Below, piece after piece: positions 1-64,000 of a stretch of 64,000 nt of DNA (within the stretch, counting starts at the first letter, position 1; each line of letters begins with the position of its first letter). The translations under genes were made by a program, and so were the position numbers. The notes below the pieces were generated by a model. It made no database searches. It saw only the letters and a list, made by a program, of their open reading frames with translations, and was not told the DNA's origin. This DNA is from Bacteroidales bacterium (GTDB lineage: Bacteria > Bacteroidota > Bacteroidia > Bacteroidales > UBA932), in assembly GCA_017439305.1 (NCBI GenBank), contig JAFSJK010000063.1, forward strand, positions 14,367-78,366. The letters run 5' to 3'.

Positions 1-1271
1 ATGCAGTCGATGGCCGGCAGGACCCACTTGCCATAGTGTCCGTTAGCGTTATCGTAGTTGCCGTCGAAATAGAAGTGGGCACGGAGTTTTCCGTCGGAGA
101 AGCCCTGGGTCAGTGCGCCGTCGGAGATTTCCAGGAGTACATACACCTTGTCGTCATAGTACACCTTCGCGCTCTTGAGGCCGCTCAGTTCGGCGCCGTC
201 GTAGCACTCCATCGTGGTGACATAGCTGGCAGGGAGATTGGCCCAGTCATCCGGATTGCCGTCGATGGTGACGCTGCCGCCCGCAGGGGCATCGCCGCCC
301 ATGCTCACGACCACAGGCTGGTCCTTCATGTTGCTGGCGCTCTTGTTGCCCCAGGTGTAGACCTTGATGGGCTGGCCATAGGTAACGCCCAGGTCGGCGA
401 GCGGGATACGGAGCTCGGTCTCGACGATGGCGTCGCCGAACATGGCGCCGGCGAGGGAATTCTCGGCGCAGACATACTCGTCACCCGATTCGCGGGCGCC
501 GGCCGGCGCGGTGGCCAGCATGGGATTGCCGGCGTCGTCCGCCAGGAAGAAATAGAGATACATCCATTTCTCGATACCCACGACGGCGTTGCCGTTGGCA
601 TCGGTCATGCCGGTGGCGACGTTGTTGTCGGCATCCACGGCCAGGTAGTAGTAACCACCACCCCACATCGCAGGATTGTTGTTGCGCTTGTGGTAGAAAT
701 AGAGATAATCCTTGTCGTAGGCGACCTTGAACTCCTTCAGCGGAGCGTCCTCATCATCGGAAGCGATACCGGTGGTCACGTCATCCCAGTCGGAGAAATC
801 ACCGTCAATCTTGATTTCGCTGTCGGAGGACGGCGGAGGAGTGGGTTCGACAGCCGGGGCCGTCTCGACGGTCAACGCCCTGGCGGTACCGAACTGCACG
901 CCGGCCAGCGAAGCGGCGAAGACGGCCGTGGTCTTCGTTCCGGGGGTCAGCTTGTCCGGGTCCACGAAAACCTTGCCGGTGACTTCGGATTCGCCCTTCT
1001 GCATGACCAGTTCCGTCGGATAGGTGATGCCGGCGCTGTTCATGGTGTTGGTTCCGTCCAGCGAGATGGCGATGGTGACATCGGAGGGAACGGGAGTGTC
1101 GGCAACGACCTTGAGCGTCGCTTCCGTCTCGGAGTTAGCCGTGGCTGAGAACGTGAACTTGACGGGCGTGCCGTCCGGGTTCAGGATCGGATTCACCTTC
1201 TCTTTCTCGCAGGAAGCGAAAGCGAAGGCGGCCATGACTGCAACGAACAGATACTTTGCAAATTTTCTCAT
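1..1271 (-). CDS. Surface lipoprotein with tandem IDGxFxDW (DOMON/CBM9-like) modules; 3' end runs off the window
   Basis: Not in the ORF track (open at the edge). My translation from ATG 1271 gives MRKFAKYLFVAVMAAFAFASCEKEK (lipobox) ... EIKIDGDFSDWDDV ... VTIDGNPDDWANL, with no stop before base 1. Confidence 0.8.
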   Translation of the reverse strand, partial: MRKFAKYLFVAVMAAFAFASCEKEKVNPILNPDGTPVKFTFSATANSETEATLKVVADTPVPSDVTIAISLDGTNTMNSAGITYPTELVMQKGESEVTGKVFVDPDKLTPGTKTTAVFAASLAGVQFGTARALTVETAPAVEPTPPPSSDSEIKIDGDFSDWDDVTTGIASDDEDAPLKEFKVAYDKDYLYFYHKRNNNPAMWGGGYYYLAVDADNNVATGMTDANGNAVVGIEKWMYLYFFLADDAGNPMLATAPAGARESGDEYVCAENSLAGAMFGDAIVETELRIPLADLGVTYGQPIKVYTWGNKSASNMKDQPVVVSMGGDAPAGGSVTIDGNPDDWANLPASYVTTMECYDGAELSGLKSAKVYYDDKVYVLLEISDGALTQGFSDGKLRAHFYFDGNYDNANGHYGKWVLPAIDC

Positions 1272-1310
1272 GGTGATATTAGTTAAATTTTGTGGTCTGT
1301 TTTCTACCTA

Positions 1311-1318
1311 CAAATATA
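1311..1318 (-). promoter_or_regulatory. Bacteroidetes -7 promoter box (TATATTTG)
   Basis: Matches TAnnTTTG, 40 bp upstream of ATG 1271. Confidence 0.55.
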
Positions 1319-1337
1319 TCGATAATATTCCGATTTT

Positions 1338-1382
1338 GTTCCGATTGGTTTCGAAATAATGTTTCGTTCGGTTTCGTTTTCG
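1338..1382. promoter_or_regulatory. Candidate AgaR operator (phased GTTTCG repeats)
   Basis: GTTCCG 1338/GTTTCG 1348 and GTTTCG 1361/GTTTCG 1371 at 10-bp spacing; same motif recurs near agaS and agaR. Confidence 0.55.
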
Positions 1383-1388
1383 AAATAC

Positions 1389-2666
1389 CTATTGGATATC
1401 AGCCTGATATTGTATCTCTTGGCCGGAAACGAGGTGGTCGCAGGCAATGGCCGGCCGGGAGGACTTGGACGCCTTGCAGGGGATCGTGACCCAGGCTTCC
1501 TCGCCCGGCATCAGGGTACGGAGGTCCAGGTCTCCCCGAACGCCCTCCACCTCCACGAAAGCGGAGCGGTAGATGGGAGCGACGCCCACATTGGCGATGA
1601 GGACGGACGCGCCCTCCCCTTCCTTGACCTGGAAATCCCGGATTTCAAACCGGTATCCCATGGACATGGCAGCCTCGGCGATGCGCTCCGGGGTCTGTTT
1701 CCCGGGCTGGTCGTTGCCGATGATGAACGTCATGTGGACCTTCGCCACCACATCTTCGAACACCCGTCCGTACATGCCTTCCTTGTCCAGGACATGCTTC
1801 TGGTCATAGTCGGAGTAGTAGCTGAACTCGCCTCCAGCGGGGGCTTTCTTGTAGCGGTCTTCGCCGAAGAACTTCCAGCCGGACCAGTTGTAACCGCTCC
1901 AGTCCTGGCACATGAAGGAGTCGTCGAAGTTGCCGAAGTTCAGGTCCAGCAGCTCTTTTTTCTTATGGAAAGGAGCATATTTCGCGTCGGAAGCATCGAT
2001 GGAGAAGAGCCACGGCGTATCCTGGAACCACTCGTCCATCTTGGGCAGGAACTGCGCCTGGAAGTCGTGCGAAGGGAAGGTCTGGCCGATAATGCAGGGG
2101 CCGTCATAGATGTGGTACTCCGCCCACAGGCCGAAACCCGTTTCCACGAAAGCCAGGCGGGGATCCTTGTCATACCGCTCGGCGAAACGGCGGTGGAACT
2201 CCATGTGGAAGCGCTGTAGTTCCTCGCAGCGCCAGTCGGGGAATTCCGTCTTGCGGCCTTCGCTCTTGGCGTTGGTGGCCTCATAACCCGGCCAGGACTT
2301 GATATAGTCCGGGACGGCGCAGGAGTAACCCGGATAGGTATAGCGGAAACGCACCACGACCTGATGGCCGCGGGCGGCCGCAGCCTCCAGCAGCTTGTCC
2401 ATGGGCGTCCAGTCGAACACGTCCTTTTCCTTGCACACGTCGTTGTACAGCATATAGGAGAACTCCAACTGCACATATTCTTTCTTCACGGAGCCGCTGG
2501 TGTTCCAAAGGACGATACCCGTCATCGGCTGCACGTGCGTGATGGACGACTGGAGAGGAATACGGGTGCCGTATTCTGCCGGCTTCTGGCCGGATTCGGG
2601 CTCCGTCTTGTTCTCGCAGGAACAGGAAACGAGGGCCAGGGACATAAGGAGGAACAGCTTCTTCAT
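1389..2666 (-). CDS. DUF4832-domain lipoprotein, putative glycoside hydrolase (TIM barrel)
   Basis: Lipobox LVSC; QPMTGIVLW N-terminus; FVETGFGLWAEYH; GGEFSYY; C-terminal MGYRFEI...NVGVAPIY typical of DUF4832. Confidence 0.7.
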   Translation of the reverse strand: MKKLFLLMSLALVSCSCENKTEPESGQKPAEYGTRIPLQSSITHVQPMTGIVLWNTSGSVKKEYVQLEFSYMLYNDVCKEKDVFDWTPMDKLLEAAAARGHQVVVRFRYTYPGYSCAVPDYIKSWPGYEATNAKSEGRKTEFPDWRCEELQRFHMEFHRRFAERYDKDPRLAFVETGFGLWAEYHIYDGPCIIGQTFPSHDFQAQFLPKMDEWFQDTPWLFSIDASDAKYAPFHKKKELLDLNFGNFDDSFMCQDWSGYNWSGWKFFGEDRYKKAPAGGEFSYYSDYDQKHVLDKEGMYGRVFEDVVAKVHMTFIIGNDQPGKQTPERIAEAAMSMGYRFEIRDFQVKEGEGASVLIANVGVAPIYRSAFVEVEGVRGDLDLRTLMPGEEAWVTIPCKASKSSRPAIACDHLVSGQEIQYQADIQ

Positions 2667-2667
2667 G

Positions 2668-3537
2668 TTACTCTCTGCTGAAAATCAGGACGCAGCTGAT
2701 GGCGGCCACAATACCGATGATCTGCGGCACGGTAGGGACGGCCGCGTAAAGGAGGAGGGAAATCACGCACATGATCACCGGGGCGCAGGCATCGGCCAGC
2801 GGAGCGATGACCATCGCCTTTCCATAGCGGTTGGCATATACCAGCGTGAAGGCGCCGATGGCGTTGAGGATCTGCACGAAGAACACTTTGACGGCCTCAC
2901 CCCAGCCGTCGGCTAGGACGTTGTTCTGTCCCTTGCCCATCAGCAAAGCCACGGGGATGAGCAGCACGGCCGAAATCGCCATGTACACGAACACGCTCTC
3001 CGCATCCGGGGTGTTGTTGTTCGCAAGCTTCATCACGAAAGCCTGGACGCCCCAGCAGATGAATACGATGGAGGCGAACAGGATCCAGATCCGGCTGGTA
3101 GCCGCACCGTCCTTGCTGTCGGGCAGGGCGAAGCAGACGAGGGCCACGAACGCCAGCGCGATGCCCAGGATGCCCAGCTTGGAAACTTTCTCCTTGAGGA
3201 CGGTGGCGGACAACAGCACCGTCACGATAGGCGCCACCGAGATCATCGGCATCACCAGATACGCCGGCGCATAGTCGAGAGCCAGGAACAATACGAGCTG
3301 CCCGCCGGCACCGAGCAGGCCCACAGCCAGGCTCAGCAGGGCCGGTTTCGTCCGGACGTCCAGCTTGAACTTGATGTTGACAAGGGCAGCCAGGGCGCAG
3401 GGAATCATGCTCAGGGCCCAAATCACGTAAACCATGGTCTTGGGGAGCGTGGTCTGGTCGCTGAATGCGCCCCAGATGCCCCAGGTAACCATCGTGATGA
3501 TGGCATATAACAGCCAGTTGTGCTTTTTCTGTGTCAT
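2668..3537 (-). CDS. DMT/EamA family transporter
   Basis: 289 aa, ~10 hydrophobic segments in two repeats, WGIWG motif. Confidence 0.85.
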   Translation of the reverse strand: MTQKKHNWLLYAIITMVTWGIWGAFSDQTTLPKTMVYVIWALSMIPCALAALVNIKFKLDVRTKPALLSLAVGLLGAGGQLVLFLALDYAPAYLVMPMISVAPIVTVLLSATVLKEKVSKLGILGIALAFVALVCFALPDSKDGAATSRIWILFASIVFICWGVQAFVMKLANNNTPDAESVFVYMAISAVLLIPVALLMGKGQNNVLADGWGEAVKVFFVQILNAIGAFTLVYANRYGKAMVIAPLADACAPVIMCVISLLLYAAVPTVPQIIGIVAAISCVLIFSRE

Positions 3538-3552
3538 AGTCGTCCGAAAGTA

Positions 3553-4689
3553 TTATTTCACGAAGGAGGCGACAAGGCGTCCCCATTCGTCGTTTTCGCG
3601 GATGCCGGTGAAAGCGGCGGAGCCGGGGCCCCACGCATAGAAGGGAACGGCGATGCCGTTATGGCTTTCGCTGGCGAAGAACACGCCGATCTCCCCTTTC
3701 TCCAGGTTCCCGTCCTGCAGGGTAAGGCAGCCGGTGGCATGGTCGGCGGTCATCACCACCAGGGTGTGCCCGTCGGCGGCCGCCCACTGGAGGACATCAC
3801 CCAGGGTACGGTCGAAGTCCAGGAGTTCCTCCATGGCCTTCGCGATGTCGTTCCCGTGCAGCCAGTCGTCAATGCAGGAGCCTTCCAGCATCATCACGAA
3901 GCCTTTTTCTCCGCTTTCACGGGACAGGATGTCCAGACCGCGGGCCACGGTGTGGCGGTACAGGTCGCCTCGCTCCATCACCACGGGCAGGTTATCCGGG
4001 GCCAGGATGCCGATGACCGGCAGTTCCGCCTGCATCAGTTCCTCTTCCGTACGGGCCACGGTATAGCCTGCCGCAGCCATTTCCTTCGTAATGTCACGCC
4101 CGTCGGTCCGCTTCACGGTGAACCAGTCCAGACCGCCGCCGGAGAGATAGTCCACGCCGCATTCCACATAATCTGCGATGAGGTCCTCCTGGTTATAGCG
4201 GTACTCGTTGTGGCAGCAGAAATCGCAAGGGGTCGCATCGGCGAAGTGGCAGGTGACGGCCACGCCGGTTTTCTTGCCCAGTTCCCGGGCCTTTACCAGG
4301 ATGGAAGGGATGTCCGTGCTGTCCGGCGCCGTACCCACATGGCTGTAGGCCGTCTTCTTGCCGGAAGAGAGGGCCGTTCCGCCCGCTCCGGAGTCCGTGA
4401 TGAGTTCATTGGTGCACCAGGTGCGGGACAGACCCACGTGGGTCATGTTGTCCAGATTCAGCTTGCCGTGGTTCAGCACCCAAGCGCAACTGACCTGTTC
4501 CAGGCCCATGCCGTCGCCGATCATGAAGATGATGTTGCGCACCTCGTTGTCCTGCGGCGGTTCCGCGACGGAAACGATGTCGTAGGTGTGCGGGGTGGCA
4601 TAATACTGCAGGGCGGCCTCTTTCTCCTTCTGCTTGCAGGAGACGGCCAGCAGGCCTGCGAACAAGGCAAGGACGGTAATCTTTCTCAT
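3553..4689 (-). CDS. Alkaline phosphatase (lipoprotein)
   Basis: Start reset to MRKITVLALFAGLLAVSC; NIIFMIGDGMG, TDSGAGGTA (Ser nucleophile), EGSCIDDWLH, TADH. Confidence 0.9.
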   Translation of the reverse strand: MRKITVLALFAGLLAVSCKQKEKEAALQYYATPHTYDIVSVAEPPQDNEVRNIIFMIGDGMGLEQVSCAWVLNHGKLNLDNMTHVGLSRTWCTNELITDSGAGGTALSSGKKTAYSHVGTAPDSTDIPSILVKARELGKKTGVAVTCHFADATPCDFCCHNEYRYNQEDLIADYVECGVDYLSGGGLDWFTVKRTDGRDITKEMAAAGYTVARTEEELMQAELPVIGILAPDNLPVVMERGDLYRHTVARGLDILSRESGEKGFVMMLEGSCIDDWLHGNDIAKAMEELLDFDRTLGDVLQWAAADGHTLVVMTADHATGCLTLQDGNLEKGEIGVFFASESHNGIAVPFYAWGPGSAAFTGIRENDEWGRLVASFVK

Positions 4690-4690
4690 G

Positions 4691-6334
4691 TCAGTCCTTC
4701 GGAATGATGGCGTCATCCAGGCCGGTGAAATCGTAACGGTACAGATAGGAAGTGGAGCCGTAGTCGTCAGCCACCCAGATGCAGCTGTTGGCATGGTCGA
4801 CGCAGATGGATTCCGGATTCTCGATTCCCCGGGCGGAATAGAAGCCCAGCATGGTTTCGGCGTCGCCGGTGAGGGCGAAGAAGCGGCGGGATTCGGAATC
4901 GATGACCCAAAGCCAGTCGGTGAGCGGGTCATAGCACAGGTCGGCGATCTCGGTGATGGTGGGATACATCTCCCGCAGGCCCTTCCGCCACAGGACTTCG
5001 CCGGTTTCCAGGTTGCAGAGGTAGAGGTAGGACCCCGTCTGCGTCCCGGCATAGGCCAGCCCGTCCTTGTAGTAAGTGAGGCCTTCCAGGCCAGCGTTGC
5101 CGAAGCCCTTGGCATCGTCGATCTTGAGGACGGATTCCACCCCCTTGAACGAACTCGACGCGAAGATGTTTTCCATGCTCGCCGCCGGGATGCTGCACAC
5201 ACTGCTGGGTTCACCGCCGATCAGCAGGTCTCCGTTGTCATATCGCAGGGAGATGGCTTCCGCGTCGATGCCGCTGCCGCTGGTGGTCTTCAGGGACGCC
5301 TTGTTCAGCACTTCTCCTTCGAAAGAAAGCTGCGCGATTTCGCCGCTGTCGCCCACGCCCCAGAGGAAGGAGGCATCCGCGCTCAGCGAGAGGCCGGAAA
5401 GTTCATTGAGACTGACCGTGTACTTGGTGCGCTGCCCCATTTCCGGCATGCTGGGTTTGGGACCGGTGTAGGCTTCCAGCTTGGAGGTAATGTCGCCCAG
5501 TTCCAGCACCTTGCCGGCTTTCAGCATGCCGTTCTGGAGGCCGTCCTCCGTGTTCCGGGTATAGGCAGCAGGCCAGGCGCCGTCCTTGCCGAAATACAGC
5601 GTGAATCCGCCTTTCAGGGTGACGCCGCCGGGAAACCAGACCGTCGTGGTCTTTCCGTCACCCGCAAGCGTCATCTCCAGGAAAGGATAGCCGTCGGAAA
5701 CCACCTTGGAGAAACTGGTTTCCGCTGAAGAATGGGCGTTCGAGTACCCCTGGAAACGCAGACCGGGGCGCTGGGCGCCTGCGATGATTACCTTGTCATA
5801 GCCGCCGGAAACAGTGAAAGTGATGGCGGCCGAAGCGTCGTGGAAGGCAAAGTTGGCCCCCTCCAGATAGGCCTGGGCCAACAGGATGTCCGCTTTCGTG
5901 AACGTGGTCGTGGCGTCCATCAGGCCGTCTTCAGCCTGAACGGCAGAGGCGGGCCAGGCTGCATAGAGATTGTCCGGAGTGGCCAGATATTCAAACAGGC
6001 CGCTTTCGAGCTTGAGGGTAGCAGTCTTGCCGTCGGACGAGATGTCCGAGGCCTTCAGGGCATACGTCTTGGCTGCCGGTCCGTAGGAACCGTGCACCAG
6101 GATCTCGTCACCCGCTTCCCATTTCCCTTTCAGGGGCGAAACCGTGAAGGTATAGTCCCCGGCCTTGGGCTTTCCGTCGTCAACAGGCTGGTCTTTGTCC
6201 TTGTCTTTGTCCTTGTCCGGGTCCTGGGTTTCCTTGCCGGGATTCGGATCATCTTTCTGCCCGCAGGAGACGCAACACGGCAGGAAAGCCAGCGACACTG
6301 CGAGGGTGAGAATGGGGAGTAAGCTCTTTTTCAT
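4691..6334 (-). CDS. Lipoprotein: fimbrillin-like N-domain plus SdiA-regulated/phytase-like beta-propeller
   Basis: Lipobox VSC then QKDD; KWEAGDEILV and NLYAAWPA (fimbrillin-like); C-terminal NELSGL, DAEAI, GLEGL, PESI repeats of YjiK/SdiA-type propellers. Confidence 0.6.
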   Translation of the reverse strand: MKKSLLPILTLAVSLAFLPCCVSCGQKDDPNPGKETQDPDKDKDKDKDQPVDDGKPKAGDYTFTVSPLKGKWEAGDEILVHGSYGPAAKTYALKASDISSDGKTATLKLESGLFEYLATPDNLYAAWPASAVQAEDGLMDATTTFTKADILLAQAYLEGANFAFHDASAAITFTVSGGYDKVIIAGAQRPGLRFQGYSNAHSSAETSFSKVVSDGYPFLEMTLAGDGKTTTVWFPGGVTLKGGFTLYFGKDGAWPAAYTRNTEDGLQNGMLKAGKVLELGDITSKLEAYTGPKPSMPEMGQRTKYTVSLNELSGLSLSADASFLWGVGDSGEIAQLSFEGEVLNKASLKTTSGSGIDAEAISLRYDNGDLLIGGEPSSVCSIPAASMENIFASSSFKGVESVLKIDDAKGFGNAGLEGLTYYKDGLAYAGTQTGSYLYLCNLETGEVLWRKGLREMYPTITEIADLCYDPLTDWLWVIDSESRRFFALTGDAETMLGFYSARGIENPESICVDHANSCIWVADDYGSTSYLYRYDFTGLDDAIIPKD

Positions 6335-6340
6335 ATCAGG

Positions 6341-7039
6341 TTATAAGGCCAATGCGTAGCCGCTTTCGACCGTACCGTCGGCGGCCACCACAAAGTAAAC
6401 GGGTGTCATGTGAATGTCGAAAACGGCGGTACCGTTTTCCGGGAACAGGTATTCCCAGCCGGGGACGGCGGGTTCAGGCCCGTAGCCCAGGCCAATGGCC
6501 ATTTTTTTAACACCGCTCCACTGCGGGTCCGCGGAGAGTTTCTCCAGGGCTTCGCGGCAGGAGGGGCAGCCCAGGTCCAGTACCAGCACCAGCGTACGGG
6601 TGTCGAATCCGGCCCATCCGGGGACGATGGCCTTCGTCCCTTCCAGATTGTACCCGATCCATTCCCGCCGCTGCAGGAAAGGATCGCATTCACCCGGACC
6701 CAGGACGCCGTCGGCCGCCATCCGCTCCACGGCCTTGCCGTACAAGGCGGCATTGCGGCAGGGAGAGAGGAGGTTGTAGAAGGCGCCGTCCATCCATTCC
6801 GAGTAAACGTAATAGGCCACGGTGTCCTGCTTCAACTGGTCGAAGAGCACATCCAGGGCCGCAAGGGCATCCTCTTCCGGGGCCGCGACGGCCAGTTCGG
6901 CAAAATCGGCGAACTGGTCCTCGGCCGCGTGGAAGTCCGAATAATCAATGCTGTGGGTATTCCAGAAGTTACCGACGCCGGATGCCTGGCACCCCGCAAG
7001 GAGCGCCAGGCACAGGACAGCGGTAAAGGTTCTTTTCAT
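6341..7039 (-). CDS. DUF5106-like lipoprotein with C-terminal thioredoxin-like CxxC domain
   Basis: LAGC lipobox; NFWN, FYNLLSPCRN; LDLGCPSC. Confidence 0.6.
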   Translation of the reverse strand: MKRTFTAVLCLALLAGCQASGVGNFWNTHSIDYSDFHAAEDQFADFAELAVAAPEEDALAALDVLFDQLKQDTVAYYVYSEWMDGAFYNLLSPCRNAALYGKAVERMAADGVLGPGECDPFLQRREWIGYNLEGTKAIVPGWAGFDTRTLVLVLDLGCPSCREALEKLSADPQWSGVKKMAIGLGYGPEPAVPGWEYLFPENGTAVFDIHMTPVYFVVAADGTVESGYALAL

Positions 7040-7044
7040 CAGGA

Positions 7045-7767
7045 TTACTTGACGGTCGTAATTTTCAGGAGGTGGCCCCAGCCTCTTTCGTCCACCTCGA
7101 TGCTGCTGTTGGGCATGTTGGAGAGTTCTCCCCAGTCGTATCCGTAGAAACGGATGCCGGTGTAGAAGACGTCCCCGATCTTATGCCCGGCGGGAACGGC
7201 GTTGTTGAAGAGCTCGCGGGCCAGGAGGATCTCATACTCGCCGCCGTTGCCCTTGCCGGTAACCAGGTTGTTGTTCGGAGGGAGGAGTTCATCCCACTTG
7301 CCTTCGCTGTTGCGCTGATGCAGCGTTCCGTCATAGGTCGTCCAGGCACCGCCGTCGGCCAGGGCGCCTTCGATGATGAAATCATACGGATCCAGGAAGT
7401 AGTTCTCGTAACCGGTCGTGAAATCGTTGTTGGTATCAAGGCATAGCCGGATGGGCATTTCGTCCTGGATGTCCATCAGGTCGTTCACCGCTTCCTTGTT
7501 GAACTTCATGTAGTAGTAGACGAAGTCCTTGTCCGAGCAGCAGCGGATTTCGGACACGGCGTCCCAAGGGGAGTTGGGATCGTTCTTCGCGCTGACGACG
7601 ACGTCGGACTTCAGGGCGGCCCAGTCGTCGAAGTTGCCGTCGATCTTGATGCCGAGGCCCTTGGTTTCTTCCTTCTTCTGCTCTTCCTCTTCTTCCTCAT
7701 TGTTCTTGTTGCAGGAAACGGCAAGGAGGGAAGCGGCCATGGCCAGGAGTGTCAAAAACTTTTTCAT
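7045..7767 (-). CDS. Surface lipoprotein, IDGxFxDW family (putative glycan-binding)
   Basis: Start reset to MKKFLTLLAMAASLLAVSC; acidic linker; GIKIDGNFDDW; paralog of 10657-11385. Confidence 0.75.
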   Translation of the reverse strand: MKKFLTLLAMAASLLAVSCNKNNEEEEEEQKKEETKGLGIKIDGNFDDWAALKSDVVVSAKNDPNSPWDAVSEIRCCSDKDFVYYYMKFNKEAVNDLMDIQDEMPIRLCLDTNNDFTTGYENYFLDPYDFIIEGALADGGAWTTYDGTLHQRNSEGKWDELLPPNNNLVTGKGNGGEYEILLARELFNNAVPAGHKIGDVFYTGIRFYGYDWGELSNMPNSSIEVDERGWGHLLKITTVK

Positions 7768-7789
7768 GGTATTGATTGATAATGGTTTG

Positions 7790-9166
7790 TTATAATTCAA
7801 ACAATTTGTTCCAACCGGTTTCGGCATCCCAGACGCCGTCGTTGGCCAGGGCGATGCTGTATTCGGGGCGGCCCGGCAGCAGCGGGTCCTCCAGGGCCAG
7901 GTACACCGTGCCGTGCTCGGCCGGGAGGTCGAACTGGACGTCCATCTCATGGGCACCAGGCTGCCACTCCCGGGGGTCTTCGCACGGGACGGAGGTGCTG
8001 GTCCCGTTTTTCTCCACGAAAACCAGCAGGGCCGTGCGGGGATTCATCGGAGCGGCGAAACCCTTGTTGGCAAACTTGATCTTGACGGTCATCTTCTTCC
8101 CAACCTCCCGCTTGGCGGGATAGGTGACCTCGTCGAGTACCAGGCGGTAACCCAGCCGGTTCTCGATTTCCTCCATGCAGCCGGAATTATTCCAGCGGTT
8201 CAGGACGGAACTGTTGTAGCCGCTGTTCAGGTAAGTCCAGTGATAATCTTCCATGTCCTTGATGGAAGCGTCACAGGTGCAATAGTTGGACACTTTGCAG
8301 GTCTCCCCGCCCATCAGGGTGTAGCGGGAATCGCGCTTCCAGAAAGTCCGGTCGCCTTTCTCGTTGTCAAAGGTGCCGTAATCGTCGGCCGACGCGCCGA
8401 AACAGTCGTTGTGGCCGCCCAGGCGGGACAGGTCCGACAAGTCATGGGCCGTCTCCGCCGTCAGGGTGTCCTTCATGGAGAGGCCGTACATCCGCATCTT
8501 GAACTGCGGGGTGCGCAGCGCGACCTGGCGGCTGTCCGGCAGGGCTCTCAGCAAGGCGTCCGTCAGGTGCCGGCGGGGATTGTAGTCGGCGTCCGTCTTC
8601 GGGTCCATGATGAAGTTTTCGGTGTAATACCACTCGCCCCAAACGCCTACGAAGCCGGCCTGCAGGACGAAGATTACATCCGCATTTTTCTGAAGGAGCG
8701 GCCGTAACTGGGCCACGTGCCGAAGGACGACCTGCTCTTCAGGGTCCCAGGGCTTGGCACTCTCGCTGTTCTGGTAGGCAAAGCGCAGGACGCATTTGAC
8801 ACCGGCCTCCCGGAGGGCGTCAAACGAAGTCTGGATCATGTCCAGGTAAGCCTGCGAGATGTCCCCTTTCATGAATTCGGTGAGGTAGAAGCCCACGTAC
8901 ATGAGCGTCTTCCCGTCGGCACGCAGCGCCTTGGCGGCCGAAACCCGGACGGGATTCGACGCGCTCTTGATGTCGATGGCGCCACCGTAGAAGCCCCTTT
9001 CCGGATTGACCAGGGGCACAGTGCTTTCCGTATAATGGACGGTCGCCACGTCTCCGTCCACGGTGATCTCACCGTAGTCGGTTTCGACGGGGCCCTTTTC
9101 CTGGCAAGCGAAGCACAGGAAGACAGGGAGGGAAAGCAACTGGATGAAGATGGGGAGTCTCATCAC
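7790..9166 (-). CDS. DUF4874/DUF4832 lipoprotein, putative glycoside hydrolase
   Basis: NPERGFY, QAGFVGVWGEWYY, GGHNDCF, MGGETC, LGYRL...GFAAPMNPR. Confidence 0.8.
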   Translation of the reverse strand: MMRLPIFIQLLSLPVFLCFACQEKGPVETDYGEITVDGDVATVHYTESTVPLVNPERGFYGGAIDIKSASNPVRVSAAKALRADGKTLMYVGFYLTEFMKGDISQAYLDMIQTSFDALREAGVKCVLRFAYQNSESAKPWDPEEQVVLRHVAQLRPLLQKNADVIFVLQAGFVGVWGEWYYTENFIMDPKTDADYNPRRHLTDALLRALPDSRQVALRTPQFKMRMYGLSMKDTLTAETAHDLSDLSRLGGHNDCFGASADDYGTFDNEKGDRTFWKRDSRYTLMGGETCKVSNYCTCDASIKDMEDYHWTYLNSGYNSSVLNRWNNSGCMEEIENRLGYRLVLDEVTYPAKREVGKKMTVKIKFANKGFAAPMNPRTALLVFVEKNGTSTSVPCEDPREWQPGAHEMDVQFDLPAEHGTVYLALEDPLLPGRPEYSIALANDGVWDAETGWNKLFEL

Positions 9167-9175
9167 GACAATGCC

Positions 9176-10579
9176 TTACAGGGTGAAAGTATAGAGCTTG
9201 TTGAAACCGGTGCTCTCGTTCCAGACGTCCTCATTGGCCAGCTGGATGGAGAACAGCGGATTGTCGCGGAGCGTCTCGCAAGGATCCGGCAGGTTCAGCG
9301 ACAGGGTCACTTCGCCGGAAACGCCGTCCGGAAGGGTTACGGTCTGGTCGATGGCGGTTTTCTCGCCCGGCATCCAGTAGCGCGGGTCGGAGTTCAGGCT
9401 CCAGGTCTTCAGCACCTTGCCGCCCTTGTCGGTGAGCACCAGCTCGGCGTCACGCGGATTCTGGACTGCGGCAAAGCCGTCATTGCGGAGGTCAAGCACC
9501 ACGCGGAAGGATTCTCCGGCCTTAGCACCCTTGGTGTATTGGCCCTTTTCCAGGACGAAGCGGTAGCCCAGTCGCTTCTGGATTTCCTCGAAGCAGCCAC
9601 CGGAACGCCAGCGGCCGATGACGCCGGAGTGATAGCTCTGGTTCAGGTAAGTGAAATGGTTGACGGCCATGTCGGCCAGCGCGCCGATGACGGTGGCGTT
9701 GGTGTTGCCTTCCGGCGGCACGCAGAGGCAGTAGTTCGAAAGGCCGCAGGTCTCGCCGCCCATGATGGTGTAGCGGCTTTCGGAACTCCAGTAGGCGCGG
9801 TCGTTCTTTCCGCGGTAGGTGCCCTGGTCATTGCCGCTGGCCAGGTAGCAGTCGTTGTGACCGCCCAGACGGCCCTTGGGATTCGCCTGATGGGCGGTGG
9901 CACGGGTCAGGGTATCGGAGTAGGAATACCCGTAAAGGTCCATTTTGAACTGCGGGGTACGGAGTTCGATCTGCCGGTCGGCAGGGACCGCGTCCAGCAG
10001 GGCGTCCACGATGGCCTTCCGGTTCGGGTCCTTGCTGTCCCCGTAGTTTTCGGTGTAGTACCATTCGCCCCAGCTGCCGATGAAACCGGCCTGGACAACG
10101 AAGATGATGTCGCCGTATTCCTGGATGATGGGTTTGAGCTGGGCGATATGGCGGAGCGCTTGCTCCGGGGTGGCGTCCCAAGGCTTATCCTTTTCGTCGA
10201 AGCCGTTGGAATAGCAGAAGCGGAGGATGCATTTGGCTCCGCCGTCGCGCATGGACGCAAAGTATTTCCGGACGGTTTCCAGATAATCGGCAGGAATGTC
10301 CGAACTGACGAAATCCGTGAGGTGGAACTCCAGGAGGTACAGCGTACGGGCCTGCTTGCGGTTGATGGAGACGTTGTCCTTGGAAATAGGCTTTGCGGAG
10401 GCGTTATGGATTTCCTGGGGCGTGTAAAAACCGCGTTCGGGATTGGGGATGACTTCATCGGAAGCCTTGTATGCAACGGCTTCCATGCCGGCGATCTGGT
10501 CGTCCGGTCCTTTGCCGCAAGCGACGGCCAGCAGCAGGAGCGCCCCGCAGGCGAAAGTGTTTCTAATCATGGGTTTCAC
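9176..10579 (-). CDS. DUF4874/DUF4832 lipoprotein, tandem paralog
   Basis: NPERGFY, QAGFIGSWGEWYY, GGHNDCY, MGGETC, LGYRF...GFAAVQNPR; start may be 10570. Confidence 0.8.
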   Translation of the reverse strand: MKPMIRNTFACGALLLLAVACGKGPDDQIAGMEAVAYKASDEVIPNPERGFYTPQEIHNASAKPISKDNVSINRKQARTLYLLEFHLTDFVSSDIPADYLETVRKYFASMRDGGAKCILRFCYSNGFDEKDKPWDATPEQALRHIAQLKPIIQEYGDIIFVVQAGFIGSWGEWYYTENYGDSKDPNRKAIVDALLDAVPADRQIELRTPQFKMDLYGYSYSDTLTRATAHQANPKGRLGGHNDCYLASGNDQGTYRGKNDRAYWSSESRYTIMGGETCGLSNYCLCVPPEGNTNATVIGALADMAVNHFTYLNQSYHSGVIGRWRSGGCFEEIQKRLGYRFVLEKGQYTKGAKAGESFRVVLDLRNDGFAAVQNPRDAELVLTDKGGKVLKTWSLNSDPRYWMPGEKTAIDQTVTLPDGVSGEVTLSLNLPDPCETLRDNPLFSIQLANEDVWNESTGFNKLYTFTL

Positions 10580-10590
10580 GGATTATGGTT

Positions 10591-10636
10591 AAAAAAGCAT
10601 GGGCGGGAACCCCGGGTTTGCGGAGACCCGCCCATG
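10591..10636 (-). terminator. Intrinsic terminator inside the PUL
   Basis: CATGGGCGGG/CCCGCCCATG stem followed by T6 on the minus strand. Confidence 0.65.
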
Positions 10637-10656
10637 GCTAGGTTAAAGGGATTCGG

Positions 10657-11385
10657 TTACTTCTTCACAGTCTTGACCTGGAGGGAAGGAGCGAGACCGC
10701 CGGGGTTATCGTCGGTGACGTGGGAATTCGGAAGGACGCCCACGGACTCCCAGTCCTGCTGGATGTCGAAGCCGATGGAGAAGTTGTCAGCGAGCTTCTT
10801 CGGCATGAGCTCACGGGCGATCTGGAACTCGTATTTGCCCTCGATGCCAGCGCCGGCGCAGAGACCGTTGAACTCGCCGAGGTCAGTCCAGGCCCAGCCA
10901 GTGCCGTTCGGCTCACCGGTCCACTCGTGCACGCCGGGCTCGTAGGAGCCGACCTTGGCGCCGTCAGGATAGACGAAGCCTTCGAACAGGAGCTCGGAGC
11001 AGGCATCGGAGAACTCGTCACCATAACCGCCGGTGGAAGCATCACCGTCCGTGTTGATGTAGCAGTGGAAAGGAACGTGCTCCACATCGGGCTCGTGGGT
11101 GATCTGGTCCTTGTCCCACTCGAAGTAGACAAACACGTACACCGCGTCGGCATACACCTTCACGACTTTGAGGGCCGTCTTCGTGGCCTCAGGGTCGCAC
11201 TTGGCCTCAGCGACGGAAGTGAGCTTGGCCCAGTCGGAGAAATCGCCGTCCACCTTGATGGGAGCGACATACTCCTCTTCCTTCTTGCCATCATCGTCGT
11301 CCTCGTCGTCATTGGGCTTGTTGCAGGAGACGGAGATCGCGAGGATCGAAGCCGTCATCGCCAGAAAAGAAAGGATCTTTTTCAT
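10657..11385 (-). CDS. Surface lipoprotein, IDGxFxDW family (putative glycan-binding)
   Basis: VSCNKPNDDEDDDD; PIKVDGDFSDW; immediately downstream of susD. Confidence 0.75.
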   Translation of the reverse strand: MKKILSFLAMTASILAISVSCNKPNDDEDDDDGKKEEEYVAPIKVDGDFSDWAKLTSVAEAKCDPEATKTALKVVKVYADAVYVFVYFEWDKDQITHEPDVEHVPFHCYINTDGDASTGGYGDEFSDACSELLFEGFVYPDGAKVGSYEPGVHEWTGEPNGTGWAWTDLGEFNGLCAGAGIEGKYEFQIARELMPKKLADNFSIGFDIQQDWESVGVLPNSHVTDDNPGGLAPSLQVKTVKK

Positions 11386-11436
11386 GATTTGTGTTTTTTG
11401 GGTTAATGTAAAAATGTTTGGGTTGTTTCAAGTGGT

Positions 11437-13212
11437 TTAATGTCTGTTCTGCTCGATGCCGCTGGAGTTGATTTCGTCCAGGGGGAGGAGCAGCGCGATG
11501 CGCGGATCGTTCGGCTGGATGATCTCCCAGTCGTGGCAGCCCACGAAGCGACGGTCCAGAGGCAGCTTGTTGCGGAAGGAGTCGAAGGCGCTGTGGCCCT
11601 CGTAGCAGAGCTCGCGACGACGCTCGTCCAGTACGCAGGAGAGGGCGGAATCATAGCCGCGCTCCTTGATGTTGGAGGAGGTCATCAGGGCATCGCCGGT
11701 GAGGCCGGCACGCTTGCGGATGGTGTTCACGTCGTCCAGGGCCTGGCTGTCCTTGCCGGTCTTGGCATAGGCTTCAGCGCGGTTCAGGACCACTTCGCCC
11801 CAACGGAGGAACACCGGCGAAGTCATCATCGGCAGACCGTCCTGATAGCTGAACTTGGAGCAGTAGTAGATCGCATAGCTACCGCCCATGTTGAAGCGGA
11901 CGCCCTTGCCGCGGGTGAAGTTCGGACGGACATAGACGCGGGCCTTGCCGTCGGTCTTGATGCCCGGGAAGCCGGCATCCTCGACATAGTACTCGGTGTA
12001 GGTGTTCACAATGGTGGGTTTGGCCGTGTAAGGCTTGCCCTGGTAGATGAAGGTCACGGAACCGTCGGCCTTCTGGGTGCAGTCAAAGGCGAAGTCGTCG
12101 GAGCAGGAGTTGCTCTTGTCGTCGGACTTGATGGGGAAAACCACCGTCACCTTGTCGGTCGTGGCATAGCCCTGGCCCTTGTACTCCGGCATGCTGAAGT
12201 AAGCGGCGAAACGCTTGTCCTCAGGATAGCGGCGGAAATTATCGATGAGGTTCTCGTTCCAATAGTGCTCACCCCAGCCGTTGCCGTCCTTGATGTACAT
12301 GGAGGCGATGGAAGCCTCGGCGTGCTCGCCGGCCCAGTCGTCGTTCTGGTCCAGGCGGATGCACCAGATGGTCTCCGGACTGTCATAGGTGTGCGTGGGA
12401 TAGTCGGCGAAGTCGTAGCCTGACGTGACGGCGGACGGTGCGTGGGCAAGCAGTTCGTTGCACTGCTCGATGCACTTCTCATTCTCGCCCATGTACAGAT
12501 ACACGCGGGAAAGGAGGGCGGTGGCGGCGTCCAGGCTCACATAAGCCTTGTCGTTGCCCTTGATGCGCTCGCTCTCGCCGTTCGCGAGATACTTCTTGGC
12601 CTCGAGGAGGTCGTTGACGACGGCGTCGTACACCTCACCCACGGTGGCACGCTTGGTGGTGGAGATGTCCAGGTCCTGGCGCAGCACCACGCCCGGGTTG
12701 TCACGGCCCTGCGCATACGGCATCGCGAAGAGGTTCACGAGCTGGAAGTGCAGGAGGGCACGGAAGAAGTAGTTCTCACCGAGCAGATGGTCGCTCAGGG
12801 GCGATGCGCCCGGGACGATGGCGTCGATGTTGGAATTCGCAGCGTTGATGATCTTGTAGCCGATCCACCAGGTGTAGTAGATGTTCTTGTGGGTGGGATC
12901 CTCGCTGTACATGTAGGCCTCGGTGAACGGGTCCTCGGACTTACCGGAAACCGTCACGTTGTTTCCCCGGAGCTCAGCGAGCTGGAAGTAATGGCGGATG
13001 TAGTAGTTTCCGCTCTCACCGCCGCTCTGGCCCTTGTAGGCGATACGATCCTTGAACAGGGTGTAAATGCCATCGGTGGTGTAGACCGCCGAGGAAGGGT
13101 TCTCGGCCAGCTGGGCGGAGGTCATGGAATCCGAAGAATAGAAGTCCATGTTGCAAGACGCCAGGGCGAGGGCCGCAAGTACGATTGTTACGATGGTAAT
13201 TATCTTTTTCAT
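11437..13212 (-). CDS. susD: RagB/SusD family lipoprotein
   Basis: Lipobox LASC; GENYFFRALLHFQLVNLF; RWGEVVLNRAEA; DERRRELCYEGH. Confidence 0.95.
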   Translation of the reverse strand: MKKIITIVTIVLAALALASCNMDFYSSDSMTSAQLAENPSSAVYTTDGIYTLFKDRIAYKGQSGGESGNYYIRHYFQLAELRGNNVTVSGKSEDPFTEAYMYSEDPTHKNIYYTWWIGYKIINAANSNIDAIVPGASPLSDHLLGENYFFRALLHFQLVNLFAMPYAQGRDNPGVVLRQDLDISTTKRATVGEVYDAVVNDLLEAKKYLANGESERIKGNDKAYVSLDAATALLSRVYLYMGENEKCIEQCNELLAHAPSAVTSGYDFADYPTHTYDSPETIWCIRLDQNDDWAGEHAEASIASMYIKDGNGWGEHYWNENLIDNFRRYPEDKRFAAYFSMPEYKGQGYATTDKVTVVFPIKSDDKSNSCSDDFAFDCTQKADGSVTFIYQGKPYTAKPTIVNTYTEYYVEDAGFPGIKTDGKARVYVRPNFTRGKGVRFNMGGSYAIYYCSKFSYQDGLPMMTSPVFLRWGEVVLNRAEAYAKTGKDSQALDDVNTIRKRAGLTGDALMTSSNIKERGYDSALSCVLDERRRELCYEGHSAFDSFRNKLPLDRRFVGCHDWEIIQPNDPRIALLLPLDEINSSGIEQNRH

Positions 13213-13229
13213 AACTCGTGCACGCTTGA

Positions 13230-16200
13230 TTATTTAACGATGCAGACTGCTACGCGGTTGCTTTCCGGAGTTGCGGAAGCGTCGCGGTCGCCGCCCTTGG
13301 AGGAGCAAGAGATCCTGTCAGCGGAGATACCGGCATTCCGAAGCATTTCGGCCACGGTTTCAGCACGTTTCTGGGACAGTTCCCTGTTGATTTCGGAAGT
13401 ACCGGTAGCCGTGTCGGCATAGCCGGTGATTTCGATCTTGGCATCAGGATTGTCCTTGAGGATCTGAGCGATCCGGCCCAGCTTGAAGGCCTCGTCAGGA
13501 CGGATCTCAGCCTTGCCGATGACGAAGAAGAGGTCATCGTTGTAGGTACCATCGAGCGTGGAGGCAGGGACCTTCTTCTCGACGATCTTCTCCACAATCT
13601 TTTCCACGGGAACCTGCTTCTCGACAATCTTTTCGACCACTTTCTCAACCACGGCAGGAGCGACGTTGGAGAAGCTCGCAGGCTGGGCGGCCGGGGCCTT
13701 CTTGGCTCCGCCGAAGGTGATCTCGAGGCCAAGGACTACAGACAGAGGAACAGGATAGTTGCTGGAGTACAGACCGGCGTGGTGATAGGTGTCGCCATCC
13801 AGGCGGACTTCCGGGTCCATGCCGGAGAAACGGGACAGGGTGAAGATATTGTCAGCAGCCGCGTAGACGCGGGCATTGGCGATATTCGCCTTCTGGATGA
13901 GCGTCTTCGGCAGGTTGTAAGCCAGAGTCACGTTACGGAGACGGAAGAAACTGCCGTCCTCCAGGTAACGGGAGGAAGTACCGTTGGAACCATCAGCACG
14001 GGCGGCCACCAGCGCAGGGTGGGTGGCGACGTCGCCTTCCTTCTTCCAGCGCTTCCAGCCGAGGCCGTTCTTGATGGACATCTGGTTGAGGCCGGTGTAG
14101 GCACCGTCGGAGTCCATCTGCTCACGGTTCTTATTGTAGATCTGGTTGCCGAAGACGAAGTTGCCGTTGGCGCTGAGGGTGAAGTTCCAGAAGCGGAGGC
14201 TGGTGTTGATACCGCCGCTGAACATCGGGGAGGCCTTGCCCACCAGTTGCTGGGTGGCTTCGGCGAGCTTGTTGGTCACGGCGGACTTCATCTTGGCCTG
14301 CGTGTTTCCGTTCTCGTCGATGTAGAAGATCGGATTGCCGGACTCGTCCAGGTCGGGAACGAAGGTCTCCCACATCGGAAGACCGTTCTCGCGGTCGACA
14401 CCCAGCCACTTGGGCATGTACCAGGAGTAGACGTCCTCACCCTCGCGGATGACCTGGTTGACGTCACCGCGGTTCATCACGATGTCGGCGTGGCCCGGAA
14501 GCTCGATCACGCGGTTCTGGTTGAGACCCAGGTTGAGACCGATGTTCCAGCCGAAGTTCTTCCGGTTGAAGATGGCGCCGTCCGTGGCGAATTCAACACC
14601 CATGTTACGTACGGTGCCCACGTTGTCCATGACGGCGAAGAAACCGGTGGACGGGGACATCGGGGATTCCAGGAGGATCTTGGTGTTGATGGTGTGATAG
14701 AGGTCGATCGTGAAGTTCCAGTTCTTCAGGAGGGTGGCATCCAGACCGAGGCTGGTCATGTAAGCCTCTTCCCAACCGAGGTTCGGGTTGGCCATGCGCT
14801 CCAGGATGGCGGTCTTGGTGCCGTTGTACTGGCCGCTGAGGGAGAAGGTGTCCTGATAGGAGAAGGCCGGGATGTTGTCGTTACCGGTCTTACCGTAACC
14901 CGCGCGCAGCTTGAGGAAGGTCAGCGGGCTGTTCTTCATGAAATTCTCATTGGAGATAATCCAGGCTGCGGAAGCGCCCGGGAAATAACCGCCGCGATTG
15001 TTGGGACCGAACTTGTAGCTCTCGTCATAGCGGATGGAAGCGGTGAGGATGTACTTGCCCAGGTAGGAATACTGTGCCTGAGCGAGCCAGGCCCAGGAGC
15101 GGGAGTGGTAGTCACGGCCGCTCACGCTGCTCATCACGGTGTTGGAGAGGGAACGCTGGCCGATCGGGAACTGGATACCGGCAGCACCCATGTCGCGGGA
15201 ATAGCCTTCGCCATACTCCCAGCCCACGGTGGCGTTCAAGTCGTGGTCGCCGAAGGTCTTGTGGAACTTCGCGAGGTCGGTCGTGCCCCAGCCGGTCCAT
15301 TCGCCGTCACTGTTCTCGAGGCTGCCGCCGGTACCCATACCGTCATAGGTGCGGGGGTCGACGTAGTACTCGTAGAAGGAGTGGGAAGTGTCGTAGCGGT
15401 TCATGGAGGTGAGGGTGAGCCAGTCGGTCACGACCCAGACGAACTGGAGGTCGCCGGTAAGGCTCTCGCCATGTCCCTTGGAATAGTTGTAACTTTCACT
15501 GTGCAGCACGTTGGAGGGGTTCTGGGTCCACCAAGTACCGCCGCCGTAACCGTCGGAACGGGACTTGCCGTCCATGAAGATGTATTCTCCGGTAGAGTGC
15601 CACTTGCCGTTCTCGTCCTGTTCCATCACATAAGGGACGTCCCAAGGCATGGCATAGTAGGAATATTCCAGGGTACGCCAGGAAGAAGTGCCCTGGTCAT
15701 AGGATTTCGCGTAATTGAGACGCACCGACATGGTCAGACGGTCCGCGAGCGGAACCGACAGGTTCATGCGGGCGGAAGTCTTCTTGAAGTTGGTGTTGAT
15801 GAGGGTACCCTTCTCATTGTAGTGGTCGGCACTCACGAAGTAGTTGACCTTGCCAGCCTTGCCGGAAGCGGAAGCGTAGTAGTCCTGCACCATGCCCAAC
15901 TTGAAGTTGTTGTTCACCCAGTCGAAGTCCTGCTCCAGCAGGCTCTCGGGATAGGTGAGGTCGAACAGGGTCGAGGAGAACATGCCCTTCGCGTAGTTGT
16001 AGAGTTCCTTGGAGTTCATCGGGCGGAAGGTACCCATCAGGGCCTTCTTGATACCGCCGTTGGCCTTGAATTCCACGGTGGTATTGTCGGCCGAGCCGCT
16101 CTTGGTGGTAACCACGATGACACCGCCGGAAGCGGCCGCACCGTAAAGGGCGGTGGCGGAAGCGTCCTTCAGGACGGTGATGGTCTCGATGTCGTTGGGG

Positions 16201-16775
16201 TTGAAGGAACCGCCGGCGACGCCGTCCACCACATAGAGAGGACCCGCGCCTGCGGTGATGGAACCGGTACCGCGGATGCGGATGTCGGCATTGTCACCAG
16301 GCTGGCCGGAGCCGTTCATGACCACGACGCCGGCCACCTTGCCTTGCAGCATGTTACCCACGTCGTTGGAGCTCACGTCACGGAGCTTCTCACCGCTCAT
16401 CGAGACGACGGCACTGGAGAGTTCCGCTTTCTTCTGGGTAGTGTAACCCAGGACCACGACTTCGTCGAGGGCCTCGGTGTCGGGGTTGAGGGCTACGTTG
16501 ATGACAGCACGGCCGTTGATAGCTTCCGTCACGCTGACATAACCCAGGGACGAGAACGTAATCGTGGCGTTCGCAGGCGCCGTAATCACGAACTTACCGT
16601 CGAAATCGGTGATGGTTCCGTTTCCGCCGGAGAGCATGACTCCCGCCCCGATGAGGGGCTGGCCATCCGAGGCGTCCGTAACCTGGCCCGTGACGGTGAC
16701 GTTTTGGGCCGTTGCAGGGATGGCAAGCGCGATGGCGGCCATTACCGCAAGCAGGTAGGAATAGATTTTTCTCAT
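13230..16775 (-). CDS. susC: SusC/RagA TonB-dependent transporter fused to a C-terminal OmpA-like domain
   Basis: IRIRGTGS, PLYVVDG, VLKDASATALYGAAASGGVIVVTTK, FFRLRNVTLAY; barrel ends LGLEITF at aa 1021 (nt 13713); then 160 aa with VEKIVEK linker and ITGYAD..G...N..LS..RA..V. Confidence 0.92.
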   Translation of the reverse strand: MRKIYSYLLAVMAAIALAIPATAQNVTVTGQVTDASDGQPLIGAGVMLSGGNGTITDFDGKFVITAPANATITFSSLGYVSVTEAINGRAVINVALNPDTEALDEVVVLGYTTQKKAELSSAVVSMSGEKLRDVSSNDVGNMLQGKVAGVVVMNGSGQPGDNADIRIRGTGSITAGAGPLYVVDGVAGGSFNPNDIETITVLKDASATALYGAAASGGVIVVTTKSGSADNTTVEFKANGGIKKALMGTFRPMNSKELYNYAKGMFSSTLFDLTYPESLLEQDFDWVNNNFKLGMVQDYYASASGKAGKVNYFVSADHYNEKGTLINTNFKKTSARMNLSVPLADRLTMSVRLNYAKSYDQGTSSWRTLEYSYYAMPWDVPYVMEQDENGKWHSTGEYIFMDGKSRSDGYGGGTWWTQNPSNVLHSESYNYSKGHGESLTGDLQFVWVVTDWLTLTSMNRYDTSHSFYEYYVDPRTYDGMGTGGSLENSDGEWTGWGTTDLAKFHKTFGDHDLNATVGWEYGEGYSRDMGAAGIQFPIGQRSLSNTVMSSVSGRDYHSRSWAWLAQAQYSYLGKYILTASIRYDESYKFGPNNRGGYFPGASAAWIISNENFMKNSPLTFLKLRAGYGKTGNDNIPAFSYQDTFSLSGQYNGTKTAILERMANPNLGWEEAYMTSLGLDATLLKNWNFTIDLYHTINTKILLESPMSPSTGFFAVMDNVGTVRNMGVEFATDGAIFNRKNFGWNIGLNLGLNQNRVIELPGHADIVMNRGDVNQVIREGEDVYSWYMPKWLGVDRENGLPMWETFVPDLDESGNPIFYIDENGNTQAKMKSAVTNKLAEATQQLVGKASPMFSGGINTSLRFWNFTLSANGNFVFGNQIYNKNREQMDSDGAYTGLNQMSIKNGLGWKRWKKEGDVATHPALVAARADGSNGTSSRYLEDGSFFRLRNVTLAYNLPKTLIQKANIANARVYAAADNIFTLSRFSGMDPEVRLDGDTYHHAGLYSSNYPVPLSVVLGLEITFGGAKKAPAAQPASFSNVAPAVVEKVVEKIVEKQVPVEKIVEKIVEKKVPASTLDGTYNDDLFFVIGKAEIRPDEAFKLGRIAQILKDNPDAKIEITGYADTATGTSEINRELSQKRAETVAEMLRNAGISADRISCSSKGGDRDASATPESNRVAVCIVK

Positions 16776-16838
16776 GGCGAGATCTATTGGTTATTAACTA
16801 TAATAAGATGAAAAAAATATATCAACTGTTGCCGAAGC

Positions 16839-18065
16839 CTATAATAAATCATTCAGGCCGATCAGGTTAAAGGCCCGGAAGTACTTGTCCATGTCGCGTT
16901 CGATCCGGCCCAGGACCACCTCTTCCGCGTCGATGCCGACCCGCTTCAGGTTGTCGAACAGGAAGCCGCGGGCGGCCAGGGGTTTCGGCTGCTGCCAGAT
17001 GTAACGGCAGCAGGTGGCGACGATCCAGTCCTGACGCTCCGGGGTAAGTTCGTGGAGATCCTTCCCCTGCTCGTCTTCGTGGAGCCATTTTTCCCAGCGA
17101 TGGGAAGCGTGGACGGCCTCCAGGAGGGTTTCCTTCATCCGGGACGGGACGGCGATACGGCCTTCCGCATCCAGTTTCTTCTCCACTTCCTCCAGTTCGC
17201 AGAGGGCGCGGTACTCACTCATCGTGAATTCGGGACCCACGTTGGCGGCGCCCATGCCGCAGAGAGGATACTCCTCGGGGTTAGCTACATCATCGGTATA
17301 GTGACCCTTGATGTAGCTACCCAGAGGACGTACCTTGGATGTCAGCCGCTTCGCCACTTCACCGTCAAACACCGTCGTGTCCAGGTCGGTGCCCACTTTC
17401 CCGACGATGAAGCAGGGCCATACATCCCCCAAACCAACGTTTACCAACCCTATTTTCAAATCATGGATGAAAGTGTCGAAAGTTGTTTCGTCCGCCAGGC
17501 CGCCGTGGACCTCTTCCGTACCCACCTCGTAGGAGATGGGGGGAAGGCCCTTTTCCTTGCGGAAACGCTCCACATGGTCGATGAGCTCGACGGTGCGGGC
17601 GGCCACCAGATGGATGTCGATGATCTCCCCCTTGGGGACGTTGATGTCCACCGTGGGATCCACGTGGATCAGGTCGTATCCGGCGAGGACGGCCGCCTCG
17701 AAGGACTTCTTCACGCCGTCCATCGCATCTTTCACGGACCATTTCTCCGTACGCTGCCGGTCCTTGAGCCAGGGACCGCCGTGGTCGATGGCGATGATCA
17801 CGGGGCCGGTGAAATGGACGCGTTCGGTCTCGAAACGCACCAGCCGCGTGAACTGCTCCTGGGTCATCCCGGTATAACCGCCGTCGCAGTCTACCTGGTT
17901 GAGGGTGGCCGCGAAGTAGATGGGCGCATTGTTGCGCTTGGCGGCGCGCAGGGAGGCGCGGATGACGGACGGGGAGTTGGGGCAGGCCGCGAAGATTGTG
18001 CGGCGGATGCCCGTCTCACGCTCCAGCTGGTCGATGCGGTGAAGGAGATTCTCAGTTTTTGCCAT
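16839..18065 (-). CDS. kbaZ: KbaZ/GatZ/AgaZ family protein (likely tagatose-6-phosphate 4-epimerase)
   Basis: Start reset to MAKTENLL; ATLNQVDCDGGYTG, DHGGPW, IHVDPT, EVGTEE, KGHYTD, ANVGPEF. Confidence 0.88.
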   Translation of the reverse strand: MAKTENLLHRIDQLERETGIRRTIFAACPNSPSVIRASLRAAKRNNAPIYFAATLNQVDCDGGYTGMTQEQFTRLVRFETERVHFTGPVIIAIDHGGPWLKDRQRTEKWSVKDAMDGVKKSFEAAVLAGYDLIHVDPTVDINVPKGEIIDIHLVAARTVELIDHVERFRKEKGLPPISYEVGTEEVHGGLADETTFDTFIHDLKIGLVNVGLGDVWPCFIVGKVGTDLDTTVFDGEVAKRLTSKVRPLGSYIKGHYTDDVANPEEYPLCGMGAANVGPEFTMSEYRALCELEEVEKKLDAEGRIAVPSRMKETLLEAVHASHRWEKWLHEDEQGKDLHELTPERQDWIVATCCRYIWQQPKPLAARGFLFDNLKRVGIDAEEVVLGRIERDMDKYFRAFNLIGLNDLL

Positions 18066-18069
18066 AGTT

Positions 18070-19194
18070 CTAATTATATAAGGTGACGCCTTCCACCACG
18101 CGGGAAATATTGCCCGAAACGGAAGGGGTGTCGGGGCACAGCCCCGTATCGATCGATTTGAACAGTCCCAGCATCTGGCCCACGAAAGCATAGCTCACGC
18201 AGCCGTAGCAGGGGGGCATGGAAGGCGTGATGCCGGTTTCCACGCAGAGGTCGTAGCTGTCTTCCTCCAGCTCGGGCTTCTCGAAGCAGGCCACCAGGAC
18301 GCCTTTCACGTTATTGTTGGCCTTGACCTGGCGGATGAGGTCCAGTTCATAGCGGCGCACCGCCGGATTCGGGGAGACCAGATACACCAGCAGAGAGTCT
18401 TCCTTCACGACGGCCTTGGGACCGTGGCGGAAGCCCAGGAAGGAGTCGAAGGCGCACATGACGGCGCCGTCGGTGAGTTCCTGGAGCTTGAGGCGGCATT
18501 CCTCGGCCACGCCCTTCAGCGGACCGGAGCCCAGGAAGATGGCGCGCTTGAAATCGCGCGAAGCCAGCCGTTCGATGGCCGGTTCATACTTGTACATGGC
18601 TTTCTCCACGCAGGTCGCCACCTCCTTGATGAGGGGGGCGTCTTCCTCGATGCGGCTGATATTGGCGATCATCGAGCAGCAGAGCAGCATGGTGGAATAG
18701 CTGCTGGTCATCGCCAGGGACAGGTCGTTGGTCTCCGGAGGGAGGAGGATGCAAAGGATGTTGTCCCCCTTGGTCCGGGCCAGCTGGCCGTCCTTGTTGC
18801 AGGTGATGAAGATATGGGCCACCTTACCGGCGGTCTTCTCCACGGCCTTGATGGCGCCCACGCTCTCCGGGCTGTTGCCGGAACGGGCGAACGACACCAG
18901 CAGCACCTTGCTGTCGCTGTCGAAGTACATCTGCGGGTTGGTGATGATATCGGTGGTGGCAATGGCGTGCGCCCCCTTGAAGCCAGTAGAGTACAGGGCC
19001 GGTTCCAAAGCGTCGCCGATGTAGGCCGACGTGCCGGCGCCCGTCAGGATGATCTCATAGCCGTCCCGGAGGTATTTACCCGTGAATTCCTCGATCTCCT
19101 GCTTGTGGGCACGGACATAATCCAGGGTCTTCAACCACATCCTGGGCTGCTGAAGGATCTCCTTGTAAGTGTTATAATCGTGTGTCATCGACAT
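18070..19194 (-). CDS. agaS: AgaS-type SIS-domain galactosamine-6-phosphate deaminase/isomerase
   Basis: EILQQP, ILTGAGTSAYIG, SFARSGNSPES, AMTSSYS, LKLQELT, LGFRHGPK, SRVVEGV; start 19194 or 19188. Confidence 0.9.
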   Translation of the reverse strand: MSMTHDYNTYKEILQQPRMWLKTLDYVRAHKQEIEEFTGKYLRDGYEIILTGAGTSAYIGDALEPALYSTGFKGAHAIATTDIITNPQMYFDSDSKVLLVSFARSGNSPESVGAIKAVEKTAGKVAHIFITCNKDGQLARTKGDNILCILLPPETNDLSLAMTSSYSTMLLCCSMIANISRIEEDAPLIKEVATCVEKAMYKYEPAIERLASRDFKRAIFLGSGPLKGVAEECRLKLQELTDGAVMCAFDSFLGFRHGPKAVVKEDSLLVYLVSPNPAVRRYELDLIRQVKANNNVKGVLVACFEKPELEEDSYDLCVETGITPSMPPCYGCVSYAFVGQMLGLFKSIDTGLCPDTPSVSGNISRVVEGVTLYN

Positions 19195-19208
19195 AGTATC
19201 TAGCTTTG

Positions 19209-19216
19209 CAAATGTA
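19209..19216 (-). promoter_or_regulatory. -7 promoter box (TACATTTG) for the agaS-kbaZ-susCD arm
   Basis: TAnnTTTG match just upstream of agaS. Confidence 0.55.
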
Positions 19217-19234
19217 TAAAACATCCGGCAAAAT

Positions 19235-19351
19235 GTTTCGATTTGTGTTTTGAAATTTTGAATTGAAAAAATCGAAACAGAGCCCGTAATTCTGCAACAA
19301 GCTCTGTTTCAATATATTATGGATATTTTAAAAATGTTTCAGACAGTTTCG
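19235..19351. promoter_or_regulatory. Candidate AgaR operators upstream of agaS
   Basis: GTTTCG 19235, CGAAAC 19273, GTTTCA/GTTTCG at 19336/19346 (10-bp spacing). Confidence 0.5.
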
Positions 19352-19357
19352 ATTATT

Positions 19358-20149
19358 TTATAGGACAACCGTTTCAACATTGATCTTCATCGCCTTGAGC
19401 TGCCGTTTCACATTGGCGGGCAGGTTATTGTCCGTAATGACCGTATGGATTTTCTGGGTTTCGGCGATGAAGGCGAGGGCCCGCTTGTTCACCTTGGAGG
19501 AATCGAAGACGGCAATCACCTCCCGGGCGCGGGAGATCATCACCTGGTTCGTGCTGGCTTCCTCCACGCTGGGGGTGGAGAGGCCGGTCTCCACCGAGAA
19601 ACTGTCCACGCCCAGGAACAGCTTGTCACAGTAGAAAAGCTTCAGGTTGCTCTCCGCCAGCGGCCCCACGATGGAGAGGCTGCTCTCACGCACGGAACCG
19701 CCCAGCAGGATAACCTTGAAACGCTTGTATTTCAATGCTTCCATCATCGCGACGATGGAGTTCGTGATGATCGTGAGATCCTCGAAACGATGCAGGTTCT
19801 TGACCACTTCCAGGGCGGTGGAGCCGGAGTCCACGAGGATGGTGTCCCCGTTCTTGATATGGGCAGCTGCGGCACGGCCAATGGCCTCCTTCTCGCGCGC
19901 GTTTACCAATTTCTTGAAGTTCACGTGCCGCTCCTCCACCTCGTCATTGATAGGGGAAGCTCCGAGGATGGCGCCTCCGTGAACCCGCACCAGCAACTTC
20001 CTTTCCTTCAGGATGCGAAGGTCCTTTCGGATCGTCACTTCCGAAACGCCGAAACGTTTGCTGAGTTCGCTTACATTGACGGAAGAGTCGTCCTTCAGGA
20101 GCTGAAGGATGGCGGAACGGCGGCCCTGGGCTGAATCGTAGATATCCAT
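19358..20149 (-). CDS. agaR: DeoR-family transcriptional regulator (AgaR-like)
   Basis: Start reset to MDIYDSAQGRR; ELSKRFGVSEVTIRKDL HTH; LVDSGST; DKLFLGVD; DSSK. Confidence 0.88.
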   Translation of the reverse strand: MDIYDSAQGRRSAILQLLKDDSSVNVSELSKRFGVSEVTIRKDLRILKERKLLVRVHGGAILGASPINDEVEERHVNFKKLVNAREKEAIGRAAAAHIKNGDTILVDSGSTALEVVKNLHRFEDLTIITNSIVAMMEALKYKRFKVILLGGSVRESSLSIVGPLAESNLKLFYCDKLFLGVDSFSVETGLSTPSVEEASTNQVMISRAREVIAVFDSSKVNKRALAFIAETQKIHTVITDNNLPANVKRQLKAMKINVETVVL

Positions 20150-20171
20150 TGAAATAGCATTAGTGTTGGGG

Positions 20172-20262
20172 CAAAGATAAGGAATATTTTTATACGAAAC
20201 AAAACGAAATACTTTTTTTACCCATAAATCGAAACCAAGTGAAATATTTTCGGTTTTTTTCG
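20172..20262. promoter_or_regulatory. Divergent agaR/pfkB promoter region with phased CGAAA/TTTCG repeats
   Basis: -7 box TATCTTTG (minus, 20172-20179); CGAAAC/CGAAAT 20195/20205; CGAAAC/TGAAAT 20230/20240; TTTCG 20248/20258. Confidence 0.6.
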
Positions 20263-20289
20263 CATCTTTGCAACATAAAACCACATAGC

Positions 20290-21243
20290 ATGAAAAAGTA
20301 CGACATCGCAGCCATCGGCGAACTCAACGTAGACATCATCCTGAACGGCATCGAATCGGAGCCGGAAATCGGCAAGGAAAAGTTCTGCAAGGACATGATC
20401 GTCACACTGGGCAGTTCCACGGCCATCTTTGCCGCCAATGCGGCCGCCCTGGGCAGCAAGGTCTGCTTCGTGGGCCTGGTCGGCCGGGATTCTTTCGGCC
20501 AGCTCGTCCGCACTTCCCTGGAAGCCAAGGGCGTCGCCACCCAGTTCATCGGCGAGGGGGACACCCCCACCGGCGCCACCATCTGCATGAATTACGGCGA
20601 AGACCGCGCCAACCTCACCTATCAGGGTTCCATGGACGTGATGGGTTTCGACCAGATTGACAAGAGCGTTTTCGACCTGGCCAGGCACATCCACCTTTCC
20701 TCCCTGTTCATGCAGAGCGCCCTGCTGAGGGACATCCATCAGGTACTGGACCTCGCGGCGGAAAAAGGCTGCACGGTGTCGCTGGACACCCAGTGGGACC
20801 CGATGGAGAAATGGGCGCTGGATTATCCCAGGGTGCTGCCCAAGGTAACGGTTTTCATGCCCAACGAGAAAGAGTTGTGCGCGCTTACCGGCAAGGATTC
20901 GCTGGATGACGCCATCGCCGAGGTGCTCCCCTGCCTGGGCGGAATCATGCTGGTGAAATGCGGCTCCAAGGGTTCCCTGCTGGTGAAGAAGGACGGCTCC
21001 CGGAAACTGCTCCCCGCTTTCCTGAACAAGGAAGTCGTGGATGCCATCGGCGCCGGCGACAGTTTCAACTCCGGCTTCATCAGCGCCTTCGTGAAAGGAC
21101 TTCCGGCCGAAGTCTGCCAGATAACCGGCAACCTTACGGGCGCGGTGAACACCACCGCCGCGGGCGGAACCGGTGCCTTCACCTCCCTGGAGGACGTCCG
21201 GAAGGTGTGCAAGGAGCGCTTCGGACAGGAACTCGCCCTGTAG
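20290..21243 (+). CDS. PfkB family carbohydrate kinase
   Basis: Start reset to MKKYDIAAIGELNVD; GSSTAIFAANAAALG; DAIGAGDSFNSGF. Confidence 0.9.
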   Translation: MKKYDIAAIGELNVDIILNGIESEPEIGKEKFCKDMIVTLGSSTAIFAANAAALGSKVCFVGLVGRDSFGQLVRTSLEAKGVATQFIGEGDTPTGATICMNYGEDRANLTYQGSMDVMGFDQIDKSVFDLARHIHLSSLFMQSALLRDIHQVLDLAAEKGCTVSLDTQWDPMEKWALDYPRVLPKVTVFMPNEKELCALTGKDSLDDAIAEVLPCLGGIMLVKCGSKGSLLVKKDGSRKLLPAFLNKEVVDAIGAGDSFNSGFISAFVKGLPAEVCQITGNLTGAVNTTAAGGTGAFTSLEDVRKVCKERFGQELAL

Positions 21244-21277
21244 ATGGAATCAGGAAAACAGTAAAACATACGCGACC

Positions 21278-22468
21278 ATGAAAACGAGAAAACTGCTTGC
21301 CTTGCTGCTGTTGTTGCCGCTGCTCACTTACTGCGACAAGAAGAACCCGGACCCGATCGAGGATGATCCCATCGAGAAACCCGAACCGGGACCGGTGGAT
21401 CCCGTCGACGAGGATCCCTATGCCGATGCGGCCACCGAGGTGAAAAACGGGGACCTCATCCTCGTGACCAACGAGAGAATGCAGGCTTTCCTGGAAGACG
21501 TAACCTACCCCGAGCGGGATTATAGCGAAACGCACATCCTGGACGAAAAATACGCCCCCACCGCCCCCGGCAACGCGGACAAGCCCCAGGAATACTCCAT
21601 CCGCTGGACGAAAGCCAACGCAGAGGGCGACAAGATCGTGAAACTCTGGGAGGATGACGGCTGGAGCCGCGAAATGACCGTCGAAAGCGGCGAATACTAT
21701 GTGAACATCATCAACCTCCGCCCGAACGCCCATTATCATTATGAGGTGAAAGGCGCGGGCGGCAAGACGGTGACTTCCGGCGAATTCGACACCAAGGGCC
21801 TTGTGTATCAAGTCCTTTTCAAGGCAAACGTGCGCAACGCGCGTGACCTGGGCGGCTGGAAGGCAGCCCGCGGCAAGACGGTGAAATACCGGATGATCTA
21901 CCGCGGCGGACGCCTGCAGCCCAGCACGCTCACCAGCAAGCGCGGCAAGGAAGACCTGAAGGCCCAGGGCATCCTGGCCCAGCTGGACCTGCGCGGCAAG
22001 AGCGACGTGCTGAGCGGTCCGACCGTGGACTACATGGACTTCTGCGCCCCTGTCATCGAGGAGGGCTACACCCAGATGCTCCGTGATGACGGCGCCAAGG
22101 TGAAGCAGTGCTTCGAATATATCACCCAATGCGTGAAGGACAACAAGCCCGTCTACTATCACTGCTCCCTGGGCCGCGACCGTACCGGCACCCTCACGAT
22201 GCTCCTCCTGGGCGTCCTGGGCGTGAACGAGGGCGACATTTCCAAGGAATACGAACTCACCCAGTTCGCTCCCTACGAGTGGGCCACCTCCGGTGGCGAG
22301 ACCACGAAGATGACGCGCCGGGCGGACTACAAAGGCGCCGCCAACTACATCTGGAACAACTTCGTCAGCGATGGCGAGACCTTTGCCCAGGGCGTGATGA
22401 AGTATCTGCTTTCCATCGGCGTGGAAGAGAAGACCATCCTCGATTTCTGCGCCCTGATGCTTGAATAA
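21278..22468 (+). CDS. Lipoprotein tyrosine-phosphatase-like (CX5R) enzyme with FN3-like domain
   Basis: Start MKTRKLLALLLLLPLLTYC; NARDLGGW, IYRGG, LDLR, HCSLGRDRTG. Confidence 0.85.
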   Translation: MKTRKLLALLLLLPLLTYCDKKNPDPIEDDPIEKPEPGPVDPVDEDPYADAATEVKNGDLILVTNERMQAFLEDVTYPERDYSETHILDEKYAPTAPGNADKPQEYSIRWTKANAEGDKIVKLWEDDGWSREMTVESGEYYVNIINLRPNAHYHYEVKGAGGKTVTSGEFDTKGLVYQVLFKANVRNARDLGGWKAARGKTVKYRMIYRGGRLQPSTLTSKRGKEDLKAQGILAQLDLRGKSDVLSGPTVDYMDFCAPVIEEGYTQMLRDDGAKVKQCFEYITQCVKDNKPVYYHCSLGRDRTGTLTMLLLGVLGVNEGDISKEYELTQFAPYEWATSGGETTKMTRRADYKGAANYIWNNFVSDGETFAQGVMKYLLSIGVEEKTILDFCALMLE

Positions 22469-22489
22469 TCAACAAAACACTGCATAGCC

Positions 22490-24028
22490 ATGAACAAGAA
22501 ATGCTGGGCCTTGATGCTCCTCCTCCCCCTGCTCGCTTTCTGCGGGAGCAAGGACGATCCCCAAAAAACGGACCCCGAACCCAAACCGGATGTCAAAGCC
22601 GAAATCGTTATCGACGGTGAGAGTGAATTCAACGTCGGCTGCGAAGAGGGATCCGGCACTTTGTCTTTCACGTCCAATGTCGATTGGACGGCAACGCCTG
22701 ACGATTCCTGGCTGACCGTGACCCCGACCAGCGGCAAGGCATCCAAGTCTCCCGTCACCGTCACGTTCTCTTACGGACAGAACCCGAACCAGAAGAACCG
22801 GTCCACCTATATCGTCCTCTCCGCCGTCGGTGCGGAAAAGAACATCTCCGTCGTCCAGGCCGGCGATCCCATGGCCGGTGCGGCTACGGAACTCAAGAAC
22901 GGTGACCGGGTCCTGGCCAACAGCCCGCTGGTAGAAAAGTTCCTTACCGAGGTGACTTACGAGGACAAGACCTATAAGGAATACACCAAGATCTTCGACT
23001 ACTACGGCGGTTTCGACGGCGTGAACCTCACCTGGGAAAACTGGGAGACCGAGTGGCCCGACGGTGACAAGCCCGAATCTTACAGCCTCCGCTGGAAGAA
23101 AGAGGACATGGAGTCCGGCAAGATCAAGCTCCATCTGGAGGACAAGCTCGGCTGGTCCGGCGACATGGAGATTGCGGAGGGTTCCCGTTATGTAAACATC
23201 ACCAACCTGGTTCCCAACGACAAGTATACCTACAAGGTGACCACGGCCAGCGGAAAGGTCCTCACCGAGGGCGGTTTCAGCACGACGGGGACTATCCACC
23301 AGTGCTTCTTCTCCGGTAACGTCCAGAAAAAGAAAGGCGTCACCCTCAAGGGCGAAGGCGCACGCAACTGCCGTGACCTGGGCGGCTGGAAGACGCTGGA
23401 CGGCAAGACGGTCAAGTACCGCATGGTGTACCGCGGCGGCCGCCTGAACGAGAAGTGGACCCCGTATCCGCTCAATGAGCAGGGCGAGAAAGAAGTCCTG
23501 TTCGAGGGCATCGGCGCCGAGCTGGATCTCCGCGGCAAGTCCGACGTGATCCACGAGCCGGCCGTCGAAGGCCTGCTCCACTGCTCCCCCGTCATCGAGC
23601 AGGGCGGCAAGACGATGCTCACCGCCGACAAGGAGAAGACCAAGGAGTGCTTCGAATTCGTGGTGAACTGCCTGCGCCAGGGCAAGCCGGTCCATTTCCA
23701 CTGCTCCCTGGGCCGCGACCGCACCGGCACCCTGAGCATCCTGCTGATGGGCCTGCTGGGCGTCCGCGAGGGTGACATCGCCAAGGAATATGAACTGACC
23801 TATTTCGCTCCCGTGGGTTACAGCGTGTCCTCCTCCGACAAGGCGAGCAACACCAAGCCCCTCTTCAAGAACACCCGCATGGAATGGGTGTACAGCGACG
23901 TGGTTCCCTACTTCTGGGAGCTCGCCGGAGAGGGAACCTTCGCCCAGGGCGTCGAGAATTACCTCCTGAACGTTGCCGGTGTCAGCCAGAAAGACATCGA
24001 TGATTTCCGCAACATGATGCTTGAATAA
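22490..24028 (+). CDS. Lipoprotein tyrosine-phosphatase-like enzyme with BACON domain (paralog)
   Basis: Lipobox AFC; FTSNVDWTATPDDSWLTVTPTSG (BACON); NCRDLGGW; HCSLGRDRTG. Confidence 0.85.
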   Translation: MNKKCWALMLLLPLLAFCGSKDDPQKTDPEPKPDVKAEIVIDGESEFNVGCEEGSGTLSFTSNVDWTATPDDSWLTVTPTSGKASKSPVTVTFSYGQNPNQKNRSTYIVLSAVGAEKNISVVQAGDPMAGAATELKNGDRVLANSPLVEKFLTEVTYEDKTYKEYTKIFDYYGGFDGVNLTWENWETEWPDGDKPESYSLRWKKEDMESGKIKLHLEDKLGWSGDMEIAEGSRYVNITNLVPNDKYTYKVTTASGKVLTEGGFSTTGTIHQCFFSGNVQKKKGVTLKGEGARNCRDLGGWKTLDGKTVKYRMVYRGGRLNEKWTPYPLNEQGEKEVLFEGIGAELDLRGKSDVIHEPAVEGLLHCSPVIEQGGKTMLTADKEKTKECFEFVVNCLRQGKPVHFHCSLGRDRTGTLSILLMGLLGVREGDIAKEYELTYFAPVGYSVSSSDKASNTKPLFKNTRMEWVYSDVVPYFWELAGEGTFAQGVENYLLNVAGVSQKDIDDFRNMMLE

Positions 24029-24038
24029 ATACGCAGAT

Positions 24039-25439
24039 ATGAAAAAACTGTTAGTACTCGCGGCCCTCGCCGCCGTAGCCTTGTCTTGTGCCAAGAAGGA
24101 CGAGTACGGCTACACTATCAAAGACAACCAGATCGTCTACAACACACCTGCCCGTCCGGCAGACCAGCAGTCCATGCTGGGCTTCGCCGCCGAACCCATC
24201 GAGCACGTCCGGGTCGGGCTCGTCGGCCTGGGCGACCGCGGCACGGGCGCCGTCCGCCGCTTCCCCTTCATCGAGGATGCCACCATCGTCGCCCTCTGCG
24301 ACCTGATGCCCGATCGCGTGGAGAATGCGCAGAAGATCCTTGAAGAGCTGGGAGCCCCCCGCGCCCAGTATGAGTACAGCGGAGAAGAAGGCTACAAGCA
24401 GCTTTGCGAACGGGACGACATAGACCTCGTATACCTGGCCGTGCCCTGGCAGCTCCACACCCCCATCGCCGTCTATGCGATGGAGCACGGAAAGCATGTC
24501 GCCATCGAAGTTCCTGCCGCCACTTCCATCAAGGAGTGCTGGGACCTGGTGAACACCTCTGAGCGCACGCGGAAGCACTGCATGATGCTGGAGAACTGCT
24601 GCTACGATTTCTTCGAGCTCACCTGCCTGAACATGATCCAGCAGGGCCTGTTCGGCGAGGTCGTCCACGTGGAAGGTTCCTACTGCCACAACCTGGAGCC
24701 CTATTGGGACCAGTACCAGGGTGACTGGCGGATGACCTACAACAAGGACCACCACGGCGACGTGTATCCCACGCACGGCATCGGCCCCATCTGCCAGGAC
24801 CTCAACATCCACCGCGGTGACAGGATGGAAGTCCTGGTGTCGATGGACACGGACGCTTTCGCCGGCCAGGAAATGGCTGACAAGCGCTATGGCAAGGGCA
24901 CCGTGGCGAAGTACGCCAACGGTGACAACACCTCCACCCTCATCCGCACCCATAACGGCAAGTCCATCCTCGTGGAGCACAACGTGGTGACCCCTCGTCC
25001 CTACAACCGGATGTACCAGGTGACGGGCACCAAGGGATTTGCGAACAAGTATCCCAACGAAGGTCTCGCCTTGGGTTCCGACCTGGTGAAGGCACCCGTC
25101 GCCTACGATGACCTGGATGCCGAAGAGTACATGTCCGATGCCGACCGTGACGTCGTCATGGAGCAGTACAAGCACCCCATTCTCAAGGAGTTGGAGGAAA
25201 AAGCCCGCGAAGTGGGCGGCCACGGCGGAATGGACTTCATCATGGACTACCGGCTCATCTACTGCCTCAAGCACGGCCTGCCGCTGGACCAGGATGTGTA
25301 TGACGCCGCCGAATGGAGCTCCCTCGTGGAACTGACCGAGGTTTCCATCAACCATGGCAGCATGCCGGTCGTGATGCCGGACTTCACCCGCGGTGAATGG
25401 AACAAGATCCAGGGTCTGACCTTCGCCAAAGCGGAATGA
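24039..25439 (+). CDS. GH109-like Gfo/Idh/MocA enzyme (NAD+-dependent alpha-N-acetylgalactosaminidase)
   Basis: VRVGLVGLGDRG, GKHVAIEVP, MMLENCCY, YPTHG, GGHGGMD, DVYDAAEWS; lipobox LSC. Confidence 0.85.
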   Translation: MKKLLVLAALAAVALSCAKKDEYGYTIKDNQIVYNTPARPADQQSMLGFAAEPIEHVRVGLVGLGDRGTGAVRRFPFIEDATIVALCDLMPDRVENAQKILEELGAPRAQYEYSGEEGYKQLCERDDIDLVYLAVPWQLHTPIAVYAMEHGKHVAIEVPAATSIKECWDLVNTSERTRKHCMMLENCCYDFFELTCLNMIQQGLFGEVVHVEGSYCHNLEPYWDQYQGDWRMTYNKDHHGDVYPTHGIGPICQDLNIHRGDRMEVLVSMDTDAFAGQEMADKRYGKGTVAKYANGDNTSTLIRTHNGKSILVEHNVVTPRPYNRMYQVTGTKGFANKYPNEGLALGSDLVKAPVAYDDLDAEEYMSDADRDVVMEQYKHPILKELEEKAREVGGHGGMDFIMDYRLIYCLKHGLPLDQDVYDAAEWSSLVELTEVSINHGSMPVVMPDFTRGEWNKIQGLTFAKAE

Positions 25440-26806
25440 CCATGTCCGGGAAACTGTTTTGCCTTTTCACGGCCGTCGCCTTTGCGACGGCCGTGATGGT
25501 AGGATGCAACAAGCCCGAGCCTGAAAAGGAACCGGATCCTGTTGAACTGGAGGATCTCAAACTCTCCGTGCCCGTCAAGGACAACTGGGTTTTCTCCGGC
25601 AAGCCTACGCTTACCGTCAACGTGGAGAATCCGAATCCGGTCGCCGCGAAAGCGGAAGTGAAGGTCCGGATCGCCACCGACACGAAGAAGGAAGTGACCA
25701 CTTTCACCAAGGAGGCGGAGGTGCCCGCCAAAGGGTCGATGGACATTGACATGACCGTTCCCGAGGAACTGGCTCCGGGCTTCTACAAGGCTTCCTGCTA
25801 TGTCAACAACCGGTCGGCCCGGATGTTCAACTTCGGCGTATCTCCCGAAAAGATCGTCTCCGCGCCCGACAAACAGGCCGACTTCGACACCTTCTGGGAC
25901 GCGACCATCACCCAGCTCGAGAACGTGGAAATGAACGAAACCCTCATCGAGCTTACGGACCGGAGTTCCAGCGCGGTGAAAGTGTATTTCGTTGAGATGC
26001 AGTCGATTCCGGATGGTCTGGAGGGCGATCCCGTCCTCATCCACGGTTACTACCTGGAGCCGCAGGACGGCCAGAAGCACCCCGTCCTCATCCACTATTT
26101 CGGCTACGACGACCTCAAGCCCGGCGGCAAGCTGGACTGCCCGTCCGGCGGTTCCAAGGCGGAGTTCGCCGAGTTCTACCTGTCCACCCGCGGCCAGATC
26201 ATCAACAACCGGACGGCCGCCCAGCGGAAGGACGGTGTGGAGAAAGATTTCGTGAACACCTACGGGGACTGGTTCGCCTTCAACTTCGGCGACCGCGACG
26301 GTTACTACTACCGCGGCGCCTTCATGGACTGCGTCCAGGCCGTCCGCTTCATGGCGACGCGGGAGACCAGCGACATGGACAACGTCTTTGCCGAAGGCTC
26401 CAGCCAGGGTGGCGCATTCTCCTATGCCGCAGCCGCGCTGAGCCCCTACCCGCTCCGGGCCATCGCTCCCTGCGTGGCCTTCCTCGGTGACTTCCCGGAC
26501 TACTTCAGCATCGTGGACTGGCCCGCGAACGTGGCCCTGAAGAACAAGGGTTCGATGACTGACGCGGAAATGTACACCTTCCTGTCCTACTTCGACACGA
26601 AAAACCTGGCCACGCGCATCACCTGCTCCGTCATCGCGTGCAGCGGCCTGCAGGACGGAACCTGCCCGCCGCACACCAACACGGCCCCGTACAACAACCT
26701 GACCGTCCAGGACAAGCAGATGTTCTACTACCCGCAACTGGCCCACCAGATTCCCAGCGACTGGAACAGCAAGTACATGAAGTTCTTCCGCGACCGGATC
26801 AAATAA
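25436..26806 (+). CDS. CE7/acetylxylan esterase family lipoprotein
   Basis: YYRGAFMDC, GSSQGG nucleophile elbow, GLQDGTCPP; ATGA overlap with GH109. Confidence 0.8.
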   Translation: MTMSGKLFCLFTAVAFATAVMVGCNKPEPEKEPDPVELEDLKLSVPVKDNWVFSGKPTLTVNVENPNPVAAKAEVKVRIATDTKKEVTTFTKEAEVPAKGSMDIDMTVPEELAPGFYKASCYVNNRSARMFNFGVSPEKIVSAPDKQADFDTFWDATITQLENVEMNETLIELTDRSSSAVKVYFVEMQSIPDGLEGDPVLIHGYYLEPQDGQKHPVLIHYFGYDDLKPGGKLDCPSGGSKAEFAEFYLSTRGQIINNRTAAQRKDGVEKDFVNTYGDWFAFNFGDRDGYYYRGAFMDCVQAVRFMATRETSDMDNVFAEGSSQGGAFSYAAAALSPYPLRAIAPCVAFLGDFPDYFSIVDWPANVALKNKGSMTDAEMYTFLSYFDTKNLATRITCSVIACSGLQDGTCPPHTNTAPYNNLTVQDKQMFYYPQLAHQIPSDWNSKYMKFFRDRIK

Positions 26807-26846
26807 CGGATAATACGGCTGAAAAAGGCATTCTATTGCTTTATTA

Positions 26847-26904
26847 CAAAAGACATAAGGGATGGGGCGACTTTTTTTCGGAGCCCCATCCCTTATGTCT
26901 TTTG
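26847..26904. terminator. 22-bp perfect inverted repeat between convergent genes
   Basis: CAAAAGACATAAGGGATGGGGC ... GCCCCATCCCTTATGTCTTTTG. Confidence 0.75.
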
Positions 26905-26932
26905 AAATGTATGTCTTCTGAAAGACCCGAAC

Positions 26933-29137
<2,205 letters not shown>

Positions 29138-29141
29138 TCAA

Positions 29142-31139
29142 TTAACGCTTAAACTCAACGATAAGGGCGGAACGGGGCTCGACGGCGAGGCCGTCACAAA
29201 GGGTGACCGGCTCGCCGGAAAGGACGTCGCGTCCCGTAACGGGACCGGAGACAAATTCGTCATAATGGGCCCAGTCGAGGGTACGCTCCTCATCCGTGTT
29301 GTTGATATACACGAAGACGGCATCCGTATCGTCATAGCGGAAATACGCATAGGTATTGTCGGTGTAGTTCACGGCTTCCACGTTCTTCCGGGAAAGGAAA
29401 TGGAGCGTCTTGCCGTGGTGGATGACCGGGCAGCCCTTGCGCCAGCGGAAAAGGGCGCGTGCGTAGTCGTGCAAGCCTGCCGCAGCAGTATAGTCCGCCT
29501 CGGAAGTATACCCCGCCGCAGCGCGGCCTTCTTCCGTAAACAGGTCGGCTTCATCCCCTTCCCAGCCACCCGGGAAGTCAATCCGCTTGGAGCCGTCATG
29601 ATGGAATCCCGGACGTTCGCAGAACATCATCTCATCGCCGTAGTACAGCTGCGGGATGCCCCGGAGGGTGGCCAGCAGCGTCAGCGCCAGCCGCATCCGG
29701 GCCGGATCGTGCCGGAGCACATCGCCCGTCCGCGCGTGGTCGTGGTTGGCAAAGAAGATCATCAGGTTGTCGAGATCCTTGTACGCGAAATCTTGTGCCA
29801 AAACACTGTACACCCGCGTCATACCCTCGTCCCACCACACCTGGTCCTCGGTCAGGGCACGGAGCATCGCCTGCTGGAGCGGGAAGTCCATGATGCAGGG
29901 GAGATGGCTGTCGAAACCGTTCTTGTTGGGGTTTCCGGCCTGCCAATAAGCCACTTGCGGGATGTTCATGTCCCAGCATTCACCCACGATGTTCATGTTC
30001 GGGTACTCACGGCGCACCGCCTTGCACCACTCGGCCATCGGCTCGGGCTCATTATAGGGGTACGTATCCACGCGGAGGCCGTCCAGGCCCGCATACTCGA
30101 TCCACCACACGGCCCACTGCTGGAAATATCTCAACACATAGGGGTTATCCAGGTTCATGTCCGGCATCGACGGCACAAACCAGCCGCTTTGCTGCCGCTC
30201 CCGGTCCTTCACGGAAGCGTGCGGGTCCATATACACGGAGAACAGGGCGTTCATCTGCATATACGGCTCGGTGACGTGGTACCAGTCAGGGAAAGGCGGA
30301 TTGTCCATCCACCAGTGGGCCGTGCCGCAATGGTTGGTGACGATGTCCATAATGACTTTCAGCCCCTTCCCATGGGCCTGGTCCACAAATTCCTTGTAGA
30401 GCGCGTTGTCGCCGAAGCGCGGGTCGATGTGGTAATAATCCCCGCAGGCGTAACCGTGATAGGACTCCTTCGGCTGGTTGTCCAGCAGGAGCGGCGTGTT
30501 CCAGATAGCCGTCGCACCCAGGTCGGCGATATAGTCCAGATGGTCGATAAGTCCTTGGATATCACCACCGTGCCGGGCTACCGGATCCTGCCGGTCCACG
30601 ACGTCCGGCGTCTCGGGCACGGTCCACGGAACGGCAGAGCCGTCCTCATAAGCCTCCCCGTCCCAGGCCCGGTCGTTACCGGAACGGGCCGAAGCAAACC
30701 GGTCGGGCATGATGAGATAAACCAGGTCGGCCGTCGTGAAACTCGCCCGCTCGGCACTCCCCTTCTCCCGCTCGCGGATCAGATAGGGATACTTGACTTC
30801 CTTCTCTCCGTCGTCCACCACCAGGTAGTACGTTCCGGGCTCGGCATTGGCCTGGATCTCGACGTCGACGAACAGATAATCCGGACTGGCGGCCTGATGG
30901 AGGGCCTTTGCAACAACCCCTTTCCCGCCTTCGATGCGGATTTCCTTGCCGCCGATGCCGGTTCCCTGCACCATCAGCTGCAACGGAGTCTTCATTCCGG
31001 TCCACCAGCTCAGCGGTTCCACGCGCGTCACCTCCTCCCGGGTTGCATCGGGAATCTTCGCCGGGTCGAAAGCCGCATGGCAGCCAGTCAGCCCGGCAGC
31101 CACGGCCGTCGCCATCATCATTTTCCTGATTTCATTCAT
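29142..31139 (-). CDS. GH13 cyclomaltodextrinase/neopullulanase (SusA-like)
   Basis: RVEPLSWW N-domain, YLIMPDRF, YHGY, DIVTNH, GLRVDTY, VGECW, NHD. Confidence 0.93.
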   Translation of the reverse strand: MNEIRKMMMATAVAAGLTGCHAAFDPAKIPDATREEVTRVEPLSWWTGMKTPLQLMVQGTGIGGKEIRIEGGKGVVAKALHQAASPDYLFVDVEIQANAEPGTYYLVVDDGEKEVKYPYLIREREKGSAERASFTTADLVYLIMPDRFASARSGNDRAWDGEAYEDGSAVPWTVPETPDVVDRQDPVARHGGDIQGLIDHLDYIADLGATAIWNTPLLLDNQPKESYHGYACGDYYHIDPRFGDNALYKEFVDQAHGKGLKVIMDIVTNHCGTAHWWMDNPPFPDWYHVTEPYMQMNALFSVYMDPHASVKDRERQQSGWFVPSMPDMNLDNPYVLRYFQQWAVWWIEYAGLDGLRVDTYPYNEPEPMAEWCKAVRREYPNMNIVGECWDMNIPQVAYWQAGNPNKNGFDSHLPCIMDFPLQQAMLRALTEDQVWWDEGMTRVYSVLAQDFAYKDLDNLMIFFANHDHARTGDVLRHDPARMRLALTLLATLRGIPQLYYGDEMMFCERPGFHHDGSKRIDFPGGWEGDEADLFTEEGRAAAGYTSEADYTAAAGLHDYARALFRWRKGCPVIHHGKTLHFLSRKNVEAVNYTDNTYAYFRYDDTDAVFVYINNTDEERTLDWAHYDEFVSGPVTGRDVLSGEPVTLCDGLAVEPRSALIVEFKR

Positions 31140-31152
31140 CCCTCCGAAAAGC

Positions 31153-32595
31153 CTATTTTGTCAATACGATATATTGTCCCGGAGCAAGGGTGGCCGTGAA
31201 GGTACCCTTGGGGACTTTCTCGCCGGTGAACCAGTTGGTGAAACCGCGGCCGACGGGCACGGAAACCTCCACAGGATCGGATTGCAGGTTCATGAACGCG
31301 GTGACGACCCTTTCGGTCACGGGGCGGTTGTCCACCGCTTCGGGCGTCTCATCCGGATGCTCGACAGGACCCGGATCGACAATCAGTTTGGGAGTCACGC
31401 CGAAATTCGCAGCCACGATGACTTCGTTGCCCTTGACCTTGCGGGAGAAGGCGATGACACCGTCGGGGGCATCGATGTACTCGATGGGACCGCCCTTCTC
31501 GCCGGCGGCGAGGGCGGGATTGCCGTGCTTGAGGTCCACAAGCTTCTTCCAGAAGGCCGTGTATTCATTGGCGCTCCAGTCCGTAATCGGGTCTTTTTCA
31601 AAGAATGCCAGACGGCGGGAGAGGCCGATTTCCTGACCGGTATAGATCAGCGGCTGGCTGCCCGGAAGGGTGAAGCACAGGACAGCGCAGGCGTCTGCGG
31701 CGGCGCCTTCCCGCTCGAACTCAGTGCCGGACCAGGAGTTCTCGTCATGGTTGGACGTGAAGGTCAGGCGGTAGGCTTCCTTCGGGAAACGGGCGGCGTC
31801 ACGGGCGATGTAATCCTTCAGGTCAGCGACCGTCTTGCCGCCCTGGGCGAGACTGTTCAGGAGATGATGAAGTTCCCAGGCATAGTTCGCATCGAAGGTC
31901 TCGGTGGCATCGGCCAGGTTGTCACGCTCCGCCTCGGCAAGGAGGTAAATGTCAGGATAGTCGGCGTTCATCTTGGGCAGGATGCCCTTCCAGAATTCGG
32001 CGGGGACTTCGCCGGCCGCGTCGCAGCGGAAGCCGTCAACCCCCTTTTCCAGCCAGAAGCGCATCGCGTCGTCCTGGGCATACCAGACTTCCTGGTTGTC
32101 ATAGTTGAGGCTGCGGGTATCGGTCCAGTCATACTCCCAGATGGCGTTGCCCAGGGAGTCCCGCTCGTAGAAATCGTCCGGTTTTTCGGTCATCCACACG
32201 TTGTCCGGGGCCGTCTGGTTGGCCACCCAGTCCAGGATGACCTTGAAACCGAGCTTGTGTGCCTCGGCCAGGAGATGTTCGAAATCCTCCATCGTCCCGA
32301 ATTCGGGATTGACTTTCTTGTAGTCGGAAATGGCATAGTAGGAGCCGAGGGTGCCCTTGCGGCCTTCGGTGCCGATCTCGTACATCGGCATGAGCCAGAG
32401 GATATCCACCCCGAGGTCCTTCAGGCGGGGCAGCTGGGCCTCCACGCCCTGGAACGTGCCTTCGGGCGAGAACTGGCGGATATTGACTTCATACATCACG
32501 GAGTTGTAGGTCCAATCCGGATGGACCGACGGGGCGGTCTGCCTGCAGGCTGCGAGGGACAGCAAGGCGACACTCAGAAACAGTAGTTTTTTCAT
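31153..32595 (-). CDS. GH13 alpha-amylase family lipoprotein
   Basis: YEVNIRQF, DWVANQT, GFRCD, LAEAE, NHDENSW. Confidence 0.92.
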   Translation of the reverse strand: MKKLLFLSVALLSLAACRQTAPSVHPDWTYNSVMYEVNIRQFSPEGTFQGVEAQLPRLKDLGVDILWLMPMYEIGTEGRKGTLGSYYAISDYKKVNPEFGTMEDFEHLLAEAHKLGFKVILDWVANQTAPDNVWMTEKPDDFYERDSLGNAIWEYDWTDTRSLNYDNQEVWYAQDDAMRFWLEKGVDGFRCDAAGEVPAEFWKGILPKMNADYPDIYLLAEAERDNLADATETFDANYAWELHHLLNSLAQGGKTVADLKDYIARDAARFPKEAYRLTFTSNHDENSWSGTEFEREGAAADACAVLCFTLPGSQPLIYTGQEIGLSRRLAFFEKDPITDWSANEYTAFWKKLVDLKHGNPALAAGEKGGPIEYIDAPDGVIAFSRKVKGNEVIVAANFGVTPKLIVDPGPVEHPDETPEAVDNRPVTERVVTAFMNLQSDPVEVSVPVGRGFTNWFTGEKVPKGTFTATLAPGQYIVLTK

Positions 32596-32627
32596 ACGCG
32601 CGTGTTATTAATCGGGTTAAAGATAAG

Positions 32628-32666
32628 AAAAAACCGGGAGCGCCGTATCCGGAACTCCCGATTTTT
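32628..32666 (-). terminator. Intrinsic terminator
   Basis: AAAAACCGGGAG/CTCCCGATTTTT stem with T-tract on the minus strand. Confidence 0.55.
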
Positions 32667-32698
32667 CCGACGAAAGGCCCGTTTGGGCGGACGGACCG

Positions 32699-33721
32699 TC
32701 AACGGAGCGAAGCCTTCGCCGTCTCCAGGGCATCGATGACCCGGTCGCACCAGGCATCGAAAGCCGGGTCCGGGCGCTGCAGTTCGGGATGGGCGAAGAT
32801 ATGGGCGATTGTCCGGCGTACGCCCTGCTCGAAGCGGACCGTGGCCTGGAAACCCGGGACGGCGCGCTTGAGTTTCGCGTTGTCAAAGAGGACCGTTGTC
32901 GCTTTGTCCCCGATGAGACCGCCGCGGAAGTCGTAAGGGCCGGCCGCATCCAGGAATTCCGAGGAGACATGGACCGCCTTCAGCGGAACCCCGAGGGCAT
33001 CGGCGATCGTCTGGTAGATCTGGTTCCAGGTCAGGGTTTCGTCGGAGGTGATGTGGAAAGTGTTACCCAGGGCATGCGGATTGCCCATCAGGCCGATGAA
33101 CCCCTTCGCAAAGTCGCTGTTGTGGGTGAGGGTCCACTGGGAAGTGCCGTCGCCGTGGATGATGACCGGCTTCCCATCCAGCATCCGCTGCAGAACCTGC
33201 CAGGAGCCGTTGTCACCATGGACCCCGAGGGGCACGGAGCGCTCGTCATAGGTGTGGGACGGGCGGATGATGGTCACGGGAAATCCCTCGCTGCGATGCT
33301 TTTCCATCAGGAAGTTCTCGCAAGCGATCTTGTCGCGGGAATACTGCCAATAAGGATTCACCAACGGCGTTCCTTCCGTGATGAAAGGACTCGCCGCCGG
33401 CTTCTGGTAGGCCGATGCGCTGCTGATGTACATGTACTGCTTCGTGCGCCCTTTGAACAGGCGCCAGTCCCGCTCCACCTGCGCCGGGACGAAGCCGATG
33501 AAATCGCACACACAGTCCCACTGTGTGTCAGCCAGCAACTTTTCCACGGCGGCATCGTCGTTGATGTCGGCCTGGAGGATCCGCACGTTCGCGGGAACTC
33601 CGTCATTCCGGTTTCCCCGGTTCAGGAGCGTCAGTTCCCACTCCCCTTCCGCCGCAAGTTGCGCGGTGATGGCGGAACTGATCGTTCCCGTTCCACCGAT
33701 GAACAAAGCTTTCCGTCTCAT
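32699..33721 (-). CDS. NAD-dependent epimerase/dehydratase (extended SDR)
   Basis: LFIGGTGTISS, YISSASAY, YSRDK. Confidence 0.88.
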   Translation of the reverse strand: MRRKALFIGGTGTISSAITAQLAAEGEWELTLLNRGNRNDGVPANVRILQADINDDAAVEKLLADTQWDCVCDFIGFVPAQVERDWRLFKGRTKQYMYISSASAYQKPAASPFITEGTPLVNPYWQYSRDKIACENFLMEKHRSEGFPVTIIRPSHTYDERSVPLGVHGDNGSWQVLQRMLDGKPVIIHGDGTSQWTLTHNSDFAKGFIGLMGNPHALGNTFHITSDETLTWNQIYQTIADALGVPLKAVHVSSEFLDAAGPYDFRGGLIGDKATTVLFDNAKLKRAVPGFQATVRFEQGVRRTIAHIFAHPELQRPDPAFDAWCDRVIDALETAKASLR

Positions 33722-34749
33722 TTCCATTCCTGATCATCCATCGGATATCGGACGCCCCATCCCTTGCGGAATCCGTCCATCAGTCCCATGATATAAAGCG
33801 TCTCTTCCATAGGCATCTGCGGAGGCTCGATAAGCCCTGCAGCGATCGCATCCCGACAGGCCATGAACTGGTACTCGTAACCCGTAATCTGCTGCGGTAC
33901 CCGGATTTCCTCCACGAAAACCCGGTCGGGCCCGTTCACCGTGATGCGCTGGGGATTGTTCACGTTGTCGATGACGATGTTCCCTTCCGAACCCGCAATG
34001 ACGCCGGTATTGTCTCCGACACAAGCCGCCGACGTCTGCATATTGGCCAGGATACCGTTCCCCAGGACAAGGGAAATGGCATTGGTGAGGTCCATCCCCG
34101 TGTCGGTCTTCACGCACTGCGAATCCATCGACAGGATGGGCTCGTCGCAGAACATCCGCACGAAGTTCAGGGTATAGACGCCCAGGTCCAGCAGAGAGCC
34201 GCCACACAGGTCGGGACGCATGATCCGCTCCTTGCCCTCCATGCTGTACCCAAGGGTGGCGGTGATGAGCCGCGGCTTACCTATACGACCTTCTTTCAAG
34301 AGATTACGGACGATTTGGACAGCCGGCTGATACCGCGTCCAAATCGCCTCGGCGAGAAAGACTTTCTTCTCCCGGGACAGGTCCACGATGACCTTCGACT
34401 GGGCATAATTCGCCATAAAAGCCTTCTCCACGAGGCAAGGCTTTCCCTTTTCAAGCGCCTCCTTCGTGATGTCGAAGTGATGCGAATGCGGCGTGGCCAC
34501 ATAGATGAGATCCACATCCGGATCGTCCACCACCTCGGAATACGAGCCATAGGCGCGCTCGATACCCCATTTGGCCGCGAAGGCCTGCGCCTTCCCCAGC
34601 GACCGGGAACCGATTGCAAAACAACGAAGCCCCGGCTTGCCATCCGGCGCAACCCGATGGGCCTCCCACAGCCCGTTCAGTGTTTCCGCCGCCTTCTCGG
34701 CGATCCATCCGGCGCCGACAATGCCAACATTGAAAGATTGTCCGTCCAT
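33718..34749 (-). CDS. Gfo/Idh/MocA family oxidoreductase
   Basis: GIVGAGWIA, YVATPHSHH, LVEKAF, GGSLLDLGVY. Confidence 0.9.
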   Translation of the reverse strand: MDGQSFNVGIVGAGWIAEKAAETLNGLWEAHRVAPDGKPGLRCFAIGSRSLGKAQAFAAKWGIERAYGSYSEVVDDPDVDLIYVATPHSHHFDITKEALEKGKPCLVEKAFMANYAQSKVIVDLSREKKVFLAEAIWTRYQPAVQIVRNLLKEGRIGKPRLITATLGYSMEGKERIMRPDLCGGSLLDLGVYTLNFVRMFCDEPILSMDSQCVKTDTGMDLTNAISLVLGNGILANMQTSAACVGDNTGVIAGSEGNIVIDNVNNPQRITVNGPDRVFVEEIRVPQQITGYEYQFMACRDAIAAGLIEPPQMPMEETLYIMGLMDGFRKGWGVRYPMDDQEWK

Positions 34750-34751
34750 GC

Positions 34752-34934
34752 TTATTTGTTTTTACGTTTTTCCAGAAAGCGGTCCACCCCAGCCATCACC
34801 ACCCCATACAAGAGGCCTGCGACGACGAAATAGGCCCAGCCCATTCCCCAGTGCCAGATCCAGTTCCCCACCAGCATGAATAGCGCGAACACGACACCGT
34901 GCACCAGGGCCGAAATGACATATTCTCTGTTCAT
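34752..34934 (-). CDS. Small two-TM membrane protein
   Basis: 60 aa, two hydrophobic helices, basic tail, tightly spaced in operon. Confidence 0.7.
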   Translation of the reverse strand: MNREYVISALVHGVVFALFMLVGNWIWHWGMGWAYFVVAGLLYGVVMAGVDRFLEKRKNK

Positions 34935-35026
34935 AAGGAATTCTTTTTCAAGTGGTCAGTATCACAAAGATACGCTTTCCCCTCCGTATTTGCAACCCCG
35001 CCCATCTGCCTCCCGGGCCGGACGTT

Positions 35027-35065
35027 TGGCGCAAGTGGTAGCAAATGCCGGCGGCACCTGCATCA
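35027..35065. repeat. Degenerate REP-like doublet
   Basis: TGGCGCAAGTG ... CACCTGCATCA; upstream flank resembles that of the 35642 array. Confidence 0.45.
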
Positions 35066-35081
35066 AAGGACGAAAGACCAT

Positions 35082-35116
35082 AAAAAAGGAGGCTGGCTCA
35101 ATTTGAGTCAGCCTCC
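35082..35116 (-). terminator. Intrinsic terminator
   Basis: GGAGGCTGGCTCAA/TTGAGTCAGCCTCC stem, T6 on the minus strand. Confidence 0.7.
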
Positions 35117-35179
35117 TGTTCCCGAGTCTCCATTTATCGGTTCCGGTCATGGAGACCCGTCAACGGACTGTCTTCCGAA

Positions 35180-35524
35180 TCATTCCTCCCCGGACAAGCC
35201 CTCCAGGATTCCGTCAACCGCACTCCCGACACGTTCCAAGGCCTTTTTGGTGATGGCCTTCGTGAAACGTGCACTGAGCTGCGCCACCTCCTTGAGCTGC
35301 TCGTTGGTGAAGTCACAATCCTTCGCCGTTTCGGTAATCGCATCGAACTTGGCTTTGAGAGCATCGATATCCTTGACATCAAAGCTATCCTTTTCCACGG
35401 TCTTGCAGAGCGATTCCATCTGGGAGATAACCTTTTCCTCCTTCGACTGGCAGGAAGTCAGCAAAGAGAAAGCAAAAAGCAGGGCGACGACTGTCGCGAC
35501 CTTGGTAAAAACGTTGATTCTCAT
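35180..35524 (-). CDS. Small helical lipoprotein, unknown function
   Basis: MRINVFTKVATVVALLFAFSLLTSC lipobox; -7 box at 35549-35556. Confidence 0.75.
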   Translation of the reverse strand: MRINVFTKVATVVALLFAFSLLTSCQSKEEKVISQMESLCKTVEKDSFDVKDIDALKAKFDAITETAKDCDFTNEQLKEVAQLSARFTKAITKKALERVGSAVDGILEGLSGEE

Positions 35525-35641
35525 AAGACTGAAGATTGATTTGTGTGACAAAGATAAGCATTTCAACGGCTTTCGCAAAGCCCGTCACTCCCCGGCCTTC
35601 GCAACCCAGCCCAAGGCTATCAGCATCCCGGGTCTGGCGTT

Positions 35642-35850
35642 TGGCGCAGGTGGGGATGCTCGCTGGCGCAGGTGGGGATGCTTGCTGGCGCAGGTGGGGA
35701 AAAGAGGGTAGGACCTGCGCCACTGGAGAGCGCACAGACACGATTTGTGGCGCAGGTCCCTTACCCAAAAACCCACCTGCGCCACGACCAGGTCTCACCT
35801 GCACCAAAAATTGGCCTCACCTGCGCCAAAACCAAGTTCCACCTGCGCCA
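35642..35850. repeat. REP/REPIN-like palindromic array, copy 1
   Basis: Core TGGCGCAGGT(G/C) forward at 35642, 35664, 35686, 35748; reverse at 35712, 35774, 35796, 35818, 35840. Confidence 0.85.
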
Positions 35851-35879
35851 AAACCAGGTTCTTTCGCTCCATTATTGAC

Positions 35880-36827
35880 TTACCCCTCCCCTTTTCCGAT
35901 ACTGGGGCAGGCTTTTCCAAGCAGCCGGGCGACGGTATCCTGTCCCAGACCGAAGCAACGGGCAAGCTGGGACATGGAGGTTCGGTAAGAGCGGTAGACA
36001 TATGGGAGCAGCCGGGCTTTCTTCTCCCGGGGAAGTTCCAAAAGAGAGCAGTGGAACCAGCCTTTCGCGATGCTGTCGATAGTTTTGAGCATTTCGGTAT
36101 CGTTTTGCCTCTGCCGGGGATTGTCGACCAGCTTCTGATGCATCTCGGCCATGTTGACCGTGCCAAGGGTCTTGAGGAAGAACGCCTGATCGTTTCCGAA
36201 GGCGGATTCCAGGTAGGCGTGGTCACAGGCCGATGCGGGTTCCAGCCCGCCATCGGCATTGACGACCCAGGGAAGACCGTCCAGGGAATCATGGGTATGG
36301 AAGCAGGCCTCCTTTTCCCTCCGCGTCATGGTATCTGCCCTGCGGAAGCCATCGGAGACCTTTCCCTGGCAGAACATGCCGCGGTAGCCGGACCATCGGT
36401 AATCTTCCACCCTGGACAGGGCGTCCAGCGCATTTTTGGGGACATAGGCCAAGGTGTTCCGGAGATACCAGTCGGAATCCAGGTAGAGGGCGACGGCCGA
36501 TGTATGCTTCAGTACCTTCCGCTGCCGATATTTTCTGCTGTAATACTGGGAATACATCCGCAGCCATTCCACCTTGAAGGCATCGGCGTCGTCTTGACCG
36601 GAGGCGAGGATGGTGGCATGGCCGTGGTTGGACATGGCGATGTGGATGACGACGATTACATTCTTCCGCCGGGCGCAAATGAAAATGTACTTGACCATTA
36701 CGTCATAATCCTCGTCATCCCGGCAGAGTACCAGTTGCGTCATCCCTTCCAGACTGACATGGTACGGGTAGACTTTCCGGACACTGCCGTCCGGCAGCGT
36801 CCGGGTACAGATCCTCTCGAAAGCCAT
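35880..36827 (-). mobile_element. REP-associated tyrosine transposase (RAYT, Y1 HUH) with C-terminal HTH-like tail
   Basis: YHVSLEG, MSNHGH (HUH), LAYVPKNA (catalytic Tyr), DYRWSGY; flanked by repeat arrays. Confidence 0.8.
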
Positions 36828-36829
36828 AT

Positions 36830-37285
36830 TCAGTTGGCTTTCTTACCGCGTGACGGCTGAATCGGAAAAACCGTCAGTTCCCGACCGTCGACCAGAGGTC
36901 CGCCGACCAAGGGCCGGGACACGGTCCTGTCATCGAATCCATACGACCTTTTGATGGCCGCCGCAAACGCTTCAAGTTTGGGGATGGCATCGAACATCAT
37001 CAGACTCCAAAACTCTTCCGCCCGTTCATATGGCTGGGCACATCCCAGAATCTCCGCCATCGATACCAGCCGGACGGCCTGGCAGATTGCCTGGTCTCTG
37101 GTCCGCCACAGATATTCTGTCATGTCGTGAACCAACTGCTTGAGCCTCCTGTCGCACTCGGCAGCGTGGCCCAACTGTGCCCGGCAATTCTCCGCAGCGA
37201 ACTCTTCCTCTGTAACAAACGCCTCTTCCGTTGAGAAATGGAACTTCCCATCATCGTCCACCAGCACTTCCAAAAACTTTTTCAT
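36830..37285 (-). CDS. Hypothetical protein directly upstream of RAYT
   Basis: Start MKKFLEVLV; stop 2 bp before the RAYT ATG. Confidence 0.65.
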   Translation of the reverse strand: MKKFLEVLVDDDGKFHFSTEEAFVTEEEFAAENCRAQLGHAAECDRRLKQLVHDMTEYLWRTRDQAICQAVRLVSMAEILGCAQPYERAEEFWSLMMFDAIPKLEAFAAAIKRSYGFDDRTVSRPLVGGPLVDGRELTVFPIQPSRGKKAN

Positions 37286-37569
37286 GGCAAGATTTATTAT
37301 TTTACCGGGCCGCCACCGTTGGCGGTCCAAGTGCAAGGATAGGGATTATCCATATTTAGCCGTTCGGAAAACGAAATGGACTTCTTGCAATCTAACGGGT
37401 TGGCCAGCAGAATTTTATGACGACGTTGGATGTTGTCTCTTTTTTCGAAAAACAGCATATCTTTTTGATTGTCAGCAAATTGCGAATGCCGGACAGGAGC
37501 AAGAATGTACAGCAGCAGCCATTGCCCTGCCAGATGGTGTCTTCCGTACGGGCTCGAGGCGGGGGAATG

Positions 37570-37778
37570 CGGCGCAAGTGGGGATGTTTGCTGGAGCAGG
37601 TGGGAGCAAATATTGGCGCAGGTGGAGAAAAGAGGGTAGGACCTGCGCCATTGGAGAGCGCACAGACACGATTTGTGGCGCAGGTCCCCTACCCAAAAAC
37701 CCACCTGCGCCACGATCAGGCCTCACCTGCACCAAAACCAGGCCTCACCTGCACCAAAACCAGGTCTCACCTGCGCCA
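37570..37778. repeat. REP/REPIN-like palindromic array, copy 2
   Basis: Forward cores 37570, 37592, 37614, 37676; reverse 37640, 37702, 37724, 37746, 37768; central ~90 bp nearly identical to copy 1. Confidence 0.85.
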
Positions 37779-37845
37779 AAACTTTGGCCTCCCCTGTTCT
37801 CCGAGCCGGTCGGCACCTATGATTAGGCTTCACCTGCACCCAGGG

Positions 37846-39306
37846 CTAGCCGGCCTGGACCGCATGCCGCTCGACGACCTTGCCGTCGCGGTGGAGTTCG
37901 AAACAGTCGGAGCCGTCGGCGAGCGTGACGCGGTGGAGACGGAGTGAAGGGTCGGAGCGCACGGCGCTCTTCGCAGCGGCGAGGGCCTTTTCTCCGTCAG
38001 AATAACGGAAGAAAAGGGGGTCCTGGGGCGCACTGCCAAGGGGCAAGGACTCCGGGGCCGCACCGCCAGAGGACAGGGATTCCGGACCAGGGGACACAAT
38101 GGTCCCGGCCGGCCCTTCTCCCGCAGGTTTTTTCCTTTCATAGGCGAGCAGGCGGGCGTCTTCGGCCCGGGCGCGTTCAGCGTCGTATTGGCGGTCCCAT
38201 TCGCGATAGTATTCCATTTTCGGGTCCTCGAAAAGGGACATCTGTTCGGTGGTTTCGTGGGTAAGTTTCGAGACGCCGAGGCCCACCTGGCGGAGGGGCG
38301 ACACTCCGTCCCAGACCTCGGGAAGCATCCGGCGGGCCTCGTTCAGGATGACGGCCGTGATGTCCGTCGGCTGGCCCGTCTGGCACTGCCTCTGGGCGAC
38401 GGAGAAGTCACTGTACTTGATGAACATGGACACGGTCGATGCACGGAAGCCGTCCCGGCGGATGCGGTGGGCGACGATGCAGGCCACGTTGAAGAGAGCC
38501 CGGTCGATGTCCTTCGGATCGGACAGGTCCTTCGGGAAGGTCCGCTCCGCGCTGTAGCTCTTGGCCTCCTGGACCTCCGTTTCCACCGGGGAATCATCCC
38601 GGCCGTTCGCATTCTCGTGCAGCTGTACGGCGAACTTCTGACCCACTAGGCGGGTAAGCTGCCCCACACTGAGCCGTGCCAGATCCCCGATGGTGCGGAT
38701 GCCATAGGCGAGAAGCCGCTCCTCGGTCTTTTTCCCGACCCAAAGGAGGTCTCGCACGCCCAGGGGCCACATCTTCTCCCGGATCTCGCTCTCCCAGAGG
38801 GTATGGACCTTGTCCGGCTTCTCGAAGTCCGACGCCATCTTCGCCAGAAGCTTGTTCGAGCCCACACCGACATTGACCGTGAACCCCAGGCGGGACTTGA
38901 TTTCGTCCTTGAGGCGGGTGGCGACCGCCACCGGATCCTGCGCCCCGCATCGGTACGTCATGTCGATGAAACACTCGTCGATGGAAAACTGCTGCAGCAC
39001 CGGAGAATAGCTCCGGCAGATGGCGATGAACCCTTCGGAACAGCGCTTATACCATTCCCAATCCCCATGTACGATAACCAGTTGCGGGCATATCCGCAGC
39101 GCCATCGACACCGGGATGGCCGTTCGGATGCCTAGCTTCTTCGCCGGCATCGACGCGGCCGAAACAATGCTGCGCCGGTCGTTCGGGTCCCCGGACACGA
39201 CCGACGGGACCAGCCGGATATCCTGCCCTCCTTCCATGACGATCTTCACCGCCGACCAACTGACGAAAGCGGAATTCACATCGATATGGAAAATGACCCG
39301 GGGCAT
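37846..39306 (-). CDS. dinB: DNA polymerase IV (Y family) with C-terminal extension
   Basis: HIDVNSAF, SIDECF, NKLLAKMAS, KPD, LWVGKKT, clamp motif QMSLF. Confidence 0.92.
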   Translation of the reverse strand: MPRVIFHIDVNSAFVSWSAVKIVMEGGQDIRLVPSVVSGDPNDRRSIVSAASMPAKKLGIRTAIPVSMALRICPQLVIVHGDWEWYKRCSEGFIAICRSYSPVLQQFSIDECFIDMTYRCGAQDPVAVATRLKDEIKSRLGFTVNVGVGSNKLLAKMASDFEKPDKVHTLWESEIREKMWPLGVRDLLWVGKKTEERLLAYGIRTIGDLARLSVGQLTRLVGQKFAVQLHENANGRDDSPVETEVQEAKSYSAERTFPKDLSDPKDIDRALFNVACIVAHRIRRDGFRASTVSMFIKYSDFSVAQRQCQTGQPTDITAVILNEARRMLPEVWDGVSPLRQVGLGVSKLTHETTEQMSLFEDPKMEYYREWDRQYDAERARAEDARLLAYERKKPAGEGPAGTIVSPGPESLSSGGAAPESLPLGSAPQDPLFFRYSDGEKALAAAKSAVRSDPSLRLHRVTLADGSDCFELHRDGKVVERHAVQAG

Positions 39307-39439
39307 CTATTCTTCGAAAAACTGTGTAAAAAGGGCGGATTCACACAAATTAAGACCAAAAGGACAGATAATTGTGCATGGACGGCCATTATACACAATT
39401 AATTGCTCCGAAATACCCGGTAAATGTCATAAAGTATTC

Positions 39440-40357
39440 TCATTGTTCTTTAAAAACGAGCCTTGAACCAACGTCCATAATTTGTTTTTTTGTTGGCTCC
39501 ACTCTCATTCTGTATACACTCGCAAGTCGTTGAGTAGAATACGCAGCAACTATGGCATATGTCCCATGAATACCAACCGCATTCATCCTTTCTGAGACGA
39601 CACGCCCATTCTGGATTAATTCAAGGTTGTTTGAGAAACTCAAAGAAATACCCCGCTCTGCGTTATAAAAAGTATGCTCTACAAGGTAGTGAAAGACATC
39701 ACTGTCGGTCAACATTAGAATGGTCCGAACATATGTTGCTATGCCACTACCGGAATCTTCGAAATACTCGGTTGAAATACGGTCGTCACTTTCCAACTTA
39801 TACGCCCCATTGTATAGGGATATCAGTTTTTTTCCGTCATTTGAAATGATAAAAGGTTCCTTTTCCGGGGAGAGGGTAAAACTGTATTTATCATCGTCCT
39901 CGTCTGTCCACCTACCCCAAAAGGGAGATTGCTTCGTTCTATCACCATACTCGACAATTGCCGCTTCCGCATTGTATTTTTCTCTACACTTTTTATAGCC
40001 GCCTTCCACTCTTTTAGATTTCTTATTCAAGGTCAATATGGATTCATAGCCAAATGACCCTTCGTAAACCAGATTTATCTCATCATCAGAGATTGTCTCA
40101 ACATAATATTCCAATTTTGGGTAGCACACTATCCGTGGTAGCGCAGCACCTTCTGCCATCTGGATAAAAGGCAGGTCATTCTGAATATAGTCTCCACCGA
40201 TAAACAGACTCGTCTTTACACCCTCATAGTCCGCCCGCCATTCTCCGTATGCCCATTCATACCCTTCCGGCAAACTGCCATCAACAATGGTCGTCGTATA
40301 ATTAGCGCATGACACTGAAACACTCAGTAACAAAAACAATAATAACACATTTTTCAT
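39440..40357 (-). CDS. Hypothetical exported/lipoprotein, AT-rich
   Basis: 305 aa ORF with signal/lipobox VSC; AT-rich codons unlike neighbours. Confidence 0.65.
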   Translation of the reverse strand: MKNVLLLFLLLSVSVSCANYTTTIVDGSLPEGYEWAYGEWRADYEGVKTSLFIGGDYIQNDLPFIQMAEGAALPRIVCYPKLEYYVETISDDEINLVYEGSFGYESILTLNKKSKRVEGGYKKCREKYNAEAAIVEYGDRTKQSPFWGRWTDEDDDKYSFTLSPEKEPFIISNDGKKLISLYNGAYKLESDDRISTEYFEDSGSGIATYVRTILMLTDSDVFHYLVEHTFYNAERGISLSFSNNLELIQNGRVVSERMNAVGIHGTYAIVAAYSTQRLASVYRMRVEPTKKQIMDVGSRLVFKEQ

Positions 40358-40502
40358 AGTTGAAGAGATTATTATGCGGTCCTGATTCTTACGATCCTAT
40401 TTACGGCAAACCATTCGGATTATTATTAAGACAAATATACTAAAACAGAACAAAAGATACGCTACGAAAGGCCGATTTCACACCTGTAACACACCCACCC
40501 GT

Positions 40503-40534
40503 AAAAAGAAAAGCACCTGCGTTTCCGCAAGTGC
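40503..40534 (-). terminator. Terminator downstream of tRNA-Pro
   Basis: GCACCTGCG-TTTC-CGCAAGTGC hairpin plus T-tract on the minus strand. Confidence 0.55.
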
Positions 40535-40548
40535 CTGGTTCTATGCGG

Positions 40549-40622
40549 TCGGGGTGATGTGACTCGAACACACGACCCTCTGGTCCCAAACCAGATGCGC
40601 TAGCCAACTGCGCCACACCCCG
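40549..40622 (-). tRNA. trnP: tRNA-Pro(TGG)
   Basis: CGGGGTGTGGCGCAGTTGGCTAGCGCATCTGGTTTGGGACCAGAGGGTCGTGTGTTCGAGTCACATCACCCCGA; cloverleaf, anticodon TGG; -7 box at 40635-40642. Confidence 0.96.
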
Positions 40623-40781
40623 ATGCAGGGACTGCAAAGGTACGCGTTTTTTGCGGAACGGCAAACAAGGCGGAAGGAAGCGTTCGGTCAATTTGTATTA
40701 GATACAATATTTATTATGCTGATTATAAGCAAATTAAAGAAAATCTTAATTCATCTTATTGTTTAGAAGAAATTTATTGCA

Positions 40782-40789
40782 TATCTTTG
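40782..40789 (+). promoter_or_regulatory. -7 promoter box (TATCTTTG) of the xylose operon
   Basis: TAnnTTTG 20 bp before xylR ATG. Confidence 0.6.
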
Positions 40790-40809
40790 TCCAAACGAAC
40801 ACCACAGAC

Positions 40810-41526
40810 ATGGAAAACGAACTGGCCAAGATTCATCTTTCGGTTGACTGCACGGTGCTCGGTTTCGACGGAAACCGGCTGGAAGTGCTGCTGATCCGCC
40901 GCACCGGCGAGGAAGGCGGGCGGGAATTCCACGACATGAAACTGCCCGGCAGCCTGATCCTGGACAACGAGGAACTGGATGACGCCGCACGGCGCGTGCT
41001 GACGGAACTCACCGGCCTCAAGAACATCACCCTGCAGCAGTTCAAGGCCTTCGGGTCGATGGACCGCACCAAGAATCCGAAAGACGTCCACTGGCTGGAG
41101 CACGCCCAGAAGGCGCACGTCCACCGGATCGTCACGGTGGCCTACATGGCCCTGGTGAAGATCGGACGGGCCATGACCCGCGAGATGGAGGGGTCCGAGG
41201 CGCTGTGGGTCCCCGTCGGGGCCATCCCTCCCCTGGCGTTCGACCATAACGAGATCATCGGCGAGGCCCTGGCGCACCTCCGGAGCTTCGCATCGATGGA
41301 CCCGTCCATCCTGTACGCCCTTCTCCCCCGGAAATTCACCGTCACCCAGCTCCGGAACCTCTATGAGGTCGTCTTCGGAACCAAGCTGGACCCGGCCAAC
41401 TTCTACAAGAAGATGATCCAGCTGCCCTACCTCGTCGCCCTGGACGAACACGAGAGAGGAGTTGCCCACCGGGCCGCCCGGTACTTCCGCTTCGACAAGA
41501 ACATCTACAACAAATCCCGCTTATAA
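40810..41526 (+). CDS. xylR: NrtR-family (NUDIX-wHTH) regulator of xylose operon
   Basis: LSVDCTVLGFDG, KLPGS, LAFDHNEI, FTVTQLRNLYE, RAARYFRF; precedes xylBA. Confidence 0.8.
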   Translation: MENELAKIHLSVDCTVLGFDGNRLEVLLIRRTGEEGGREFHDMKLPGSLILDNEELDDAARRVLTELTGLKNITLQQFKAFGSMDRTKNPKDVHWLEHAQKAHVHRIVTVAYMALVKIGRAMTREMEGSEALWVPVGAIPPLAFDHNEIIGEALAHLRSFASMDPSILYALLPRKFTVTQLRNLYEVVFGTKLDPANFYKKMIQLPYLVALDEHERGVAHRAARYFRFDKNIYNKSRL

Positions 41527-41528
41527 CC

Positions 41529-43022
41529 ATGTATTTACTCGGTTACGACGTCGGAAGTTCTTCCGTCAAGGCCAGTCTCGTGAGCGTCGAGACCGGCAAG
41601 TGCGTCGCCACGGCCTTCTATCCGAAGAGCGAGGCGCCCATCATGTCCCGTCAACCCGGCTTCGCCGAACAGGATCCGGCCATGTGGTGGGCCAACCTGA
41701 AGCTCGCCACCGCCGACATCCTGGAGCAGGTCCGCGGCAAGGCCACCCTGCAGAGCAAGGCCTTCTCGCCCGCCGACATCAAGGCCATCGGCATTTCCTA
41801 CCAGATGCACGGCCTCGTGTGCGTGGACAAGGACCATAACGTCCTGCGCCCGTCCATCATCTGGTGCGACTCCCGGGCCGTTCCTTACGGCAACAAGGCT
41901 TTCGAGGACCTGGGTGCCGACTGGTGCCTGGACCACCTGCTCAACAACCCCGGCAACTTCACCGCCGCAAAACTCGCCTGGGTGAAGGAGAACGAGCCCC
42001 AGCTGTACGAGCGCATCAACAAGATCATGCTCCCGGGCGACTACATCGCCATGCGCCTGACCGGGACGGTTTGCACCACTGTCAGCGGCTTGTCCGAGGG
42101 CATCTTCTGGGATTTCCGCGAGAACAAGGTGTCCGACCGCCTGCTGGAGGAGTTCGGCTTCGACGCGAACGTCATTCCGCAGATCCGTCCCACCTTCGCC
42201 CCGCAGGGCGTCCTGTCCAGGGAAGCGGCGGAGATCCTGGGCCTCGCCCCGGGCATCCCGGTCACTTACCGCGCCGGCGACCAGCCCAACAACGCCCTTT
42301 CCCTCAATGTCTTCAATCCGGGCGAAATCGCCTCCACCGCCGGAACTTCCGGTGTCGTGTACGGCGTGAACGGAACGGTCAACTATGACCCGCAGAGCCG
42401 CGTGAACACCTTCGCCCACGTGAACCATACGACGGAACAGACCCGCCTGGGCGTCCTCCTTTGCATCAACGGTACCGGCATCCTGAATTCCTGGATCCGC
42501 CGCAACATCGCCCCGGAGGGCATCTCTTACTCCGATATGAACGACGTCGCCGCCAACGTACCCATCGGCTCGGACGGCGTGTCCATCCTCCCCTTCGGCA
42601 ACGGCGCCGAACGGATGCTCGGGAACAAGGACACCGGCTGCAGCATCCACGGGGTCAACTTCAACCGCCACGGCAAGGCCCACCTGATGCGCGCCGCACA
42701 GGAAGGCATCGTGTTCTCCTTCCAGTACGGAATCGAGATCATGGAGCAGATGGGCATCCCGGTGAAGATGATCCACGCCGGCAAGGCCAACATGTTCCTC
42801 TCCCCGATCTTCCGCAACACCCTCGCGGGCGTGTCCGGAGCCACCATCGAGCTGTATGACACCGACGGCTCCGTGGGCGCCGCCAAGGGAGCGGGCATCG
42901 GCGTCGGTATCTACCGGGACAACAACGAGGCCTTCGCCACCCTGGAGAAACTCGCCGTCATCACCCCTTCGCACGAAGAGGAGTACAAAGAAGCTTACGA
43001 GAATTGGAAATCAAACTTATAA
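41529..43022 (+). CDS. xylB: Xylulokinase
   Basis: LGYDVGSSSVK, ISYQMHG, IIWCDSR, AGDQPNNA, AGTSG. Confidence 0.93.
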   Translation: MYLLGYDVGSSSVKASLVSVETGKCVATAFYPKSEAPIMSRQPGFAEQDPAMWWANLKLATADILEQVRGKATLQSKAFSPADIKAIGISYQMHGLVCVDKDHNVLRPSIIWCDSRAVPYGNKAFEDLGADWCLDHLLNNPGNFTAAKLAWVKENEPQLYERINKIMLPGDYIAMRLTGTVCTTVSGLSEGIFWDFRENKVSDRLLEEFGFDANVIPQIRPTFAPQGVLSREAAEILGLAPGIPVTYRAGDQPNNALSLNVFNPGEIASTAGTSGVVYGVNGTVNYDPQSRVNTFAHVNHTTEQTRLGVLLCINGTGILNSWIRRNIAPEGISYSDMNDVAANVPIGSDGVSILPFGNGAERMLGNKDTGCSIHGVNFNRHGKAHLMRAAQEGIVFSFQYGIEIMEQMGIPVKMIHAGKANMFLSPIFRNTLAGVSGATIELYDTDGSVGAAKGAGIGVGIYRDNNEAFATLEKLAVITPSHEEEYKEAYENWKSNL

Positions 43023-43043
43023 CTTTTTAAAACACAAAACATT

Positions 43044-44360
43044 ATGGCAAAAGAGTATTTCCCGACAATCGGTAAGATCCCCTTCGAGGGACCCGAGTCC
43101 AAGAACCCGATGGCGTTCCACTTCTATGACGCGGAGCGCGTGGTGATGGGCAAGAAGATGAAGGACTGGTTCAAGTTCGCGATGGCCTGGTGGCACACCC
43201 TGGGCCAGGCTTCCGCCGACCCGTTCGGCGGCCAGACCCGCTCCTACGAGTGGGACAAGGGCGAAGGCCCCTGCTCCCGCGCCCGCGCCAAGGCTGACGC
43301 CGGTTTCGAGATCATGCAGAAGCTGGGAATCGGCTACTACTGCTTCCACGACATCGACCTGGTAGAGGATACCGAGGACATCGAAGAGTACGAGGCCCGC
43401 ATGAAGGACATCACCGACTACCTCGTGGAGAAGCAGAAGGAAACCGGCATCAAGAACCTCTGGGGCACGGCCAACGTGTTCGGTAACAAGCGCTACATGA
43501 ACGGTGCCGCCACGAACCCGCAGTTCGACATCGTCGCCCGCGCCGCCCTCCAGATCAAGAACGCCATCGATGCCACCATTAAACTCGGCGGTACCGGTTA
43601 CGTGTTCTGGGGCGGCCGTGAAGGCTACTACACTCTGCTGAACACCCAGATGCAGCGCGAGAAGGACCACCTCGCCAAGATGCTCACCGCCGCCCGCGAC
43701 TATGCCCGCGCCAACGGCTTCAAGGGCACCTTCCTCATCGAGCCGAAGCCGATGGAGCCCACCAAGCACCAGTACGATGTGGACACGGAGACCGTGATCG
43801 GCTTCCTCCGCGCCAACGGCCTGGACAAAGACTTCAAGGTGAACATCGAAGTGAACCACGCCACCCTCGCCGGCCACACCTTCGAGCACGAGCTCACCGT
43901 GGCCGTTGACAACGGCTTCCTGGGTTCCATCGACGCGAACCGCGGCGACGCCCAGAACGGCTGGGATACCGACCAGTTCCCGGTGGATCCGTACGACCTC
44001 ACCCAGGCGATGATCCAGATCATCCGCAACGGCGGCTTCAAGGACGGCGGCACCAACTTCGACGCCAAGCTCCGCCGCTCTTCCACCGACCCGGAGGACA
44101 TCTTCATCGCCCATATCAGCGCGATGGACGCCATGGCCCACGCCCTGCTGAACGCCGCCGCCGTGCTCGAGGAGAGCCCGCTCTGCGAGATGGTCGCGAA
44201 GCGTTACGCTTCCTTCGACAGCGGCCTCGGCAAGAAGTTCGAGGAAGGCAACGCCACCCTCGAGGAACTCTACGAGTACGCCAAGGCGAAGGGCGAGGTC
44301 GTTGCCGAATCCGGCAAGCAGGAACTCTACGAGACTCTGCTGAACCTCTACGCGAAGTAG
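43044..44360 (+). CDS. xylA: Xylose isomerase (class II)
   Basis: [47 protein letters not shown]. Confidence 0.98.
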
Positions 44361-44364
44361 CCTT

Positions 44365-45810
44365 ATGGCCAGTTACAGACAAACAGGTAGCCCCGGCTAC
44401 CTGTTTTCCATTGTCCTCGTGGCCGTCATCGGCGGCCTGCTGTTCGGATATGACACCGCCGTCATCTCCGGTGCGGAGAAAGGCCTGCAGGCGTTCTTCC
44501 AGAGCGCAGGCGACTTCACCTACACGGACGGATGGCACGGATTTACGACCTCCAGCGCCCTTATCGGCTGCATCATCGGTGCATTCCTGTCGGGCTTCAT
44601 GGCTTCCCGCCTGGGTCGTAAGAAGTCCCTCTTCTGCGCCGGTATCATGTTCTTCCTGAGCGCATTGGGATCCTATTATCCGGAATTCCTGTTCTTCCAG
44701 AAGGGCGTAGCTACAAAAAGCCTGCTCGTCGCGTTCAACCTGTATCGCGTGCTCGGCGGCATCGGCGTGGGCCTTGCCTCGGCCCTGTGCCCGATGTACA
44801 TCGCCGAGGTCGCCCCGGCGAACAAGCGCGGCACCCTCGTGTCCTGGAACCAGTTCGCCATTATCTTCGGCCAGCTCGTGGTGTATTTCGTGAACTTCCT
44901 GATCATCCGCTCGCACGCAAACGATCCGGCCGTCGTGGAATGGACCAACGCCGTGGGCTGGAGAGTGATGTTTGTGTCCGAATGCGTCCCGGCCGGCCTG
45001 TTCACCCTGCTGATCCTCCTCGTCCCGGAGACGCCGCGTTTCCTGGCCCTCAACGGGCAGGATGACAAGGCCCTCACGGTACTCTCAAACATCAACGGCG
45101 AGGCCAAGGCCCGCGAAATCCTCGCGGAAATCAAGGCCACGGCGGTGGAAAAGACCGAGAAGCTGTTTGCCTACGGATTCATGGTCATCTTCATCGGCTG
45201 CATGCTCAGCGTGTTCCAGCAAGCCATCGGCATCAACGCCGTGCTGTATTTCGCCCCGCGCATCTTCGAGTCGATGGGCGTCTCGAACAACATGCTGTTC
45301 ACGGTCATCATGGGCGTGATCAACATCTCGTTCACCCTCGTCGCGGTGTTCACGGTGGAGAAACTCGGGCGCAAACCGCTCCTCATCACGGGTTCTCTCG
45401 GCATGGCCGTCGGCGCCCTGGGCGTTGCCCTTTCGAACGTCATGACCCTTCCGGCCTTCGTCGCTCCCCTGTCCATCATGATCTACAGCGCGTGCTTCAT
45501 GTTCAGCTGGGGCCCGATCTGCTGGGTGTATATCTCCGAACTCTTCCCGAACACGATCCGCTCGCAGGCCACGGCCATTGCGGTCGCCTTCCAATGGATC
45601 TTCAACTTCATCGTCTCCTCCACCTTCGTCCCGATGTACAACATGAAGCTCGGAGCCATGGGGGACAGTTTCGGCCACTTCTTCGCCTATGCCCTGTACG
45701 GAATCATCTGCATCATCGCCGCCGTCTTCGTCTGGCGCCTGGTGCCGGAGACCAAGGGCAAGACGCTCGAAGATATGACCAGATTATGGCGGGAAAGAAT
45801 GAAAAAATAA
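44365..45810 (+). CDS. xylE: D-xylose:H+ symporter (MFS sugar porter)
   Basis: GGLLFGYDTAVISG, PETPRFL, QQAIGINAVLYFAP, PETKGKTLE. Confidence 0.93.
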   Translation: MASYRQTGSPGYLFSIVLVAVIGGLLFGYDTAVISGAEKGLQAFFQSAGDFTYTDGWHGFTTSSALIGCIIGAFLSGFMASRLGRKKSLFCAGIMFFLSALGSYYPEFLFFQKGVATKSLLVAFNLYRVLGGIGVGLASALCPMYIAEVAPANKRGTLVSWNQFAIIFGQLVVYFVNFLIIRSHANDPAVVEWTNAVGWRVMFVSECVPAGLFTLLILLVPETPRFLALNGQDDKALTVLSNINGEAKAREILAEIKATAVEKTEKLFAYGFMVIFIGCMLSVFQQAIGINAVLYFAPRIFESMGVSNNMLFTVIMGVINISFTLVAVFTVEKLGRKPLLITGSLGMAVGALGVALSNVMTLPAFVAPLSIMIYSACFMFSWGPICWVYISELFPNTIRSQATAIAVAFQWIFNFIVSSTFVPMYNMKLGAMGDSFGHFFAYALYGIICIIAAVFVWRLVPETKGKTLEDMTRLWRERMKK

Positions 45811-45843
45811 CTATATTTGAGCCATAAACAAAACACTGATACC

Positions 45844-46239
45844 ATGGAAGAAGAAAAAGTGAACCCGATGGACCTCAACGGTGACGGAAAGGTTACCCTG
45901 GGAGAGAAAGTCCAGTACTATGCCGGCAAAGCCAGCGACAAGGTCGAAGAGGCCGCCAAGAAGGTCTACGAAGGCGTGAAGGAAGATGCCAAGGATGCCC
46001 TCGAGGACGCCAAAGTTCTCGCCGCCAAGGCCAAGGACAAGGCGGGCGAAGTCGCCGGAAAGGCCAAGGACAAGGCCAAGGAAGTCTACGACAAGGCTGC
46101 CGACAAGGCCAAGGACCTCTATGCCGACGCCAAGGAAGAAGTCGGCGAGGCCGTGGACAAGGCCAAGGCGAAAGGCGCCGAGGTCGTGGGCAAGGCCAAG
46201 GCCAAGCTCCAGAAGGACAAGGACGAGAAGGAGGCTTAA
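45844..46239 (+). CDS. LEA-like 11-mer repeat protein with EF-hand-type loop
   Basis: DLNGDGKVTLGE then KAKDKAGEVAG-type 11-residue repeats. Confidence 0.7.
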   Translation: MEEEKVNPMDLNGDGKVTLGEKVQYYAGKASDKVEEAAKKVYEGVKEDAKDALEDAKVLAAKAKDKAGEVAGKAKDKAKEVYDKAADKAKDLYADAKEEVGEAVDKAKAKGAEVVGKAKAKLQKDKDEKEA

Positions 46240-46250
46240 TTCTCCCGCAG

Positions 46251-47900
46251 ATGAAAAGATTGCTCTTATCGGCCACCCTGACCCTGGTCAGCGTGGCCGG
46301 TTTCGCCTGCACGAACCTCATCGTGGGCAAGCTGGCTTCCGTCGACGGAAGCGTGATGTGCACCTACAACTGCGACGGCTTCGGCTTCGCCTCCCCGCTT
46401 TCCTGGTCGGCTCCGGGACGCCACGCCCCGGGCGAGATGGTCGCCATCCGCGGCTGGGGTCCGGAATCCCCCGTGTACCACGTCGCGCAGGCCGACTATA
46501 CCTACGGCGTCGTAGGCCTGATGAACGAACGGCAGGTAGCCATCATGGAGACCACCTGGGACGGCCGGAAGGAACTGGCCCGCTCCGAGGGGGCCTTCGA
46601 CTATTTCACCCTGATGCATATGGCCCTGCAGCGGAGCGCATCGGCCCGGGAGGCCATCGAAGTGATGCACAACCTGGTACAGGAATACGGCTATAACGCC
46701 ACCGGCGAATCCTTCGCCGTATGCGACCCCCAGGAAGCCTGGATCATGGAACTCATCGGCAAGGGGCCAGGCCGGAAGGGCGCCGTGTGGGTAGCCCGCC
46801 GCGTCCCGGACGACTGCATCTCGGCCTATGCCAACGCCAGCCGCATCCGCCAGTTCCCGCAGGCGAAGAAAGCGGACAAGAAGAAAGGCTTCTGCATCGT
46901 CGAGGGCGAATGCATGTATGCGGCCGATGTCATCTCCTTTGCCCGTGAAATGGGCTGGTATGAAGGCCCTGACAAGGACTTCAGCTTCCGAGAGGCCTAC
47001 GGACCGCTGGATTTCAGCGCCATCCGCTACTGCGAGGCCCGCGTGTGGAGTTTCTTCCGCCACCACTACGACAAGGACGTGATGGACTCCTATCTCCCTT
47101 TCATCAACGGCCACACCGAAATCTGCGACGAACTCCCCCTCTGGATCAAGCCGGACAAACCCCTGAGCGTCCGTGACCTGATGGCCGACATGCGCGACCA
47201 CTACGAGGGCACCGCCCTGGATATGACGGTCGACGTCTCCGCCGGTCCCTGGGCCTCTCCCTATCGCAACCAGCCTATCAGCTTCCAGGCTTCCGACGGG
47301 ACCGCGATGTTCCGCGAGCGGCCCATCGGCTGCCAGCAGAGCGGCATGACGATGGTGTGCCAGATGCGTTCCTTCCTGCCCGACGAGGTGGGCGGCGTGA
47401 CGTATTTCAACATGGACGACGCCACGATGGTCGCCTACGTCCCGGTCTATTGCAGCATCGACCGCGTCCCGGAACCGTTCCGCCGCGAAAACAACAACAT
47501 CCGGGAGTTCTCCACGAAGAGCGCCTTCTGGATGAACAACTTCGTGGCAAACATGGTCTATCCCCGCTGGAGCGCGATGATCGGCGACCTCCGCGAAGCG
47601 CAGTCCGAGTTGGAAGATTATTACGCCGAGGACCAGAAGGAAGTGGAAAAGCAGGTTGCCGGCTTCACCCACCAGGAGCGCGTGGACTACCTCACCGCGA
47701 AAACCGAGGCCTACACGGACCAGATGATGGAACGTTGGGACAAACTCGCGAAACTCCTGATCGTCAAGCATAACGACCAGATCATGCAACCGTCCGAGAA
47801 CGGTGTCGTGGTGGCCGGCCGGCGGAGTTCCCCGGCCTACGCCCCGGCATTTGTCGATGCAGTGAAAGAGGTAACCGGAGAACGGTATGTAAAGCCGTAA
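46251..47900 (+). CDS. Peptidase C69 family dipeptidase
   Basis: Signal peptide then CTNLIVG (N-terminal Cys nucleophile), MNERQV, GESF, EARVW. Confidence 0.9.
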   Translation: MKRLLLSATLTLVSVAGFACTNLIVGKLASVDGSVMCTYNCDGFGFASPLSWSAPGRHAPGEMVAIRGWGPESPVYHVAQADYTYGVVGLMNERQVAIMETTWDGRKELARSEGAFDYFTLMHMALQRSASAREAIEVMHNLVQEYGYNATGESFAVCDPQEAWIMELIGKGPGRKGAVWVARRVPDDCISAYANASRIRQFPQAKKADKKKGFCIVEGECMYAADVISFAREMGWYEGPDKDFSFREAYGPLDFSAIRYCEARVWSFFRHHYDKDVMDSYLPFINGHTEICDELPLWIKPDKPLSVRDLMADMRDHYEGTALDMTVDVSAGPWASPYRNQPISFQASDGTAMFRERPIGCQQSGMTMVCQMRSFLPDEVGGVTYFNMDDATMVAYVPVYCSIDRVPEPFRRENNNIREFSTKSAFWMNNFVANMVYPRWSAMIGDLREAQSELEDYYAEDQKEVEKQVAGFTHQERVDYLTAKTEAYTDQMMERWDKLAKLLIVKHNDQIMQPSENGVVVAGRRSSPAYAPAFVDAVKEVTGERYVKP

Positions 47901-47905
47901 GCCGG

Positions 47906-47953
47906 GAAGGACGGAAAGACCCGGACTAAACCGAATTGGTCTTTCCGTACTTC
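47906..47953. terminator. Hairpin between convergent genes, overlapping the 47926 stop
   Basis: GAAGGACGGAAAGACC/GGTCTTTCCGTACTTC. Confidence 0.5.
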
Positions 47954-49356
47954 TCGATCTCGGCTTCCTTGCTCTTCATCTCCAGCTGCGCGGCGATATA
48001 GACGGCCTGGTGGATATCCCAGTAGGAGACCGCCTTGTCGAGTTCAGCTTCGAGCCTGGACAGTTCTTCCTTCAGTTTCTCCACTTTCCGGGCGGCCGCA
48101 TCGCGGGATTCCGTCTTTGTCTTTACGCTTTTGCCCTTGCTGATGGCTTCGTTCAGGTCATCTTCCCGGGTCTGGAGCGTCTGTTCCGCGGCCTCGATCG
48201 CATCCTGCTTTTTCGTGATGAGTCCCGGATGCGTGTCAATGATCTTGTCCGTTGCGTTGAACACCGTTTGGGCCGTCTTCGTCTTCGCTTTCAGGATGGC
48301 CAGTTCATGGTCGCGGAACCAGCTGCGGTAGCGGCACCAGGCGTGCAGCCACACCTTGGCAATGCTTTCCACGGCATCGCCCAGGATAATCTTGCTGTAC
48401 TCCTCGAAATGCTTCTGGTAAGCCTCGGTCCCCAGATAGTATTCCGTCGAGATCTGCTTGGGATCCCGGTCTGCAGGAATCAGGTCATAGGCCATCAGGT
48501 ACGAATACTGGGAAATGCCGCTCATGTAATCCCAGGTATTGTTGTTGTCGTCGCCCCAGTCCCAGGAAAATGACCGGTCGCGCAGTTCCTTTTCCACATA
48601 TTTGATCAACGGTGAAGGCTCCGTGTCCTCATTCAGGAGCGGATAGCCGTCCTTGTCGTAATAGAAGCGCTCATTGTACTCGTCGATCTTGTAGGCAGCC
48701 TGGACCTGGTCATCCCACATCTTCTCGATGAACGCGTGCACTTCGTTCTTGTTATAGAAAGAACGGGCGTCGCAATGCAAGGGCATATGGCCGTCGGCGA
48801 TATAGTGGGAAAGGATGAAGAACCGCATCGCGATGTGATTGTTGGAAGGGATCACGGGAGCGCCGGGATTCTCCATCGTCAGGATCTTGAAGGAGTCGAT
48901 CAGGCTTTCCGTGAATGACTCGCAACGGTCGCAAAGGTTGTGGCGCTTGAACTGGATGTACGGCTGATCGTACAGGACGGAACCCTTTCCCCTGTTGAAC
49001 ATCCGCAAGGTCTGGGGCATCTTCCTGAACTTCGACTCGATCCGGATCTTCGGGTTCTCGTCATTGACCTCCTCCGGTTCGCCGTCGATCTCGCCTACGT
49101 CGTCCGCGAGGGCCGACTCGAGGCCGGAGCCCTTCTTCTGGTAGTCCGCCAGGGGGAAGTACTTGGCGATATGGCTGTTGGACATGTCCTTGAAGACAGA
49201 ATCGGGATACCAGGCCCCCTGGAGGACCAGGTCCCGGTAGTTCTTGAACCAGGTGATGAGGGCTTTGGCGTCATCCTGCTGTTTCACCGGAATCTTCGCA
49301 TACTCGATGCGCTTCATCGCCATCATGGCGAGCCAGGCGTGGGTGTATTGCTTCAT
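47926..49356 (-). CDS. Zn-dependent phospholipase C / S1-P1 nuclease fold protein with C-terminal coiled coil
   Basis: H6, AWYPD(52), H62, HYIADGHMPLH, HAFIE; C-terminal ~130 aa heptad-rich; no signal peptide. Confidence 0.65.
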   Translation of the reverse strand: MKQYTHAWLAMMAMKRIEYAKIPVKQQDDAKALITWFKNYRDLVLQGAWYPDSVFKDMSNSHIAKYFPLADYQKKGSGLESALADDVGEIDGEPEEVNDENPKIRIESKFRKMPQTLRMFNRGKGSVLYDQPYIQFKRHNLCDRCESFTESLIDSFKILTMENPGAPVIPSNNHIAMRFFILSHYIADGHMPLHCDARSFYNKNEVHAFIEKMWDDQVQAAYKIDEYNERFYYDKDGYPLLNEDTEPSPLIKYVEKELRDRSFSWDWGDDNNNTWDYMSGISQYSYLMAYDLIPADRDPKQISTEYYLGTEAYQKHFEEYSKIILGDAVESIAKVWLHAWCRYRSWFRDHELAILKAKTKTAQTVFNATDKIIDTHPGLITKKQDAIEAAEQTLQTREDDLNEAISKGKSVKTKTESRDAAARKVEKLKEELSRLEAELDKAVSYWDIHQAVYIAAQLEMKSKEAEIEKYGKTNSV

Positions 49357-49393
49357 GATGCTGGGGCGTTTCGGGGTAATGGATCAGAACGGA

Positions 49394-51013
49394 CTATTTC
49401 TTCGCCGGTGCCGGACGGGCCATGCGCCAGGGATTGAAGTCGGACATCAACTCCAGGGCGGCCCGGTCGGGGGCGTTGCGGACTTCGCTCTTCACGTTGA
49501 AGATCATCGTCGGGGCGTCTTCCGGCGTGTAGGCAGGCCATTCGGGAATCTCCGGGCAGTTCGGATTGCCGGTACGCATGAAGGCGAGGAGGGCGGCGGA
49601 CATCTGGTCGGAGACACCGCGCGGCTCGGCGCCGCCACCGGTATGGGTGACCATCAGGTCGGTATTCTTGAACCAGTAGCAGATGTCGGAACAGTGGAAA
49701 GCGCGGATACGGCCGCCGAAGAGCGGGGCGTTGTAGTCGAACCAGGCCAGATAGACCGGCGCCTTCTGCTGGCTCTTGGCATCGGCCGTGGCGAGGACGT
49801 TCTTGCGCTGGGCCACGGTAAGGTTCACCAGTTCAATGGGTTTCTTGTCCGGGAAAGCGGCCTGGTAAGCCTTGAGGATTTCCTCGGCGTTGGCCTGGCC
49901 GAACTGGTCGCGGACAACCGCGACGGCCCCGTCGAACGTAAGGTTCTCCATCTCCAGGTTCTCCTTGCTCAGGGAGAATTCGGAGGACGTGGTGCAGAGG
50001 ATCAGCGGAATGTCCGCAGCCATGTCATCCTTGAAGAAACCGTCGGCCGGAAGGACAGAGCCGTCCGCCACCGGGGAAAAGCCGCCGAGTCCGGAAGCGA
50101 CCCGGTGGGCAAAGGCATAGTATTCCTCCCAAGGCATCGCCTGCAGCTTTTTCACGTCGCCACGGACATTCTTGAGGATGGCCGCGCCGATGGCGGCGGA
50201 GGTGGCGGGATCCATGGCCGACGTCGCATTGCCGCTCAGGGCTACAGCCTTGTGTACCAACCCCTTGGCAGCAGGCATCGAAATCACGTCGCAGACCTTG
50301 GCACCGCCGCCCGACTGGCCGATGATGGTCACGTTGCCGGGATCACCGCCGAAGTTCGCGATATTGTCGTGGACCCACTGCAAGGAGGCGACGAGGTCCA
50401 GGATGCCCACATTGCCGGACTCCTTGAAGGCGGGATTGCCCGAGGAGGAAAGGTCCGTGAAGCCGAAGGCATTGAGCCGGTGGTTCACGCTCACGAAGAC
50501 GATGTCGCCGCCGCGGGCGAGGTTCGCACCGGTATAGCCGTCCTGTTCGACGCTGTTGCCCGAGGAAAAGCCGCCGCCGTGCATCCACACCAGGACCGGA
50601 CGCTTCTTGCCGTCCGGAGCCGGAGTCCAGACGTTCAGGTTCAGGCAGTCCTCACTCACATCATAATAGTTCCAGTGGTCCGTGAAGGTACTGGAGTTGT
50701 TCCTCCACTTGTTGTCCATGTTCTGGGGCGCATCGTTGCCGTAGAACATCGCCGGGCGGATGCCCTCCCAGCTTTCAGGCTTCTGCGGGGGCAGGAAGCG
50801 GTTCGCACCGCCGGTCGGGGCACCGTAAGGGATGCCCAGGTAAGTGTAGACATCGTCCAGGATGTAACCCTGGACCTTGCCGTACTGGGTCTGGGTGACG
50901 GCGTAGTCGTCACCGACAAAGAGACGCTGCCCGTCATTCTGGGCGGCCTTTTTCTCACCACTGCAGCAGGATGCTACGAGGAGTGCGGGGAGAAAGAATC
51001 GGAGGAGCTTCAT
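49394..51013 (-). CDS. Type-B carboxylesterase (lipoprotein)
   Basis: Start reset to MKLLRFFL; SEDCLNLNVWTP, HGGGF, GDPGNVTIIGQSGGG, FHCSD. Confidence 0.92.
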   Translation of the reverse strand: MKLLRFFLPALLVASCCSGEKKAAQNDGQRLFVGDDYAVTQTQYGKVQGYILDDVYTYLGIPYGAPTGGANRFLPPQKPESWEGIRPAMFYGNDAPQNMDNKWRNNSSTFTDHWNYYDVSEDCLNLNVWTPAPDGKKRPVLVWMHGGGFSSGNSVEQDGYTGANLARGGDIVFVSVNHRLNAFGFTDLSSSGNPAFKESGNVGILDLVASLQWVHDNIANFGGDPGNVTIIGQSGGGAKVCDVISMPAAKGLVHKAVALSGNATSAMDPATSAAIGAAILKNVRGDVKKLQAMPWEEYYAFAHRVASGLGGFSPVADGSVLPADGFFKDDMAADIPLILCTTSSEFSLSKENLEMENLTFDGAVAVVRDQFGQANAEEILKAYQAAFPDKKPIELVNLTVAQRKNVLATADAKSQQKAPVYLAWFDYNAPLFGGRIRAFHCSDICYWFKNTDLMVTHTGGGAEPRGVSDQMSAALLAFMRTGNPNCPEIPEWPAYTPEDAPTMIFNVKSEVRNAPDRAALELMSDFNPWRMARPAPAKK

Positions 51014-51045
51014 ATGGAAAAGTGTTTGGTGAAATATCCTGATTA

Positions 51046-53190
51046 TTAAGGTCTTGCATCCGTATTCGCCAACGACAGCCCGACGTCGTACATCAAGTTG
51101 ATGTTGGCCAGGGTACCGGTGAGGTCCCAGTCGTCCCGGTATTCGTCGCAGGGTTTGTGGTACCACGATTCCATCGGGTATTTGCCGGCGTCGCGCGGAT
51201 CCAAGGGATGGAGGCCGTTTTCCACTACGACGGCAGGGACGCCTTTCTTGACAAAGTTGTAGTGGTCGGAGCGGAAGAACCAGCCGTCGGAATTGTCATC
51301 GTCAAAAAAGATTTCCCGTCCCTGGGCCGATGCGGCCGCTACAAAGTAATCATCCAGCGAACTTTCCCCGCCGCCCAGGATGACGATATCCCGCGTCAGG
51401 GGGGCCGGGCCGATGCTTTCGAAGTTCAGGCAGGCCACCGTCTTTTTCATGGGAAGCGCGGGATGTTCACAGTAGTACTGCGAACCGAACAGACCGCTCT
51501 CCTCCGAGGACGGGAACAGGAACAGGATGGAGCGGCGGGTCGGCTGCGGCAGGGCGAGGAACTTGCGGGCAGCCAGGAGGACACCCGCCATGCCGGAGGC
51601 GTTGTCAGTCGCTCCGTTGTAGATTTCATCCCCGGTCTCGTCGGGCTGGCCGAATCCCAGATGGTCCCAATGGCCGCAGAGGACCACCACCTCATCCTTC
51701 AAGTCGGTCCCGGGAAGGATGGCGCCCACATTGCGGGTTTCCTGGATCTCGGCATGGACGTCCATCTCGACCCGGCTGCGCATCTGGAGCGGGATGGCCT
51801 TGAAACCCGGTCTTTTCGCGGCCGCAAGTATTTCATCCAAATCCATCCCGGCCGCCCTGAACAGTTTCCGGCAGCCGTCCTCGTGCAGCCAGCCTTTCAT
51901 GGCCAGTTCACCGGCATTCCCCGTCTCGGGGTCATAGAGGGCCAGGTTTCCTTCCAGATGGCCATTGACACAGACGTGCCAGCCATAGCTCGCCGCCTCC
52001 GTATTGTGCAGAACCAGGCATCCTGCCGCTCCCTGGCGGAGTGCCTCTTCGAACTTGTACAGCCACCGGCCATAATAGGTCATGTTCCTTCCCCGGAAAA
52101 GCGTAGCATCGTAATACCCGGGATCGTTCACCATCGCGATGACGATCTTGCCCCGGACATCCACCCCTTCATAATCGTTCCAGCCATACTCCGGAGCCTG
52201 GATGCCGAAGCCGCAGAAAACATACTCGGCCTCGGGAATCACCACCTTCTCCCCTGCCCGGGCCGTCCAGACGATCAGGTCGTCGGGGTAGCCGAGCTCG
52301 ACCTTGCGCGGTCCTTCCGCCACGATTTTCCCGCCGGCAGGCCGGCAGGTGACGGCCACCATCCTGAAGGGTTGGACCCAACTGCCACCGAATGCCGGCT
52401 GCAGGCCCAGCCCGGCCAGCTGCCGTTCCAGATAGTCCACCGTAATGTCCTCATAGGGAGTCATCGGCTTCCGGCCGCCGAAGGCATCGGAAGAGATGGT
52501 CTTGATCCATTCCCGGAGGATCGCCTCGTCCTTTTGCGCGGGATCCTGGGCTATAGCCGGCAAACGGACCTCCCTGAGGATGTCCGCTTCGGCCATGTCC
52601 TGGGGATTCGTACCAGGAGCATCCTGCGGGATGGGCTCTCCCAATTCTTCGAACAGTTGGACCCAATACGCGGGATAGGTTCCGTCGGGTCCCTTGAAAT
52701 TCATCGGGTAACTGTCGAACAGCGGCGTCCCGTCCGGCCGGCGATAGCTTTCCCACACCAGCTCAGAGCAGTACTGGCGGCCATTGTCGGGCTGGAACCA
52801 GTAATCGTACGGCTGGCCCAGGAAACGCTTGGCGTTGTCGATGAACTGCGGGGAGAAGCCTTCCTTCAACCGCTTTACCAGCAAGATGGGCTTCTGCCCG
52901 TCAGCTCCGGTGAAATCGCGGATAAGCGTATCCAGCGGATGCCGGTCCACCCCCCGCTTCATCGTAGCGTCGATAACCCAGACGGTGTCGTCGGCCACTT
53001 CCACGATGGCGACGTGGATGATATTCACGTTCCCATGTCCCACCGAAGCCGCGATGGCTCCGGCCGCCGTCCCCTCATCCCCCTCTGAAGGAACTCCGCA
53101 AAAGATCAGATCCCCGCTCTGCAGGCTCTCCGTCCGGGGAGCGCAGGCGACCAGGACCGCTGTCAGAATGGCTATGATTCCCGTTTTCAT
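51046..53190 (-). CDS. Fusion: YiiX/YebB permuted papain-like domain + PA-domain M28 peptidase (lipoprotein)
   Basis: GDLIF, HVAIV, YCSELV; then HWDHLG, NGATDNASG, SEESGLFGS, FRSDH, YHKPCD. Confidence 0.8.
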   Translation of the reverse strand: MKTGIIAILTAVLVACAPRTESLQSGDLIFCGVPSEGDEGTAAGAIAASVGHGNVNIIHVAIVEVADDTVWVIDATMKRGVDRHPLDTLIRDFTGADGQKPILLVKRLKEGFSPQFIDNAKRFLGQPYDYWFQPDNGRQYCSELVWESYRRPDGTPLFDSYPMNFKGPDGTYPAYWVQLFEELGEPIPQDAPGTNPQDMAEADILREVRLPAIAQDPAQKDEAILREWIKTISSDAFGGRKPMTPYEDITVDYLERQLAGLGLQPAFGGSWVQPFRMVAVTCRPAGGKIVAEGPRKVELGYPDDLIVWTARAGEKVVIPEAEYVFCGFGIQAPEYGWNDYEGVDVRGKIVIAMVNDPGYYDATLFRGRNMTYYGRWLYKFEEALRQGAAGCLVLHNTEAASYGWHVCVNGHLEGNLALYDPETGNAGELAMKGWLHEDGCRKLFRAAGMDLDEILAAAKRPGFKAIPLQMRSRVEMDVHAEIQETRNVGAILPGTDLKDEVVVLCGHWDHLGFGQPDETGDEIYNGATDNASGMAGVLLAARKFLALPQPTRRSILFLFPSSEESGLFGSQYYCEHPALPMKKTVACLNFESIGPAPLTRDIVILGGGESSLDDYFVAAASAQGREIFFDDDNSDGWFFRSDHYNFVKKGVPAVVVENGLHPLDPRDAGKYPMESWYHKPCDEYRDDWDLTGTLANINLMYDVGLSLANTDARP

Positions 53191-53279
53191 CCTTACGAAG
53201 ATAGTGGAAAAAACAATACAATCCACCATCCTGTCCCGAATCTGGAAAAAAATACGTATTTTCGTGGAAACATCTGTTT

Positions 53280-54311
53280 ATGAAAGCAATCCAGATCAGT
53301 CAGCCTTTCGCCCTGGACCTCATCGCCCTCGAGCAGCCGGTCTGCGGGGAAGAGGAGGTATTGCTGAAAATCCGCTACGTGGGGTTCTGCGGAAGCGACC
53401 TGAACACCTTCCGGGGCGGAAACGCCCTGGCAAAACAGCCAGTCATCCCCGGTCACGAAATCGGGGCCGAAATCATCCGGACGGGATCCCGGGTCCCGGC
53501 GGAACTCCGCCCCGGCATGACGGTGACCGTCAATCCCTATACGAACTGCGGGAACTGCGCCGCGTGCCGGAACCGCCGCTACAATGCCTGCGAGCACAAC
53601 GAAACGCTGGGCGTCCAGCGGGATGGCGCCATGCGGGAGTACTTTTCCGTCCCTTGGCAAAAAGTCATTGTGGCTGAAGGCCTTACCGCCAGGCAATGTG
53701 CGCTGGTGGAACCGATGAGCGTGGGATTCCACGCCGTGAGCCGGGCCCAGGTGACGGACAACGATACCGTCGTCGTTCTGGGATGCGGCATGGTGGGCGC
53801 CGGCGCCATCGTCCGGGCATCGCTGCGCGGGGCCACGGTCATCGCCGTGGATGTGGACGGGAAGAAACTGGAAGTCGCGCGGATCCTCGGTGCCGCCCAC
53901 ACGGTCAACGCCGCGACGGACGATGTCCGGGAGCGGGTGGCCGGGCTGACGGAAGGCCGGATGGCCGATGTCGTCATCGAAGCGGTCGGAAGCCCCCTGA
54001 CCCAGAACCAGGCCATCGACTGCGTCGGTTTCACCGGACGGGTCACCTTTATCGGCTATGCCCAGGAAGATACGGTGTTCCATTCCCGCCTGTTTGTTCA
54101 GAAGGAACTGACCATCAGCGGCTCCCGCAATGCGCAGCCGGAGGATTTCAGGGCTGTCATCCAGTATCTCCGGCGGGGAACCTGCCCCTACGACCGGCTG
54201 ATATCCGCCGTCGTCCAACCCGAAGAGGCCGCGGCCGCCATGGCCGCCTGGCACGCGGATCCCGGGAAAGTGTTCCGCATCCTGGTTGAATTCAATTCCA
54301 ACGAGTCATGA
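53280..54311 (+). CDS. Zn-dependent dehydrogenase (L-galactonate dehydrogenase-like)
   Basis: GFCGSD, PGHEIG, CGNCAACRNRRYNAC, GCGMVG, GSRNA. Confidence 0.85.
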   Translation: MKAIQISQPFALDLIALEQPVCGEEEVLLKIRYVGFCGSDLNTFRGGNALAKQPVIPGHEIGAEIIRTGSRVPAELRPGMTVTVNPYTNCGNCAACRNRRYNACEHNETLGVQRDGAMREYFSVPWQKVIVAEGLTARQCALVEPMSVGFHAVSRAQVTDNDTVVVLGCGMVGAGAIVRASLRGATVIAVDVDGKKLEVARILGAAHTVNAATDDVRERVAGLTEGRMADVVIEAVGSPLTQNQAIDCVGFTGRVTFIGYAQEDTVFHSRLFVQKELTISGSRNAQPEDFRAVIQYLRRGTCPYDRLISAVVQPEEAAAAMAAWHADPGKVFRILVEFNSNES

Positions 54312-55240
54312 TCTACCGGAAACTGGGAAACACCGGCCTGAAGGTGTCCGTCATCGGATACGGCGCGTCGTCCCTCGGCGGCGTCTTCCACGACTTTGAC
54401 GAGCAGAGAGGCATCGAGTCCGTCTTCACTGCCATCGAAGCCGGCATCAACCTTTTCGATGTCTCCCCCTATTATGGGTATTACAAGGCGGAAAAGGTGC
54501 TCGGGAAAGCCCTGAAAAGTATCCCCAGGGGCAAGTTCTACCTGTCCACGAAAGTGGGCCGGTACGGAGAGGACGGCCACAATACCTGGGATTATTCCGC
54601 GGAACGGGCTACGCGCAGCGTGTATGAAAGCCTGGAACGGCTGAACATCGACTATATCGACATCATCAATGTCCACGACATCGAGTTCGCGGACCTGCAA
54701 CAGGTGGCGGACGAGACCATCCCGGCCCTGGTGAGGCTGAAGGAGGAAGGCGTGGTGAAGCACGTCGGCTGCACGGATCTTCAGCTGGAGAATCTCCGGT
54801 GGATGGTGGAGCACGTCCCGGAAGGAACCCTCGGCAGCGTACTGAACTTCTGCCACTATTGCCTCAACGACGACAAACTGGTGGATTTCCTGGACTTTTT
54901 CGAGGCGCACCACATCGGCGTAATCAACGCCTCCCCTTTCTCGATGGGTCTGCTCACCCGACGCGGCGTCCCGGTCTGGCATCCTGCGCCGAAGCCCCTG
55001 GTCGAAGCCTGCGCCCGGGCGGCGGAGCATTGCGAGGCCAAGGGCTATCCCATTGAAAAACTGGCGATGCAGTATGCCCTGCAGAACAACCGCATCGCTT
55101 CCACGGTCTTCAGTACGACGCGGCCGGAGAATGTTCTCCGGAACGTGGAATACGTCAATGAACCCATGGACTTGCAGCTGCTGCAGGAAGTGCAGGAAAT
55201 CATCGGCGACCAGCGGCGCGTCTCCTGGGCCAATACGTGA
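54308..55240 (+). CDS. Aldo/keto reductase (L-galactose dehydrogenase-like)
   Basis: GYGASSLG, FDVSPYYG, STKVGRY, VHDIEF, NASPFSMGLLT. Confidence 0.85.
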   Translation: MIYRKLGNTGLKVSVIGYGASSLGGVFHDFDEQRGIESVFTAIEAGINLFDVSPYYGYYKAEKVLGKALKSIPRGKFYLSTKVGRYGEDGHNTWDYSAERATRSVYESLERLNIDYIDIINVHDIEFADLQQVADETIPALVRLKEEGVVKHVGCTDLQLENLRWMVEHVPEGTLGSVLNFCHYCLNDDKLVDFLDFFEAHHIGVINASPFSMGLLTRRGVPVWHPAPKPLVEACARAAEHCEAKGYPIEKLAMQYALQNNRIASTVFSTTRPENVLRNVEYVNEPMDLQLLQEVQEIIGDQRRVSWANT

Positions 55241-55244
55241 TGCC

Positions 55245-56162
55245 ATGAAAATCATCGACGCTCATACCCATCTCTGGCTTAGCCAGGATACCGTCGTGAA
55301 CGGGAAAGCGATCCGGTCCCTCCCGAACGGCCGCAGCCTGTTCATGGGCGAAGAAGTGCAGATGCTCCCGCCGTTCCTGGTGGACAGTGTCAACAGCGCC
55401 GAAGTCCTCCTGTCCAACATGGACTATGCGCAGGTGTCCGCGGCGGTCGTCACCCAGGAATTCATCGACGGGCCGCAGAACGATTACCTGGAGGACGTGA
55501 AGCGCCGCTATCCGGACCGGTTCTTCGTCTTCGGGATGTGCGAATTCCGCCGGCCGGACTTCCTTCCCGAAGCCATTGACCTGATGGACAGGGGCTTCCG
55601 GGGAATCAAGATTCCCGCCGCCCGGCTGCTCCTCCCGGAAGGCCGGGTGCGGCTGGACAGTCCCGAAATGATGCGGCTGTTCCACCTCATGGAAGACCGG
55701 GGCCTGATTCTGCACGTGGAATTGGCCGACGGAAACCTGCAGGTCGGGGAGATGGAGACGGTCATCGCCGAATGCCCCCGCCTGAAGGTGGTCATCGGCC
55801 ATTTCGGGATGGTCACGCGTCCCGGCTGGATGGATCAGATCCGGCTGGCCCGGCATCCGTCCGTGTATGTGGAGAGCGGCGGCATCACCTGGCTTTTCAA
55901 TGCCGAATTCTACCCCTTCCCCTCGGCTGTGCGCGCCATCCGGGAAGCGGCGGACGAAGTGGGAATCGACAAGCTGATGTGGGGCTCCGACTATCCCCGC
56001 ACCATCACGGCCATCACTTACAGGATGTCCTACGATTTCATCGTGAAAAGCGACCTCCTCTCCGCTGGCGAAAAGGAGAAGTTCCTCTGTACCAACGCCC
56101 GGAACCTTTTCGGCTTCCGGAACCTGCCGGACCTGCCCTATATCCGGAACATGTCGGAATGA
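55245..56162 (+). CDS. Amidohydrolase_2 family lactonase (L-galactonolactonase-like)
   Basis: IDAHTHLW, IGHFG, WGSDYP. Confidence 0.82.
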   Translation: MKIIDAHTHLWLSQDTVVNGKAIRSLPNGRSLFMGEEVQMLPPFLVDSVNSAEVLLSNMDYAQVSAAVVTQEFIDGPQNDYLEDVKRRYPDRFFVFGMCEFRRPDFLPEAIDLMDRGFRGIKIPAARLLLPEGRVRLDSPEMMRLFHLMEDRGLILHVELADGNLQVGEMETVIAECPRLKVVIGHFGMVTRPGWMDQIRLARHPSVYVESGGITWLFNAEFYPFPSAVRAIREAADEVGIDKLMWGSDYPRTITAITYRMSYDFIVKSDLLSAGEKEKFLCTNARNLFGFRNLPDLPYIRNMSE

Positions 56163-56187
56163 ACACTGATTCAACACTATAACTGTC

Positions 56188-57333
56188 ATGACCAACATTA
56201 TCTCCAAGACGCTTTCCTCAGCAGTCTTCACCCTGGTCGCCCTGGCGGCCCTTTCCTGCTCCCCTTATACGGACCAGCCCATCCGTTCCGGCGAAATCTG
56301 GCCCGATGACCGGGGCGAACACATCAACGCCCACGGCGGCGGCATCCTTTACTATGACAACACCTTCTACTGGTTCGGAGAGCACAAGGGAGAGCGCTCC
56401 AGCGCCGCTTTTGTCGGTGTCACCTGCTATTCCTCCAAGGACCTGGTGAACTGGAAATACGAAGGTGTCGCCCTTCCGATCTCCGAGGATCCGGAAAGTG
56501 AAATCACGAGCGGCTGCGTGCTCGAGCGTCCGAAAGTCATCTACAACGAAAAGACCGGCAAGTTCGTCATGTGGTTCCACCTGGAACTCAAGGGCCAGGG
56601 CTACAGCGCCGCCCGTTCCGCCGTCGCCGTCAGCGACAAGGTCACGGGACCGTACACCTACCTGGGGTCCGGCCGGGTCAATCCCGGCATCATGGCCGAA
56701 AACGTGACGGAAGAGGATTTCGCCTGGTTGGACAGCCTGACGGAAGTTCCGACCTCCTGGACGCCCGAATGGCTGGAAGCCGTCTCCCGCGGCCTGTTCT
56801 TCAAGCGGGATTTCGAAGGCGGTCAGATGGCCCGGGACATGACTCTCTTCGTCGATGACGACGGAAAAGCCTACCATATCTACGCCTCGGAGGAGAACCT
56901 GACGCTCAACATCGCCGAGCTGTCCGACGACTACCTTTCCCACAGCGGACGGTATGTCCGCGTGGCTCCGGCCGGGCACAACGAGGCTCCCGCCATCTTC
57001 AAGCGGAACGGAACCTACTGGATGATTACCTCCGGCTGCACGGGCTGGGACCCGAATGCGGCCAGGATGTTCTCCGCCCCTTCCATCTTCGGCCCGTGGG
57101 AGCAGCATCCGAATCCCTGCCGTGGTGACAAGTCTGAAATCACTTACGGTGGTCAAAGCACCAACATCCTTCCCATCCCCGGGAAGAAGGACCTCTACAT
57201 GTTCATGGCCGACATCTGGCGTCCGCGCAACCCGATCGACGCCCGGTACATCTGGCTGCCCATCCAGTTCGACGAGAACGGGACCCCGTACCTCGAATGG
57301 ATGGACGAGTGGAATATCGAGGAGTATAAGTAG
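56188..57333 (+). CDS. GH43 family hydrolase (GH43_24-like exo-beta-1,3-galactanase), lipoprotein
   Basis: HINAHGGG, LERPK, ARDMTLF, NEAPA, GGQST, YIWLP. Confidence 0.85.
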   Translation: MTNIISKTLSSAVFTLVALAALSCSPYTDQPIRSGEIWPDDRGEHINAHGGGILYYDNTFYWFGEHKGERSSAAFVGVTCYSSKDLVNWKYEGVALPISEDPESEITSGCVLERPKVIYNEKTGKFVMWFHLELKGQGYSAARSAVAVSDKVTGPYTYLGSGRVNPGIMAENVTEEDFAWLDSLTEVPTSWTPEWLEAVSRGLFFKRDFEGGQMARDMTLFVDDDGKAYHIYASEENLTLNIAELSDDYLSHSGRYVRVAPAGHNEAPAIFKRNGTYWMITSGCTGWDPNAARMFSAPSIFGPWEQHPNPCRGDKSEITYGGQSTNILPIPGKKDLYMFMADIWRPRNPIDARYIWLPIQFDENGTPYLEWMDEWNIEEYK

Positions 57334-57662
57334 TCTCCGTCAGCGACAGTTATTCATATTCTCCAAATAGCCGCACGTAGGGTACCGTTACAGACGTCTT
57401 GAAGGGGGTCTGCCATGCGCCAAAGCACGATATCGGCACTTGGCGCACAAGAAAAGGCAGCTTGTGCGTCAAAAGTTGGATTTGTGTGCGGCAATTTGTC
57501 GAAACGATCCCCAATTCGCCCTGCGAAGAAGAACAATGGACCCGAAGGGTGGAGAGAAGGAATCAAATGGTATGCCTGGATACTTGTCAAAACGTCATAT
57601 CACAAGGAAGCCTACATTCCCATACTATTCTTATTTTTGTGAGTCGTTATTAAAAAGAGTAT

Positions 57663-58583
57663 ATGAAATCAAATGCACCTCTGGTCTATTCGAAACCCTT
57701 GAATCGACAACCAGAACAAAACAGTAATGCCCTTGAAGGTGAAGGGAAAAAACCAAAGGTAACAGAAAGAATTGTTGATAGGTTAGATCTCCAACTGCTT
57801 CTTGCCGTCATCGTTTTTTTTGTATCTGCCTGGGCTTTCCTAAACGGGCGCATTTGCAACTTTACAGGAAGTGAGCCTATCAACGTTCAGATGAGTTACA
57901 TCTTGGTACATTATATACTCACGCTAGTATTGGTTCTTTGCGTGTGCATTACCGCCGTCAAAGGTAATTTCGTCCTCAGGGAAGATGATGAAGACATCTC
58001 AGATGAAAATGTAATCTGCAGCATTAAGCTTTTCATTGAAGGCTGGTTCCCGACACTTCTCCTATGTGTAGGCGTATTGATCACTTCCTCCATTATTCCG
58101 TGGTATCTCTGGTTCCTATGCGCTGTTGTACTCCTTGTGATAAAGCTCAAGAGTTTCGACGTTACTCTTCCTTCCCGCTTGTGTTTCGCTCTTGGAGTGA
58201 TTATACTTTTCCCAATCTTTGTCTCAACAATGACTATCGTTGAAAAAGAGGTTGATGTCGTTTTGGATAAGGATTATTATTCGCTCTCAGATGACGTGAC
58301 CGTTTCCATTCAGTCCAAAGGCTATGCTTGCAGACATTCCCTTGTGTGTTTGGGTGATCCGCATTCCAGTTATACGGTTGATAACAATAAGATAATCCTG
58401 CCAGCTTCTTACATAGAGAATGGGAGTATCTCTGTCGGCACGGTCAGCCCGGCGAGTGGATTTCAAAACTTTTTTGTATATCCGTATCGAAAGATTTTTA
58501 ATCTCCCCATTCAATATCCTTCTCTTGGAAATCACTTAAAAGAGCGGGCGTATTTCACTTCAAAACAGGTCATTGTTAGATAA
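57663..58583 (+). CDS. Hypothetical multi-pass membrane protein, AT-rich
   Basis: 306 aa, ~5 TM segments then soluble C-terminal domain. Confidence 0.65.
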   Translation: MKSNAPLVYSKPLNRQPEQNSNALEGEGKKPKVTERIVDRLDLQLLLAVIVFFVSAWAFLNGRICNFTGSEPINVQMSYILVHYILTLVLVLCVCITAVKGNFVLREDDEDISDENVICSIKLFIEGWFPTLLLCVGVLITSSIIPWYLWFLCAVVLLVIKLKSFDVTLPSRLCFALGVIILFPIFVSTMTIVEKEVDVVLDKDYYSLSDDVTVSIQSKGYACRHSLVCLGDPHSSYTVDNNKIILPASYIENGSISVGTVSPASGFQNFFVYPYRKIFNLPIQYPSLGNHLKERAYFTSKQVIVR

Positions 58584-58597
58584 ATACATTCTTTGCG

Positions 58598-59500
58598 ATG
58601 AAGAAAAACAATAAAACATGGATTCTCTTCTGCGGACTGTTGCTGTGCGCCTTGTTCATTGTGGTTCTCCCGGCAGTCAGTGCCCTGAAGAGCCAGTCCA
58701 GGTCGGCGTCTCTTCAGAAAGACAATCACTTGAGAGTTGAGAATAATGCCATTTATTTGGACGATCGCGAGGTCTATCGCTTTCTCCCGGTTGACGGCGG
58801 CAATGCCAGGCTTGGCGGGGCTTCTTCATTCTCTTTTTCGAAAGAAAAATCAATCACATTTGAATATACTAATCAGCATATTAAAAGCTTTTTAATTGGA
58901 GAGACTCCTGTAACAAAAGAATTGTGGGAATATGTCGTTGCTGATAAAATACCCGAAAACTCAGATGGCTTTTATTTCTATCCTCATACTTTTTCCTATA
59001 AAGACTGGTTAATTTTCCTTGTGCGGCTCCGGGAACTGACTGGGAAATCCTTCCGCCTCCCCACCAAGGATGAATGGGAATTTGCCGCAAGAGGGGGTAT
59101 ACACAGCAAGGGATACACATATTCCGGCTCGGATGATATTGATGAGGTCGCTTTTTACAAGGGTAATTTTTCTTATCCTGTCGGAAAGAGTTTCCCTTAT
59201 GGTAAAAAGAAAAAGCCCAATGAGCTTGGATTATTTGATATGAGTGGAGGCGTTTATGAGTTGACTTCCACCCATATATACGAGTCCAATCCTATTTTCT
59301 TGAATGAGTACAATACCCTTCTTGGGAAAAAAGAGCGGAATGAAAAACTCACCGGGGACGATGTTAAGCATTTGCAGTTTCTCGAGAGTTATATCTGCAT
59401 GGGAGGTGCGTATGATCAGCCTGCCGAGTATTGTCAGCTGAATATGCTTCCTTCTCATTTCCCCACCGAGTCAGGTGCTAGAATCATCATGGAGTACTAA
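58598..59500 (+). CDS. FGE-sulfatase (SUMF1) domain protein, membrane-anchored
   Basis: IGETPVT, FRLPTKDEWEFAARGG, PNELGLFDMSG, GARI. Confidence 0.85.
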   Translation: MKKNNKTWILFCGLLLCALFIVVLPAVSALKSQSRSASLQKDNHLRVENNAIYLDDREVYRFLPVDGGNARLGGASSFSFSKEKSITFEYTNQHIKSFLIGETPVTKELWEYVVADKIPENSDGFYFYPHTFSYKDWLIFLVRLRELTGKSFRLPTKDEWEFAARGGIHSKGYTYSGSDDIDEVAFYKGNFSYPVGKSFPYGKKKKPNELGLFDMSGGVYELTSTHIYESNPIFLNEYNTLLGKKERNEKLTGDDVKHLQFLESYICMGGAYDQPAEYCQLNMLPSHFPTESGARIIMEY

Positions 59501-59593
59501 ATTACCATCGACACGCTCATTGCCTCGAAGGAAGCCCACATCACCGAGTTGGAAGCTTACAAGAAGAGTATCATTTTCATACATTTCCAGTGA
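59501..59593 (+). pseudogene. Type I R-M specificity subunit (HsdS) C-terminal remnant
   Basis: My translation: ITIDTLIASKEAHITELEAYKKSIIF, resembling the HsdS conserved helix (ID.LI..KE..I.ELE.YKKSLI); no start codon. Confidence 0.5.
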
Positions 59594-59619
59594 TTCCAGT
59601 TACAATAAACAGGATGTTT

Positions 59620-59790
59620 CACTGGTGTCCATTTATTTTTTATAAACTAATACGTAAACGCAAATTCAAGTTGTCCGGCCGTTTCGCATACTTCTTCCAA
59701 CTTCTCGGAGCCATCAAACAGGTCCTGGATTGGAGTCTTGTCCGTCAACACACGACTTACCGAACGCGGCTTTTATACACGGTGGGATAA
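59620..59790 (-). mobile_element. IS4-family transposase 3' remnant with probable right end
   Basis: Minus-strand SRVLTDKTPIQDLFD (stop 59647) resembles Bacteroidetes IS4 C-termini as I recall them; followed by GGACACCAGTG, similar to IS4-type ends. Confidence 0.4.
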
Positions 59791-59891
59791 GGAACCTGTG
59801 ACGGAGAAGCAGATATAGGCAGTTGTTCTCTCGCACCATGAAACGTTTGTGCGTTCGGAGGAGAGGATACAACTGATGTATTAGCCCGAAG

Positions 59892-60008
59892 GAGGCGTCG
59901 AATGGAAATGGCTGATTGTTAGCAAATTACGCTTAAGTGACTGCTCTATTTAGCCCACTCAATTAATCACAATCGCCTGACTATCAACCACTTCCATTCG
60001 ACAGCCTC
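59892..60008. repeat. ~117-bp imperfect palindrome (31/32-bp arms)
   Basis: GAGGC-GTCGAATGGAAATGGCTGATTGTTAG vs reverse complement GAGGCTGTCGAATGGAAGTGGTTGATAGTCAG. Confidence 0.7.
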
Positions 60009-60265
60009 GGGGATGTCCCGATGTTCTTCCGGAGCAGGTAGGCGATTTCGGCTTGGTGGGTGGACCTGTACAAGCGACAGAACGGCTGCTTCATCGAGGT
60101 GGCCGTCTTTATTTGCCGGGATTATTTGGATATACCGGATTTCTTTCTACCTTTGCACTCCGAAATCCCGACACACAACAACTCCGGGCGAAAGCCATCA
60201 GAGGGGAAACTGTACCCTCATGGCTGGGATTCCGGTATCATTCATTGTCATATTGTTGTGTGCGT

Positions 60266-60721
60266 ATGTCCGAAAACAACTATCAGCTGGTCGCCTGGAC
60301 CGAAAACGGAGAGGTCAAGTTCTCCGGTGTTGCCTTATGGGAGCAGGAAATGCTTCTTTGGGATGAGTATTATTCTCTTTACTATTCCGAGGACAAAGGA
60401 TGGGAGAGGTATTCCCGCCTTGTCCACATCGCTTGGCAGTGGGGTATGCTGCTCCTGGAGATGAAGGAGTATTGGAAGGCTTATGGCCGTTTTACCGATG
60501 GACTATATGCCTGCCGGGATGCGATGCGTTTTCTCCATTTCCCGGAAGATGGCGGTGTCCATCCATTCCTCCTTGCGATGGATGACTTGCTCGAGGGTTG
60601 TCATAAGGCCGCCCTGGAAGATGATAACCTGGAGGAGGTCTATTTTGAGGACAGCTTCCGTGATATCCGCCGTCAGCACTGGGAGAAGACAGCAGACCCC
60701 GAAAACGGAGGCTCGTTCTAA
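60266..60721 (+). CDS. Hypothetical helical protein
   Basis: Probable start MSENNYQL; 151 aa. Confidence 0.55.
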   Translation: MSENNYQLVAWTENGEVKFSGVALWEQEMLLWDEYYSLYYSEDKGWERYSRLVHIAWQWGMLLLEMKEYWKAYGRFTDGLYACRDAMRFLHFPEDGGVHPFLLAMDDLLEGCHKAALEDDNLEEVYFEDSFRDIRRQHWEKTADPENGGSF

Positions 60722-60767
60722 ACAGATTTTATTATTTTTGTACATCTCAATCACCTTTTCAAGAGCC

Positions 60768-61535
60768 ATGACGAACCATCCTGATACAATCATCCCTGAA
60801 GAAGCGACGCGCGAAACGAGGGAACTCGAGGGTGATTTCGAGGAAGAGCAGATCCGCTTGGAGAATGCCCATGACAATTATCTCAAGGCGGTCGAGAATG
60901 ACGTGAACAGGTGCTCGTCCGCTTATGTCGACCTCGCCCGCAGGCTATGGAAAGCGGCGGAGGAAAGGGACTATCTGAGTATCCCGGGCATCGTGGATAC
61001 AGTGACAGTTCCGGAAGGGGCCTCGCTCCTGGTCCGGGAGTGCCGGCAAACTAACTTTGGCGATAAAAGCGAACTGTATGTCCGGGATTCCGATGGGAAG
61101 AAGCACGCAGCAATCTTCCATTACCTCGGCGTCGAGGATACGTCCATGGGGGCCTGGCAGACATACCTTCTGCACCAGTTGTGGCACTGCCTGCCCCTCT
61201 GGTGGCATTCCAACTACGCACGAAGGGTATATGTCTGTTCGAAAGAGGACCTGGCCACAACCACCCTCGGCAAAGCGAGGCGCTCCTGGAGGACGAGATA
61301 TATGATGAGACGGCTAGGAAGCAACTACCGTCCCATGGATTTGGACACGTTGGATCTTACTCCGGAGCTATTCTTCTGGGACGGCAGATACTACGTCTCC
61401 TGCTGCTACTGGTCCGAATTCGGAGGCCTCATCCGGGAGTATGCCGAACTCATCCTCTCGGACGGACGGATGGAAAAGTTCCTGGTTTTTGCCAAGAAGA
61501 CGCTCTTCAAGTATGATTGCGGGGTCATTTACTGA
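60768..61535 (+). CDS. Hypothetical protein
   Basis: Probable start MTNHPDT; 255 aa; aromatic/His-rich LHQLWHCLPLWWHSNY. Confidence 0.6.
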   Translation: MTNHPDTIIPEEATRETRELEGDFEEEQIRLENAHDNYLKAVENDVNRCSSAYVDLARRLWKAAEERDYLSIPGIVDTVTVPEGASLLVRECRQTNFGDKSELYVRDSDGKKHAAIFHYLGVEDTSMGAWQTYLLHQLWHCLPLWWHSNYARRVYVCSKEDLATTTLGKARRSWRTRYMMRRLGSNYRPMDLDTLDLTPELFFWDGRYYVSCCYWSEFGGLIREYAELILSDGRMEKFLVFAKKTLFKYDCGVIY

Positions 61536-61676
61536 ATCCCGGATGTTTCTGTCAGATGCTAAAGCCGAACGTCTTCTTTGTGGGCATCGTCCATTTGTCT
61601 CCGAACTTGCCTCCATCCGTGCGTGGAGGTTCGGGAAGGGGAGGTAATGTGGAGTGGAGTGTCAAAAGTGGTGTCA

Positions 61677-62714
61677 TCATTGGCACCATTTTGAAAACTC
61701 CACATGAGATAGGATCATTTCACATGCTGCTTCGATGATGTTATCCTCACTATCATATTTAACCCTCTCAACATCTAATTGTATCTCGATATCGGGCGGA
61801 ACGCCGTTCTCATAATCAATTCCGGATCTTGAAATAAGCTTTATCGTCGGTATCCGGTATAACCAACCATTTGATAGTTCATGATAAACTGGAATGCTTG
61901 TTCCCCCTGATGTCTTGACCCCGACAATACAAATATTATTACATCCTTTTGCACTCGCTGCAAAAATGGATGCCGCACTATATGACCTGTTGTCAATCAG
62001 AACAATAAGTGGTTTTTGCCAGAGCTTGCTCTTTTCCTTGATCCCGGGCTTGAGCAGCATCCCGTTTTGTTTTAAATCATCGCGGATGTCATTATGCCTG
62101 ACCAGTGATTTGAACAGTTCTTTTTCAAGGGGCAGGAATTTGAGCAGTGTCCTCACATTCTCGTACGCCCCGCCTCGGTTACCCCTCAAATCCAAGATAA
62201 GCCCCTGGCAATCTTTACAATAGGCTAACGCTTCATAAACCTGGTCATCTGATATATCATCCAAGAAACTGGCATATTCAATATATCCGACCAATCCATT
62301 ATGAATGGTGTTGTAACGCAATCCCCCTGCTATTTTTACATCCTCGCCTAAATAATAAGAAACGAGCAAACGAGATACATGTGTGACTAAATCAATCCGA
62401 TACCCGGACCATTCTTTCGTATCCGTTTTCAAGCTTACATGTCCGTCGTTCAACTCTCCGAGCATCTGGCATAAAACGGAGAACAGTTGACTGTCATCCA
62501 TGTCATCGCTGACCTGTCCACGATATTTCGTATAGACGGTATCCCAGTTCACGTCTCTATTGGGAAAACAGACGTATTTTTGGTTCACGGCATTCCAGAG
62601 CTCGTCAAACACCTCCGTTGATGTCGCTGCCGTCCTGTCGGGAAATAATGTATCACACGAGACGAGGGACATCAAGATGACGGCAGCCGTCAAGACAATT
62701 CTCTTATAGCTCAT
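61677..62714 (-). CDS. S41 family peptidase (lipoprotein)
   Basis: Start MSYKRIVL, lipobox VSC; LNDGHV, ILDLRGNRGG, SYSAASIF, GVPPDI. Confidence 0.9.
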   Translation of the reverse strand: MSYKRIVLTAAVILMSLVSCDTLFPDRTAATSTEVFDELWNAVNQKYVCFPNRDVNWDTVYTKYRGQVSDDMDDSQLFSVLCQMLGELNDGHVSLKTDTKEWSGYRIDLVTHVSRLLVSYYLGEDVKIAGGLRYNTIHNGLVGYIEYASFLDDISDDQVYEALAYCKDCQGLILDLRGNRGGAYENVRTLLKFLPLEKELFKSLVRHNDIRDDLKQNGMLLKPGIKEKSKLWQKPLIVLIDNRSYSAASIFAASAKGCNNICIVGVKTSGGTSIPVYHELSNGWLYRIPTIKLISRSGIDYENGVPPDIEIQLDVERVKYDSEDNIIEAACEMILSHVEFSKWCQ

Positions 62715-63480
62715 AATCAAAATGCTTGGTGAGACCGAAACGGAAAGCAATCCCGAGTTCAAGAAATTGTAGTTGCAAACGGTCAGGAATGACCTTGCCG
62801 GAAGAAAAGCAATAGTGACGTAAAGATAACATCAGACAGTTTCCGTGATTCAATGTCCGGCAGACTCCGACTCGAAGGTCATTTCCCGGGAAGGCATTGA
62901 ACGAATAATCTGAAGAATACACGATCCCCCACATGTTGGTAGGCGACAGAAATGCAATGAAGGGGATTCTGTCTTCCATTTTGACAGACCATCTTCGAGG
63001 CAGTTTCCATTCTGCAGAGAGACACATTTTGGCATCATAGTCGAGGGTATAAAAACAGAAGTACTCTTGTTGCCCTAACTCAAATGCTCTGGTGAACAGG
63101 TCGTTTCTCATGAATCCAAGGGCACCCCCAACTTTCACGGAAAAAATGCTATTGGTGTATACGCCGGCCAAACCGCCAAAGGAAAAATCCAGTCGCCTGT
63201 CAAGCATCGTAGACAGATCCTTGTGATACATATTGCCCAGCCAACAGTAGGAAGCGTCGATATCAGAAAAAAAGACGGCATTTGTACTGCTGGCAGAGAA
63301 ACAGAGGCTTATCCCGACGAGTGGACCATTGTAGACCAATGGAGAGTAGAAAGCATACTTTACGCCCATCATACCACCATTCAAGGATGGAGTAAGTGAT
63401 AAGGTTGGCCTATCCCGTTCTTCCGCATAAGACAACGTCGGCAGAAACAGAAGAAGGAAGATGAATGCTTTCAATTTCAT
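62704..63480 (-). CDS. Outer-membrane beta-barrel (DUF3316-like)
   Basis: Signal peptide, YSPLVYNG, alternating strands ending ELGIAFRF; overlaps the S41 gene. Confidence 0.6.
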   Translation of the reverse strand: MKLKAFIFLLLFLPTLSYAEERDRPTLSLTPSLNGGMMGVKYAFYSPLVYNGPLVGISLCFSASSTNAVFFSDIDASYCWLGNMYHKDLSTMLDRRLDFSFGGLAGVYTNSIFSVKVGGALGFMRNDLFTRAFELGQQEYFCFYTLDYDAKMCLSAEWKLPRRWSVKMEDRIPFIAFLSPTNMWGIVYSSDYSFNAFPGNDLRVGVCRTLNHGNCLMLSLRHYCFSSGKVIPDRLQLQFLELGIAFRFGLTKHFDYEL

Positions 63481-63618
63481 TGAATGATAATACTCTTACG
63501 GTGTCAAAGATAACCATATTCCCATGCACCTCCAAATTCAGAGTACTAGTCGAGCTGATGGCTTGGATTCGTCACTGGCGCGCCGACATTTCTCCCCCTC
63601 ATGCATGAAATGCCATAA

Positions 63619-63654
63619 TCGCGAAAAGGCAGCCACGCGGCTGCCTTTTCGTGA
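63619..63654. terminator. Strong hairpin, likely bidirectional terminator
   Basis: CGAAAAGGCAGCC-ACGC-GGCTGCCTTTTCG. Confidence 0.6.
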
Positions 63655-63855
63655 TTCCGTTGGGACGGTCGGAGAATGTGCCATAGAAGCGCCTACAACG
63701 CTGTTTTTCATTGACTTGAGGAGAAATCTTGACACTCCGAAATGTCATGAAAAATCGGGGCAACTCTAAATCGGGGAGACAAGATTTAGCCCCTTGTATC
63801 CCCCCATAATAGGTTGCATTTTTGTGTGAAAGTTAAACTATTTGCAACGAGTATT

Positions 63856-64000
63856 ATGGTTATTTTGTACAATCTTAGATTTTATGTCCATGACCTCAAT
63901 GGAAGCGTCATGGCTCGCGCGAGGTGGGAACACAAGACTCGCGCAGTTGTCTTTGCTTGCGGCGTGTTTGCCGAAAAGAGTAAATGGGATTCTGACCAGC
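63856..64000 (+). CDS. Probable 5' end of a tyrosine integrase (arm DNA-binding domain), truncated by the window
   Basis: My translation: MVILYNLRFYVHDLNGSVMARARWEHKTRAVVFACGVFAEKSKWDSDQ, resembling Bacteroidetes integrase N-termini (R.RW....V.F..G....KWD). Confidence 0.45.
   Translation, partial: MVILYNLRFYVHDLNGSVMARARWEHKTRAVVFACGVFAEKSKWDSDQ

Follow-up and report, generated by a model that had tools for sequence, protein, structure and literature searches.

The cassette beside dinB in the window, which here denotes the whole 64,000-nucleotide stretch of a rumen Bacteroidales chromosome that was analysed, is probably a TIRtron/REPtron-like element, namely an operon of a small partner gene and a RAYT-like Y1 HUH single-stranded DNA (ssDNA) nuclease placed between the nuclease's own recognition modules. 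The original prediction had described a 315-aa HUH ORF and a partner ORF between two direct repeat arrays of approximately 210 bp, and both ORFs and both arrays were indeed located where it had put them (Table 1).

Table 1. Features of the nuclease cassette and its surroundings (positions in the window)
Feature	Position	Strand	Evidence or details
Left array, 3' of the operon	35642..35854	none	forward sites 35642, 35664, 35686; inner pair 35712 (-)/35748 (+); reverse sites 35774, 35796, 35818, 35840
97-nt core module of the left array	35687-35783
Y1 HUH nuclease ORF, 315 aa	35880..36827	minus	ORF call, invariant residues, predicted fold, dN/dS
Nuclease codons for H68/H70	36618-36626
Nuclease codon for Y128	36444-36446
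Partner gene, 151 aa	36830..37285	minus	homologues, dN/dS, AF2 model
Leader, A/T-richer, presumed promoter region	37286..37570	minus	separates the partner start from the right array
Right array, 5' of the operon	37571..37782	none	forward sites 37571, 37592, 37614; inner pair 37640 (-)/37676 (+); reverse sites 37702, 37724, 37746, 37768
97-nt core of the right array	37615-37711
Lone extra site	37821..37840	minus	about 40 bp past the right array, 6 bp from the dinB stop
Degenerate array-edge remnant	35004..35070	none	83% identical to 35619-35653; also contains one diverged pair of sites

The nuclease ORF encoded the motifs SNHGH (H68 and H70), LAYVPKNA (Y128) and YRWSGY. H68, H70 and Y128 were invariant among 26 close and 30 wider sequences of the family, in which the HUH motif took the form SNH[G/A/S]H, with a small and not hydrophobic middle residue. 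The Y motif of the family was Y-[IV]-P-[RK]-N-A (YVPKNA in the window); compared with the RAYT signature, YxxxNP followed by W..S(S/T), the N is retained and the P is replaced by A. The AF2 model of the protein (pLDDT 83) placed Y128 in a predicted helix spanning residues 119-134. When the model was compared with the PDB by Foldseek, the best fold match was 4er8, the E. coli RAYT bound to a REP hairpin (target TM 0.62, probability 1.0), followed by ISDra2/IS608 TnpA; the top matches (4er8, 2xm3, 2xma, 2a6o and 2ec2) had probabilities of approximately 1.0 and target TM values of 0.5-0.64, with modest E-values of 2e-3 to 4e-2.

Sequence searches with the window nuclease gave no match in Pfam, NCBIfam, PHROGs or PADLOC, and nothing to PF01797 (Y1_Tnp, gathering threshold 23 bits) at E <= 0.1. 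The paralogues in the same genome scored 17.8-22.8 bits against PF01797, with 24 bits for the C2 paralogue, and all ten distant full-length relatives matched it at 17.5-30.6 bits, four of them above the threshold. The link of the window nuclease to PF01797 is transitive, running through these paralogues and distant relatives. Against PDB sequences, the close-family profile A1 detected a weak wHTH match only, and a broadened profile was required to reach the Y1 transposases. The broadened N-terminal profile matched Y1 transposases exclusively, including 4er8 at E 0.009, with the HUH, Y and W..S segments all aligned and Y128 lying on the Y motif of 4er8; YRWSGY was aligned with DWPFSTF. The modelled fold and this alignment support the assignment originally proposed, a Y1 HUH-fold protein closer to RAYT than to IS200 TnpA. 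Judged by model and sequence, the nuclease is a very divergent relative of the ssDNA nucleases that spread REP repeats. The HTH-like tail that had been noted was also recognizable, as the C-terminus was helical in the model and several HTH matches were obtained, all of them weak (HTH_PafC at E 0.011, the wHTH of PDB 5j6x at E 0.14, and others). The dN/dS values of 0.08-0.10 indicated purifying selection on the nuclease.

The partner ORF, whose stop codon is separated from the nuclease start by a gap of 2 nt, encodes 151 aa from its ATG or 168 aa from an upstream TTG. Its AF2 model (pLDDT 86) consisted of an N-terminal beta-hairpin followed by three long helices, for which no PDB match with an E-value below 2 was obtained; searches of Pfam, NCBIfam, PHROGs, PADLOC and the Atlas were likewise empty. 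In total, 104 homologues were found, and dN/dS values of 0.13-0.18 indicated purifying selection here as well. By hhalign (95.5%, E 1.5e-8), the partner of the window clade shared homology with the 117-aa ORF located upstream in the other clade. The comparison set comprised 80 related loci from other rumen Bacteroidales genomes; in 62 of them an ORF of 70 aa or more lay upstream and ran up to the nuclease start, and approximately 50 of these 62 ORFs began with or contained the partner-type N-terminus MKK.LEV. The partner presumably acts as a cofactor or a regulator. The leader preceding it was not conserved at the DNA level in an orthologous cassette of 82% identity, and a promoter scan of the leader gave a single weak consensus match.

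Each array is a quasi-palindrome of approximately 210 bp made of 11-bp sites at 22-bp spacing, in which three to four forward sites (22-bp spacing) are followed by an inner reverse/forward pair around a spacer of about 25 nt and then by four reverse sites (22 bp). The right and left arrays repeat each other in direct orientation and are 93% identical across 169 nt; their central 90 bp, described earlier as differing at about three positions, differed at exactly three, and the left array, described as ending 30 bp from the nuclease stop codon, was 26-30 bp away. At one mismatch or less, TGGCGCAGGTG was counted 21 times over the window, compared with an expectation of 1.47, and none of 100 shuffles reached 21. 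The site of the window nuclease type is GGCGCAGGT, and the half-sites consist of a conserved AGGT core and about four clade-specific bases. The core module comprises two inverted pairs of the 11-bp site around the spacer, with 13-17 nt between the arms of the inverted pairs; in the window subclade its length is fixed at 97 nt and it is extended outward by extra half-sites in 22-bp phasing. The left array was predicted to fold into one long hairpin from either strand (dG -78 and -75 kcal/mol, z about -9). A strand-specific hairpin was unsupported, because G-T wobbles among the stem mismatches were biased to neither strand (32 vs 35); the 22-bp phasing is strict and the spacer lengths are fixed, which suits duplex binding at least as well. 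Neither array had a GTAG foot, as GTAG was present once per array, within a loop or stem extension, and was unconserved in orthologous modules.

The dispersed population of REP/REPIN type envisaged originally was not borne out by counts over the genome of approximately 3 Mb, in which the window motif formed seven arrays, five of them gene-less. The three nuclease paralogues (about 50% identity) each lay between two copies of their own module, with the sites GTACAAGGT, GATCAAGGT and GGGCAAGGT, and these modules were found at the two flanks only and nowhere else in the genome. With only seven arrays and private paralogue modules, repeat spreading, the defining activity of RAYTs, would be at best rare. 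For the gene-less array on C3, the counterpart interval in the sister species G007 contained unrelated DNA of similar length, and a clean insertion was not discernible.

The arrangement recurred in other Bacteroidales genomes. At E <= 0.001 the protein profile matched 2825 clusters (50% identity), a number that fell to 507 when E <= 1e-10 was required. At the 80 related loci, modules were present on both sides in 47, on one side in 30 and on neither side in three, in agreement with the expectation that the repeats would be linked to homologues in other genomes (77/80). The spacing of the inverted pairs was 24 +/- 1 family-wide, and module length was quantised by clade. The site sequence tracked the protein tree and changed with the protein clade, each site type having essentially a single origin on the tree.

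The core identity within a locus was 97% in the window and 95% in the orthologous cassette L025, while the orthologous cores of the two loci shared 81-83%; on these sequence identities, the two flanking modules evolve in concert. The number of units varied between strains, and the right array of another strain lacked one 22-nt unit. The joints 35696->37737, 37572->35642 and 35728->37670, considered as traces of excision or circles, were rejected as strain variants of the arrays in assembled contigs. As for mobility, the proposed check of synteny around dinB proved informative: in G007, dinB was followed directly by a small ORF, GFO and epimerase genes, and the block 35000-37840 was entirely missing. 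The intergenic DNA of G007 was too diverged to be aligned with the window, so that no target site or duplication was definable. The 82% orthologous cassette lay in an unrelated context, with homology confined to the arrays and the two genes. The proposal that the two-gene block moves thus gained indirect support from the empty site and from the cassette in another context. The proposed excision via the direct copies did not, as the assembled contigs, which drop rare forms, contained no junction indicative of excision, a circle or an empty site, and the flanks were inverted, not direct, in six relatives (L046, L047, L053, L071, L076 and L103).

The empty site in G007 and the change of context would also be expected of an IS200/IS605-type insertion sequence that is still active, the arrays being its left and right ends, the 2.1-kb unit moving by single-strand peel-and-paste and the gene-less arrays representing miniature derivatives. 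We regard this explanation as unlikely, even though the cassette resembles IS608 and ISDra2 in its HUH/Y1 fold and in being bounded at either end by sequences able to form hairpins. The direct orientation of the window flanks is as expected from single-strand transposition, the distribution in the genus is patchy (5 of 24 genomes), and in-frame stops in 8 of 80 homologues, in the C18 paralogue and in several matches in relatives resemble those of decaying insertion sequences. An active element, however, should have left near-identical copies, and none were present; the four paralogues of the genome were 48-50% identical, with one copy per type and each with its own site. Orthologues of 93% identity occupied the same site in several metagenomes with dS of 0.4-0.56, implying long residence. 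Moreover, both ends are the same palindromic module instead of distinct left and right ends, the flank orientation differed between close relatives, and the nuclease differs from IS200 TnpA in lacking an accompanying tnpB, in its Y motif (not Y...Q) and in its extra domains.

A rolling-circle origin and terminator appeared still less probable. The HUH protein would nick at one array, the strand would be displaced through the operon, and cleavage-joining at the other copy would produce a single-stranded circle; the phased half-sites would be iterons, comparable to those of the double-strand origins of RCR plasmids or to parvoviral terminal repeats. Phased direct repeats do adjoin hairpin-forming inverted pairs, the window flanks are direct copies that evolve in concert with each other, and in L042/L043 and L027 the central spacer alone was flipped, with the loops unflipped, resembling the flip/flop product of hairpin resolution. 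Nonetheless, the nearest folds were Y1 transposases and not Rep proteins, no circular junction was found in the assembled contigs, the inverted flanks of several relatives are incompatible with a circle, and the cassette contains no helicase or other replication gene.

We give a similarly low chance to an immobile system, in which the arrays, bound by the protein, would be operators, insulators or terminators that act on its operon and on a small number of further genes, with the HUH domain vestigial or otherwise employed. The 22-bp phasing and fixed spacings would suit binding on one face of the duplex, as would the lack of wobble bias. The downstream array begins so close to the nuclease stop codon that it could terminate transcription, and arrays were intergenic and located beside lipoprotein genes (C80:53544, C80:55587 and window 35004-35854, where the remnant and the left array bracket a 115-aa lipoprotein gene). 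Such a role is difficult to reconcile with the invariant HUH histidines and tyrosine and the strong purifying selection on both genes, with the presence/absence and context change of the cassette, or with module flipping and concerted evolution, which demand DNA transactions. Three further readings were rejected: a CRISPR-like array, as unique spacers are absent and the units are palindrome half-sites; a Bacteroidales invertible promoter, as no TAnnTTTG was seen by eye inside the module and the flipped spacer of 25-29 nt is too short; and a plasmid or phage origin, as no replication, mobilisation or phage genes are nearby.

The nearest published category for the cassette is the TIRYT/TIRtron described by Di Nocera et al. 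2013 (PMC3733652), to which subclass 2.1 of TnpA-REP (Bertels group 1 in Table 1 of that paper) 'probably corresponds' according to Quentin et al. 2018 (PMC6006769), although several of its signatures are unmet here; it is not the REP-RAYT category. Both combine a RAYT-like Y1 core with a C-terminal HTH-type tail (HTH-like here), and in both the gene lies between long repeats of its own that are in part self-complementary, not between GTAG REPs. Both are of low copy number, their repeats forming no more than small families in the rest of the genome, and the identity of intragenomic paralogues is about 49% in TIRYT, close to the values found here. The tail of the window nuclease, in contrast, gave no Pfam match to Bac_DnaA_C, HTH_23 or HTH_28; Y1_Tnp and HTH_23 did occur together in remote Atlas clusters. 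The signatures are NH[GAS]H and Y[IV]P[RK]NA here and NH[VYF]H and Y[IV][EH]LNP there, and GGGGWSAS, present in the majority of described TIRYT cases, was absent from both strands of both arrays. The TIRtron is bounded by terminal inverted repeats, whereas the window flanks are direct quasi-palindrome copies, inverted in the six relatives. The fixed-length two-pair core with 22-bp phased half-sites and the conserved small partner gene, of which the cited literature makes no mention, are further differences.

In the REPtron of E. coli, TnpA-REP (RayT/YafM, PDB 4er8) is flanked by REP/BIME (Ton-Hoang et al. 2012, PMC3333891; Messing et al. 2012, PMC3479197). The cassette resembles it in the top structural match and the profile alignment across HUH, Y and W..S, in the location of the gene between clusters of cognate palindromes, and in the co-variation of protein and repeat. 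The E. coli REPs, however, are hairpins of 20-40 nt with a GTAG foot in hundreds of copies, as opposed to an 11-bp site in seven arrays; TnpA-REP has 165 aa, whereas the 315-aa nuclease has a middle domain and the HTH-like tail, and the partner gene is an additional difference. As in the REPIN-RAYT systems of Pseudomonas (Bertels and Rainey, PMC3337134), a RAYT-like gene is repeat-flanked with one gene copy per repeat type, and the array folds as a single long hairpin from inverted halves. Unlike those systems, no REPIN population was present, gene-less copies numbering five for one type and zero for the other three, and the distribution in the genus was patchy instead of steadily vertical.

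In the TIRtron/REPtron-like reading, the nuclease would recognise the half-sites through the AGGT core and the clade-specific bases, probably via the HTH tail on the duplex, whose 22-bp phasing corresponds to two turns, and/or via the HUH domain on extruded hairpins. Y128 would then catalyse single-strand nicking and rejoining at the module, an activity that would keep the flanks alike and would now and then either generate gene-less copies in intergenic DNA elsewhere or relocate the cassette as a whole. A more elaborate two-protein machine, which we propose only as an outside chance, would have the HTH tail load several nucleases on the phased duplex half-sites, the palindromic core extrude, and HUH nick-and-rejoin chemistry resolve it. 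If true, this would account for the flipped spacer, the flipped whole modules and the homogenised flanks; a relative of ssDNA transposases would have gained its substrate independently of replication, the small partner would act as a novel loading factor or regulator, and the four variable site bases would form a code from which specificity can be read.

The sequence comparisons suggest that the cassette belongs to a known, experimentally unprobed kind of element, from which it is set apart by its site geometry, partner gene and Y/HUH signatures. HTH-tailed RAYT-like genes (TIRYT, subclass 2.1) are common in genomes, with no assay in the cited literature, and the Bacteroidales branch is large and escapes Pfam. 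It offers for study a short, countable and clade-dependent site, a module of fixed geometry and a partner without a fold match, together with natural variants that differ in the number of units, carry a flipped spacer or a flipped module, lack the cassette at its site, or consist of an array with no genes. Owing to this clean site, module and set of variants, binding specificity, cleavage site and mobility are directly testable, and the family could yield programmable ssDNA nucleases of differing specificity.

The window derives from a rumen Bacteroidales metagenome-assembled genome of 3 Mb and 58% G+C. A 151-aa ORF, separated by a 2-nt gap from a downstream 315-aa ORF, was found between two arrays that are direct copies of each other (93% identity over 169 nt, with three differing positions in the central 90 bp). 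The arrays consist of an 11-bp site, TGGCGCAGGTG, of which the window has 21 occurrences (1.5 expected). Each array begins with three or four sites on one strand at 22-bp spacing, continues with an inner reverse/forward pair flanking a spacer of about 25 nt, and ends with four sites on the opposite strand, again at 22-bp spacing. A single long hairpin was predicted for either strand of the left array (dG -78 and -75 kcal/mol; z -9). The original prediction had described this ORF pair with its two arrays, and was correct in all details checked. The cassette is a real, well-defined feature.

Positions of the cassette, its arrays and related features (without prefix, in the window; C3 and C80, contigs of the same genome; L017 and L064, loci holding nuclease homologues)
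Feature	Position	Strand
Partner ORF, 151 aa	36830-37285	minus
Nuclease ORF, 315 aa	35880-36827	minus
Left array, ~210 bp	35642-35854	
Right array, ~210 bp	37571-37782	
Degenerate array edge, bracketing a 115-aa lipoprotein gene together with the left array	35004-35070	
Promoter-like stretch and array edge 5' of the 115-aa lipoprotein gene	35543-35562, 35619-35653	
Duplicate of this stretch and edge, 5' of a small 60-aa ORF	34959-34978, 35004-35038	
C-terminal extension of DinB (3' end of dinB)	37846-38140	
Gene-less arrays of the window motif	C3:33734; C80:44245, 49757, 53544, 55587	
527-aa lipoprotein-like ORF	C80:53959-55542	
Tract spanning the two arrays around the 527-aa ORF (outside the window)	C80:53544-55697	
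Locus L017	G009:C18:39817-43743	
Modules of L017	L017:1356-1465, 3808-3917	
231-aa ORF of L064	L064:3870-4565	

The 315-aa protein had no match in Pfam, NCBIfam, PHROGs or PADLOC, and four lines of evidence (model, residues, profile scores and PDB profile search) assign it to the Y1 HUH superfamily. The AlphaFold model, built from 26 homologues (pLDDT 83), matched best in the PDB to 4er8 (the REP-associated transposase of E. coli in complex with a REP hairpin), followed by the ISDra2 and IS608 transposases. H68 and H70 (SNHGH) and Y128 (LAYVPKNA) did not vary among close and distant relatives. Paralogues of about 50% identity scored 17.8-22.8 bits on PF01797 (threshold 23), a 25% paralogue scored 24 bits, and each of the ten full-length distant relatives sampled from an exhaustive profile search matched this family. 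The Y1 HUH identity proposed from the sequence is supported. A broadened N-terminal profile retrieved Y1 transposases as the sole PDB matches; the alignment with 4er8 covered the HUH motif, the tyrosine motif and then a W..S segment, whereas the IS200-type matches were limited to the HUH part. The fold, residue and profile evidence thus indicated that the protein is RAYT-like, not IS200-like. The C-terminal ~50 residues are helical, with weak helix-turn-helix matches, and the protein deviates from the signatures of all RAYT subclasses in Table 1 of Quentin et al. 2018 (PMC6006769). The dN/dS of the gene was 0.08-0.10.

The 151-aa partner, for which 104 homologues were found, could be assigned to no family. 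Its dN/dS of 0.13-0.18 indicated purifying selection, and its predicted structure, a beta-hairpin followed by three long helices (pLDDT 86), had no match in the PDB. In 62 of 80 related loci an ORF of 70 aa or more lies upstream and ends at the nuclease start, and a partner-type N-terminus (MKK.LEV) begins, or lies within, about 50 of these ORFs. In the second major clade the upstream ORF is 117 aa long, and profile-profile comparison showed the 151-aa and 117-aa versions to be homologous (95.5%, E 1.5e-8). Because the partner ORFs recur and the two versions are homologous, the unit is a two-gene operon across the family. We found no mention of a small partner gene in the RAYT/TIRYT papers examined. 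In some clades (L064, L054, L067, L069 and L106) a gap of ~600 bp separates the nuclease gene from the downstream module. In L064 it contains a 231-aa ORF, which may be a second accessory gene; its N-terminus, MKTLLHICELDDGRLDF, is similar to the N-terminal hairpin of the partner, and its C-terminus is HRDC- or helix-hairpin-helix-like in appearance.

The same genome encodes three paralogues of 48-50% identity (contigs C31, C58 and C18, the last interrupted by an in-frame TGA) and six more distant ones. Each of the three has a copy of its own module on either side, and the sites differ (GTACAAGGT, GATCAAGGT and GGGCAAGGT). In a wider sample, 80 loci of other Bacteroidales genomes from the rumen, modules were detected on both sides in 47, on one side in 30 and on neither in three. 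Their constant feature is a pair of inverted pairs, with arm starts 24 +/- 1 nt apart (198 distinct pairs) and complementarity limited to 10-11 nt. By our own measure, module length is constant per clade (93, 95, 96 or 106-109 nt), and modules of the subclade to which the window belongs measure exactly 97 nt. An AGGT core is common to all sites; beside it lie about four variable bases, which track the protein tree. ACCTT.. or ACCTGG.. sites in minimal modules characterise one clade (support 100/99), and ACCTGCG[C/A] sites, accompanied by outer units at 22-bp phasing, the clade that contains the window. The repeats are the gene's own. Four distant paralogues, L007 and L008 (contigs C34 and C65 of the same genome) and L021 and L023 (genome G002), of 23-30% identity, ~285 aa and positive or borderline for PF01797, are also flanked by their own direct repeats of 70-110 nt, so the design of a gene between its own repeats reaches past the 315-aa family; L005 and L006 have no such repeats. 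The modules of L017 enclose, besides the nuclease gene, a gene on the opposite strand for a 408-aa multi-pass membrane protein, and the cargo between the flanks therefore varies. In L045-L049 a third, further-upstream module encloses a small lipoprotein gene and a second gene on the other strand. Contigs of L042 and L097 were binned under Fibrobacter and Clostridia genomes; as L042 is almost identical to the Bacteroidales contig L043, mis-binning is more likely than transfer in its case.

L025, an orthologue of 93% identity, occupies the same chromosomal site as the window cassette. Their modules are only 81-83% alike, yet the two modules inside one locus are 97% (window) and 95% (L025) alike, which documents concerted evolution of the flanking modules. 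Unit number varies among strains; the variants include one clean deletion of 22 nt and one array that has lost its centre. Direct flanks occur in the window and in many loci, inverted flanks in L053, L071, L076 and L103; those of L046 and L047 are oriented unlike those of the near-identical sister L049, and in L042, L043 and L027 the central spacer alone is flipped with loop orientation kept. Concerted evolution, unit-number change, flips, gene-less arrays and the degenerate array edge near the 115-aa lipoprotein gene are signs of DNA transactions. Two gene-less arrays, 2043 bp apart, bracket the 527-aa ORF, and the DNA just past each is also similar. As contig C80 ends 350 bp past the second, a tandem series of array and lipoprotein gene may continue beyond it.

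The original prediction also held that the cassette may move or excise. In the sister species G007, whose DinB is 85% identical, the same small ORF lies 137 bp past dinB, followed by GFO/IDH and epimerase genes; no cassette, arrays or 115-aa gene was found at this locus, and no close nuclease homologue in the genome. As the 115-aa lipoprotein gene is missing there, it may have been acquired along with the cassette. An 82% orthologous cassette (P0012) has a neighbourhood unrelated to that of the window, with homology limited to the arrays and a 1431-bp stretch with both genes. Of 24 genomes sampled from the genus, five had the family, and about one in ten copies carries an in-frame stop. The empty site and the changed context indirectly support movement; no excision or circle junctions were detected in the assembled contigs, the only material examined. 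Recent activity is disfavored by the single copy of each cassette type and by 93% orthologues that remained at one site while synonymous divergence reached 0.4-0.56. The DinB ORF of the window has 486 aa, of which just residues 1-380/400 can be aligned with most relatives in the genus; its C-terminal extension is repetitive and strain-variable, and sequences from other runs skip 96-138 nt.

The reading with the best support is a TIRtron/REPtron-like cassette, whose nuclease would recognise the module that flanks it and act on this module. The half-sites would be read on duplex DNA, most simply via the HTH tail, given that phasing keeps strictly to two helical turns, spacer lengths are fixed and stem mismatches are free of G-T wobble bias (32 vs 35). 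Single strands would then be cut and rejoined, as suggested by the invariant HUH and tyrosine residues and by analogy with IS608 TnpA and E. coli TnpA-REP, which are experimentally characterised Y1 enzymes; palindromic extrusion of the core could supply the single strand. An active IS200/IS605-type element, a rolling-circle-like origin/terminator pair that releases circles, and an immobile operator/insulator system each fit part of the data and are contradicted by other parts.

Among published categories, the nearest to this cassette is TIRYT/TIRtron, described by Di Nocera et al. 2013 (PMC3733652), to which TnpA-REP subclass 2.1 "probably corresponds" according to Quentin et al. 2018 (PMC6006769). 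It is defined by a Y1 core and HTH tail, long flanking repeats not related to GTAG REPs, ~2 copies per genome with ~49% identity, and small or absent repeat families. The window system matches this general outline, with weak HTH-tail matches, but fails the NH[VYF]H and Y[IV][EH]LNP signatures and lacks the GGGGWSAS motif and any DnaA-C/HTH_23/HTH_28 tail match. Its family adds a family-wide partner gene, a fixed-geometry two-pair module with phased half-sites, and documented concerted evolution and flipping. With seven arrays of the window motif in the genome, and with the modules of the three paralogues confined to their own two flanks, it does not form a population of the REP/REPIN type, and that initial label was not supported. 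The family is large, missed by annotation and suited to experiment.
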